Of a stretch of 64,000 nucleotides of DNA, positions 1 to 64,000 are shown one piece after another (position 1 is the first letter of the stretch; every line of letters begins with the position of its first letter). This DNA comes from Eledone cirrhosa (Eukaryota). The position numbers and the translations under genes were made by a program. Where the stretch lies: NCBI GenBank assembly GCA_964016885.1, contig OZ024741.1, positions 194,618,001 to 194,682,000 of the forward strand, given 5' to 3'. Below the pieces are notes generated by a model. It searched no databases. It saw nothing but the letters and a program-made list of their open reading frames with translations, and was not told where the DNA came from.

Positions 1-99
1 GCACTCAGCATTAAACCTATCAAGTGCAAGTTAAAAATCACCTTCTCTCTGAGTCCTGTGTGCCTGGTGGCCTGGATCTCTGGAAAGGCACCTAAGCAA

Positions 100-500
100 T
101 TGGGAGTGATAATCCCAATTTTCAAAAAGGAAGGCAAGAGAAATTCTCCAATTATAGAGGGATCTCCTTGGCAAAGTCTATGCTAAGTGTCTGGCAAAGA
201 GATGTAGGGAGATTGTCAAGTCTAAGCTAGATGTTGAACAGTGTGATTTTTACCCTAGATACAGCACAGCCAACCAAATATTCACACTATGGTAGGTCTG
301 TGAGAAATAGTGGGAGTACAAGAGGTGTATTCTTGCTTTGTAAACCTCGAAAAGGCATATAACGCATTTCATGGGACCTGCTGTGAAAGGTTCTGCAGGC
401 GTATGGAATCGATGGTCTGCTTCTTGTTGCCCTGATGTTTCTATTTGAATGCCTGAGTATTTGTGTTTGGATAAATGGTGTTAAACTGAAAACATTTGAG
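100..500 (+). mobile_element. Decayed RTE-type LINE RT fragment
   Basis: Broken-frame translation gives IPIFKK, NYRGISL, STANQIFTL, CFVNLEKAY and LQAYGIDG motifs; boundaries approximate. Confidence 0.65.
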
Positions 501-1348
501 GGTGCATACTGTCAGTGAAATGTCGATAAAGCAAATTGGTTACCTGTGCCTTAGACAAGTAGCATTTCAGAGCATCAATTAATTACAATTAAATTTCCTA
601 TAGAAGATCAGGTATCTGTTCACAATAGAATATCTGGTACCTGGTAATAGGTCTGGTCTCTATGTCCAATACATATATAGAATAAAGCATCCTACCCAGA
701 TACACAACACTATGTGGATTTGTTTATCTGGTAGCCCTATGTTTTATCTGCTAAACACATTATGTACAAAACATTTTCTATACTTGACATACTAAGTATT
801 TTCTCTAATCCTTCTCCTCCAAAATTGTAACTTATTGGACCTCATTTCCTGTGGGTAGAAAATTCTGAAAAAATAATAAGTGATTGATCCTTGAGATGGG
901 GGGGGGGGGGGGGTTCTTCGAGACCCATGAGTAGGTGAAACATTCAGAAAAATCTAGAGAAAAATGAAACCATAATAATGTTTTACAATATTTCAGGGTT
1001 TTTCTCAGTGATCTGAAGCATGTGGTATCTATGAAGGCCCTAGATAAAAGCAGTGATACTGAAAACTTTGGCCAGAAACTTCAACACGTCTTCAAACTAA
1101 TCCTTATTGATTTGTTTTTATTTACAACTAATACTACTATCGATTTTCATATTTATGTGTAGACACACATTGTAAGTATGCATATATGCATGTTCTTACA
1201 TACATATAATTATTTTATATCACTATATTTACTCTTTCAGATTTTAATTTTTTAACTGATTTTGGAATAAAAGTTTAGCGCATTCATTGAAAATAAAGGT
1301 GTTTTTTTTAATGAAACTTATTTTGTTTTGTTGTTTTTTGTGGAGATG

Positions 1349-2170
1349 GCATATCAGCATCCTCGTGAACTGCTACAAAGGCAAAGGAAATATCATTGGA
1401 AGAAATTATAGAGACATCAAGTTGATGAACCAGGATATTAAAGTTGCTGTAAAAATCATAGCACAACTGATGAGGGATAGAAATAACCTGGATTAGGTGT
1501 GGTCTTCTTTTTAGCTGCTGGAAAAGCACTTAGCTGAGAGTAAGCCTCACATTTGTTGAGCTGAGGATACCTTGCTCTGTAATCTGGTGGCCTCTTCGAA
1601 AACTAGAGGCAGGCGAATGGCTTGTGAGGGCGACACTGGCTATGTACTAAGGTGTTGTCAGCAAAGTTAAAGTTAGCATGCAGGTGAGGGTCCTCTGAGG
1701 TTCAGTCCTCAGTCCCTTCTGTTTATTATAGACCTCCAGGCCATAATGCAGGAGTTTAAGACTGGCTGCCCATGGAAACTCATATATGCTGATGTTTTGA
1801 CATAGATGCAAAACCTGGGCTCAAGAGGCCTCAGAGTGAACTTAGCAAAGGCTGAAGTCTTAATAAGTAGGAATGAAGACAAAACATTGATTTTATCATG
1901 AAAATGGCTGTGCTCAATGTGCAGAAAAGGAGTTGTTAGGAATTCCGTACTGTGTAAACTATGGGTAAACTAGAGATGTAGTAGGCTAATGAAAAATGTA
2001 GACTTTGTATGCAGCAGATGCATGAGAGCAGTAAGCAGCAAGAGTCCACATCGATCAGGCTCAGATGGCTCCCTAGAAGTAGTCAACAGCTTCTGCTACA
2101 AATAAACGGTGGAGTTAGATATTCCAGAAAAATACAGAAGGTAGAGCAAGAACTGGTTGGAAAAGTTTAG
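1349..2170 (+). mobile_element. Decayed RTE LINE fragment
   Basis: NCYKGKG..RNYRDIKLM and GCPWKLIYAD motifs match the better-preserved copy at 2722-5040. Confidence 0.8.
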
Positions 2171-5100
2171 GTACTGGAAGGGAGAACCACCAACGCTGAA
2201 GAATAGCGTGGGCTGTTATCAGCATACCCTGAACACTTGTCATGCCACAGGCAGTGAGGTCACAGATGTCTGCGGGGAAACCTTGCCAGAATGGAGACGA
2301 ATTACGGGGTTCTCCACGATTGTCAACTTAAAGTCAGCATATCTACAGCTTCACATAGATGAGAAGCTGTGGAAGTATCAGCTTGTCAGGTATAAGGTCC
2401 AGACATACTGCCTGACCAGGCTTGGCTTCGGGTTGAACTCTGCACCAAAGATCATGTAGACAGTCATCAAGGTCATTCTGGGAAAAGCAGACAAGGTGCA
2501 GAGGGCCACCAACTCATCTTGGTGGACGAGACGGTGGTGTCAGCAGCAGAGGTCTCAAGCCACTTGAGAAGGTTCGGGCTGACCGCAAAACCACCAGAAG
2601 CGATGGAAGGAGGAACTGCACTAGGACTCAAGCTGCAAAGAGACAAGATGGGCATTCTGATGTTTCGGAGGGGAAACAAATTCCCGGAACTGGACCCCAA
2701 CATGAATAGATGGGAACTCTTATCATCATCATCATCGTTTAACGTCCATCTTCCACGCTTGCATGGGTTTGGACGGGAGTTTTCCCACTTGAGGCAAGAT
2801 TGGTTGTCCTGCTCGTATAGGACTGTCTAGCGGGTTTTCTACGGCTGGATGCCCTTCCTAACACCAACCTCGTTTACAGTGTGGACTGGGAGGTTTTTAC
2901 CGTGTTACCTACACGGCCACATTACAGCGTGGACTGTGGTTTTTTTGTTGACACCTACACAACCTCATTTGTTTCGAACTGGATGTTGTGGTACCAACAT
3001 AACTTCACATTGAAGGGGGTGGGATGGGGGTGTATTTTTGTTAGAGGTGCCTACTGACTAGGTTTCACAAGGCGGGTCTTCTGTATTACTGTGTAGCGCC
3101 AAAGATCTCGGTCCAGTGACATTGTCTTGGAGAGGTGTGAGGTCGGAATTTATGAAGTCGTTCCAGGTTTTTCTGGCTCTGCCTACTCCGTGGCTACCGT
3201 CTATTTTTATCGCCCTGCACTTTTTTATACAGCTTCATGCAGTCTTTATACAGTCTTTCATGTGCATCACGTGACCGTATCAACGTAGTCTTCTCTCGAG
3301 TAAACAACATCTGATCCCTCTTATTCCTAATTTCTCACTTAGTTCGTTTATGCTTTGCCGTTCACGTTTATTACTATTACACATCCAGCGGAGCATGCAA
3401 GCTTCGTTCCTCTCCAGTCTGCGTATATCCTCTGCACACAATGCCCAGGTCTCACTGCCATGTAACATTGCTGTTCGTATGCAGGCATCATACAGCCTGC
3501 CTTTCATTTTTAGAGAGAACCCTTTAGCGGCCAATAGTGGTATAAGCTCTCTCAACTTTTTCCATCCCGTTCTGACTCTAGCTACTGTACTTTCAGAGCA
3601 CCCTTCCCCACTGCTGATTTTGTCACCCAGGTAACGGAAGGTGTCCACTATTTCTATAGAACCATCTGGGCAATGGAATGAGCTAGTATTCTGTGGGCAC
3701 TTGCTGCTACTTATTGCACCAGAACACCGGCCACATATAAAATCTATATTCTTAGTTAGCTTACCTGTGATCCCACTATATCTTTTATGCACCCATACTT
3801 TGCATTTGGGACATAAAATGGAGTTTCTGCCTACTCCTTTCCTACACACTGAGCATGGCCATTTCCCAGATGGGACCGGTGCCCTATTTTCCTTCCTACA
3901 AACTAGAACGTTAGTCTTAGACAAGTTAACTTTAAGGCCTTTTGATTCTAAGCCATGCTTCCATGTTTGGAATTTCTTCTCTAGTTCAGCCATTGATTCA
4001 GCTATGAGCGTTAGATCATCTGCGTATAGGAGTTCCCATGGGCAGCCGGTCTTGAACACCTCTGTTATAGCCTGAAGGGCAATAATAAATAGTAGGGGGC
4101 TAAGAATGGAGCCCAGATGAACACCAACTTTTACACTAAACTCTTCACTATATTCGTTGTTAATTCTAACCTTGCTGACTGTTTCTTTATACATGGCTTG
4201 TATAGCTCTCACAAGCCATTCATCAACACCTAGTTTTCTAAGAACCCACCAGATAATGGAGCGGGAGACTCTGTCAAAGGCTTTCTGCGAGTCAACAAAA
4301 GCTAAGTATAGGGGTTTACTTTTAGCTAGGTACTTTTACCTGACACAAACCCGAACTGCATTTCATCTAGATCAATTCGCTCTCTGATTAGTTGCGCTAT
4401 TACTTTTTCTGTGACCTTCATGACCTGGTCGTTTAATTTAATTCCTCTATAGTTACCCCTATCTAGGGCATCTCCTTTACCCTTGTAGCAGTTAATGATG
4501 ATGCTGCTACGCCAGTCCTTCGGAACGACCCCATTCTGTATGACTTGGTTTACTATCTGGGTGACCATAGTGTGTCCCACCATTCCAGATGCTTTCAGCA
4601 TTTCAGCAACTATTTTCGAAGGCCCAGCCGCCTTACCCGTCTTCATATCTTTGATTGCCTTACTTATTATACTACCTCCAACTAACACTGCTGGTCCCTC
4701 AATTGGATCGATGTCTGGGAGACTCTTTCTCCCATTTATTCTCCTCATTTAGTAGCCTTTCGTAGTGACACTTCCAAGCTACCTTCTTATCAGCATCAGT
4801 GATGGCAAGTACACCATCATCATTAAGGACACACTTCTCCCCGACAATATTACGGTTTTCCTTGACACATTGCCTAGCAATCCTGAACACCTCACGTTTT
4901 TGGTCCTCGCATTGTAGAACATGCTTGAACTTTCTTTCCTCTGCTTCCCTTCTTGCGAAGTACACTTGTCTCCTAGCTTCCCTCCTGGCCACTTGATAGT
5001 CTTCTCTACTTCCCCCATCCCGCCATACTTTCCAAGCCTGCTCTTCTCAATGTGTGGTAAATTGGTGGGCCACTATCCGATCGCAGGGTGGTTCTGGATG

Positions 5101-6770
5101 ACATGCAGCTATGTCAAGAGATGAGCAGACGGAGTGAGCTGGGGTGACAGGGTTGGAGAGAGGACAGTAGCCATGATGCAGGAGATCGTGGGGAGGGTAA
5201 AGGTGGATGACCCAGTGAGAGAATGCTGATCCATCCCCAAATCGGAGAGCGGGACCGTATAGTGATGCCAGCAGCATAGCATTCGAGCTCGAGGATGCAG
5301 CCTAGCTTAGGAAGGAGGTGGCTGAATTGGACGCTGTGCTGAGAGGAGTGAATCTCACCCTGAGATGGGGGCTGTGCCCTATAGAGATTTGCACTGACTC
5401 GGCCACCGTACTCGGATGGGTGAGATCTGAGAAGAGGGAAGCAGAAATGTTGATAAAGCGCCGCCTAGGAACTCTGGGAGAGCAGTCCACTGAGTTCGAC
5501 CTGAAGTTAAGTGTGGGTTTTGTACCCCCAGAGAAAAATAGGGCAGACCTATTAACCAGGATGAAGAAAGCCTGGTTGGAAGCACCAGAGGACGCAGAAA
5601 AGGGGATAGCGGCTAAGTGACTCGGAGTTGAGGGATTGCATGCCATGCACCACATGGGAGTGAATAGGACCCTGTTCCTAGCCAGAAGAATCGAGTCCGA
5701 TGTTAGCAGACAGAGTGTTCAGAGAGTAGTCGAAGGTTGCGACATGCCAGTCTATCACCCTGCCCTTGATGTGCATGAGTCGGACAGCATTCCGGTGGAG
5801 CACAACTGGAAACGATTGGTAGTGGATGTGACACACTACCGACTAAGGACGTATGTCTCAATGGTCGATTGTTGACCGGGACGGATGGAGGGAAAGGACG
5901 ACGGGGATCGCGGAGGAAATTGCATGGACGCTGAGAGGTATTCTTGGAGTGGGCCCCTGTGGATGAAATGCCGATGGACAACAGCACGGCATTTCGTTTG
6001 GAGGTGCTGAGGGAAATGCCTGGCAGGTGAACCGCTTCTTCAGAGCAGTATACAGGCCAAGTGAAAATGGGATCGGGGAGAAACACCATCGCACGATCAA
6101 GGCCATGGCGGAAAGGGGGCACATTTCACCAATGGAGGTGGTATTCTGGTACAATATGTCTCCTCGGGTGGGACAGGCCGAGGGGTCGGTTCCACACAGA
6201 GCAATATACAGATACGAATGGCGGCACCACATTAGTCGGTGGAGAGAGAGAGCGCATTCGTACGAGTGGGCGAAGAGGTCTGGTTCAAGCCCCCGAACGT
6301 GTGTTGCACATCTCAATGTGAGCGGTAACGGCCGTAAATTCCCAAAACAACGTGTCTATGGACGGAATGCCACGGCACGTCTTGGATCCGTAGAGTCGTT
6401 GTTGTGACGGACTCCGAGGAAGAGGAAAAAGAAAGCGCCACCCCAACAGTGCGGAGTTTGCAACGGAACCGCCGACCACCTAGGTGGATGGCGGATTTTG
6501 ATGTGGAGCAACGTAGGATTGATCCTTGAGATAGGGGGGGGGGCCGAAAGTTTGGGGACGCCTGATCGGAAGCACGAGAACGAGTGTTCATGGGCTTCTC
6601 TCCGGCGCAGTTGGCGTGGCGTGTAGACGTGTTGTGTGTACGCAGACTGAGTTGGATGTACCGCACGTGGACGGTGGAACGACTCAGCCCAAAGTGATTC
6701 GAAGATGCAAGGTAAGTCCGAATGCCTCTGGCTACAGTTTTTATTACTAAAATTTATTGACTTCAATGTC
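2171..6770 (+). mobile_element. Gypsy-like LTR retrotransposon remnant (RT, RNase H, integrase, PPT, 3' LTR-like region) interrupted by an RTE insertion
   Basis: IVNLKSAYLQL and LGFGLNSAPKIM (RT); AELDAV..TDSA..NRAD (RNase H); HHMG..C and YRPSENGIGE (integrase); G-run PPT near 6534-6543. Confidence 0.9.
2722..5040 (-). mobile_element. 5'-truncated RTE-clade LINE with (GAT)n tail, nested in Gypsy
   Basis: ORFs 4992-4699, 4748-4326 and 4212-3280 carry GKAAGP, NYRGIKL, LYADDL and YLGD motifs; (ATC)n tail at 2722; CTCTT repeated at 2717-2721 and 5041-5045. Confidence 0.93.
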
Positions 6771-7185
6771 GATAGTTTTTATTTTCTCTAACGATATTAT
6801 TTTGTTTGTTGTTATTGTAATTTACACCCAGTCACCCCTGATCGAGCAACCTAGTCCTAACCCCCCCCCCCCCGCGATATAGGGGTAAGAACCTCTCAGG
6901 AAATCTTGACAGAACTTCAGAGACGAAACCCCCATTAAGCGAGTGTTTCAACCCTTAACTTCCGATTCTCCGATGTGCCCTGCCTTTTTAAGGCCATGCG
7001 AACTGGTTTGAAGGAGATTTGACTATTATTTCTACCATATTATATGACTAAGCAGCAGCTCACTTGTTGGCTTAATTTCCGTTATTTTTTTTTGCTGAAA
7101 ATGTCATTTTTACTGGATACGTTGTGGTTATTATTGGTGTCGTAATATTAGTCAACATCACTATGTTTATTGTTGTGTATTGCCG

Positions 7186-7198
7186 GTTGCTCGGTAAC
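7186..7198 (+). promoter_or_regulatory. RFX X-box-like motif
   Basis: GTTGCTCGGTAAC fits the X-box palindrome pattern and ends 18 nt before the ATG at 7217. Confidence 0.55.
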
Positions 7199-7216
7199 CA
7201 ATTAATTACTTGAAAA

Positions 7217-7510
7217 ATGGCCGACGAAGGTGAGTTGAACCAATCTCAGTCTTCCTGTCGTGAGGCAGAATCGCACTTCGACCTACAACTCGAAGTTGAT
7301 GATCACAAAACACAGCTCATTAATAGAACAGAAGATAGCGATGGTGGAGGCGGACAATTGATCGAATCTGCTGGTAGTTCAATACAGATAACTAACAATG
7401 ATATCGATGCTGGATCAACTCAAACTTCCAAATCCGTCCCCACAACAGAAAACCCGTTTGAGAAAGCCAACAGATATTTATATAATCATAATTTGTTCTG
7501 TTTTTTCCAG
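7217..7510 (+). CDS. TEX55: TEX55-like protein, exon 1 (98 codons)
   Basis: AAAATGG start, acidic low-complexity N-terminus, then NPFEKANRYLYNHNLFCFFQ; donor CAG|GTAAGA in phase 0. Orthology is from recalled similarity only. Confidence 0.75.
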
Positions 7511-7559
7511 GTAAGATAATCTTTCTCTCTGTCCCTCACACACACATTCTCTCTTTATC

Positions 7560-8130
7560 GTGGCACCAGTACTATCACTTTACAAAGTGGGTTGGATGCA
7601 CCAACATTACCATTTTACAGTGTACTAGGTTTATATGTTATCGTGGCACCAACATTACCATTTTACAGTGTACTAGGTTTATTTTTTTGTGGCACCAGCA
7701 CTACCACTTTATAGAGTGTACTAGGTTTATTTTTTGTGGCACCAGCACTACCACTTTATAGATTGTACTAGGTTTATTTTTTGTGGCACCAGCATTACCA
7801 CTTTATAGAGTGTACTAGGTTTATTTTTTGTGGCACCAGCACTACCACTTTATAGATTGTACTAGGTTTATTTTTTGTGGCACCAGCACTACCACTTTAT
7901 AGAGTGTACTAGGTTTATTTTTTGTGGCACCAGCACTACCACTTTATAGAGTGTACTAGGTTTATTTTTTGTGGCACTAGCACTGCTACTTTACAGGGCA
8001 TACTGTTTTTGTTTTTTTGTGGTACCAGCACTGTCACTTTACACAGTGTAATGGATGTATTTTATTGTGGCATCAGCACTACCACTTTACAGAGTGTACT
8101 GGGTGTATTTTATTGTATACCAGCATATCA
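7560..8130. repeat. ~47-bp minisatellite in the TEX55-like intron
   Basis: Unit TGTGGCACCAGCACTACCACTTTATAGAGTGTACTAGGTTTATTTTT, about 12 copies. Confidence 0.9.
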
Positions 8131-8382
8131 CTGTTTTGCAAGGTAAGCCTTTATGCTACAGATACATCTCATCCAATAGTTTCTGTTTACCCAATTTCAC
8201 ACACAGGTTTCCCTATGGTAAAAGAAATAGTTAACGAGGGGCTGCAAAGTAGGATCAAAACTAGACCCTGGTGATTATTACAAAGTAAAATTGGCTACAG
8301 ACACACACACTGCATGTTACATTCATGATTTTTTAATAAATACATGCCTATCTCAAGCTTTCTTTACCTTTGTATCCTTCAG

Positions 8383-8472
8383 GAGTTGGTGATGAATGTG
8401 GCACACAAACAACCTTCAGACTCCATCAGTTTTATGGTGAGTGAAATTGAGAAGTATCGAGATCAGCTTTGA
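8383..8472 (+). CDS. TEX55: TEX55-like protein, exon 2 (completes RIIa/Dpy-30-like docking domain)
   Basis: Pyrimidine tract plus TTCAG acceptor; ELVMNVAHKQPSDSISFMVSEIEKYRDQL* in phase 0; product 127 aa. Confidence 0.75.
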   Translation, partial: ELVMNVAHKQPSDSISFMVSEIEKYRDQL

Positions 8473-8669
8473 GAAAGAAATACTCATAAAAGTAGTCAAT
8501 CACTGGATCCAATTAATCTACAGTTAGATGTTATATACTACATGGTTGGAGGTTGTCTCCTTCATAATTAAATATAATATACACTAAGGTGGGATGTAGT
8601 GTACACCAGGATTATATAGCAGAGTTGAATGTAGTATACAAAAAATATTTCAAATCCAAACTACAAGTT

Positions 8670-9420
8670 TTCCTCTTCAAGTTTAACGCACTTTCCAATC
8701 CTCCTAGGCCATGCTTCCATGCACTCCTGTAAGGATCTTCTGCAGCTCCGTCATCACAGCCCTCTTGATGGCTTCCATATTTAGAAAATGTGTTGTACTC
8801 AAATATCTATGGATCATCACTGGTGATGACGCTCCCCAACAAGTCTTGTTTGGATTCAAGATGATCGAGGATGGTATGTCCTGACATACCTGCATGTACT
8901 ACTGGTCATCGTTCAGCAGCTGTGGCACCATCTTTTCGCAGATATGCATGCCCAAATTTTCGGTGATAATCTTCCAAACGCTGTTGTGGTTCATGCCCAG
9001 CTCACTGTCGATCAGTCGAGCAGTCAGCCAACAATCATCATGCACCACATGCCTCACACACTCAACTTTGGCCTCTGTCCTGTTTTTTGAAGGCCTTCCA
9101 CTCCTGGGGTTGTCTGCCACTCAAAAACTCATCTCCATACACTTGCTGCAGTATTCCATGTGCTTCTGACACAGTTTTCCTCAGCCAGACCAGAAACTTC
9201 AGGTTAGTTCTTTGCTCTGTGCCCATCGCTCAACAGCCTAAAATTGAGGAGCTGTTAACAAAAGCACATGAGAAAACATACAATGGCTGCAGAAAGCTGA
9301 GATCACAGTTACATACTCCCTGGATATTACATCACATGGTGATGCAACCTGTTAATTCCTACCCCACTCATAGCTCACACAGCACACTAAGTCCTGTTTC
9401 TTTTCTAACACACCTTGTAC
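8670..9420 (-). mobile_element. Internally deleted mariner/Tc1 element
   Basis: DNPRSGRPS..LTARLIDSELGMNHNSVWKIITENLGM..KMVPQLL (mariner HTH region); related copy at 35900-36360. Confidence 0.85.
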
Positions 9421-9571
9421 TTTAATTTCTCACTATGTAGTGTATTCCAATGTAATGGCTTAAAGTGTTTGTTGTGATGTACTCCAGTGTAGTCTCCTCT
9501 CTTATTTAAGTATGATGCTCTGGAGTTACAGTGTTCTTTATGTACTTTAGTTTGTATTATGCATTGCATGC

Positions 9572-9780
9572 AGGTTGGCAGTATTGGTAGATCATCGGAT
9601 GACATGCTTTGTGACATATGTTACAGCCTTTACATTCTGAGTTCAAATCCCGAGGTTAGTTTTGCCTTTCACCCTTACAGGGTTGATAAAATAAAGCACT
9701 AGTAATGCCCTAGGATCAATTGAATTGACTTTCCCCTCCTCCAAAATTGTTGGCCTTGTGCCTGAATCAGAAACAATATT
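9572..9780 (+). mobile_element. tRNA-derived SINE (recurrent family)
   Basis: A-box-like TGGCAGTATTGG and B-box GAGTTCAAATCC; relatives near 15460(-), 20720(-), 21670-21870, 28500(-), 36850 and 44870. Confidence 0.75.
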
Positions 9781-11159
9781 ATATGTACTTTTGTGGTCGA
9801 TTGTATGTACTCAAATGTTTACTATATTTTTATGCCAGTGTTGAATTGTACTTATTAGTACTCTACCATAACTTTAACTAACCCCCTCCATGATGTCCCA
9901 TGTATCACACTGATGAATAAAATAATGTTCTCATACATCTAACATGTGTTCTACATATCAAGCTTTTTTTTTCTTTTCTCTCTCTTTTCTGATATGGGTT
10001 AGAACAAAGCTACAAAAACCTTATATGATAGAAATTACTAGATGAAGACTTAGTCATCATTTCTTAAACTAAACCCAACACATTGACTTCATCTTCCTTA
10101 TCTCTGCTGTAATCATGATCCAAATCTCTAAATTAGATGAATTATACTCACACTGCTACAATAATAATAATAATAATGAAATTATTGTGTACAGTGCTCA
10201 GGTGCACTACAACTCATCAAAGGTGCATGTATAGTACATAGAATAATGTACAAATGTCAGGAAAATAAACAGTGTATGAGTCATGATATAATAACAATAA
10301 CAATAATGAAATATTGTGCACATAACCTGAAAGTTATTCAATTAATAAATATGAGATTGGTAAATAGCAAAGAAAGAAAGTAGAAATAAATTATTTTTAT
10401 TAACGTTTGTCATTACATGAGATCCAATGTTTATATATAAGTGAAAACATCTCATCCCAGATAACTGAGCCTGTAGAAATGAAAGTTCATATCTCAATTT
10501 GAATTCAGAATCATTGAGTATTACATGATAAGGTATTTAGTCTACCCCTCTGGATCCTTGGATCTGAAGCCACCCTTGATTCTGTAATAAAATACTGTTT
10601 GTTTTAAAGTGTATATTTAACATTTCCATTATAATATTATGTAAGAACCTTTTCTTAAATAATGTCCCAAATACCATAAGGAGTTATTAAGGTTTACTAA
10701 ATCCCTCCAAATTCTTCATTATTTTCAAATTTAACTGAAACACGTGCCTTTCATTAGAAATATGCTAACAAAAGTGTTAATCTGGGACCCAGGTATTTAG
10801 TGTGACCTTCTAGACCTCTGGTATTTCGTCTAGCTTTAAGTCTGTTACCTTCACACAGAAAAAATGAGTCAATAAGGGTTGCTTCACTTGCTAGAAATAG
10901 AAGCCAAATCTCATCCTTTTGATTTAAAAAAAGGAAAGATACTTTAGATAATGTAGTCCTAGATACATAAGATGAAATGTTCACTGGAATGTCTTTGATC
11001 ATGTCTACTGGATCAAAGTTGACTTGTGAGATAAACAACAATTACCACCATGTTTTCAATAACGTAATTCTCATTACAACTCCTATCAGATGTTCTGTGA
11101 GTGCTGTTAATACTAATTTCAATCTTTCAAGATGTTTGGGTTTTTTAAAATCTCACAAA

Positions 11160-11480
11160 CAACAGTCCCAAATTCCCAAACCTATTATTTTTTAAATGAT
11201 TCAGCAACACCAATCCCAGATTCCCAAACCTAGTTTTGCTTAAATGATTTCCCATACAACAATCCCAAATTTTCAAACCTCGTTTGGATGATTTCACAAC
11301 CCCATTTCTAGATTCCCAAACCCCTTGTTGTTTAAATGATTTAAAAAACAACAATTGTAGATCCCCAAGCCTTGTTTGGATGATTTCACAACCATTTCTA
11401 GATTCCCAACCCCTTGTTATTTAAATGATTTCACAAACAACAATCCCATATTCCCAAATCCCTTCTTGTTGTTTGGATAA
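11160..11480. repeat. Degenerate ~50-bp tandem repeat
   Basis: Recurring AAATGATT..ACAACAATCCCAGATTCCCAAACC units. Confidence 0.7.
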
Positions 11481-12300
11481 TTTGAGAAATAATGAAAATA
11501 TTTGATATAAATACAACCCTTGCCAGCAAGGAAAATGGTGTTAAATAATCATGATTATGTTTTTAAAGGAAATGATAATGATTTTCAACATTAGTATAGA
11601 CCACTTATTTTGGGAAAAAGTGTAGTTGCTTCAGTCAACACCCAGTACTTGATTGGTTCTTATTTTATCAATTCCTAGGAGGAAAGTGGAGTCAACATTC
11701 AAATCTCACCTAGTTATTTCAACTCAGAACATAAAGGGATGTAAGGGCAAATATATTTACCATATTCTTGGGTCAAACTAAAGTTTGTGACAGAAATTGT
11801 GTGGAAACTCGTTCGATGGATGGTACCTGTAATTCAAAGGTCCAGCATTGTCTCTGTGTCACTGGTTCTGTCTGTGAATTACATTAAAATGTACATGTAC
11901 CTTTGGAATACTCAACCACTTACACATTAAATCATAAGTTAGATAATCAATTGATCAAAAAATAGGATCAGGGTCGCCATCGAAATTGATGGAAGACCCA
12001 TTTTCATAGTAATAATATTTGTCATCATTGTCACCGTTTTATATCCATTTTTTTTATGCTGGCATAGGTTGGACTAGTCATCAACAGAGTAATCTGACCA
12101 ACTGTGGTGTTGAATATGTCTTACAGTGTTGACTGAATGTGTTTCATTGTGCCACTTACACTAGAGATGTGATCCCATGCAAGGAGGTTAATGAGTCCAC
12201 TCTACATTGTGTCATTTCTTATATAGAGTTACTGCCCTCGAAGATAGATAGCTTACTATGTCCACATTTCACTCACTTTGTTTAACCCTGGGAACAATTA

Positions 12301-13690
12301 TGTTCACAGATTTAACAAGGTACTGGTGGTCTTTGCAGTATGTAGCCGGACGCATTCAGACTTACCTTGCGTCTCTCTATCGCTGATTCCACCATCCACG
12401 TGGGGTACTTCCACTAGCGTCTGTCTTCGCACACCCGTCACCTTGCAGAGCCCTGTCCTGCTTCCGGTCAGGTGGCCCCCAACTTCCGGCAATCCCCTCC
12501 TACGACAGCTCTACACCCCCTCTATCTCGCGGTACCCCCACACGCCCCCCCTGATCTCAAGGACAATCCCCCCATCACACTGCTCCATCTCAAAATCCGC
12601 CATCCACCTAGGTTGGCGTTGGCTCCGTTGCGATCTCCGCACTGTTGGGACGGCACTTTCATTTTCCTCTTCCTCGGAGTCCCTCACCACAACGACTCTA
12701 CGGATGTTCAAGATGTGACATGGCATTCCGTCCACAGACACGTTGTTTTGGGAATTTACGGTGGTTACCATCCCTTTCCCCACTGAGATGTGCAATGCGC
12801 GTTCGGGGGCTTGACCCATACCTCTTCGCCCACTCATACGACTGCACTCACTCTCTCCATCGGCTGCTGTGGTACCGTGCACGGGTGTCGCCATTCATAT
12901 CTGTATATTGCCCTGTGTGGCACCGACTCTTCGGCCTGTCCCACCCGTGGAGACATGTTGTACCAAGACACTACCTCCATTGGCGAAATGTGCCCCCTTT
13001 CCGCCACGGCCTTGATCGTGCGATGGTGTCTCTCCACGATCCCATTTCCGCTCGGCCTGTATGCCACTCTGAAGAAGCGATTCACCTTCCACTTGTCAAG
13101 CATTTCTCTCAGCGCCCCCCAAGCGAAACGCTGTGCTGTTGTCCATCAGCAGTTCATTCATCTACAGGGCCCCGCTCCAAGAATATCTCTCTCAGATTCT
13201 GCATGATTTCCTCCGCAGTCCCTGTCTTCATTTCCCTCCATATCGCCATCCGTCCCAGCCCACAATCGACCATCGAAAGATACATTCCTTGTCGGTAGTG
13301 TGTCACGTCTACCGCTAATCACTTCCAGTTGTGCTCCACCGGGATGCTTCCTGTCTCGTGCACACCTGGGGCAGGGTCGATAGACTGGCATCTGTCGCAA
13401 CCTCCGACCACTTTCTGGACACTCTGCTAACATCAGAGTCAATGCTTTTGGCTAGGAACATGTGGTGCATGGCATGCAGTGCCCTCAACTCCGAATCACT
13501 CAGCTGACACACTGCCACTATCCCCTTCTCTGCGTCCTCTGGCGTTTCCAGCCAGGCTTTCTTTACCCTGGTTAATACGTCTGCCCTGTTTTTCTCTGCG
13601 GGCACAAAAACTACACTCAACTCCAGGCCGAACTCGGCGGACAGCTCTCCTAGAGTTCCCAGGCGGCGCTTTATCAACATTTCTGCTGGG
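12301..13690 (-). mobile_element. Gypsy-like remnant: RNase H/integrase, PPT and intact 3' LTR (12301-12542)
   Basis: Homologous to 5440-6530; YRPSGNGIVERHHRTIK; on the minus strand the G-rich PPT is followed by TGTGG...GAACA (242 bp). Confidence 0.9.
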
Positions 13691-13940
13691 TAGAGATAGA
13701 TCACACTGGGGGATCATAGGACCACAGGGGGTGGTAGAGATAGATCACACTGGGGGATTATAGGGACCACATGGGGTAATAGAGATAGAGCACACTAGGA
13801 CATTATAGGGACTGCAGGGGGTAGTAGAGATAGAGTACACTGGCGGGGGGGGGTGTTATAGGGACCACAGGGGGTAATAGAGACTATACTTGGAGTAGTA
13901 GAGATCACACTGGGCTAATAGAGACTACACTGGGGTAGCA
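13690..13940. repeat. ~43-bp tandem repeat at the Gypsy breakpoint
   Basis: GGGGGTAGTAGAGATAGATCACACTGGGGGATTATAGGGACCACA-like units. Confidence 0.75.
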
Positions 13941-14952
13941 GGCTATTGAAAAGTAACTCTATTTTGATTTTAGACACTACATGTCTAAATCAAACTCCTG
14001 CTAGAAGGGTGGGTTGAATTTTGAGAAAGACCCACCAACATCAGATATGGATTAATCTATTGAGTTAAGACTTTAATGAAAATCATTAAAAAATGAAAAA
14101 AGTAGGAACAGGTTGAGGTTGATATCTGAAAGAAAGAGGAGGAAGAAAGTGTAATGTTAAGATTGTGATTGTTTTATATGAAGGAATGTGTGAAGTAGAA
14201 AGACATGTTGGGATTCAAACAGTTGAGGATATGTAAGATATTAGTGACACTCTCCAGTGACAACCTGATGTATTCAGCAACAGATCTAGGTAATATTGTC
14301 CTATAAGCTGAAGGTCACAAGCTTTCTGATATGTTTGTTGTTGAACCTGTAGTAGTGGCGAGCTGGCATTCTTGGTCCCCAAACCACCTCCCTACTCACT
14401 GCTCTCAGGAGTAGGGAGTTGACCACCCACAGGAGTGAGCCACACAAGTTGGAATGGATCTTTCCATGTGTCTCCCTTGCTATCCTCCTGGGTAATTCTT
14501 AACTCTAGTTTGTGTGCTGGAATCATGAGGCAACATGCACTTGTGGTTCTGTCTAGGACTATATCAATGTGATAATGATGGTGGTGGTCTGTGTGTTTAT
14601 GATAAATACACACATAAACTTTCTTAACAATTAAAAAAATGAAATGACTGAAAAAAAAATCTAATTCTGGCACCTTCTCCACACAGGAATACATATAGAA
14701 ATAATAAATAAGCTCTGTCAATTGGCCACCTCACTGTAAGCCATACACAACATCAAGGTTGGCTAGTTTTCAGTTGCTGTGAGTGCAATTGTGACACCGA
14801 CTAAGGCAATATGAAAATATGTTTGTAAGAAGATGATGGTAATGGTGGTGGTGGTGGTGGTGGTGGTCATCGTCATCATTGTCGTTGTGATGGTAGTGGT
14901 CATGGTTGTGATCATCGTGGTTGTGGTTTTTATGTGCTATTTACATAAATGT

Positions 14953-15119
14953 TCATGATGTTTGAATCATGGGACATCTTGTAGGTAGATGTGGAGAGCA
15001 ATAGTGGAAGGTGGTGGGAAACAACTCCCTTCCGAAATGTTTCTGATAAATGCTGCTGTGATAGTGTTTGAACATCTTTTGGGAACAACTGACACAGATT
15101 TTCTCATAATTCAACAATC
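14953..15119 (-). CDS. LRR protein, coding exon 8 (last): Cys-rich tail
   Basis: TTTCAG acceptor, phase 1; LLNYEKICVSCSQKMFKHY...HYCSPHLPTRCPMIQTS*. Confidence 0.8.
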
Positions 15120-16020
15120 CTGAAAATACAGGGGAAAAAAAACGGTTACCAACAACAACTACATTATCTTTATCAACAACTGCAGCAGCATCAACAACAA
15201 CAGCAATATTATTATTGACATCATCATCATCATCATCAGCATCTACAGCAAAAAAATTTGATGGTTATGGCATTTGTGTGTGTAGAAAAAATGTTGATGA
15301 CTCCATGTAAGCGACATCAAATACTTTTTATTAGAATATTGTTCTGATAGCAACCTGATGTCTCTAAAGTTGAGAAAATTTGATGAACCCAGCCCTTTTC
15401 AAAATCCCCCCATTCCCCCCAGGGGGTGATAGTGTCCACTTTGAGAACCTCTGCTCTAAAGGATGAAAGACAAAGTTGACCTTGGTGGGGATTTGAACTC
15501 AGAGCAGTGGGAGCTGGAATGAATACTCTTAAGTATTCTGTCCGATATCTAATGACTCTGTAGCAGTAATATAGATCCTTTGTAATTAAATGTATTTTCC
15601 TTCGGCGGAAGAAAAATGTTACGGAAGTAAATTGGTTGAAGTGTGAGCCAATCAAAACCTTCGGCGTAGCGATACAAGTAACTGGACTACTTAGACCAGA
15701 GAACGGAAGTTAAGCAGAGAACGGAAATAAGACAGAAGACCAGTCTCCAGAAAAATCTGCTACCGTCAAAACGTCGATTCTTCGATACGCCATATCCTGT
15801 CGTATCTCACACATGGAAATACAGGCAAAATGAGTTTCTCAGTGTGAAGCTAGAATAAATGAAGTACATACTTATAATGGAGTTTGTCTATTTAATGCCT
15901 TCTGATCTAACCTTACTAATAACTATAACGACTTACATTCTTCATTATAACTCTGCCAATTTGCCATACATAAATAAAGAAATAGATAAGTTAATGGTTG
16001 CTCTCATCTGGCATACGTAC

Positions 16021-16176
16021 GTTGAAATTGTTTTGGGAGAATGTGAATATCTTTGTAACCATTTGAAGCAATTTTTCTGTTTGTCAGTTCAGCAAGTGTT
16101 GGAAAAGTACTTTCAGATGAAGACCAATGATCAATTGAGAGTTCTTGAGTATTTTCAAACATCGGGTTTCCAAAAA
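16021..16176 (-). CDS. LRR protein, coding exon 7 (LRR cap and BC-box-like motif)
   Basis: IFGNPMF...FPTLAELTNRKI...ILPKQFQ; CCAG acceptor and GTACGT donor, phases 1/1. Confidence 0.82.
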
Positions 16177-16339
16177 CTGGAATATTGACACAATAAAAGA
16201 TTTAACAATTGGAGGTTCCTATGCACAACACTGCCAAATTATCAATTTTACTAAACAAGACAAGAGTTAGTTGTTACAACACCACACACACTATTGGACT
16301 TAAATACAGCACTATTCTCAACGCCTCACGTCTACACTA

Positions 16340-17940
16340 CTAAATGCACCATCACCTCCACTACACCACTAAAACCACCATCACCTCCACTACACCACTA
16401 AAACCACCATCACCTCCACTACACTACTAAAACCACCATCACCTCCATTACACCACTAAAACCACCATAACCTCCACTACATCACTAAAACCACCATCAC
16501 CTCCACTACACCACTAAAAGCACCATCACCACTACACTACTAAAACCACATCACCTCCACTACACCACTAAAACCATCATCACCTCCACTACACCACTAA
16601 AACCATCATCACCTCCACTACACCACTAAAACAACCATCACCTCCACTACACCACTAAAACCACCATCACCTCCATTATACCACTAAAACCACCATCACC
16701 TCCACTACACCACTAAAACCACCATAACCCCCACTACACCACTAAAACCACCATCACCTCCACTACACCACTAAAACCACCATCACCTCCACTACACCAC
16801 TAAAACCACCATCACCTCCACTACACCACTAAAACCATCATTACCTCCACTACACCACTAAAACCACCATCACCACTACACCACTAAAACCACCATCACC
16901 TCCACTACACCACTAAAACCATCATTACCTCCACTACACCACTAAAACCACCATCACCTCCACTACACCACTAAAACCACCATCACCTCCACTACACCAC
17001 TAAAACCATCATTACCTCCACTACACCACTAAAACCACCATCACCACTACACCACTAAAACCACCATCACCTCCACTACACCACTAAAACCACCATCACC
17101 TCCACTACACCACTAATACCACCATCACCTCCACTACACCACTAAAACCACCATCACCTCCACTACACCACTAAAACCACCATCACCTCCACTACACCAC
17201 TAAAACCACCATCACCTCCATTACACCACTAAAACCACCATCACCTCCACTACACCACTAAAACCACCATCACCTCCACTACACCACTAAAACCACCATC
17301 ACCTCCACTACACCACTAAAACCACCATCACCTCCACTACACCACTAAAACCACCATCACCTCCACTACACCACTAAAACCACCATCACCACTACACCAC
17401 TAAAACCACCATGAACTCCACTACACCACTAAAACCACCATCACCTCCACTACACCACTAAAACCACTATCACCTCCATTACACCACTAAAACCACCATC
17501 ACCTTCACTACACCACTAAAACCACCATCACCACTACACCACTGATACCACCATCACCTCCACTACACCACTAAAACCACCATCACCTCCACTACACCAC
17601 TAAAACCACCATCACCTCCACTACACCACTAAAACCACCATCACCTCCACTACACCACTAATACCACCATCACCTCCACTACACCACTAAAACTACCATC
17701 ACCTCCACTACACCACTAAAACCACCATCACCTCCACTACACCACTAAAACCACCATCACCTCCACTACACCACTAAAACCACCATAACCTCCACTACAC
17801 CACTAAAACCACCATCACCTCCACTACACCACTAATACCACCATCACCTCCACTACACCACTAAAACCACCATCACCTCCACTACACCACTAAAACCACC
17901 ATCACCTCCACTACACCACTAAAACCACCATCACACCATT
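16340..17940. repeat. 29-bp minisatellite, ~55 copies, in an LRR-gene intron
   Basis: Unit AAAACCACCATCACCTCCACTACACCACT. Confidence 0.97.
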
Positions 17941-18786
17941 AAACTCAGTAACTCACCACTAGACATTACAAGGGAGGCACAAATCTTTATGGTCACCCGA
18001 CCTGCTAGAAATAGCAACCAAATTTCTTTCAAATCATGCCCATCTTGAATAAAGGAAATATTAGACACTACAGCCCCTAATATACAAAAACGTGTGGGTC
18101 ATGACTGTCTTCCCTCTTCCAGCACACACAATCACATAATAAAGTTAATTCTTAACATCATGTCATGATAAAGCAGAGAATATCTAAACACATATTTGTT
18201 AAATCAAATGTTTCTAGTATGTTTACTAGAGGATAGATTGTTGTAAAAATTTGCAGTATTAGACTAAAGTAAAGACTTTCAGTTTTAATGTGATGCATCA
18301 TCATCATTATCGTTTTTACGTCCGTTTTTCCATGTTTGCTTGGGTTGGATGGGTCCTTTTCAGCATCTCTCTACTTGCTGCGTTTCTTTGTCATCTCCTC
18401 AATGAGTCTCAGCAATTTAAGGTTTTTCTCAGTCTACCTCTACTGCAGCTTCCTTCAACTTGCATTTCTTGACACTTCTTCACCCATCAATCATCATCCA
18501 TGTGCATCACAGCCATACCAATGCAGTTTTCTCTCCTGTACACTACCTCGAATTCCTTGTTAATGTCTTGCTAACACAGTTTCATATGGTACAGGTTGTT
18601 AAGAGTTAAAAACAACTTGAACCAAAACCATTTATTCCCATCAGATTTCAGTTTCCAACAAAGACATAGCTAGAACTTAAAATATTCAAGGATGGGGTTT
18701 TGTTGAAATGGATAGGAATGTTAACTTACTAAAGTGTAGAAGTTTAAATGGGGAATATTTTTAATAAGATAGCATGAGTAACTTAC

Positions 18787-18908
18787 TTTGTAGATATACA
18801 AGGCTGCTGTGAAGAAGGGATGAGGGTAGACTATAAAAATTATTGCCACTCAATTCAAGGATACTCAGTAAGGATAAATAGCTGATACGGTCAGGGAGTT
18901 CTGAAATA
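18787..18908 (-). CDS. LRR protein, coding exon 6
   Basis: ISELPDRISYLSLLSILELSGNNFYSLPSSLLHSSLVYLQ; phases 2/1, GTAAGT donor. Confidence 0.88.
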
Positions 18909-19996
18909 CTGGACAGAAATATTAACAATTTAACAACAAGAACAATAAATTCATACACAAGATTGACAACCACCACAATACTCAGCCCTACCAGGTGCAT
19001 GCATCTTTCTTCCACTCACCACTTCTAATATCTTATGCACCCAAACTACAACACATTAACACTCTCCCAAACACCATCTTTAGAGAGAATTCAGTTCCCT
19101 CAACAGCGGCAGGTTTTCAAATAGTACAGCTAACACATTAGCAATACAACTAGACTTTCTTTACATCCTAAACAACTTACACATAAAAATACACATACCT
19201 CACTGGATCAACTACAACTCTCCCCTAGACATCAACTTCTGTTCCATAAACCTTGCTACTACAACCATGTGGTAAACAATACCACAACATAGCTCAGATC
19301 ATCTACCAGTTATCATCATACCACACTGAGACATCAATAAAAAAGCAAAAATATTTTTACAAATGAAAATAAATGCCATAATGGAACAAGTTCAATCGAG
19401 AAACAGAATCAAAGCTTTCAGAAGTCAACACTATTACAATCACTAATGTAGGCAGCAATAAAATAATTATAGATGCCTCCTTAAAACATATCCTACAAAG
19501 CAACATGAAAATATACATCCCCAATTACACAGCTGAAATAATGAAATCAGTATAACATGATGTGCAAGACTAGACCTTTGGATTACAGGTACAATCCTTC
19601 TGATGGGCTTCCACACAGTTTCCACCTACCTAATTTCACTCATGAGGCTTAAGTTGACCCAGATCATTGAAAATCAGACTAAATTAAAGACTAGAAATTT
19701 TTAAAGGGATACATAGTCATTGTGTTGTTTTGAACTTTTCAAGAATGTCTTGTAAATGAGGTCTGATACAAAGACATAAAGAGCTAACATTATCCCAATA
19801 CTTACTTCCCATCCCCAGAATGGTATCCCACTAGATTCCTTCCCCACAACCACCATCACCTGTAAACATTAGCTACATCACTGTCAGCAGTCTGGTAGAA
19901 GCAAGTTTGTGAAAATATGTCATGGATACTACCTCCCACTGCTTATCAGCATCTGACTAGATTATTTAAAAATCATCAAAGCTACATTTAACTTAC

Positions 19997-20157
19997 AAGT
20001 TATCATTAGCAATCAAACATCTCAGGTTATAACAATTGAAGAGAGCAGTGGTCAAATATTCCAGTTGACATCTTGATATGTTGAGAACTTTCAGGTTTTT
20101 TAGACCCTCAACCTGCTCTGGCAGTTCTTGTAAAGGGTTGCTACTGATATCAAGGAC
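19997..20157 (-). CDS. LRR protein, coding exon 5
   Basis: VLDISSNPLQELPEQVEGLKNLKVLNISRCQLEYLTTALFNCYNLRCLIANDN; phases 0/2. Confidence 0.9.
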
Positions 20158-21422
20158 CTACATAAAATAAAAATGATATAATGTTGACCCATGCAAGCAT
20201 ATAAAGATAGACATACTCCCTACAATGTGTACCCCTTTCCACTCACATCACTCATTCTCTTCAAGGCCACTTACATAACCCAACACCTACCTTCCTCCTC
20301 CATCGCTCACTCTGGGATGACACCCCTCCTCCCTCAGCAAACAAAATGTAGCTTGACACCCTTCCTCCATCACTGCCTTCCCAGCCTGGCAGTGCTGGTG
20401 TCATGATAAAATACACCCAACCCACTCTGTAAAATGGTAGTGCTGGGGCTATAATAAAAAGCATCCAGTACCCCCTGTGGTGGTCATACTGGTGTCACAG
20501 CAAAAAGCACCCAGTCCATCCCATAAGGTGGGAGTGCTGGTGCCACTATAAAATGCACCCTGTACATCTAGTAAGGTGGTTGGCACTAGGAAGGGAAGCC
20601 AGCCATAGAAACCATAAATTAGTCACCTGACCTGTCTAACCTCACAAAGTGGCAAACAATCTAACCCATGAAAGCATGAAAAATATAAGTAAAAGGGTGA
20701 TGATGATAACATACACATATAATTGCTTCTACTTTAGGCACAAGGCCAGCAATTACCCAGTGCATTACTGGTACTTTATTTTATCGACCCCGTAAGGATG
20801 AAAGGCAAAGTCAACCTCGGCGGGATTTGAACTCAGAATGGCAAGGGCCGTAACTCTATGCGTCAAAGCATGGCTTCCGACCCTCTACCGATACTGCCAA
20901 TTCACCGCCCTTAATAATATAATGTAATATAATATAATATAATTTTGTTTGTTTTTATTTATTCCTCAGTCAATTTCATAAACTTTAGCATCTTTTTAAT
21001 GTTTTATTTTGCCTCCATTAACTTTAGCAGCTTCTTGCTCTAGCTCATCAAAACTTAGTTATATGCAAATTAGTATGTCCATTTCAGAATAATACTAAGA
21101 GTGAATGAGTATATATACCCATCAAATACATGTTTCCTTGTTGCTGGTTGGATGATATACATGTCTTCTGATGAGGGTCCAATTAGATCCAAAAATCTAA
21201 TTAAAGATGTTTATCATTTTTTCAATTTACAGGGAAATTCATATTTTTTAGCATATTTCCATCTGTAAATATTAGATATGTGTATATATTTATACACATT
21301 GGTGCAGTCTCAGTTACATACTCTGTATTTATTCAGATATAACTTTATCAATATAATATAGTGTAATGTAATATAATATAACATAACATAAAATAGTATA
21401 ATATAAAGGGAGAGCAGTTTAC

Positions 21423-21477
21423 CTCTAATGAATGAACCTGGAATAAGGAGACTGGAAGTTTCTTCAAATTGTTGCCA
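21423..21477 (-). CDS. LRR protein, coding exon 4
   Basis: GNNLKKLPVSLFQVHSLE; TGTAG acceptor, GTAAAC donor, phases 2/0. Confidence 0.88.
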
Positions 21478-21879
21478 CTACAGAATAAGATAAGAGAAAA
21501 CAGTGTATAAAGTTGATGAGGTGAAGTAAGAGAGGTTTTAAAACTAACTAGAGTTAGGTGGTGGATTTGTAGAATTGGTAGTGCATCAGAATAAGAAAAG
21601 AGAACTCAGTGTGTAAAGTAAGGTGTTGAAGTGAAGAAGGAGAGCTTTTAATATTAACTGGAATTGGACGGTGGATTGGCAAAATTGGTAGAGCATCAGA
21701 TAAAGTGTCATTGCAGTTTTTGTTCTAGCTTTTTTACATTCTGAATTCAAATCCTGAATGCAGAGAATTGGCAGTATAAATAGAGTGTCAGACAACATAC
21801 TTTGTAGCATATAGTTATAACCCTTTACATTCTGAGTTCAAATCCTGTTGAAGTTAGCTATTGTCTTTGATTATACACC

Positions 21880-23500
21880 TCACCTCAGGTAAAGTTATAT
21901 GATCCTCCACCAGTGTTCAAAGATGTTTGGCATTCTTATGTGCACTACTGTCTTTGAGCACGCTATGCTCCTCACCACAGATAAAGTTATATCATCCTCC
22001 ACCAACGATCTCAAGGTAGACAATGTTGTTCATAGCATCACAACTCCATTCACAATGTGGCACCTGGATGAATCAATGATAGGTGAGTCCCTAGACTTCC
22101 TGCTCTGGTGTGATCACTTGCCTGTCAGAGATTGTGAACATTAATTATGACACAGGATTTATTGACTGCTGTCTAGGACATGCAATCAATATTCCAACCA
22201 ATGCAGGTGATCCCAAAGGAAAATGATCTCATCTTCAGTTTGCCAACCCTCCCCCTTGCTATTTGGTAAGCACTCAGGTCAAAACACTATGAGCAGACTG
22301 AATTGTATCAACGCACATCCAACCTTCATCCTGTTGAAGAACTGCTTTGTCATGCTGAAACTTTTATTTACTTTCCATAATGCCCCCTACTACAGTTACA
22401 CATTTCTTCTCATAGATCTTGCTGCCTGTATCTGGTGTGGTACTGAGATGATACCGATGGGCAACAGGCAACCTCACCCAATAGATACAGTGGTCCTGGT
22501 CTCAATTCTCCAGTCTCATTGGCATTGCTAACATTTCTTTCGACATTCTTATCATACCCTCATCTACAAGGTTCTCCACAACATATCAGAACCTACTGCA
22601 ATCAAGCAATGCAAACAAGGGCTCGGACAGCATTGTACACCTACTTGACTAACACTACCTGGCAGGTTTCCGTTCTGTCTCCTGACCCCATAATGGTGCC
22701 TATCTAAATGCTATACCCTCCATATCAACCAGTATTCAGCTGAACAGCAACTCTCTGCATTAGTGTTTCTCTAAAGCTTGGCCTCAGGATCTGTGAGTAA
22801 CACAGATGCCACTAGGGATCCATGGTGAATGTTTTCAAAGTTCACCCACTGTTATACTGTTACAGTGTTGGTCACCTCCTATGATATCTAGCTCTCAACA
22901 AGATCATTAAACATGGCTTAGATGCAGCCTATTTTTTTCACAGCTCAAGCTGGTGATATTGGACTGTGGGGACAGCAGAAAGCCAGGTGCCATCATGATC
23001 TTCCTGTTCTGTAGTGGTAACCCCTCATTTAGGGTGCAACATGGAGCAACACTTTCTTTAGCAGCAACCTGGTGTATTTGGTGACAGACCCAGGCTTCAT
23101 TACCTGACAAGCCGAAGATCACAAGCTGTTGAAGTATCAACCCCTTTCTGTTAGGTTTGTTATTGAACCTGTAGTGGTGGAGACTTCTGGCATTCTTGGT
23201 CCTTGTACAACCTCCTTAATCACCACTATTAGGTTGAAGTTGGTCACTCACAGAAGTGAGCTGTGAAAGCTGGAATGGTTATCACAACACATTCCCCTCT
23301 CTATCCCCTGAGCTAATGCTTTCTCCATTCTATCTGTTGAAACCAGAGAGTGTTCTCCCACAACATCCAGGTTTTCACCTGGGGTCCTGCATACCAGAGT
23401 GTTTTCCCACATCATCCTGGGATCCTGCAAGCCAGAAAGTGTTCACTCACACCATCCAGGCTTGCACTATTGGGGTAGCAATAACTGAGTATTCTTTCCC
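21880..23500 (+). mobile_element. Highly decayed RLE-type non-LTR retrotransposon (clade uncertain)
   Basis: Fragmentary IPKE, EPVVVETSGILGP and WLSQHI..ANAFSI motifs; similar piece near 14180-14550. Confidence 0.45.
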
Positions 23501-24187
23501 ATATTTTTGTAGTTTTTAAACTCACTGTTCACAGAATATTCCAGACTATAATTTAAACTAAAAAACATATTTGTATCTGTTTTTCATTTTCTGCTGCAAC
23601 ATGATTCCAGCTTAAAATATTCATAGGAAGATATATATATGTTTAATTTACAGAAAAATATCATATATGCCTTCATCTACAGCTCTATAATCAATAACGG
23701 TCACTTGATATACTAGAAATAGCATTCAAACCTTCCTTAACTCACATCCAACTCTCTTTCTAAAAATAACACATTAGCTTTTGTAGTCCTGAATATACTG
23801 TCTGAAAAACGATGATTTGGTTAAATCTGAAGTGCCCTTAATCATAGATCAGGGGTGCCTAGAGCTAAACAACAACAAGAATTGCATAGTCTGTTGTTCT
23901 TGTTGATCTCTGAATAGATATTATTCCATTATACAACATATTGGATATATCACATGTGTATAGAATAGAGTGGGTTACCACATGTACATAGAGTAGAGAG
24001 GGTTACCAGATATATGGAGTAAGATACGATATGCGTATAGAGCAGAGTAGGATAACACATGTATATAGAATGGAGTGAGATACCACATGTGTGTTGAGTA
24101 GATTTGGGATACCACATATAGGTTGTGTAGAATGGCAGTGTTGTAATTGTTGTTTAGCCCCACATCAGCCCTGATCTAGCAAATGGA

Positions 24188-24827
24188 AAAAGATGAGACA
24201 GGTTCACCAACTAAGTTAGGATTAGCCAGTAAAAGATGAGACAGGTTCACCAACTAAGTTAGGATTAGCCAGTAAAAGATGAGACAGGTTCACCAACTAA
24301 GTTAGGATTAGCCAGTAAAAGATGAGACAGGTTCACCAACTAAGTTAGGATTAGCCAGTAAAAGATGAGACAGGTTCACCAACTCAGTTAGGATTAGCCA
24401 GTAAAAGATGAGACAGGTTCACCAACTCAGTTAGGATTAGCCAGTAAAAGATGAGACAGGTTCACCAACTAAGTTAGGATTAGCCAGTAAAAGATGAGAC
24501 AGGTTCACCAACTCAGTTAGGATTAGCCAGTAAAAGATGAGACAGGCTCACCAACTAAGTTAGGATTAGCCAGTAAAAGATGAGACAGGCTCACCAACTA
24601 AGTTAGGATTAGCCAGTAAAAGATGAGACAGGTTCACCAACTCAGTTAGGATTAACCAGTAAAAGATGAGACAGGCTCACCAACTAAGTTAGGATTAGCC
24701 AGTAAAAGATGAGACAGGCTCACCAACTAAGTTAGGATTAGCCAGTAAAAGATGAGACAGGTTCACCAACTAAGTTAGGATTAGCCAGTAAAAGATGAGA
24801 CAGCTTCACCAACTCAGTTAGGATTAG
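24188..24827. repeat. 43-bp minisatellite, ~15 near-identical copies
   Basis: Unit AAAAGATGAGACAGGTTCACCAACTAAGTTAGGATTAGCCAGT. Confidence 0.97.
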
Positions 24828-24865
24828 TGAATAAAGGAAAAAGAAAAACAAAAGATGATACATAC

Positions 24866-24977
24866 CTTGCTGTAAATTGTTGTAAATTTTGTAAATGACC
24901 AAACTGTTGTGGGAGTTGATTGAGGTAGTTTGCAGAAATATTCAACACGCTCAATTTAGTGAGTAACCAGAGACTAT
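24866..24977 (-). CDS. LRR protein, coding exon 3
   Basis: SLWLLTKLSVLNISANYLNQLPQQFGHLQNLQQFTA; phases 1/2, GTATG donor. Confidence 0.88.
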
Positions 24978-25230
24978 CTTGAAATAGGGTAAAATTGAAA
25001 CAAACATTAACATAACTATGACAGCATAAAGGATATTAATGTAATTTATCAAATTATAAGAAACATTAATGAGGATGTAATTGTGTAGTACTTTGGGCAT
25101 ATGTCTTGGATCCACCCAAGCCTTATGAATGAAATTAAGTAAACAGAAACTGTTGAAAAGTCATCAACTGATACAAAGGGCCAGCTTTGTCACACACTGT
25201 GTTATACTGAGAATTATGTTAAGGATACAT

Positions 25231-25560
25231 GGAGGCACATGGTTTAGTGGTTAGAGCATTGGCCTTGCAATTGAAAGGTTGTGAGTTCAATTCTCAGACC
25301 GGGTGATGTGTTGTTTCCTTGAGCAAGACACTTTATTTCACATTGCTCCAGTTTACTCAGCTGTAGAAATGAGATGATAGGGACTGGGGTCCCTATCATT
25401 CCACTGCAAAGTGGTCGTGGAGGTGCCACGGCAAAAAAGCACCCAGCACTCACTGTAAATGAGGTTGGTGTTAGGAAGGGCATCCAGCTGTAGAAATCAA
25501 GCCAGAATCAGTTCCCGTCCCACCCTTGCAAGCGGACATAAAATGATGATGATGATGATG
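25231..25560 (+). mobile_element. tRNA-head SINE with RTE-like 3' end and (GAT)n tail
   Basis: A box TGGTTTAGTGG, B box GAGTTCAATTC; GATACAT occurs on both flanks. Confidence 0.85.
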
Positions 25561-25677
25561 ATACATATATCTATAAAATACTCAGTCACTTAGATGTTTA
25601 TTTCATGAGTATACCATTCCATTAATCAAACTACTGGAACATTGAATATGTTAGCGACCATGAAGAGGACCTACATA

Positions 25678-26575
25678 TACTATATATACTCAAATATAAG
25701 TCCAGCCGATTTTATGTCTGAGAAATGGACAAAAACCCAAACCCTATTTATAAGCTGAGGCAGGTAATACAAAAAATCCTGTTCAGATGGCATGGTTTTG
25801 AAATTCTCATGAAAGGAGAATATATTTATGAAGTTTTAATATTTTGATATTTAATATGTTTTGAGTGTCATTTAGCATATAGTTTTTGTTTCATAACTCC
25901 ATTACATAATGAGTTTACCAATTTCTAAACATTGAAAGCCATATTCTTATAAAACACATTTAAAAAACAATAGCAATTTTACCTTCAAAGTGAAACTGGT
26001 GTAATATTCACCCCCCAAAGTGAAATGGGTGTAATATTCACTTCCAAATTGAAACTGGTGTAATATTCACCTCCAAAGCAGAAATATTTTAGCACCTCAT
26101 TTAAGTAGAATTTGACATTGCTGAAAATCAACAAAATATTGACCTCAGATATAAGTTAACCCCACCATTTTACCATTGAATTTTTTGTCACATATTTCTT
26201 GGCTTATATACGAGTATGGAGGCACATGGCTTAGTGGTTAGAACATTGGCCTTGCAATCGAAAGGTTGTGAGTTCAATTCTCAGACCGAGTGATGTGTTG
26301 TTTCCTTGAGCAAGACACTTTATTTCACATTGTTCCAGTTTACTCAGCTGTAGAAATGAGATGATAGGGACTGGGGTCCAAATCATTCCACTGCAAAGTG
26401 GTCGTGGAGGTGCCACGGCAAAAAAGCACCCAGCACTCATTGTAAATGAGGTTGGTGTTAGGAAGGGCATCCAGCTGTAGAAATCAAGCCAGAATCAGTT
26501 CCCGTCCCACCCTTGCAAGCAGGGAAAAGGCAGACGTAAAATGAAATGATGATGATGATGATGATGATATGGTAG
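25678..26575. mobile_element. Tc2/pogo-like MITE whose right TIR is split by a SINE
   Basis: TATATACTCAAATATAAG at the left and inverted CTTATATACGAGTAT at about 26203-26217. Confidence 0.5.
26218..26568 (+). mobile_element. Second near-identical copy of the tRNA/RTE-tail SINE
   Basis: Nearly identical to 25231-25560 but with different flanks. Confidence 0.85.
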
Positions 26576-26643
26576 GTATTATACAGCCTACAGAAATTAG
26601 AAAGGGGGTCAACTTTATAACACTGAACTGGTTTTTTACTCAC

Positions 26644-26713
26644 TTGGTAATTGCATCAGTTTATTGTTGTTGAGCCAGAGTTGTTGCAAATAATGGAGAC
26701 AGCCAAGACCCTC
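26644..26713 (-). CDS. LRR protein, coding exon 2
   Basis: EGLGCLHYLQQLWLNNNKLMQLP; GTCAG acceptor, GTGAGT donor, phases 0/1. Confidence 0.9.
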
Positions 26714-27639
26714 CTGACAAATTATAAAACAAATGAATAGTTATGGAAGTTAAAGGACATTTAAAATGTGGCAGTACATACACACATAAACACACACACA
26801 TGCACACATAAATATACAGACATCTTTTCTGTAATTCATTTTACTCCCTAGGGAGCATTGAGTGATGAGAGATCTCCATTCTGTACAGTTGCAAGCTTTG
26901 CTATGGGCCTACTTCCAAGCTGTTGATCTGGAGACATACCGAGATAGTTTGTTGTGTGTGGGGGAAGTGTAGCTCACCTACACTGCAGGTCATCTCCTGG
27001 GTGATCTTGTCCAGATGGGCTATATCCGTGAGTGCCCTACCCTGGCCAGGATCTATCAACATATATCCCAAACTCATATGGTAAACACACTTCCTTTGGG
27101 CATGACAGTCCAAAAATGAGAGGCACGTGATGCTAGTCCTACTACTGCTTATGTGACGTCACTCGCCCCTATGCTTTCAGAAAGGCCTCCAGATCCATGA
27201 TGCCACTGAATTTTATAAGCTATTTTATTCCATCTCCGAGCATGAGCACACCATTCTTTATATATATATTTCAAGTAGAACTTTTTTATTTATTTATTCT
27301 AGTTTGATTTATTCATTGTTTGCAACTCTGTCTTTGTTTCTCTACAGAAGCACTGTGGTTGAGTGCTTTTGGTAAATTCAATTTTTCAATTTTAAATTCT
27401 CGTCATTGTATTCCCTAAAAATGGTTTGTTCTGGCTTACTTCTTTTTCATGAAGGACGTTAAACGGTGATGATGACAATGATGATATTTATATATATGAG
27501 CCTCAATCAACTATAACCAGCCCCTTAGTACATGGTTTCATATCTATCAATAAACTATAGGTTTCTCTCACCTGGCTAGTCTTTGCCATTCAACATAATG
27601 GAATGTGGATGTAAAATGATGATGATGATATAACCAGCT

Positions 27640-27920
27640 CCTAAATAAAGTACTGTATAATTTCTAGTATAAATTTCACATCTTACACTCAAAGACTCGC
27701 AAACCGGGTTCTGGTTGTACTGGAGTTTGGTTAAACACGCAACACCTCAATCTCCGGCCCAGAGGAAGTGCCAGCTTTGCATTGCCAAAGTTGTGGAGAT
27801 CACCAAATTAAAAAAAACCAGTGAAACTGAATTCCAAAATACTGCTGAGATGCCGACACGCCAGAAACACAATATTCTCGGCCCTATCATTCAGGAATAC
27901 CAACCCAACAAATGCTAACT
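27640..27920 (+). mobile_element. Penelope-like GIY-YIG C-terminal remnant
   Basis: WSLVKHA..Y/QSP..RKCQLCIAK resembles the end of the ORF at 54915-55502. Confidence 0.6.
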
Positions 27921-28460
27921 ACCAACAAAGGACTACCCCCACCAAGTAATATTGTTTCAAACCATTTCACTTCATATATTCACCTTATTCATCAATCCCA
28001 AACAACCAGTTTCCATGTATCTCACTCGATTTCACCTTATTTCATTTCATTTTATTCCTTATTCCTTTTCGTCTCATCTCTCCTGACTTCAAAAAAGCTC
28101 CATTACTAAAACACCAAAACTTAAACACTAATTTGTCCCCGTTATTCATCTTCAACCCCACCATCTCCACCATTGCCAACTTCCTCTTAATCACCTTGCT
28201 TCTTCAAATTTTTTATTGGTGAAGATTCTAATCCAGCATCTGCTAACACAATGAGTTAGTTTTTCGAAGCCCCAAGTTCGTGTAGCAATTCGGCAGTCTT
28301 GGAAAAGTTAAACCTACATAAGTGGATATAATTCAGGGTAAGGGTCAGACCTGTAGTAATTGAATGAATTTCTCCACAATTTAGCTGTTCATATTATAGA
28401 CCACCTTGCCCGTGTTCAAATGTGGAACCACAGACACATCACTATAGTAACCCTGGTCCT

Positions 28461-30197
28461 TGTAACAAGCTACTTTCCTTTGGCGCATTGATATATAATA
28501 TAATTGTTTCTACTTTTGGCACAAGGCCAGCAATTACCCAGTGCATTACTGGTACTTTATTTTATCGACCCTCTAAGGATGGAAGGCAAAGTTAACCTCG
28601 ACGGGATATATAATATAATATAATGAAATTATTGTGTAAAGTGCTCAGGTGCACTACAACTCGTCAAAGGTGCATGTATAGTACATAGAACAATACACAA
28701 ATGTCAGTACATAGAACAATACACAAATGAAGTGAATAGTGTATGAGTCATGATATACATGTGTGTATGTGTATGGAGGGGGAACATTAGGTGTAGTGTT
28801 GGCGAATCTCGGGAAGCATGGAGGCCTTAAAGGATGCAGTGTCTCGACAGCTAACAACCGATGCAGGTAGTTTGTTCCATGCTTCAGCAACTCTGAGCGT
28901 GAAAAAATGTTTCCGAAAGTCATGGGAGCTGTGCTGTTTTCTGACTTTGTGGGCATGCCCACGTGTGTTAGACACATGGAAATCAAAAAGGTACTCAGGG
29001 TTGTTGTTGGCAAGATGGTTAACAATTTTGTGGGTGTTTACCAAGTCAGTTGCCAGGCGTCGGAGCTTCAATGTATCCATGCTCAGGGAAGCAAGGCACT
29101 CAGAGTATGGTAGATGCCTGATGGAGGGTATTCGCTTGGTTGCACGTCTCTGAACAGTTTCCAGGCGGTCAATGTTCTGCACAAGATAGGGGTTCCAGAC
29201 TGGTGATGCAAATTCTAAGTGTGGCCGCACCATAGCCATGTACAGCCTTAAATAGATAGCTGAAGAGCGGCTGACAAAGGTCTTGCTGAGTGATGCTAAG
29301 ACACCCTCGGCCCTCTTGACAATTTTAGAGACGTGCTTCGTCCAACGCAAATCGCTGCTGACCGTAATGCCCAGGTCACGTTCACAAGAAGACTTCTTGA
29401 TATTAGTGCTGTGGAGGGAGTATGTGGATGCTGGGTTTTTACTCCCAAAATGCATGGTGGTGCACTTGTCCACAGCTAGCTTGATAACTTTTCCGTACGT
29501 GCTTTGGCTAAGTTAAGCCAATTGTGATCCGCGCACGAATATGTATTTTCAACTTCCACCCAAATAGAGAATTTCCCCGCTTCTTTTAATAAATTTGATC
29601 TCTTTGTGTGTGAACTGCGGTAATATAAACACAACTCTTATTTTGCTCTGCAAACATACAACCAACATGTAACAACAACAATAACTACGGGCCTGGCTAA
29701 CACCTCAGCCAGTTGACCGTACCTTCTAAACTCTTAATTGGTTTATTTCATTTGTTTTGGAATGCCAGCTTAATCCAGCTCTTAACCTTTGTTAATAAAT
29801 TATGTAAAAACATGCTTGTGATGCTATTTACCACAGCCATTGTGTTTTTAAATTGTGATATGGAAAGATTCTTTCCAGAGTTATATTCACAGCAGAACAA
29901 CAAAACATGAGACTTACAGCAAAGTGCAAATTCAACTTACATGTATTGATATAACAAACCATAACAAACCATATGTAATTGGAAAGATATAGCAAACCAT
30001 ATCTTTCCAATTACAAACAAATACATTATTGTTACATATTCTCGTTGCTATTATATGCTGTTATACCGATGACATAATACATCATCATTTTGTTTTATAA
30101 ACTGCTTCACTGATGACCTCTGTTGATACACACAATACACATAACAACAAATACAAATATTATCATTTTCGTTAATATCATTTAAAATAATGTTAAA
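28461..30197. mobile_element. Solo LTR-like element with 4-bp TSD (TCCT), carrying nested SINE and LINE pieces
   Basis: Termini TGTAACA...TGTTAAA; TCCT at 28457-28460 and 30198-30201; homologous to 39863-40595. Confidence 0.75.
28612..29485 (-). mobile_element. CR1-group LINE 3' fragment
   Basis: ERDLGI, LYMAMVRPHLEFASPVWNP, LETVQRRATK, TRGH and RKHFFTLRVAEAWNKLP motifs; same 3' tail at about 10160-10290. Confidence 0.92.
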
Positions 30198-31299
30198 TCC
30201 TTTTTCAGCGACACCACATGCTTAACGTATTGGCTAACAGCTCGTACTCAACAACCAACATGACACCCCACCAAAATAGAAGAAATCTGTCATTTTTGTC
30301 TACAACCTCTTAACTATATGGTCAATTAATCAATAAACAATTTTTGCTAAAAAAACCCAACAAAAACACTTCATCCACTATCTTCAGTTAATTTCAAAAT
30401 TCTTTCCTCAATTCCAACTTCTTCTCTGCAATGTTTTAATATCTCACTGTCCTATTCTTGCACCTCTATATTAAATATTTACTCACACACAACATCCATC
30501 TCTACATCTCACACATATTTCTCTGTATTTGGTACACCTCATAATTCTTTTTTTTTTCTTTTTCTTTACTTGTTCTCCTTGTTTTCTCAGTCTCAATCTC
30601 CCTCTTCCGATATTTCAATATTACCTCTCTATCTTTGCTATGCTTTTACAATTTTTAAATTTACTGCGGATTCACCCATGTAGAATCTCACACACTCACA
30701 CAGATTTTGATTTTACTGCAGTCTTGCCCATGCGGAATCTTACACAAACTCACAGCCTTTGAATTTTTACTTCTAATGTTTTTTCCTTCTCTTTCCATGT
30801 TCATTGCTCTTTCTCTTCCACTGTATTTACTTGCCTCTCACATGACCACACTCATCCCCACACACTCATCATCCTTCTCCCTGTCCCCCCTTCTCCACTT
30901 TCTATCTCTCCCTCTGCTCACCCCTTACTTCATCCTCACGCGCAGCCCACCTATGTCTTTGCTCGACCTGTTAGTGACCCGATGTTTCGATCAAACTATC
31001 ACCAGTGATTGCCGATTGATAAAGTTGCCACCACTTTAACCTAATCCACTCTAGGTGGTGGAGGCATGCGTTGAACGACCAAGATACCTGCTTCGTGGAA
31101 TGACTATGTCAGTCTTCGACCTCTCATTCTCTACCAACTTCGCCACGCACCGTAAGTTCCAAACGGAATTAACCCTGCAAACCTCACCACTCCTACAATT
31201 GTTATCCCACCTCCTGCACCACCCAACCTCCATTCTAGTCCCACCGTTAGAACCAATGCTGCTTACCCTACCTCTTTTACTAGTTCACTTTCTTGCTTA

Positions 31300-34165
31300 A
31301 ATTCCAATGCTAACTCTTTACCATTGGTCGCTGCCAGCCCCCCCTCCCCCACCTGACTGTGCTCTCTGTGCCTGCACTAGCTGGTACCTAAAGACAATTA
31401 AATATCACGTGTGCTACCAAAACTACCACAGGAGCTGTGTCGACATCACCAAGGCTCAAGCTGAAAGGCTTCAATACTGGACCTGTAATTAGTGCCACTT
31501 TAGCTCCGACGTTCTCCATGGAGACATCCCATGCTTCAATGACCAGCTCTCTACTGAGGACTTTGCTGCAGCCCTCCAGGGTTTATCAAAATCGAAACTA
31601 ATCAACCGGATCCCTAAGGGAGCTCGGAATAGCTTTGCACCTGCCCTCTTCAATTTATTGAAAAACGTTTGTTTATCTAACAATATGTCTGGCTGGCAGA
31701 AACTGTTTTTTGTTTCCTCTCATCTCTCTTCACGTACACAATGTAAAATCTGGCTCCTTGATGTCTTCTCTCAAGCGGCAGTTCCAGCTGTTTGAGTCCA
31801 CCCCAACCACTTCTCACCTGAGTTTGACATCGAACTTGGTGCCTACTGACAGGCAACCAATTAACCTTCAGAAAATTTGACATTGATGGAGCTGTCTGTC
31901 TCCTCTCTTCTCTGTCCTCCCTTGCTCTGTGCAACCCTGATTCTCTTGAGCAACTGAAAGAGAAGCACCCATCAGCAGCCCCAGATGATAGGTTACACTG
32001 GCCTGAACCACCAGAATACTCGAGACCGGTCTACACCACTGATAAAATGAGAAAAGCGATTTCATCCTCCCCCGCTGGTTCTGATGTGGGAATTGATGGT
32101 CTACAACCTCAAAACCTGAAGTATGGTATCTCCTTATCAGTCGGACTTGAGCTCTTGTAGAGTCTGACTCAGTTTATGAATCAGTTCTCTTTGGTCCGAA
32201 ATTATTTGGTTTCACTAAACCCAATGGAGACCTACGCATCATTGCGGTTGGTTACACCCTTCGTCGTCTTACTGCGAAGGTGTGTTTGTTATCGGTCTCT
32301 GACTCACTGGTGGAGGAATTTCCCCCCATCCAGTTAGGAAAGCCATTACCAACATGCCTTCCATATCCCCCAGGGTCATCCTCAAACTTGACCTTAAGAA
32401 CGCCCTCAACTCCGTCAACTGTGATATCGTCCTCAGCTCAGTAAGGGAGAGGGTCCCACAACTCTACCATTTTACTTGGCAAGCTTATTGGGGGCCCTCC
32501 AACCTCTCTTTTGGTGTTCAAATCATCATTTCTGCCTCAGGAGTTCAACAAGGTGATCCACTCGGGTCCACCCTGTTTGCACTGGGTACTGATAACATCA
32601 CCAAGATGCAGGTTAAGTTGAACCTCAACATCTGGTATCTCAATGACGCCTGTTTGGGGGGGACCTCCAGATAAGGTTCTCGCCGCTGCTAACAAAATGG
32701 TTGAGGAGCTTGGTTGTCGGGGTCTCCAGGTCAATAGTTCCAAATGTGAGCTCTGGATGCTCAACTACTCGGCTTTTCAACATCAACGAACAATCAACCT
32801 GTTTAAAGAGTCCTTCCCTTCCATTGCAGTCCCTCCCCCATCGATTTGGTGCTCCTTATAAGGCCCAATTACAGACCTTGCCTTCGAGTCAATCTTCCAA
32901 TCGAAGATGGTTAGCCATGACCTGCTGCTGAAGAATATTGAAGCAATCATACCCCATCAAGGTTTTTTTCATACTCAGGAACAACCTGTCTATTCCTAAG
33001 CTTCTATATCTGCTCAGGGTCAGCCCCTCTCACAGATTTCCATCTGCCTCCAATGCTTCAACGACCTAATCTGCAAGAGACTCGAGTGCCTGGTCAATGT
33101 TAGACTCTCTCCAGAGTCCCGCGATCAGGCTGCGTTGCCCAAGCGATTTGGGGGTCTTGGTCTTCATAAATGTTCATCCCTCTCTCTCCCCTGCTTCCTT
33201 TCCTCCACCCATGCTTGCTCCTCCCTGGTGAGCAGCATCCTCTCCTCTCCAACATGGACTAGTTCCAACAGGGAGTTAGATGAATCTCTCCAGCAATGGA
33301 GTGAGTTGGGTTTGTCTGTTCCTGAGAAGGTGGAGGACAGTTGAAGTCAGAGAGCTTGGGACAGCATACATTCGAGGGTCACCTTTGACTCCCTCTTCGA
33401 CCAGTCAGATCAGTTTTCAAGGTGCCGCTTACTGTCTGCTAGCGCCAAATACTCAGGTGACTGGGTTAATGCCCTACCAGTGGCTAACGTTAGTGGCCTA
33501 CTCGGCTTGGACGAACTTCATGTCTCTATTGCCCTCAGAGTGGAAGCTGACATCTGTACGAGTTTGAGGTGTCGATGTGACAAATTCCTTGACTCCACAG
33601 TCTTTCTTGCCGCCTGTGCGTTACTTATTCTCAAGAGAGCTTTGGCCCGGGCAACCATCCCCTGAATCTTGGAACCATCTAGGTTGTCCAGAAGTGATGG
33701 GAAAAGACCTGACAGCTTTACCTTCTGCCCCTGGTTGAGAGGCAGATGCCTTGTCTGGGACTTCACAGTTAGTGACTCTTTTGGTTCTTCCCACATCCTG
33801 GATGCTGCGGTTAGGGCGAGAGTCACAGCTTCCGCAGCCGAACGGAACAAAATCCTAAAACACTGTGATCTGTCGGCCAACTACATCTTCCAGCCTGTGA
33901 CGTTCGGGGGAGTCGGGCTACTGACTGCGACATTCCTATCTTCACTGGCACCTTGCCTAATAAAGGTAACTGGTGAAGCTCGTGGGGGTGCTTGGTTGTT
34001 CCAGCGCATCAACCTAGCCATCACCCGAGGCAACGCTGCGAGCGTGCTGGCTTGCCTCAAAAATCATTAGAGAGGTTTCCCAGTGTTCCTCGCGATACTG
34101 TTATCTTTTACTCTGGTAGCGGCTCGGTTGTCCACCCCTTTCGCCTGCCTTTTGTGGTACGTGGT
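31300..34165 (+). mobile_element. CRE-clade non-LTR retrotransposon (PHD-like finger, RT, RLE), decayed
   Basis: LKLDLKNA, GVQQGDPLG, WYLND, GGLGL, EPSRLSRSDGKRPD, WDFTV and QRINLAITRGNA motifs. Confidence 0.9.
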
Positions 34166-34690
34166 GTTGTTTCTTCGATGACCCGCTCCATGATACAGGG
34201 GCCGACCATCGAAGAAACAAGACCATGCGTTCGGCCCACCCCCTGTATCATGAAAAGAATATCTGTTTTCACAGAAATTATTAGATTTTTCCAAATTTAA
34301 AGGTTTATTGGGAACTTTCTATGTTTATTTTAGGTTCTGTTGTTTGAAGAGCTCAACCTATCATAATTGATAGTCCTCAGTGAAATATGTGTAACAGAGT
34401 TTTAAATAAACCTGAATCAACTGAATATGGCCTCCAATCTTTTATCAATATATATATATATATACATAAATTATATTTGAGAAAAGCAAACAAGAAAAAG
34501 AAATATTTATCTATTTACATAGAATATCCCTAGGACGTTCTAAGTAAATAGGTAAATATTTCTTTGTAAATATTTCTTTATCTTTTCCCAAATATAATTT
34601 TATTATTGACTAATTGATTCTTTTTAATTCCTTCATTGAGAAAAATTGATATCAGTTGGACTCCCTCGTATGTATGTCTATACTTGTGTA

Positions 34691-34727
<37 letters not shown>

Positions 34728-35192
34728 TCAGTATATATATATATAAATTTTATATATAGCAACCTAAAATAACGAATTAGGTGTTTAACACCTACATGTG
34801 AGAACATATATCTGAGGAGCTTCCAATTCCAGAGTCAGGAACGAACATCATTCGATCATTCCTCGAGCTGATCAGCAGTGAAACATGTGTAATCATCATC
34901 ATCATCATCATCGTTTAACGTCCATGTTCCACGCTTGCATGGGTTTGGACGGGAGTTTTCCCACTTGAGGCAAGAGTGGTTGTCATTGCTCGCATAGGAC
35001 TGTCTGGCGGGTTTTCTACAGCTGGATGCCCTTCCTAACACCAACCACATTTGTAATTAAATATGTATATGATGCAATACTGATTCTTTGTTCCCATTTA
35101 TTATTATTGATACTCTGCTCTCCTAGTTCACAGAGTGCTCACCTGTGAATGCAATTCAATTGCACCTCTACATACATCTATATATATATATA

Positions 35193-35275
<83 letters not shown>

Positions 35276-35346
35276 TAGCTGTGTATTTAGAAAAAGAATT
35301 ATAAAAGATGAAATATAGATAAAGCAACAAAAAATTTTGAACATAC

Positions 35347-35538
35347 CGGAAGTTCAGAAATTTGATTGTGTGATAAGTCTAAAGATTCAAGATGTTGAAA
35401 GAAAGCTATTTCACTGGGAAGAATTGTGAGTCGGTTATAAGAAATATCAAAGTTTGTCACAAATCTTCCTTCATAATCCAGACGTTTGGGAAAATCTTCT
35501 AGATTTTTCATGCTAGAATGACACAAACCAAATTTCAT
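35347..35538 (-). CDS. LRR protein, coding exon 1; full CDS 344 aa, LRRC58/LRRC28/LRRC69-like
   Basis: MKFGLCHSS...FDISYNRLTILPSEIAFFQHLESLDLSHNQISELP|GTATGT; in-frame TAA upstream; eight exons sum to 1035 nt with consistent phases. Confidence 0.88.
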
Positions 35539-35810
35539 ATTTATTTAACTAGAGTTGCATGGGTGGTGATCAGGTGATTGTTTGATTACAAAATAGAATT
35601 TCTAAAATACAGTCTTCTTTTTGTCTAACTACATTTTTATAAGGCACAAATGTAAAGTTAATGCTAATTTTTGAGAGAAATGGTAAAAATCCGCTTAATT
35701 CACTGACATGTTTTAAGAAACCTGGTGTTATTTAGAGAGAAGATTGGAGTATTAGGTTGCTGTGTTTTTAGTCTCTTTCACATTTATGAGTATGTTATAT
35801 ATATAAATAA

Positions 35811-35852
<42 letters not shown>

Positions 35853-35899
35853 CTATATGTGTATGTATATATTTTTCTATAATACTTATATATCTTCGA

Positions 35900-36362
35900 A
35901 ATGCTGTCGTGGTTCATGCCCAGCTCACTTGCAATCAGTCGAACAGTCAGCTGATGATCGCCAGACACCACCTGCCTAACACACACAACGTTTGCCTCTA
36001 GTCAAGCTCGTTGAAGGCCTTCCACTCCTGGGGTTGTCTTCCACCTTTTGTCCCACTCAGAAACCCATGAGCATGACCTCTTCTCATCTCTGTACACTTG
36101 CTGCAGTATTCAGAGTGCTTCTAATGGAGTTTTCTCCAGCCAGACCAGAAAATTTGGTTGGTTCCTTGCTCTGTGCCCATCACTCGATGGCCTAAAATTG
36201 AGGAGCTGTTAACAAAAGCATGTGAAATACATACAACAGCTGCAGAGAGCTGAGATTGCAGTTATATATTCCCTGGATATTACATCACATGGTAACACAA
36301 CTCGCTAATCCCTACTTATAGCTCACTCACAAAAGTTCTGTTACTTTTCTGACACAACTCAT
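35900..36362 (-). mobile_element. Mariner-derived deleted element
   Basis: Homologous to about 8980-9420; LTVRLIASELGMNHDS. Confidence 0.8.
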
Positions 36363-37187
36363 ATATAAATATATATCTGCTATTTCAAGTGTTAAACTAA
36401 TATATTCCTTTCATATACTGTACCATTTGTTATGTTATTTCCATTTACCTTTTACATATATCTATATATAAATTTCTGCGATTCTGTCACAATACATAAA
36501 GAGAGAGAAGTAGTTTGACTACCTCATACTACTCCCCTCTCTTTACATCTGCTGCCTGCGTGAATGTATGTGTGTGTAAAAGGAAGGCAGGGGGTTGGTG
36601 AAAAAAAAATATAGTAAAATAGCAGTTGGCATTCCATTTGTTATGCTGTGTATGTGTGTATGAATGTGTGTGTGTGTGTTTGTGAATGTATGTCTGAGTG
36701 TATTTTTGTAAGTGTGTCTGTGTTTGCATGTTTATATTTATATACTCATACATATAAACGTATGCATATGCATATACACGCAGGCACATATACACATTCG
36801 CATCAGTGTGATGAAAAATATCCAAGTATTTATATATATAGTCAGCACAGCAAAATGGCAGAGTCGTTGGAAGTTGGATAGAATACTTTCTGGCTCTCTA
36901 CTCTCTGCGTTCAAATCCAGCCATGGTCTCCTTTACCATCCATCCTTTTGAGGTCGATAAAAGAAGTACCAGCTTAGTACTGGGGTTTATTCTTTCTCTG
37001 TATCTCAATTTTTATCCTTCTCTGGAAGAAATCTGCTTATTCAGACCTGGGGAGTGATGGGCTAGGCTTTACAGCACCCTTACGACTCCATCGGGAGTTA
37101 TGGGATCATGCATGCATGCATTCCCTCGAGATTTAGCACCATATATGTATATTTATCTGAAACAGAGAGATAATATAATATAATTAC

Positions 37188-37235
37188 CTGAGATTGACAG
37201 ATGTAGTGTGGAATTTAAGAATTGGTAAAGTTGTT
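37188..37235 (-). CDS. Putative exon 3 of upstream TM ORF
   Basis: TTTACAG acceptor and CAG|GTAATT donor; 48 nt open in phase 2 (TTLPILKFHTTSVNL). Confidence 0.55.
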
Positions 37236-37289
37236 CTGTAAATATAAGAGAGAAATGGTTTTATGTAATGTCAAAATATGTGGTATGTC

Positions 37290-39220
37290 ATCATCCTTAT
37301 CATCATCACCATGTAATGTCCATTTTCTATGCTAGCATGGGTTAGACAAGTTGTCCCATTGTGGGACAAGTCAGATCAGATGACTGTGTCTTGCTCATAC
37401 AGACTTGTTTCTGGCTTGATTTCTACAACTGGATGCCCTTACTAATGCCAGCCACATTTACAGTGTGGGCTGGATGCTTTTTGTTGTGTCACCAACATGA
37501 CCACCTTGCAGTATGGACCGGCCGCGTCTTGTCGGTTAAAACAACCACTTTACAGTGAGGACTGGGCGCTTTTTGCCATATCACAATCACGACCACTTTA
37601 CAGGGTGGACTGAGTGTTTATTGTCATGACAAGAACACGACCACTCAACAGGGTGGACTGGGTGCTTTTTGTCATGTTACCAACCTGACCACTTCAAAGG
37701 ATCAACCGGGCACCTTCCTTGGTGCCACCAACGCGATCACTTTACAAGGTGGACTGGATGCCTCCTGTCATGTCCTCCACACAACCACCTTGCAGGGTGG
37801 ACTGAGTGCTTATTTGTCATGTCACCAGCATGACCACCTTGCTGGAAGGGCTAGGTGCTCTTTTGTCATGTTTCATTACAGGGAGGACTATGTGCTCTTT
37901 TGTCATGCTACCAAATTAAGCACCTTAGATAGTGGACTAGGGGCTTTTGTTGTGTCACCAGCATGACTACCTCATAGGGCAGACCGAGAGCTTTTAGCTA
38001 TTTTAGCTGCATTATGGAAGAGCATGTTCAGCTTTTGTTCAGCTTTCCATGTTTGTTTATATGGGTTGGTCAAGAGAGGGCATCAGATGTGGAAAGTGGG
38101 GGTGGGGTGTATATATATATATATATAGGGTTAGGGTTATGGAATTGGAGAGGTAGGTCTAGGATAGAGTACTTAACTGGTAAAGGGGTGGAGTGTTAAG
38201 ACATGCAGGAAGTATGGATGGGGGAAAGAGGGAGAAGTGGTGCATACTAGAGACCACTAAATGTTGATTCATCCCATGCACTTGGGAAAGTGGGTCCTCT
38301 GCAGTACAGCATAACACCAGAGATCTTGATCCTGTATCATCATTTTTGTCAGGTTTAATTGGGCACGGTTAGCTTTTATCACTTCATCCCAAATTTTCGT
38401 ATGTCTTCCTCTTCTATAGTTATCATCAACATTGAACACCCTGCACATTTTTATACAGCTGTCATCCTCCATATGCATCACCTGTCTAAACAACCAAAAT
38501 CTCCTCCCCTGTGGACTGCATCTGACCCCTCTTATGTCTAGTTTCTCTCTCAGTTCATTTACACTTTTCCGTTCATGTATACTCTATTACACATCCATTG
38601 AAGCATGCAAGCTTCATTTCTTTCTAATCTTTGAATGTCCTCTCCACACAGCACCTAGGTCTCCCTACCATGCAGCATTGCTCTTTCATATACACACATC
38701 ATATAATCTGCCCTTCATTTTGAGAAAAAAACCTTTTGTATCTAGCAGCAATAGTAACTCCCTGAACTTTTTCCATCCTGTTCTCACACAGGCAACTGTA
38801 CTTTCAGAACACCCACCTCCACAACTAATTTGGAGGCCCAAGTTACAGAAACTATCAACTACTTCTACAGAGCCCCTTGAGCATTTAATGGAGCTTGTTT
38901 CCTGTGAGTTCTTGCTACTTACTTCTCCTGTGCATTGACCACATATAAAACCTATGTCCTTTGCTAGCTTGCCTGAGATCTGACTACATCTCTTGTGTAC
39001 AGGGTCCATAGAGGTTACAGGTTTGGTGCAAAAAACAAAGAAGGTTTCAAGCTCCTAGAATCCTGCAATATCAATGATCTATCTATATGCAACACACATT
39101 TAAAAAAACTGACAACTACCTAATCACCTATAGATCAAGTGAACATATCAGTCAGATAGATATAATCTTCACCAGAAGACGAGATAGAGTGACAGTTGTA
39201 AACACAAAATCCTCCCATGA
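37290..39220 (-). mobile_element. RTE LINE 3' portion with an oppositely oriented endonuclease-like fragment at about 39005-39220
   Basis: VHKRC..FICGQC and RTGWKKFRELL on minus; plus strand gives NKEGFKLLE..ICNTH..LITYRS..SQID. Confidence 0.75.
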
Positions 39221-41990
39221 TGGGTGAGGTATATCAGGGATGAGTGGGAGGTATATCAGGGATGAGTGGGAGGCAAGTAAGCAAGTTTTACGTCCACTAG
39301 ATGTATAGGATATTTAGTTGGTGAGGGTGGGGTATTAAGATTGGGGATGAGTGAAGAGAAGATTGGTGCAGATTAGTGTATCCTATACATATTTGTTTCA
39401 TTTCAGTGCACATGGGAAGGCAGGTCTTCCACAGTACAGCATGATACCAGAGATCTCAATCTTATGTCATCGCCTTTGTCAGGTTTAATTGGGCAAAGTC
39501 AGTTTTTATCACTTCACCCTAGGCTTTTCTCGGTCTTCCTTTTCTATAATTTCTGTCGACTTTGAGCACCCTGCATCTTTTTATACAGCTGTCCTCCATA
39601 TGCATCATATGTCCATACCACTGCAATCTCCTCTCTTGCATCTTGTCCCTCTTATGCCCAGTTTCTCTCTCATTTCATTAACACTTCACTGTTCATTAAC
39701 ACTACTATTACACATCCATTGAAACATGCAAGTTTCATTTCTTTCCAATCTTTGTAGTTCCTCTGCACACTACCCAGATCTCACTTCCATGCAACACTGC
39801 TGTTCATACACAAGCGTCATACCATATGCTGCCTTTCATTTTGAAGGGAAAACCTTTTGTAGTGTAGCAAATTACTTTCCTTTGGCGCATTGATAGGCCA
39901 TCCGTGTGTGATTTGGCTAAGTCAGACCAATCGTGAGCCATGCACAGATATGTATTTTCAACTTCCACCTAAACTGAGATTTTCCTGCTACTTTCGATAA
40001 ACTCTTTCTCTTGTTGCTTCAACTGTGGAAAGGTAAACACCATTTTTCTTTTGCCGTTGACTACTAGCCAATATGTAACAACAACAATATAACTGTGGCC
40101 TGACCAGCACTTCAGCCAGTTGACCATACTTTCTAAACTCTTAATTTGTTTATTCATTTGTTTGGCATGCCAGGTCAACCCAGCTCAACCTTCGTAATCA
40201 GTTTGTAAATAAATTATGTAAAAACATTGTAAAGTCTTGTGATGCTATTACCACAGCCATGCCTTTAAATGTGATATGGAAAGATCCTTTCCAGAGTTAT
40301 TATCACAGCAGCAACAGAACCTGAGACTTACAACAGAACCTGAGACTTACAGCCGAACCTCAGTTCAACTAACATAACCATTTAACAAAACCGTTACATT
40401 TATTGATATAACAAAACCATACCTTTCCTGTTATAACAAAATACATCATTATTATTATTATTGTCGTTGATATTATTATTACATGGCATAATATTATTTA
40501 ACAGCTAAATTGGTGAGTATGAAATGTCTGCTATATTGGTGACCTCTGTTGATACAAATACAAATATTATTATCATTATTTTATATCCTGTTAAAGTAGC
40601 TAGCAGTAGTAGTTCCCTGAACTTTTTCCAACCCATTCTTGCTTTGGCTACTTTATTTTCAGAACTCCCCCCCCCCCTCCACTGCTAATTTGGTCACCCA
40701 GGTAACAGAAACTATCAACTACTTCTATGGAACTCTCTGAGCATTTAATAATAATTGTTTCCTGGGAGCTCTTGCTATTTACTGCTCCTGTGCGTCAGCC
40801 ACATATAAAACCTATGTTCTTTGCTAACCTGCCTGATACCCTATTACATCTTGTGTAACTATAGTTTGCATTTGGGATATAGGATGGAATTTCTACGCAC
40901 TCCTTTCTTGCACACTGAGGCCACTTCCTTGAAGAGATCTAGGCCCTTTTTTCTTTCTACTTACTACTATGTCAAGTTGACTTTAAGACCTTTTGCTTCC
41001 AAGCTATGCATCCAGGTTCAAAATTTCTTTTTTAATTCTGCCTTAGGAGGGTTAGATCATCGGCATATAGGAGTCCCATGGACAGCCAGCCTTAAACTGT
41101 TATAGCCTGCAGGCTGATAATGAACACGAGAGGGTCAAGAACAGAGCCTTGATAGACCCCCTACTTGCACACTAAACTCCTTACTATAATTATTGTTAAT
41201 TCTAACCTTGCTGACTGCTCCTCTGTACATGGCTTGTACTGCCTCCACAAGTCAATTGTCTGCACCTAGTTTTGTAAGATTATGGAATAAGGACTCTGTC
41301 AAATGCTTTCTCCACATCAACAAATGCTAAGTAGAGGGACTTACTTTTAGCTAAGTAATTCTCTTGCAGTTGCCTCACAAGGAAGAGGACATTAACGGTA
41401 CTTTTATCCAGGATAAAACCAAATTGCATCTCATCTAGATTAACTCAGTCCCTAATCAACTGTGCTATAATTCTTTCTGTAACCTTCAAGAGCTGGTCCA
41501 TCAACTTAATACCTCTAAGTTTCCTCTATCTAGTGCATCTCCTTTGCCTTTGTAGCAGCTGACGATGATACTGCTACACCAATCATTGGGTATGACACCA
41601 TTCTGTACTACTTGGTTTATGATACAGGTAGTTAAGGTGTGACCCCCCTCCCCCTATCCTAGATGTTTTCAGCATCTTAGCAACTATTCTCGATCATCCA
41701 ATTGCTATCCCTGTCTTTATATCCTTAATTGCCTTACTTACTATGCTGCTGCTAACTTGTACAGCTCTTCCCTCTGATGGGTCCACTTGGGATAGTCTAT
41801 CTGCCTCAACAGTCTCTCATAATGGTGCTTACATGCTACTTTCTTTTCAGCGTTTGTGAGGGCAAGTGTTCCATTATCATCTTGGAAACTGATCCTCTGC
41901 AATCAAAGACTCTTGCAATGCTTGCTTTACACAGACACTTCCTTGTCAATTTTGTCATCAGGGATTCAGTGAACCAGTGATTGTCCTGTA
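39220..41990 (-). mobile_element. Decayed RTE LINE interrupted by a solo LTR
   Basis: Colinear with 3100-5000; sequence resumes across the 39863-40595 insertion. Confidence 0.85.
39863..40595. mobile_element. Solo LTR-like element (733 bp) with 4-bp TSD GTAG
   Basis: TGTAGCA...TGTTAAA; GTAG at 39859-39862 and 40596-40599. Confidence 0.8.
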
Positions 41991-42090
41991 ACTAATGGCA
42001 ACACTATTGTTCACTAATTGTGATGTAAAATACATAAATGAAAATATAAATGGAAAAGAAAAAAAACATTAAAATGTGTCACTAACTTAC

Positions 42091-42155
42091 ATTGGATTTG
42101 AACCAGAAACTTTTGCTGAAAGTGATCTTATGTTGTGCTGTGAGGGAGATGTTAT
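42091..42155 (-). CDS. Putative exon 2 of upstream TM ORF
   Basis: CTCTGTTTCAG acceptor and GTAAGT donor; ITSPSQHNIRSLSAKVSGSNP, phases 0/2. Confidence 0.6.
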
Positions 42156-42185
42156 CTGAAACAGAGATATACATATGAGTTCAGT

Positions 42186-43060
42186 TGTGGGTGGGGATTG
42201 TTGGTTGTGATAGAGGTGGTGGTGGTGGTGGTGGTGGTGGTGTTGATGGTGGTAGTGGTAGTGATGGTGGTAATTGTGGTGATTGTAATGGTGGTGATTC
42301 TGATGGTGATGGTGGTGGTTGTGATGATGGTGATGGTGGTGGTTGTGATGGTGAGGGTTGTGATAGTGGTAATTGTGGTGGTTGTGATGGTGGTGGTGGT
42401 TGTGATGGTGGTTATTGTGGTGGAGGTGATGGTTGGGGTGATGATGGTGATGATGATGGTGGTAGTGGTAGTGATGGTGGTAATGGTGGTGATTCTGATG
42501 GTGATGGTGGTGGTTGTGATGATGGTGATGGTGGTGGTTGTGATGGTGGGGGTTGTGATAGTGGTAATTGTGGTGGTTGTGATGGTGGTGGTGGTGGTGG
42601 TTGTGATGGTGGTTATTGTGGTGGAGGTGATGGTTGGGGTGATGATGGTGGTAATTGTGGTGGTAGTGATGGTGGTAATGGTGGTGATTCTGATGGTGAT
42701 GGTGATGGTGGTGGTTGTGATGATGGTGATGGTGGTGGTTGTGATAGTGGTAATTGTGGTGGTTGTGATGGTGGTGGTGGTGGTGGTTGTGATGGTGGAG
42801 GTGATGGTTGGGGTGATGATGGTGGTAATTGTGGTGGTTGTGATAGTGGTGATGATGATCATAATTATGGTTGTCGTGATGGTGCTGGTGGTGATGATGG
42901 TGACAATTGTGGTTGTGATGGTGGTGGTGGTAGTGATAGTGATAATTGTGGTATTTGTGATGATGGTGATGATGATGGTAATTATGGTTGTTCTGATGGT
43001 GGTGGCAGTGATAATGGTGACAATTGTGGTTGTTGTGATGGTGGTGGTGATGATGGTCGT
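42186..43060. repeat. Compound (GGT/GAT) trinucleotide repeat with higher-order duplication
   Basis: Triplet-periodic low-complexity tract producing spurious poly-H/T/G/V ORFs. Confidence 0.95.
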
Positions 43061-43211
43061 AGGTTTTGTGATGCCTACATGTGAGCAGTGATGCTACATA
43101 GCAGTAAAACACGAGTCTTAACTGCAGAGGACTTAGAAGGGCTGGAGTGAGGTGCAATGAGTATGCTATTCAGTTGAATCAATGACCAACAGCCTCGCTA
43201 GTGGTGGTAAC

Positions 43212-43615
43212 CCAATGAAGCACCTAATACACTAGTGGGGTGGTTGCAGTTGAGTGGAGCTTCTAGCAGTAGAAACAATGCCAAAAAAATTTGAGAGGAC
43301 CCTTCAGTCATGACATCTCAACAACTCTGGTGCTGGTGCCACAAAAAATTGCACCTAGTACACCCTGTAATATGGTTGGTGACAGGAAGGGCATCTAGCT
43401 GTAGAATCTATGCCAATGAAGCACCTAATACACTAGTGGGGTGGTTGCAGTTGAGTGGAGCTTCTAGCAGTAGAAAAATGCCAAAAAAATTTGAGAGGAC
43501 CCTTCAGTCATGACATCTCAACAACTCTGGTGCTGGTGCCACAAAAAATTGCATCTAGTACACCCTGTAATATGGTTGGTGACAGGAAGGACATCTAGCT
43601 GTAGAATCTATGCCA
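43212..43615. repeat. ~200-bp tandem duplication
   Basis: CCAATGAAGCACCTAATACAC...AGAATCTATG occurs twice, nearly identical. Confidence 0.92.
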
Positions 43616-44039
43616 AAAAAAGGCTCAAGATGGCACTTGAGTTGTGTCAAGGACACGACGACCTTCCTAGGGTTAGTGACACAACAAAACACAACCAGTA
43701 CAATTTGTAAAGAACTTAGTGATAAGAATGGCAGCCAGCTGTAAAAAACTTGCCAAAGGGTAGAAACGACTCTTCAGTTGTGTCAAAGACATGATGACTT
43801 CGCTTGAGTTGGTGCCATGATAAAATGCATGGGGCACTCTGTAAAGTGTGGGAATGTATGTAAGTGAGATACCAACCCCTGGTCATCTGAGAGAAGAGTG
43901 GCTCCATTTAAGTTCTTACTTGGTCAGTGGCAACCTATCCAACCCTTGCTAACAGGGAAAAACAGACATCAAATTATGATGATAATGTTATATAATGTCT
44001 TTGTTACACACACACACACACTTACTTACTTACTTACTC

Positions 44040-44275
44040 ATCATCATCATCGTTTAACGTCCATGTTCCACGCTTGCATGGGTTTGGATGGGAGTTTTCC
44101 CACTTGAGGCAAGAGTGGTTGTCTTGCTCGCATAGGACTGTCTGGCGGGTTTTCTACAGTTGGATGCCCTTCCTAACACCAACCACATTTACAGTGTGGG
44201 ACTGGGAGGTTTTTACCGTGTTGCCTACACGGCCACATTACAGCGTGGACTGTGCGTTTTTTTGTCGTTATGCAA
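44040..44275 (-). mobile_element. RTE 3' UTR fragment
   Basis: Near-identical to 2722-2960; another copy at about 34892-35050. Confidence 0.88.
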
Positions 44276-45609
44276 ACACATAATTTAAAAAAAAAAACTT
44301 ATAATTTTAATAGAATATATTTTTATTGATCTTGAATTTGGAGGTGAGTCAAAATGAACTGCAGCTGAATTTGAACTCAGAACAGTGACACAGTAAACAA
44401 TCCAGTGCAAAGTGCTACTCTCCTTGTTTATCAATGCTGCTGCAGTGTCAACAACAAAAACAACAATATATTATACTGGAATTTCTTTCAACATGCTGAC
44501 GCATATGTGTATATGAGTGTGTGTGTGTGTGCATACATTTATATGTATGAGTATATAAATATAAATGCGCAAACACAGACATACTTACAAAAAAAACACA
44601 CTCACAGATATACATTCACACAAATACACACATACATTCACACACACATATATTCACACAAACACATGCACACATATATTTACACACATATACACATACA
44701 CTCACACACAGCATAGCAAATGGAACGCCAGCCGCTGTTTTACTATAGTTTTTTCACCATCCCCTTCTTTCCTTCTACACACACATACATTCACACAAAC
44801 ACACACATGAGACAAATGGAAGTCGCTCAAATTTATACATTATATGAAGGGCTATCAGAGTGATGGATTGGGAGAATTGGTAGAGAATCAGATAAAATGT
44901 CATTGTGATATTTGTTCTGACTCTTTAAATTTTAAATTCAAATCCCACAGAGGTCAACTTTGCGTTTCATTCTTCCAGGGTTGATAAAATAATGTACCAG
45001 TAATGCACTGAGGTTGATTTAATTAACTTTGTTCTTCTCCCAAATTTTTTGGCTTTGTGCCTAAATTAGAAATCAATACATGAAAAACCAGCATAGTTTG
45101 CTAATGTCTGAGATATAATCCCAGAGACATAATCTCCATTACTGAATTTAATTATGAAATGTAGGAGAGACAAGTGACAATGTGGCAGTCTTTACACTCT
45201 GGTTAGATAATCCATCTCAACTGCAGACTTAATACTGCAGCTAATGCACCGAAGTACAAACAGAAGCTGATGTACTAACGTGCAGATATCAGCAAATGTA
45301 CTGAATTACAAACATCAGCTGTAGTATGTACTTTAGTACATAATGCAGCTGATGCACATAAGCGCATGCTGCAGTTGATGCACTAAAGCACAGCCAGCTA
45401 GTACACTAAAATACAGAAATACATACTGGAGCTATTGCACTAAAGTACTGACTGCAGCTAATGCACTAAAGTACATAATACAGCTAAAACACTGAAATAT
45501 AGACTGCAGTTAATGCACTGAAGTATAGGCTGCAACTAATGCATGGAAGTAAAAGTGTAGATAATGGAAATAAAGAGAGCAGATAATGGAGTCAAAGTGT
45601 GCAGATAAG

Positions 45610-46700
45610 TGTGCACACTTTACAGTGTAGGCAGTGTACATTTTACTGTGGCACCAGCACTACACTTTACAGTGTAGGTTGGGTACATTTTACTGTGGTA
45701 CCAGCACTACCACTTTACAGAGTAGGCTGGGTACATTTTACTGTGGTACCAGCACTACCACTTTACAGAGTAGGTTGGGTACATTTTACTGTGGTACCAG
45801 CACTACACTTTACAGTGTAGGTTGGGTACACTTTACTGTGGTACCAGCACTACCACTTTACAGAGTAGGCAGGGTACATTTTACTGTGGTATCAGCACTA
45901 CCACTTTACAGAGTAGGCTGGGTACATTTTACTGTGGTACCAGCACTACCACTTTACAGAGTAGGCAGGGTACATTTTACTGTGGTACCAGCACTACCAC
46001 TTTACAGTGTTGGCAGGATACATTTTACTGTGGTACCAGCACTACCACTTTACAGAGTAGGCTGGGTACATTTTACTGTGGTACCAGCACTACCTCTTTA
46101 CAGAGTAGGCAGGGTACATTTTACTGTGGTACCAGCACTACCACTTTACAGTGTTGGCAGGATACATTTTACTGTGGTACCAGCACTACCACTTTACAGT
46201 GTTGGCAGGATACATTTTACTGTGGTACCAGCACTACCACTTTACAGTGTTGGCTGGGTATATCTTATTGTGGCACCAGCACTACCACTTTACAGTGTAG
46301 GCTGGGTACATTTTACTACCACTTTACAGTGTAGGCTGGATACACTTTATTATGGCACCAACACTACCACTTTACTGTGTAGGCTGGATACACTTTATTA
46401 TGGCACCAACACTACCACTTTACTGTGTAGGCTGGATACACTTTATTATGGCACCAACACTACCACTTTACTGTGTAGGCTGGATACATTTTACTGTGGT
46501 ACCAGCACTACCACTTTACAGTATTGGCTGGGTACATTATATTGTGGCCCCAACACTACCACTTTACAGTGTAGGCTGGATACATTATATTATGACACTA
46601 GTGCTACCACGTTACAGTCCTGGCTGGGTGCTTTTATCATGGCAACAGCACTACCACTTTATGGAGTGGGTTGGGTGCATTTATTGTGGTACCACATGAA
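45610..46700. repeat. 48-bp minisatellite, ~22 copies
   Basis: Unit TGTGGTACCAGCACTACCACTTTACAGAGTAGGCTGGGTACATTTTAC. Confidence 0.95.
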
Positions 46701-47060
46701 CGTTTTTGACTGCCAAAAACAATAAATTGTATAAAAGATCATTAACATTAACTCATGGATGGAAGACAGCACACCAAATTCAAAACTAGCCAGTTTAAAA
46801 AGTAGTCAATTTTCTGTTTTTTTACCAGATTTCCAGAATCCAGATAAATGGTTTGGTAGCTGTACATTAACAAAGAGAGCCTAAAAAGGTATAATGGTGA
46901 AACATAGTTCAGGAAAATCCCAGATGGTTGCTTCAGAACAAAATAATAACAGGTGGTGTGAGAGATACAGTCAGGTTGGTAATAACAATAGAAGGAGAAG
47001 TACAGAAAACATTGACAGTAGAGAGGGAGAAGTTGAGTAAAACATTTGATAAAAACTTAC

Positions 47061-47351
47061 CGATAACCTTCGTGTTTGATGTATCTGGTTGTGAACTCGG
47101 TTCTCTCTGTCCAGTAGTGGGGAACCGTTGTGATGCCATGAAGCCAAACTGCTTCTGTCCTTCTGTTGTTTTACACCATCATGTCTACTTGCAGTTCGAA
47201 CAGCCATTAGACTATAGAGAATACTTGATGCAAATGATGAGAGAAGAGCCAGGGCTATGGCCCATGCTATAGCTGATGTCTGTACATTACCACTGATGAA
47301 TACTCTGGAATCTGATAGGACAGAGTTAATATAACCCTGTATAATGTTCAT
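47061..47351 (-). CDS. Putative exon 1 of an unknown single-pass membrane protein (97 codons)
   Basis: TTCCAG|AACTGCCATG acceptor and start; hydrophobic SAIAWAIALALLSSFASSILYSLMAV; TCG|GTAAGT donor in phase 0. Confidence 0.55.
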
Positions 47352-49482
47352 GGCAGTTCTGGAATATAAATAACATAAAATCAAAAACATTGAGAATAAG
47401 ATAATGAAGGATGAAATGGGATTATCATCATCATCATTGATTTTTTTCCTTAGGCACAATATCTCAGGTGTAAAAGAAGAAATGTGTGATTATGACATAC
47501 ATGACTTTCACAAGAGCACAGACACTACAAGTGATGTGAAATAGCTACAATCAGAAATTGAAACTCAGTTGTTAAGTTAGCTCTTCAGCGTATTATTTCT
47601 TGCTTCATTCTCTGAAATTGGTAGACAGAAACTGTATATTATATGTGTGTGAGTATGAGTTTGTCTCTGCATGTCATTGCATTTGCACTGTTTAGGCAGT
47701 CAGTGGGCATTTGTTTATGTACTGCATAAACAATGTCTCACAGTTTAACATTTTGATATGTGTAGTTCAGTGAAATAAATGCATTACGTAGAAAAAAAAA
47801 TAAGGGTTGGCTTTAAGAAGGGCACCGAGCCATAGAATAGTGCTTCAAAAAATCTTGTCTAACCCATGAAAGTGTGGAAAATTTGACATAAAAAAGAACA
47901 AAACAACAACTAGATAAGATTATTATTTACTGATCACCTTAACACATTCTATAACAATTCAAACACAGAGACAGACAGAAGGATTCTGAACCCCAGTAAA
48001 ATCCCATATTTATGAGACTGCAAAAAATGTTGAAAAGGTAACTTCAGAATTTCAGTAGTATGAGTCAATGTTTAAAGTTTTTAATTGCCAGCAGGGAAAG
48101 TGGACATTAAAATGATGATGATGACAATCAGTTATTTAGACAACTGCAGTCCTAGTAATCTTCTTCATTGAGTCCTTTTGCTTCCCATAGAGCAGTAAAT
48201 GATGAGAGCTCTCCATTCTGTACAGTTACAAACCTTATCACAGGTGTGCTCCTAGGTCAGGTATCAGTGTGTTGTTACTGCAGCAATTTTCATTAATTGA
48301 GGTATGGTCGCTAGCCTCAGGCTCCATCTACCCCGCCTTTCTCAACATAGGCTGAAAACTAACCTAACATTTCAAAATCAAAGTTGGGTGGGTTCTGTAA
48401 CCCTGGATAGGGTCCCATTTCAGCTGAAATAATTTTACTCTATCTTCAAAGGAACATTAGATCATATTATGTCCAGTGTGTATATATATACATCTTTATC
48501 ATCATCATCACCATCGTTTTTATGCCACTTTTCCATGCTTCCATAGGTTTCATGTGTCCTTGTCAACATGGTATCCCCCCACTCACTGCGTTATTTCATC
48601 ATTTCTTTTATGAGTCTCAGTGATTTGAGGTCAGCTCTCACCACATCTGCCTAAGTTTTTCTTGGTCTACCTCTACTGTGGCTTCCTTCCACTGGGATTT
48701 TCTGGCACTTCTTCACCCAGAAATCATCATCCAAGCACATCACATATCCATACCAACAGTCTTCTCTCCTGCACACCATCTCGGATTCCTCTTAAACCTA
48801 GCTTTTCCTGTGGCCACAATCTGGCTTGCCAAACCAGTCTGAGTGGAATATTGCTTAACAAATATTAATGGGGCTAATAGCTGTTCCAATGTTCAAAAGT
48901 GACCCGCCAATGAAATATGTTACACACCCCTGTTATAGATGGTTGTGCTATACTGATTTTATTAAAAATTCATCTCTTGATGAAGAACGGTGGTAAAGCT
49001 GTAACATTCATGCCTTGCCCAAGCGAAATATTTATATATTATTTATCTTATTCAGATGAAATTTTTATTTACATAAACTATCAATTTGCAGACAAAAAGT
49101 AACTAGAGAAAAAACAAAGAAAACAAAAAGCGGAAAAAAAGCAAAGATATGCACACTCAAGTATACACCACAACAGGAAGGGGGGCTGGAATTTCTCTCC
49201 AAAAACTTTAGAGGCAAGCCAAAACGCCTTATTGCCATGGGTGATAGTGAGATTAACGTACTGGAATAACCAAGCACCCTTCCAGCATGCTTTTCTCAAT
49301 ATGTTGTTTAGCCCATGTTACCCTGATCATGCAGTACCGAACAAAGTCATTCTAACAGTGACTATCACGTCTTTTTCATACTTATGGCAACCATGTGCTA
49401 GAGATTCTCAATTTTTACTTAATCGGTAGAGCATGGTTTAAATTTGGCTACTATTTTTAACAGTTTGATCGACTACGTAGAG

Positions 49483-49766
49483 CAGCGGTTTCCAACCTTT
49501 TCACAACCAAGAATCCCTTAAAAGTTAAAGGAATTTCCCCATGGACTTCTTTCTCAACCTTTGTTTCCTTTCAATGTTGCTATACAGCGAGAATAACAAT
49601 GAAAAGAAAGAAATGTTTATACTTTGAGAAGAACGTATACTCAATAGCGCGTGTATATTGTTTTTATTAAAGTATTAAACATTTGTTTAAAACTTAGCTC
49701 ACGGAGACCCCCAGTACCACCTTTCTAGGCACCTGGAGTCCAAGGACCAGAGGTTGGAAATCACTG
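49483..49766. mobile_element. hAT-like MITE
   Basis: TIRs CAGCGGTTTCCAACCT and AGGTTGGAAATCACTG; no clear TSD. Confidence 0.7.
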
Positions 49767-49910
49767 GCAGAAGGGCTGAAACAGAAAGAAGGGAATCAGC
49801 GGCTTTTACCTTTGTCCACAAAGGGAGACACAGAGTGGTCTTACCTTCACAGTTGATGTAAACAATACACGATGTTGTAGTTGCTGCCTCCTGCAGTGTG
49901 TGTGTGTGTA

Positions 49911-49991
<81 letters not shown>

Positions 49992-50379
49992 AGAGTGTGC
50001 GTGTTTTAGTGCAAAATCATCATCAATAATATGCTGTTAATGATTTCTTCCTCTGATTCGTAATCAGACAAAGGTTTACTGAGTGAGCGACGGCTGGGTT
50101 CCGGTAAAAGGGAAAGATGAAGGTTGGATGGTGGTTCAGTTGAGGATGAGAGAGGCAAGCAGTAGATGGAGACGAAGATTACGATGGAGGAAATGGTGTT
50201 GGTGATAGCAGGGGAGAGAAAGGAGGGGAAATAAGTGAGCACCTGTAGATGAAGAGCGAGGATGTATGGATATATAGTTGTAGAAATAGTCGTGGCAACA
50301 GCTGCGTAACATGCTGTCAGTTTTATCGATGTGTGGACAAATCGATATTACAATACATTTTATCCCTCTGTCTTCTCCC

Positions 50380-50450
<71 letters not shown>

Positions 50451-50525
50451 CGAACGAAATGTATAAGGAACCAGATGGACCATAACGCACCAAAGTACTC
50501 AATACTTAGGGTAGTAGAGTGGGTA

Positions 50526-50643
50526 ATAGGAACGAGTAGGACCTCGACGGCTGAGCTCAAGCCGTTTCGACGGCTAATTCTGAACCCAATCCAGAATTAG
50601 CCGTCGAAACGGCTTGAGCTCAGCCGTCGGGGTCTTACTCGTT

Positions 50644-50648
<5 letters not shown>
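50526..50648. repeat. 57-bp inverted repeat (9-nt loop) containing the 3' half of a hammerhead ribozyme
   Basis: Arms 50526-50582 and 50592-50648 differ at 2 positions; contains GAAAC-GGCT-loop-AGCC-GTC. Confidence 0.9.
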
Positions 50649-50725
<77 letters not shown>

Positions 50726-51084
50726 ATGTAGAAAGGATAACACACTAGAGGGAGAGAGTGTGTGCGATCGATAAACAGGGAAACCACCAGTGTATGGAAT
50801 CTATAAACTACGGAAGGTGAAGTAGACACAATAATTAAAAATATAAATCAAAATGAATATACCCACCTCTATATCAAATAACATTACAAAGCGTTTGCAA
50901 TTCTTTCAGAATGAAAATATAAACAAAGCATATAAATAAATTTACAATAGAATAACATAACAAATATGTTTTAAATATATACATAAATAACATTACAAAT
51001 GCTGAGATAACATTATAAATAGCTCGCGATTCATTCAGAAAGATATATTCCTTTAATGCTACAATATTAAAGAAAATGTAAAGG

Positions 51085-53170
51085 AAAGGGTGAACAATCG
51101 AGCCAACACCAGAGCAAAAGACATGAACGTCGCGAGGAGTACTGGGCAACCTCTCTAATGATTTTTGAGGCAAGCCAGCACACTGGTAGCGTTACCTCGG
51201 GTGATGGCGAGGCTGATGCCCTGAAACAGCCAAGCGCCCTCACGAGATTCGTCAGTTACCTCTATTAGGCGAGCCGCCAGTGAAGAGATGAAACTCGCAG
51301 TCAGCGCCCCGACTCCCCCAAACGTCTTGAAAGCCACAGACTGAAAAATGTAGCTGGCCGATAGATCAGAGTATTTGAGGGTCTTACTCCGCTCGGCTGC
51401 GGAAGCTGGGGCGCTCGTGATAACCGCAGCATCCAGGATGTGGGAAAGCGCAAAAGAGTCACTAACAGTGACGTCCCAGAAAAGGCACCTGCCTCTCGAC
51501 CAGGGGCACAGGGTAAGGCCGTCAGGTCTTTTGCGGTCACTTCTGGACAACCCAGATGGTTCCAAGACTGAAGGGATATTCGCCCGCGCCAAAGCTCTCT
51601 TCAGAATGAGGTTTAGCTCCGTGTGACGCGCGAAGCGGCCGGCATTCAGGCGGAAAGAAAGACCGTGGAGGCTTGTGGAGTCGAGGAGTTTGCCGCATCG
51701 GCACCTCAAACCCATGCAGACGTCAGCTCCCACTCTGAGGGCGATGGAGACACGAAGTTCGTCCAGGCTGAGTAGGCCACCAACGTTAGCCACGGGTAGG
51801 GCATCAACCCAGTCGCCTGAATATTTGGCGCTGGCAGATAGTAAGCGGCACCTTGCAAACTGATCTGACTAGACGAAGAGGGAGTCAAAGGTGGCCTTCG
51901 AACTTATGCTGTCTCAAGTTCTCTGACTTCGACTGTCCTCCACCTTTTCAGGAACAGACAAGCCCAACTCACTCCATTTCTGGAGAGCTTCACCCAACTC
52001 ACTGTTGGAACTAGTCCATGTTGGAGTGGAGAGGATACTGCTAACCAGGGTGGAGCAAGCGTAGGTGGAGAAAAGGAAGGAGGAGAGAGAGAGGGACGAA
52101 CACTTACGAAGACCAAGACCCCGAAATCGCTTGGGTAACGCAGCCTTATCGCGGGACTCTGGAGAGAGTCTAACATTGACCAGGCACACGAGTCTCTCGA
52201 AGATTAGGTCGTCGAAGCGTTGGCGGCAGGACGGAAATCTGTGAGAGAGGCTGACCCTGAGCAGATACAGAAGCTTAGGAATAGAGAGGTTGTTCCTGAG
52301 TATGAAGAGACCTTGATGGGGTTCGATACCTTCGATATTCCTCAGCAGCTGCTCAAGGCCCACCATCTTCGATTGGAAGGTTGACTCGAAGGCCAGGCCT
52401 GTAATTGGGGCTTATAAGGAGCACCAAATCGATGGGGGAGGGACTGCAATGGAAGGGAAGGACTCTTTAAACAGGTCGATTAGCTGTTGGTGTTGAGAAG
52501 CCGGGTGGTTGAGGATCCAGAACTCACATTTGGAGCTATTGACCTGGAGACCCAGGCGGCCAAGCTCCTCAACCATCTTGTTGACAGTGGCGAGAACCAT
52601 ATCCGGAGTTCCCTCCAAACAGGCGTCGTCGAGGTACCAGGTATTGAGGTCCAACTCAACCCCCATATTGGTGACGTCATCAATGTCCAGTGCAAACAGA
52701 GCGTGCCCGAGTGGGTCACCCTGTTGGACTCCTGAGGCAGAGGTGATGATTTGGTCACCGAAAGAGAGGTAGGAGGGCTCCCGATAAGCCTGCCAAGCAA
52801 AGTGGTAGAGTTGTGGGACCCTCTCTTTTACTGAGCCGAGGACGATGTCGCGGCTGACGGAGTTAAATGCATACTTGAGGTCAAGTTTGAGGATGACCTT
52901 GGGGGGCGAGGAGTGCAAGTTGGTAAATGCTCTGGTAGCGTGGACAGCAGTCTCACATCCCAACTTGGTACCCACCCCCAGCTGGATGGGGGAAAATTCC
53001 TCCGCCAATGAGTCGGAGACCAACAGCAAACACGCCTTTGCAGTGAGGCGGCGAAGGGTGCAGCCAACCGCAATGGGGCGCAGGTCCCCGTTGGACTTGA
53101 TGAGACCAAATGCTTCGCTCCGAAGAACAGTGGGCTGATGAACGGGAGAACGTTCACTGAAGAGAACAGC
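51085..53170 (-). mobile_element. CRE-clade retrotransposon, 5'-truncated, best-preserved copy
   Basis: LRPIAVG, GVQQGDPLG, WYLDD, RHTELN..EPSGL..RPDGLT..PW..WDVTV motifs. Confidence 0.93.
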
Positions 53171-53423
53171 CCAGGTTTCCTTTTCCTTTGAGCACATAAT
53201 TTACAGGGACTAACGCAAGTATATTGACTCGGTTAATATTTGGATATTTTGCTCCTTATAACAGCCTTTCCTCTCTCTGTTTGGATGAGCATTTCTCTTT
53301 GAGTGGTTTCGGGCTGCTATTTCTAGCCGCTCGTCACTCAAGGGCCGCTGGTTCACTGTCCTTCACGCGCTATCACTTCTCCCTACCGCGTGGTGGAAGA
53401 CGGTTATTTTAAGTATTTTAGAG

Positions 53424-53492
53424 TTGATGAGCCATTGGTATTTCCATTTCAATCACAAATTTTTTGGCGAAACGAATCCCTTTGGATTTGTA
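53424..53492 (+). ncRNA. Hammerhead-ribozyme-like motif (C3U variant)
   Basis: TTGATGA-GCCA...TGGC-GAAA-CGAATCC-cttt-GGATTTG-TA; stems II and III pair; stem I not evident. Confidence 0.6.
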
Positions 53493-53746
53493 CGTGTGTA
53501 ATATATAGTTATAGAGGTGGGTATATTCATTTTGATTTATATTTTTAATTATTATGTGTCTACCTCACCTTCCGTAGTTTATAGATTCCATACACTGGTG
53601 GTTTCCTTGTTTATTAATCTCACACCCTCTCTCCCTCTAGTGTGTTATCCTGTCTACATATTGTATTTTGAAGAGCCCAGGATTCCTTTTCCTTTGAGCA
53701 CATCATTTACAGAGATTAACGCAAGTCTATTGACTCCGTTAATATT

Positions 53747-53858
<112 letters not shown>

Positions 53859-54143
53859 TTATTATACAAAGCATATAAGTAAATTTTCAGTAGAATAACA
53901 TAACAAATATGCTTTAAATATATACATAAATAACATTACAAATGCAAAGATAACATTATAAATTGTTTGCGATTCTTGATTCTTTCAGAAGGATATATTC
54001 TTTTAATGTTGCAATATTAAAGAAAATGAAAAGGAAGGGGTGAACAACCGAGCCAACACCAGAGCAACGTCGCGAGAAGTACCAGGCAATCACTCTAATG
54101 ACTTTTGAGGCAAGCCAGCACACTTGTAGCGTTGCCTCGGGTG

Positions 54144-55500
54144 TTGTATATATAGATAGGCAGAACAACTTTGATATCACAATGGGATCATCTGACCCAG
54201 CGCAAGTAACAGACCTCGTTGGAATATTTATTCTTAACGTATTACATAGAAAATTGCCGGAGATTGCCGGAGGTTTATATCGCGACGATGCTCTATTTAT
54301 AGTTGAAAAACATAGCAATAGTGAACTTAGTAGGAAAAAGAAATTTTTAATAGAATTTTAATAGAATTTTTTAATAATTATAACCTTAAATTAGAAATTG
54401 AAAATGATAATAAAATTGTTAATTTCTTAGATATTACTTTAAACTCAGGCCTATATTACCCTTTCCATAAGATTAAGGAAAACCTGAACTACGTAAGCTT
54501 CCATTCTAACCACCCTAGAAATGTCAAAAATGCTATTGTCAATAGCGTCCAGCAAAGAATATCACGCATTTCAGCTAATAAAAATATATTTGATAACAAA
54601 ACAGAATATTACAACGATGCTTTACACAGAGCTGGTTACATGAATAAAATTAAATACATAGATAAAAATAGTATACAAAAAAACCTCCTAAAATTTACTA
54701 TAATATTAATAATAAGCAAATTAACCTAAATAGTAAATCAAACAAAAAAGCTAGAACTACAACTATTATTTGATATTCTCCTCCAATCTCCTTAGGAATT
54801 AAGACACCTTTAGCACATCTATTTTTCAAGGCGTTAGATAAGTGTTTTCCTAAATCCCATAGATACCACTCTATTTTTAACAGGCATACAATCAAACTCT
54901 CTTACTCTATTACTATGAATATAGCACAAAATATTAATAGAATTAATAATAGAAATTTAAAATTAAACCCAACCCAAATAAACCCTAATAGCAATAATAA
55001 TATTACTAGTAACAGTACTTATAATAATCATACCGTTCCTCTAGACAACAAGTCTAGAAAATGTAACTGCAGAAACAAATTATGTTGCCCTCTACAGAAT
55101 AATTGTCTAGATAAAAACTTAGTATACAAATGCACGATAAAAACTAGAGATAAATTATATAACTATATAGGAGTCACTTATACAAAATTTAAGGAACGCT
55201 GGTATAATCATAAACACACTAGATCGGACAAAAAATTCTCAACATCACTTTCACATTTAATTTGGTCCTTAAAAGACAATAATATTGACTATTCGATCTC
55301 TTGGAGAACGATTTCAAAAGCACTCACATACCAGAATATGGGTATCTCGAGAATTTGTCATCTCTGTATTGAAGAAATTTTTCACATAATTACCAATCCT
55401 AAGAATGTTGTAAACAAAAGAAGGAATTATTTAATTCTTGTTTGCATCGACAGTCCAAGACTTTTAAAAGTATCTATAATCTATAGAAAATATTATATAT
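54144..55500 (+). mobile_element. Penelope-like element, 5'-truncated (RT C-terminal half and GIY-YIG endonuclease)
   Basis: FDITMGS, GLYRDD, CNCR..CPL..CL..NLVYKC..YIGVT..FKERWYNH and CHLC motifs. Confidence 0.93.
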
Positions 55501-56289
55501 AGCCTCTATATCTTGCCCATTTACAATTTATATGTCTTCGCTGTTTTTTTGTGATATTTTTAATAATTTTTTGAAGGTATTTTTGATGTTTGTTGAACTT
55601 TTTTCTAATAGGCTTTATAGGTCTTTTAAATGCATACATACAAATACTTAATATCATCAAATTTATACATATGTATAAGTAATGTTATCAAAATATATAC
55701 ATAAATTTTTTATCTTAGAACATATGTAATTTATGATGCTCTAAAATCATATATAAAATAATTTTTCCATATACTACAATTAGAATATAATTTGAAAGTA
55801 AATTTGAGACTAAACGATAAATATAACTATAACTTAACTCCGTAAACTAATAATAATTAGAGTTATCTTCGCCCAACATATCATAAATCTTCATATATAA
55901 AGCTATCTATATCTAACCAAAATTATTTATCTATTAAATAAATAATATATATACTCACCAAAACTATTTATATATATACACAACTAACCTCTTATCAAAA
56001 TCTATAAAGCTCAGTGCGTGGTCATGCTCCTTCGTTATAGAAATCTACGATATAGAATTTCTTCAATTGAAATTTACAATTCAGTATTCGAAATAGTTTC
56101 GATTGCGTCTTGACACAGATAATTTTTTCAATTTCACCCACAATTACGCAAAAAATAGATAAAACTCAATATTTTACGATTTTTTTCTCTCATTTAAACT
56201 GCTGAACTCTTTCTACTACCATTCAAAATCTATACAACTTCATACTTTCTGCTACTTTCTCTTTCCAAGCTTGATGGTGATACTGTCCG

Positions 56290-56620
56290 TTCACACCACT
56301 CCCTACTGTCTTAAATTTAGAAAACACATATCCTCTATGAGGTTACTAAACCTGCTAGAAACAGCAGCTAACTCTCCCCCATATCACACCCCTCCCCACA
56401 CCACTCCCTACTGTCTTAAATTTAGAAAACACATATCCTCTATGAGGTTACTAAACCTGCTAGAAACAGCAGCTAACTCTCCCCCATATCACACCACTCC
56501 CTACTGTCTTAAATTAAGAAAACACATATCCTCTATGAGGTCACTAAACCTGATAGAAACAACAGCTAACTCTTCCTCATATCACAACCCTCCCTACTGT
56601 CTTAAATTTAGAAAACACAG
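56290..56620. repeat. ~95-105-bp tandem repeat, 3.5 copies
   Basis: CTCCCTACTGTCTTAAATTTAGAAAACACA recurs four times. Confidence 0.9.
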
Positions 56621-57109
56621 ACAACCATGCAGAACAACTCCATCGCAGCTCTGTTGTTCGGCTGGCATCGTCTACGCGCGTGTTGCGCAAGTACTGTGAA
56701 ACAATAAATTTCAACACTTTTTTGCGCAGAGATAATATCCATAGGCGAAACTACAATTGTCACTGCTGGCGCAGCTCATGCTTCCAGGTCTGCAATTCAT
56801 TCACCCAGTGCCTGGCAGACAAAAGAGTGCTGCCATAAAATGGGTGGTGCAACCTAACTTTGGTAACTTAATGACCCCGAGCAACGCCTGGCTTTATGCT
56901 AGTAATATAATAAAATATACTTACAACTACAATCTTCATTGTTCGTTTTGGTGTAGCAGATGTTGTAGTAGTAATGTTGTTGGCTTGAAGGGTGATTTTG
57001 TGAATTGTTCTCTCTCATATAGGGGCTGTGCGAATGTTTGTGACTTATGGTAAATGAATTGAGTGTGTGTGTCTCAGTGAGTCGAGATATGTGGCTGTAC
57101 CCGTTGCTA

Positions 57110-60100
57110 CAGTCGGTACCTGAAGACAATCAAATGTCACCTGTATTGCCAAAGCTACAGCAGGAGCTGCATTGGCATCACCAAGGCTCAAATCGAAAGT
57201 CTTCAGCACTGGACTTGTAACCAGTGCCACTTTAGCGCTGACGTACTGAGTAGGAATGTCTCGCGCTTCGACGACCAGCTCTCTACCAAGGACTTTGCTG
57301 CAGCCCTCCCGGGTTTATCCAAATCGAAGCTCATCAACCTGATCCCTAAGGAGGCTCGGAATAGCTTTGCACGCGTCCTCTCCAATCTATTGAAAAGCAT
57401 TTGTTTATCCAACAATACGTCTGGCTGGCAGAAACTGTTTTTGTTCCCTCTCATCTCTCTCCACGTGCACAATGCAAAATCTAGTTCCCTCACATCCTCT
57501 CAGGCGACAGTTCCAGCTGTTTGAGTCCACCCCAACCACTTCTCACCTTAACTTGGAATCGAGCTCAGTTTCTATCAACAAGCAACCGATAAACCTAAAA
57601 CATACTGTTAATTTGACATTAAAGCGAATTTTACATTAAAGGAGCTGTCTGTCTCCTTTCTTCTCTGCCCTCCCTCGCTCCGTGTAACTCTGATTCTCTC
57701 GAGCGACTGAAAGAGAAGCACTCATCGGCCTCTCCGTATGGCCAGTTACACTGGCCCGAACCACCAGAATACTCGAGACCGGTCTACACCACTGATAACA
57801 CCAGAATTGTGATAACGACAATGTTTATTTTATAATAACAAAATTCACTTATTGGTACATTGAATATCGAGTAACAAAATCGTGACAGCAATTATCACTA
57901 CATTATTTGCTGACTAGCTACTTCGAGCTAGCGTGTATGCATGTAATAACGGAATACTCCTATGTTTTACCGGCGAAGATTTTACTGAGGTTTCTCGCCT
58001 CTGCGACATCCCATTATTGGAAAGTTCCCACCATTGTCCTGTCAAGTCAACGATGATAAACGTACATACCACTTGACCTCTGATCACAGCTTCCTAGGAA
58101 ATGATATCCATATGGCTGCTCATAAATCAACCTTATATACACATCCTTCTAACTATAGCACTATTATAAATATAAGGAGTTAAGGAATCTATCGACCAGA
58201 GAGACCGAAGTAAGCAGTCCATGTTAATGTTCACGATGTAGCAGACCTTTCACTCTATCTCTCTCCTGGGCTCACTGGTTATCACCTTCTCGGCGACAGA
58301 CACAGCCATACATGAAGCAGCAGTCCTCAAGAAGAAGAATGTATTCTAAGAATAGGCACACATACACACACACACACATAGTAAGTTCATATTGTTCACA
58401 TTCTACGCTCATTCTATTCTTCCGTATCACTGTGATATTGTAACGTCGTATTAATACATACATTCACGCTAGCTCGTAGCAGCTAGCCAGTAATAAATGT
58501 AGGGATAATTCATGTCATAAATATTATTACTCGATGTTCAAAGTGAATATTGTTGTTATAAAACAAATGTTGTTAACAACACAATCATGGCATTATTCTT
58601 TTCATCAAACACCCATCAAAGAATATCAATTATCCGCTACACATGTATCAATAAAACGATACAATAGAAGTAAAATAACAGGAAGCCGAAAGATTAGGGA
58701 AACACACAAGTAAACCTACTGCGCGCGTGTATGTGTCTATTCTTAGCATACGTAGTTGGTCAATCTGCCGAGTTGGTATGAAATGTGAGAGACTGTAAGG
58801 CCAGGAGAGAGAAAGAGTAAACGGTCTGTAGATAGTAAATGGGCTACATCGTAATCTCTCACAGACTGCTGCTTCGTAGTCTCCTCGCTGGATTCCCTAA
58901 GTACTTGTATTTATAATTGTGCTATAGTTAGAAGGATGTGTATATGGGTTGATTTAGGAGTAGCCATGTGTGTTTCATGTCAAGAACCTGGGGTCACAGG
59001 TCAAGTGGTATATACATTTATCATAGTTGTCTCTTGACAGGACAATGGTGAGAACTCCCAACTATAGGTGGTTTTAGAGGCGGGTACCCTCAGATTCGGT
59101 TTCGAATCTTCGCCAGGTAAAACATTTGAGTATTCCGTTACACATCCTTCCACGCTGGGGGAATTGACGGTCTACGACCTCAGCACCCCAGGGATGGTAT
59201 CTCCTTATCGGCCGGCGATGCCGGATTCAAGCTCTTGGAGAGTCTGACTCAGTTTGTGAACCAGTTCTCTTCAGAGAACTTCTCCCCTATATCCGTCCAG
59301 ACCTGCGCTCTGAGGCGTAACTAGGGTATGGCAAGCATGGCACGTGCCATGAGCCCCACATAAAAGGGAGCACGTTCTATTAAAGTCAAATAAGCCTTGT
59401 CGGAGAGTGAAAAAAGAAACTCCTTCAGATATATGATCTGTCTCTGATTATCATGAGTGAGAACACTGTGGTGGCTGGATCATTAAACAGTTATATAAAT
59501 ACAGAGCTGGGCAGGGTTGCAATTTCACTGCTTGTCATAGGCGCTATTTTCCTTTGTTCCCTGGGCCCCATTGGGGTTGGTTGCTCTCTTCGTCGTCTTA
59601 CTGCAAAATTGTGTTTATCGGTCTATGACTCACTGTCGAAAGAATTTTCCCCCATCCAGTTTGGGGTGGGTACCAAGCTGAGACGTGGGGCTGCTGCCCA
59701 ATACGCTACAAGAACCATTACCAACTTGCCCTCCATATCCCCCAGGGCCATCCTCAAACTTGACCTCAAGAATGCCTTCAACTCTGTCAGCTGCAATGTT
59801 GTCGCAGCTTAGTAAGAGAGAGAGGGTCCCATAACTCTACCACTTTGCTTGGTAGGCTTATCAGGGGCCCTCCAACCTCTCTTTTGGTGTTCAACTCATC
59901 TTTTCTTCCTCAGGAGTTCAACAAGGTGATCCGTTCGGGTCCGCTCTGTTTGCACTGGGCACTGATAACATCACCAAGATGGGGGTTGAGCTGGATCTAA
60001 ACATTTGGTATCTTGATGACGCTTGTTTGGGGGTTCCTATGGATAGGGTTCTCACGACTGTAAAATAAAATGGTTGAGGAGCTTGATCATCGGGGTTTCC

Positions 60101-61590
60101 TGATCAATAGCTCCAAATGTAAGCTCTGGATTTTCAACCACACAGCTTCTCAACACCAGTAGACAATAGACCTGTTTGCAGAGTCCTCCCTTTACATTGC
60201 CGTCCCATATCCGTCTACATGATGCTCCTTATGAGCCCCAATTACAGACCTTGCTTTTGAGTCAATTTTCCAATCTAAGATGGTTAGCCTTGAGCAATTA
60301 TTGAAGAACATTAAGGCAGTCGAACCCCATCAAGCTTTTTTTATATTTAGGAATTACCTATAGATTCCTTAGCTTCTATATATTTTCAAGGTTAGCCCAT
60401 CTCACAGATTTTCGTCATATGTCCAACGCTTTGACGAACTAATCTTCGAGAGACTCTAGTGCTTGGTCGATGTCAGACTCTCTCCAGAGTCCCGTGATCA
60501 GGCTGCGTTTCCCAAGCGAATTGGAGGCCTTGATCTACGTAAATGCTCGTCCCTCTCTCTCTCTCCATTGCTTCTTTTCCTCCATCCATGCTTGCTCCAC
60601 TTTGGTGAACAACTTCCTCTCCTTTCCAACATGGACTAGTTCCAACAGGGAGTTTGATGAAGCTCTTTTACGGCGGAGAGAGTTGGGTTTGTCTGTTCCT
60701 GAGAAGGTAGAGGACAAATGGAGATAGAGAGCTTGGGACAACATACATTTGAAGGCCATCTTTGATTCTCTCTTCGACCAGTCAGATCAGTTCTCAAGGT
60801 GCCGCTTACTGTCTGCTAGCATCAAATCCTCAGATGACTGGGTTGATGCCCCACCTGTGGCTAACATTAGTGGCCTACTCAGCTTGGAAGAGCTTCGTGT
60901 TTCCAATATCCTCAGAGTGGGAGCCGATGTCTATACGGGTCTGACATGTTGGTGTGGTAGGCTCCTCGACCCCACAGGCTTTCACGGTCTTTCTTGCCGC
61001 CTGAATGCCGGTCGCTTCGCGCGGCACACTGAAATAAACCTTATCATCAAGAGAGCTTTGACCCGGGAAAACATCTCCCCAATTTTGGAACCGTCTGGGT
61101 TATCCAGAATTGATGGGAAAAGGCCTGACGGTCTTACCCAGTGCCCCTGGATAAGAGGCATGTGTCTTATCTGGGATGTCACAGTTAGTGACTCTTTTGC
61201 TTCTCCCCACATTCTGGATGCTACAGTTAGGGGCGAGAGCTACAGCTTCCGTAGCCGAACGGAACAAAATCACGAAATACCGTGATTTGTCGGTTAACTA
61301 AATTTTCCAGCCTGTGGCGTTCGAGACGTTTGGAAAAGTTGGGCCGCTAACTGCGGAGTTCTTGTCTTCACTGGTGGCTCGCCTAACCGAGGTAACAGGT
61401 GAAGTTCGTGAGGACACTTGGTTGTTCCAGCGCACTAGACTCGCCATCGCCCGAGGTAACGCCGCGAGCGTGCAGTCTTGCCTTAAAACTTGTTAGAGAG
61501 GTTTCCCAGTGCCCCTCGCGACATCGTTATCTTTTGTTCTGGAAGTGGTTCGTTTGTCCACCCCTTTCGCCTGTCTTTTGTTGTATGTGT
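57110..61590 (+). mobile_element. Third CRE-clade copy, interrupted by insertions at about 57796-59141 and 59310-59565
   Basis: Colinear with 31380-34160, including the PHD-like finger, RT and RLE (RHTEIN..GKRPDGLT..WDVTV). Confidence 0.9.
59310..59565. mobile_element. hAT-like MITE inserted in CRE
   Basis: GGCGTAACTAGGG..TATGGCAAGCA at the left with degenerate inverted TGCTTGTCATA..TTCCTTTGTT at the right. Confidence 0.5.
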
Positions 61591-61677
61591 TCCTCGGTGT
61601 GTGTATTGCCTTCTGGTGTGTGTGTTTTTTCTTTTTTTCTTTCCATTTTCTTTTTTCTCTTTTTCTTTGTAATATGA

Positions 61678-61935
61678 TGTTGACGGTTAAGTTGACCGTT
61701 AAGTTGACGATTAAGTTGACGGTTAAGTTGAGGGTTATGTTGACTGTTAAGTTGACGATTAAGTTGACGATTAAGTTGACGGTTATGTTGACTGTTAAGT
61801 TGAGGGTTATGTTGACTGTTAAGTTGACGATTAAGTTGACTGTTAAGTTGACGGTTATGTTGACTGTTAAGTTGACGGTTATGTTGACTGTTAAGTTGAG
61901 GGTTATGTTGACTGTTAAGTTGACGGTTATGTTCA
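61678..61935. repeat. 12-bp tandem repeat
   Basis: GTTGACGGTTAA-like units, about 21 copies. Confidence 0.95.
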
Positions 61936-62300
61936 AAGTAAAGCTGCTAGTATCAATATCCGATGAACAATAACAAAATATCGCTGTTATATACAAAAGT
62001 TAAGAAAAAGAACCAAATGAATTGTGAGTTACGTTTGTGTAAATGCTGTAGCAGTCTGGCAAGATGCATTGAACTAACCTTTATCGAGGTGTCAACCGTG
62101 TCAACAGGGTTGGAGTTTTGTTTGTTTGTTTGTTTTGTTTTTGTTTTGCTAAGCGTTACATCTCTCTACTTGTTAGAACAACTCCGTGTGATGTCTGTCT
62201 CTTCTGAGAAACGAGATCCGAATTGAGTGAAGAAAGTCTTATCTTTGATAAATTGTAAATATATCCTGGTAACCAATATTTTTAGACCAAGTCTGCCAAT

Positions 62301-62387
<87 letters not shown>

Positions 62388-62413
62388 CACACATATATTA
62401 AGCTAACAGAAGT

Positions 62414-62478
62414 CTGATGAGGTTTTGAGTCATGAGTCGGGTCTCTTCGATAGAAATCGAAACTTGAGCTGATCAATC
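62414..62478 (+). ncRNA. Hammerhead-ribozyme-like motif, truncated at stem III
   Basis: CTGATGA-GGTTTT...GAAATC-GAAAC-TTGA-gctga-TCAA, then Gypsy sequence. Confidence 0.5.
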
Positions 62479-62479
62479 G

Positions 62480-64000
62480 CGAAACGTGCGTCACACATGG
62501 TGGAAGGGGTGGGTGGGGAGCTGTCAGGAGCCTTTGTGGGTTCAGGCTGCACAACGACATTAGTGACCCCGGAGGTGGTTAAAAAGTGGAGCAGGATGAG
62601 TAATGTAAGGACAGTCGACGGTAGGGAGATTAGATGCAGAGGAAGCAGTGAGGTGGAGATGGTGGTACGAGGAATGAAAATAAGCCTGCGGACAATCGTG
62701 ATCGACCACGTGGTGGATCGAATAGGAGTGGTAATGGGCATGGATGCGATTGGTTGCTTAGGAAGCGTTACAGTGAGTGGGGACGGGGTAACCTTTGGTT
62801 GTGCGGGAACACCATGCGCCGCGAGTGTGCAACAGGGGAACATGGAGATCCATGAAGAAAAAGGTGCTGTTCAAGAGAAGGATTTCAGAGGTATTCAACG
62901 GTCAGTGGTGGATAGTTGAGTGGTACTGGAAAGGAGAGCCCCGACGTTGAAGAACTGAGTGAGCTGCTATCAGCATATCCTGAAAGGGGATGCAAGAAGC
63001 GAGTTTGAGAGAAATGCAAAGATGGATCGAGGAGGGCATATTAATCCCTTGGAAGGAGAAGATAAAGACGGGAGTGTTACCTGTTGTATTATTTTGTACC
63101 AAATCAAAGGTTTTTATTCAATCTAAGAATAATATAGAAAGAGTCAATAAGAGAAGAAATTAGTATGGGCCAACAATACAACAAACAAGAACAGAACGAA
63201 TACAACGAATAAGAATAAAAAGGAATCAAATCAAAGAGAAGAATGTGATGCTATAAAACAAATCATATCATCACATGACCGTTAATGGCAGTAGTGCAAC
63301 CAACGCAGAACAAAACCGGGCCGGTGCTGGACCTTCGTAAACTGAATAAACAGATGTCACGCCACACAGGCGGTGAGGTCACAGATGTCTGTGGGGAAAA
63401 CATGCGAGAGTGGAGATAAATGACGGAGCCTCCATGATTGTCGACTTAAAGTTGGCAAATCTGGAGAAACTATGGAAGTATCAGCTGGTCAGGTATAAGG
63501 GCAGATATAGAGCCTGACTGGGATGGGTTTCGGGGTGAATTCTGCACCAAAGATCATGGCAGCGGTTCTCGAGGCCATTCTGGGGAAGGTGGACAACGTG
63601 AGGGGGCTACCAATTCCTACATCGACGATATCGAGGTAGAAGAGACCATGGTGCCGACAGCAGATGTCTCAAGCCACCTAGGAAGGTTCAGGTTAATCGC
63701 GAAACCGCCAGAAGCGATGCGAGGAGGAGCCGCAGTCAAGCAAGAAGAGATAAGACGGTAGTATTTCGAAGGCGAAATGAAGGCCCAGAACTAGGAACCG
63801 GCATGGACAGACGAGAATTTTCTCAATGTGTGGGAAATTGGTAGGCCACTATCCAATCGCGGGGTGGCTCCGAACAGCATGCAGCTATATGATGAAACGA
63901 GCGGACGTGGTGAGCTGGGGAGGCAGAGTGGGAGAGAGAAGGGTGGCCATGATGCAGGAGATCGTGGAGAAGGTAAAGGTGGATGACACAGTAAGAAGAA
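62480..64000 (+). mobile_element. Gypsy-like pol remnant (protease, RT), same family as 2171-6770
   Basis: GCTTTLV..VVMGMDAI (aspartic protease), YWKGEPP, PVLDLRKLN and SYIDDI motifs. Confidence 0.9.
63082..63275. mobile_element. Short solo LTR (194 bp) inserted in Gypsy RT
   Basis: TGTTG...TCACA termini; flanks TTACC/TGACC; removal restores GVLPLMAVVQ. Confidence 0.75.

What the first reader, a model, noticed from the sequence alone, without database searches (positions are those of the whole stretch)
50449..50648. Hammerhead ribozyme turned into a fold-back hairpin
Seen: a 57-bp inverted repeat between two (TA)n tracts. Its centre is a stem II-like hairpin (GACGGCTAATTCTG/CAGAATTAGCCGTC) followed by GAAAC, a stem III (GGCT/AGCC) and a GTC triplet. 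The CUGANGA side is replaced by an inverted copy of the 3' side. Both arm mismatches are G-U compatible on the plus strand. Established: Penelope-like elements carry hammerheads in their terminal repeats and often have inverted 5' ends. Inference: cDNA self-primed at stem II, leaving two half-ribozymes that might be cleaved in trans or yield hairpin siRNA near the putative gene 5' end.
Basis: partly seen in the sequence, partly recalled or inferred. Interest (0 to 1): 0.7.

Follow-up and report, generated by a model that had tools for sequence, protein, structure and literature searches.

The report
Head-to-head Penelope stub with half hammerhead
This 196-letter DNA hairpin in a TA repeat is one of many thousands of very short, back-to-back copies of a Penelope-type jumping gene; it likely formed when both ends of the cut DNA each copied the same RNA up to its start, which likely lies in the middle of a hammerhead ribozyme motif, so it is an ordinary insertion scar that records how these elements copy themselves.

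Summary
The 57-bp inverted repeat is real. It is not a MITE and not a ribozyme turned into a switch. It is a stub of a (TA)n-targeting, Hydra-type Penelope-like retrotransposon: 22,161 exact tail matches and 7,983 exact fold-back centres in this genome. Long siblings encode RT plus GIY-YIG endonuclease and keep the missing 5' half of the hammerhead. Its core is the published U3-A8 variant (or C3·A8), not CUGANGA.

One arm starts at a fixed site and the other 80 nt further on (the tail). Joints differ in 53 of 56 copies and either arm can be the longer, which argues against snap-back at stem II. Arms pile up 52-67 nt upstream of the first site. In 8 of 28 compound loci the copy stops at or before that point and jumps into the leader or ORF; none passes it. 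Best reading (inferred): two target ends prime on one RNA, run off its 5' end inside loop II, and are end-joined. No RNA data were available. The scan reached this reading before on other DNA of this genome.

The parts
50386..50449 (.). (TA)32 tract, target DNA on the tail side
   Evidence: the tail end abuts TA exactly in 185 of 234 tail arms scored, 18 more run on into the element's leader
50450..50528 (-). Tail of the element (79 nt here, 80 in the family): the stretch between the two fixed insertion ends
   Evidence: 22,161 exact matches to its first 35 nt in G000
50497..50520 (-). Possible bulged hairpin (4 bp, 2-nt bulge, 3 bp) starting 9 nt after the first fixed site; a similar one starts 7 nt after the second site in tandem copies
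   Evidence: read from sequence; the second is the predicted fold, the first is not; lead from earlier notes; function untested
50529..50585 (-). Tail-bearing arm: last 54-57 nt of the pseudo-LTR, carrying the 3' half of the hammerhead motif (GAAAC at 50568-50564, GTC at 50548-50546)
   Evidence: 90% identity over 134 nt to parent arm of L112
50586..50589 (.). Junction, 4 nt not found in the parent (7 nt on a strict reading, 50583-50589)
   Evidence: 53 distinct junctions among 56 sibling copies
50590..50645 (+). Tail-less arm: last 56 nt of the pseudo-LTR in inverted position, ending at the first fixed site
   Evidence: 183 of 214 tail-less arms end exactly there
50595..50633 (+). 3' half of a type I hammerhead motif: stem II 3' strand, GAAAC, stem III with palindromic loop, GTC (predicted cut after 50628), stem I 3' strand
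   Evidence: no Rfam match; cleavage untested
50646..50721 (.). (TA)38 tract, target DNA on the tail-less side

Best explanation
The unit is a 5'-truncated, head-to-head insertion of a Hydra-type Penelope-like retrotransposon in a TA repeat, likely made when both ends of the cut DNA primed reverse transcription on one element RNA, ran off its 5' end inside loop II of the hammerhead motif, and were joined. Shown: the parent family and its RT-endonuclease ORF; two fixed insertion ends 80 nt apart, each followed by TAT in the template; variable joints; a pile-up of arm ends at 52-67 nt; arms that are short together or long together; compound copies that jump at this point. Inferred: the endonuclease cuts (TA)n on both strands; one DNA end pairs with UAU at the first site, the other at the second; the RNA begins about 58-62 nt upstream of the first site, probably at an internal promoter; the two cDNA ends are trimmed and end-joined. 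Long copies would come from RNA with no end at that point (read-through of tandem copies, or a circle). The stub holds only half a ribozyme, is predicted to be locked in a 57-bp stem, and likely has no function of its own.
For: Parent: 10 fetched loci with the 5' half on both strands all hold RT and/or endonuclease reading frames between inverted ends; in 8 one end has the tail, L112 has a 710-aa ORF; 402 homologues at E<=1e-20 among 7,996 scored. Ribozyme, tail and ATG (+174) are contiguous in partial tandems. Fixed ends: 183 of 214 and 185 of 234; tail on exactly one side in 14 of 15 centre-selected hairpins by motif, the 15th by eye. Two separately made arms: tail arm longer 21, tail-less longer 13, equal 22 of 56; tail-less longer in 5 of 10 long loci, e.g. 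L116 about 3.4 kb against 0.2 kb. One RNA: arms share the subfamily type in 97 of 107 hairpins, 31% expected. Pile-up: 86 of 100 arms <=66 nt (the pattern needed 30 nt of arm); 56 of 100 at 52-67 in a tail-only sample; reach 63 at most in 56 resolved joints. Length is shared by both arms: short with short 74, short with long 1, long with long 8, long with short 0, 17 unresolved or without partner (Fisher p=2e-9 on the earlier tally 75/1/0/7). Jumps: 8 of 28 distinct loci, first pieces from -61,-17,-58,-58,-57,-54,-62,-43, continuing from +155 to +918; none passes -62. Published: two RT start sites bound the tail on both strands in vitro (PMC11167929); Penelope has an internal promoter (PMC2377424).
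Against: No transcript evidence: the RNA 5' end is inferred from DNA ends alone. Copies that hold the whole ORF do not pile up at -62: 0 of 15 and 0 of 14 (samples overlap) stop there, so a second kind of RNA must be assumed. No clear extra G from a cap: base at -59 in 165 short arms is T 74, C 43, G 29, A 19. The stop zone also coincides with the top of a predicted 7-bp stem in loop II. 31 of 100 tail arms are shorter than 52 nt, explained here only by trimming. A few hairpins have arms of two subfamilies (L134, L035), so one RNA is not the rule without exception. All samples are the first hits on contig C1 or best BLAST hits, biased to young copies.
Confidence: 0.65

Rival explanations
1. 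Self-propagating non-autonomous hairpin: transcripts of existing stubs serve as templates, and copying stalls at the tip of the 57-bp RNA stem, so length is kept while the joint is remade each time.
For: Stubs outnumber ORF-bearing copies by far. Some joints hold short nested copies of arm sequence (L136, L147, L154, L164, L275) that could be read-through of a parent joint.
Against: Short forms carry the diagnostic bases of each long subfamily. Jump loci show the same limit on RNA that contains leader and ORF, which stubs lack. Nested patches are also typical of polymerase-theta end joining (recalled knowledge).
Confidence: 0.14
2. Two primed cDNAs as in the best explanation, but they stop because RT stalls at the top of the extended stem II, not at an RNA end.
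For: A 7-bp stem with its 3' strand at -61 to -55 is predicted in several subfamilies; stops are spread over about 10 nt.
Against: The same sequence is passed by 14 of 14 whole-ORF copies, and arm lengths are tied within an insertion, which an independent stall per arm would not give.
Confidence: 0.11
3. One reading: one cDNA folds back on itself at stem II and primes the inverted arm.
For: Palindromic centres exist in some copies. Self-priming was proposed in print for Penelope palindromes (PMC3846280). Arms mostly share variants.
Against: A fold-back copy cannot be longer than its template, yet the tail-less arm is longer in 13 of 56 and 5 of 10 copies. It would copy through the tail, yet the inverted arm ends at a fixed site before it in 183 of 214. 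Loop II and the stem II 5' strand are not kept at the joints.
Confidence: 0.08
4. TA-targeting MITE or fold-back DNA transposon with the arms as terminal inverted repeats.
For: About 8,000 short inverted-repeat units between TA tracts.
Against: The repeats are not at both termini (one-sided tail), the centre differs in nearly every copy, and the same ends flank RT-endonuclease ORFs.
Confidence: 0.02

Closest known systems
Hydra clade of Penelope-like elements (Craig et al. 2021, PMC8557442; passages, section 11, supplement part 2 and search hits seen), e.g. Hydra-1_Obim, Penelope-13_HM
   Same: C-terminal GIY-YIG, DKT, CxCX5C linker, no CCHH, CxxC and CxH beside E and N, (TA)n target, hammerhead near the 3' end, inverted 5'-truncated copy and one-sided tail
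   Different: Core is U3-A8 or C3·A8, whereas the Hydra rows in their File S2 list CTGANGA cores; loop II about 35 nt; unit about 3.6 kb with a 1.3-kb 3' UTR; tail 80 nt against the 30-40 bp given for PLEs; most copies are ~200-bp hairpins. Not Hydra-1_Obim (different ribozyme; family motif absent from the supplement)
U3-A8 minimal hammerheads of Cercyon PLEs (Cervera and De la Pena 2014, PMC4209133; parts 1-2 of 4 read)
   Same: U3-A8 core pair, G10.1-C11.1, 5-bp helix I, palindromic loop 3, position in the pseudo-LTR; dual motifs on opposite strands were noted there too
   Different: Here helix III is 5-6 bp with a longer loop, helix II is long and interrupted, and one abundant subfamily has C3·A8 unpaired
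Poseidon_Ac in vitro: two internal RT start sites bounding the tail (Frangieh et al. 2024, PMC11167929; parts 1-2 of 4 read)
   Same: Two fixed ends near the 5' part of the transcript, both DNA strands cut and extended, ribozyme not needed for insertion
   Different: There priming is without homology; here both sites are followed by TAT matching the target. That paper does not describe joining of the two cDNAs or a stop upstream
Penelope palindromes of Adineta vaga, self-priming model (Arkhipova et al. 2013, PMC3846280; passages seen)
   Same: Head-to-head inverted pLTRs, palindromic junctions, tail on one side
   Different: Arm-length symmetry and the fixed tail-less end here favour two primers over self-priming
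L1 twin priming (recalled; not read here)
   Same: Both target strands prime on one RNA and give an inversion
   Different: In L1 the two pieces copy different parts of the RNA; here both copy the same 55-62 nt

Membership tests
Penelope-like elements (EN+) | Single ORF with RT and C-terminal GIY-YIG endonuclease in the parent | tested here: met
   L112 710 aa with YRDD and a IY..YIG motif read by eye; 402 homologues, many with PF26215. Pfam itself gave no hit on L112 or L113
Penelope-like elements (EN+) | Partial tandems forming pseudo-LTRs | tested here: met
   3' region with ribozyme and tail runs into leader and ATG (59 exact matches, 99)
Penelope-like elements (EN+) | Inverted 5'-truncated copy and one-sided tail | tested here: met
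Hydra clade | DKT, CxCX5C linker, no CCHH, CxxC and CxH around E and N, RWK | tested here: met
   Read in the L112 ORF against the definition; RWK appears as RWR
Hydra clade | Insertion into (TA)n | tested here: met
Hydra clade | Canonical CUGANGA hammerhead and length under 3 kb (described as usual, not strict) | tested here: not met
   Core U3-A8 57, C3·A8 32, U3·G8 1 of 90 arms; unit about 3.6 kb
Hydra clade | Placement in an RT tree with reference Hydra proteins | not tested
   Reference sequences could be read in the supplement but were not available to the alignment tools
Type I hammerhead ribozyme (parent motif) | Core boxes, free N7, G10.1-C11.1, A15.1-U16.1, H17, helices I-III | tested here: met
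   N7 is G 67, T 11, A 6, C 6 of 90; hammerhead fold lies 0.8 to 4.1 kcal/mol above the minimum in 4 parents; 4,983 matches to a spaced U3-A8 pattern, 1 in the reversed control
Type I hammerhead ribozyme (parent motif) | Compensatory changes in stems; Rfam model match | tested here: inconclusive
   Stems are nearly invariant, no two-sided change seen; no Rfam hammerhead hit
Type I hammerhead ribozyme (parent motif) | Self-cleavage after GUC | not testable with these tools
   No peak of arm ends at the predicted cut (-17): 5 of 100 at 14-19
Hammerhead ribozyme (the window copy itself) | Both halves of the core present | tested here: not met
   5' half absent; arms pair fully with each other
MITE | Inverted repeats at both termini and a constant interior | tested here: not met
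   One-sided 80-nt tail; 53 distinct centres in 56 copies
Non-LTR retrozyme (bioRxiv 10.64898/2026.07.22.740005, part 1 of 5 read) | Tandem units, each with a complete type I hammerhead | tested here: not met
   Single inverted unit with half motifs

The most novel reading that the evidence does not exclude
Hydra-type Penelope elements copy like a two-primer version of retroviral strong-stop synthesis: both ends of a cut TA repeat start at two fixed sites near the RNA's 5' end, run off at a transcription start that splits the hammerhead in two, and then either join head to head (the ~200-bp hairpins) or jump to another place on the RNA (the compound and tandem copies). This one cycle would explain the tail, the inverted 5' end and the pseudo-LTR, and shows that the sense strand is the template.
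Probability: 0.55. Interest if true: 0.7.

Novelty: new member of a known kind. Interest (0 to 1): 0.45.

Why it matters
The copy itself is ordinary. The family is useful because how Penelope-like elements make their inverted ends, tails and pseudo-LTRs is still open in print (PMC8557442 names it as the next task; PMC11167929 leaves the later steps unvalidated). Over 20,000 copies give sharp predictions: where the RNA starts, where RT starts, and that two cDNAs are joined. A large subfamily with an unpaired C3·A8 core also bears on whether the ribozyme is needed. Practically, such stubs will be mis-annotated as MITEs or microRNA hairpins (one search lists only such chance matches).

Tried and rejected
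Canonical CUGANGA sibling directly before stem II: 0 hits. A looser pattern gave 55 hits; the 20 that I read were joints, chimeras or chance, none an intact ribozyme. Rfam: no hammerhead match in window or parents. Pfam: nothing on the parent ORF. My first clade call, Neptune, was wrong; the motifs fit Hydra. Cap-derived G at the arm ends: inconclusive. A second stop class at the predicted cut site: suggested by L321, L341, L033, L055, not supported in 100 tail-anchored copies (one search was a first try whose ungapped method failed on older subfamilies and is not used). One diverged pattern hit (L316) showed no family context and was treated as chance. Trans-cleavage: no predicted gain. G-U bias: none. 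The Penelope fragment at 54044-55502 is not the parent (33-45% amino-acid identity). Coordinates assumed a 77-nt tail and are 3 too large; one search replaces them. Literature: searches showed no paper on two-primer joining or an RNA start inside the ribozyme for PLEs; listings only, and most subscription papers are not held. Loci L166-L185 (selected for G8) were left out.

Full report
Observation. The inverted repeat is as described: arms 50526-50582 and 50592-50648, 96% complementary, between TA tracts at 50386-50449 and 50646-50721, folding at z = -17.9. The unit is 50450-50645, 196 bp. Rfam lists only microRNA-type chance matches below their thresholds.

It is one of many. The window lies in a 3.0-Gb genome, G000. 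A search with the arm found 1,628 candidates. All 30 arm-selected loci had the same plan: TA tract, tail, arm, joint, inverted arm, TA tract. Exact patterns give 7,983 fold-back centres, 9,817 arm-tail junctions and 22,161 tails; these are lower bounds.

The parent. Some siblings extend past the joint and carry a 5-bp helix I strand, a YTGANAAG box and a stem II strand; this motif has 3,414 exact matches. Among the first 100, 50 form 25 head-to-head pairs 0.2-5.4 kb apart. Ten such pairs were fetched; they enclose reading frames for RT and a C-terminal endonuclease, 710 aa in L112. Pfam did not score this protein; a sequence search found 402 homologues, unnamed but for one uncharacterised protein. 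Its motifs match the published Hydra clade: DKT, CxCX5C linker, no CCHH, CxxC and CxH beside the catalytic E and N, TA target. The Hydra lead came from earlier scan notes and corrected my first guess. No tree was built. In partial tandems the ribozyme motif, the 80-nt tail and the ATG (+174) are contiguous, the standard pseudo-LTR layout.

The ribozyme. The family core is U3-A8 in 57 and C3·A8 in 32 of 90 arms; N7 takes all four bases. U3-A8 is published for Cercyon elements (PMC4209133). The hammerhead fold lies within 0.8-4.1 kcal/mol of the minimum. The stems show no two-sided change, Rfam does not detect it, and cleavage is untested. I put about 0.8 on its being a hammerhead by descent. 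The window copy has only the 3' half, twice, paired against itself; adding the parent's 5' half gives no predicted gain.

Two fixed ends. Tail-less arms end at one site in 183 of 214 cases; tail arms end 80 nt further on, against TA, in 185 of 234, with 18 more running into the leader. Both sites are followed by TAT in the template, which matches the target. This agrees with the two RT start sites found in vitro for Poseidon_Ac (PMC11167929).

Two arms made separately. Of 56 resolved short copies, 53 have distinct joints; the tail arm is longer in 21, the tail-less arm in 13, equal in 22. In 5 of 10 long loci the tail-less arm is the longer; in L116 it holds about 3.2 kb that the tail arm lacks, while lacking the tail. 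A single fold-back cannot give this. The arms share subfamily type in 97 of 107 hairpins against 31% by chance, so they mostly come from one RNA or one source; L134 and L035 are exceptions, and the two L261 rows are probably neighbouring stubs mis-paired.

A barrier inside the ribozyme. Of the first 100 arm-tail matches on contig C1, 86 arms are 66 nt or shorter, one is 79 and 13 are 150 or longer. In a sample chosen on the tail alone, 31 are under 52, 56 are 52-67 and 13 are longer. Short arms have short partners (74 against 1) and long arms long partners (8 against 0), with 17 unresolved or partnerless. Among 28 distinct loci where the tail runs into the leader (29 read, two the same locus; the reference left out), 8 are compound: a first piece from one fixed site back to between -17 and -62, then a jump to +155 to +918 and a second run; L317 does this twice, stopping at -61 each time. 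None passes -62. All 14 whole-ORF copies that reach -62 pass it, as do 15 of 15 in an overlapping sample. The same sequence is thus a wall in one class and open in the other, which fits two kinds of RNA better than a stall. An initiator-like sequence at -58 and -62 and a TATA-like stretch about 28 nt upstream are read by eye against recalled consensus motifs and are weak evidence; Penelope's internal promoter is published (PMC2377424). A cap-derived G was not clear, and no peak marks the predicted cut.

Mechanism. Inferred order: cut in (TA)n on both strands; each DNA end pairs with UAU at one site; both are extended to the RNA's 5' end; ends are trimmed, often gain a few bases or A runs, and are joined. 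Identity as a Penelope stub about 0.97, two primers about 0.75, RNA end as the barrier about 0.65.

Novelty. The element class, the inverted end, the tail and the U3-A8 core are in print. Eight searches showed no paper with the two-primer join or an RNA start inside the ribozyme; the library lacks most subscription papers. Earlier notes of this scan reached the same reading on other DNA of this genome, one apparently on this family; they are not independent support. No note lies at this place.

Verdict. Observation confirmed; family call right; snap-back, trans-cleavage and G-U ideas not supported; siRNA and gene effects untested. An ordinary copy of a family that is a good natural record of Penelope insertion. 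Interest 0.45.

Noticed in passing
window 51085-53111 (-), also 32204-34140 and 59560-61566: Decayed non-LTR retrotransposon with an RVT_1 match, three copies in the window at 79-82% identity. It looks like a CRE-type element with a restriction-like endonuclease; that label is recalled, not tested.
   Followed up: partly
window 50719-50873 and 53510-53666; 50920-51206 and 53863-54146: A 157-bp inverted repeat (94%) encloses that element and starts right at the TA tract beside the stub; a 294-bp direct repeat (85%) overlaps its end.
   Followed up: no
window 54044-55502 (+): Broken RT-endonuclease ORF of another Penelope-like family, 33-45% amino-acid identity to the stub's parent.
   Followed up: partly
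L047, L061, L070, L064, L074: Arms of this family abut inverted ends of a different repeat that carries a canonical CTGAAGA hammerhead core, suggesting insertions made from RNAs of two families.
   Followed up: no
L092, L115, L116, L117, L119 and others: A large subfamily has C3 opposite A8 in the core (32 of 90 arms) and still has ORF-bearing and tandem copies; the ribozyme may be dispensable.
   Followed up: partly
L134, L035: The two arms of one hairpin belong to different subfamilies (3 and 2 differences), so two RNAs can serve one insertion.
   Followed up: partly
L139, L250, L254, L279: Runs of A or T up to about 25 nt at the joints, as from stuttering on the U run at -59 to -61 or untemplated addition.
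   Followed up: no
Seen in the sequence only.
   Followed up: no
L188, L189, L190, L193 (contig C20): Four near-identical insertions with shared flanks within 60 kb: a local duplication or an assembly repeat.
   Followed up: no
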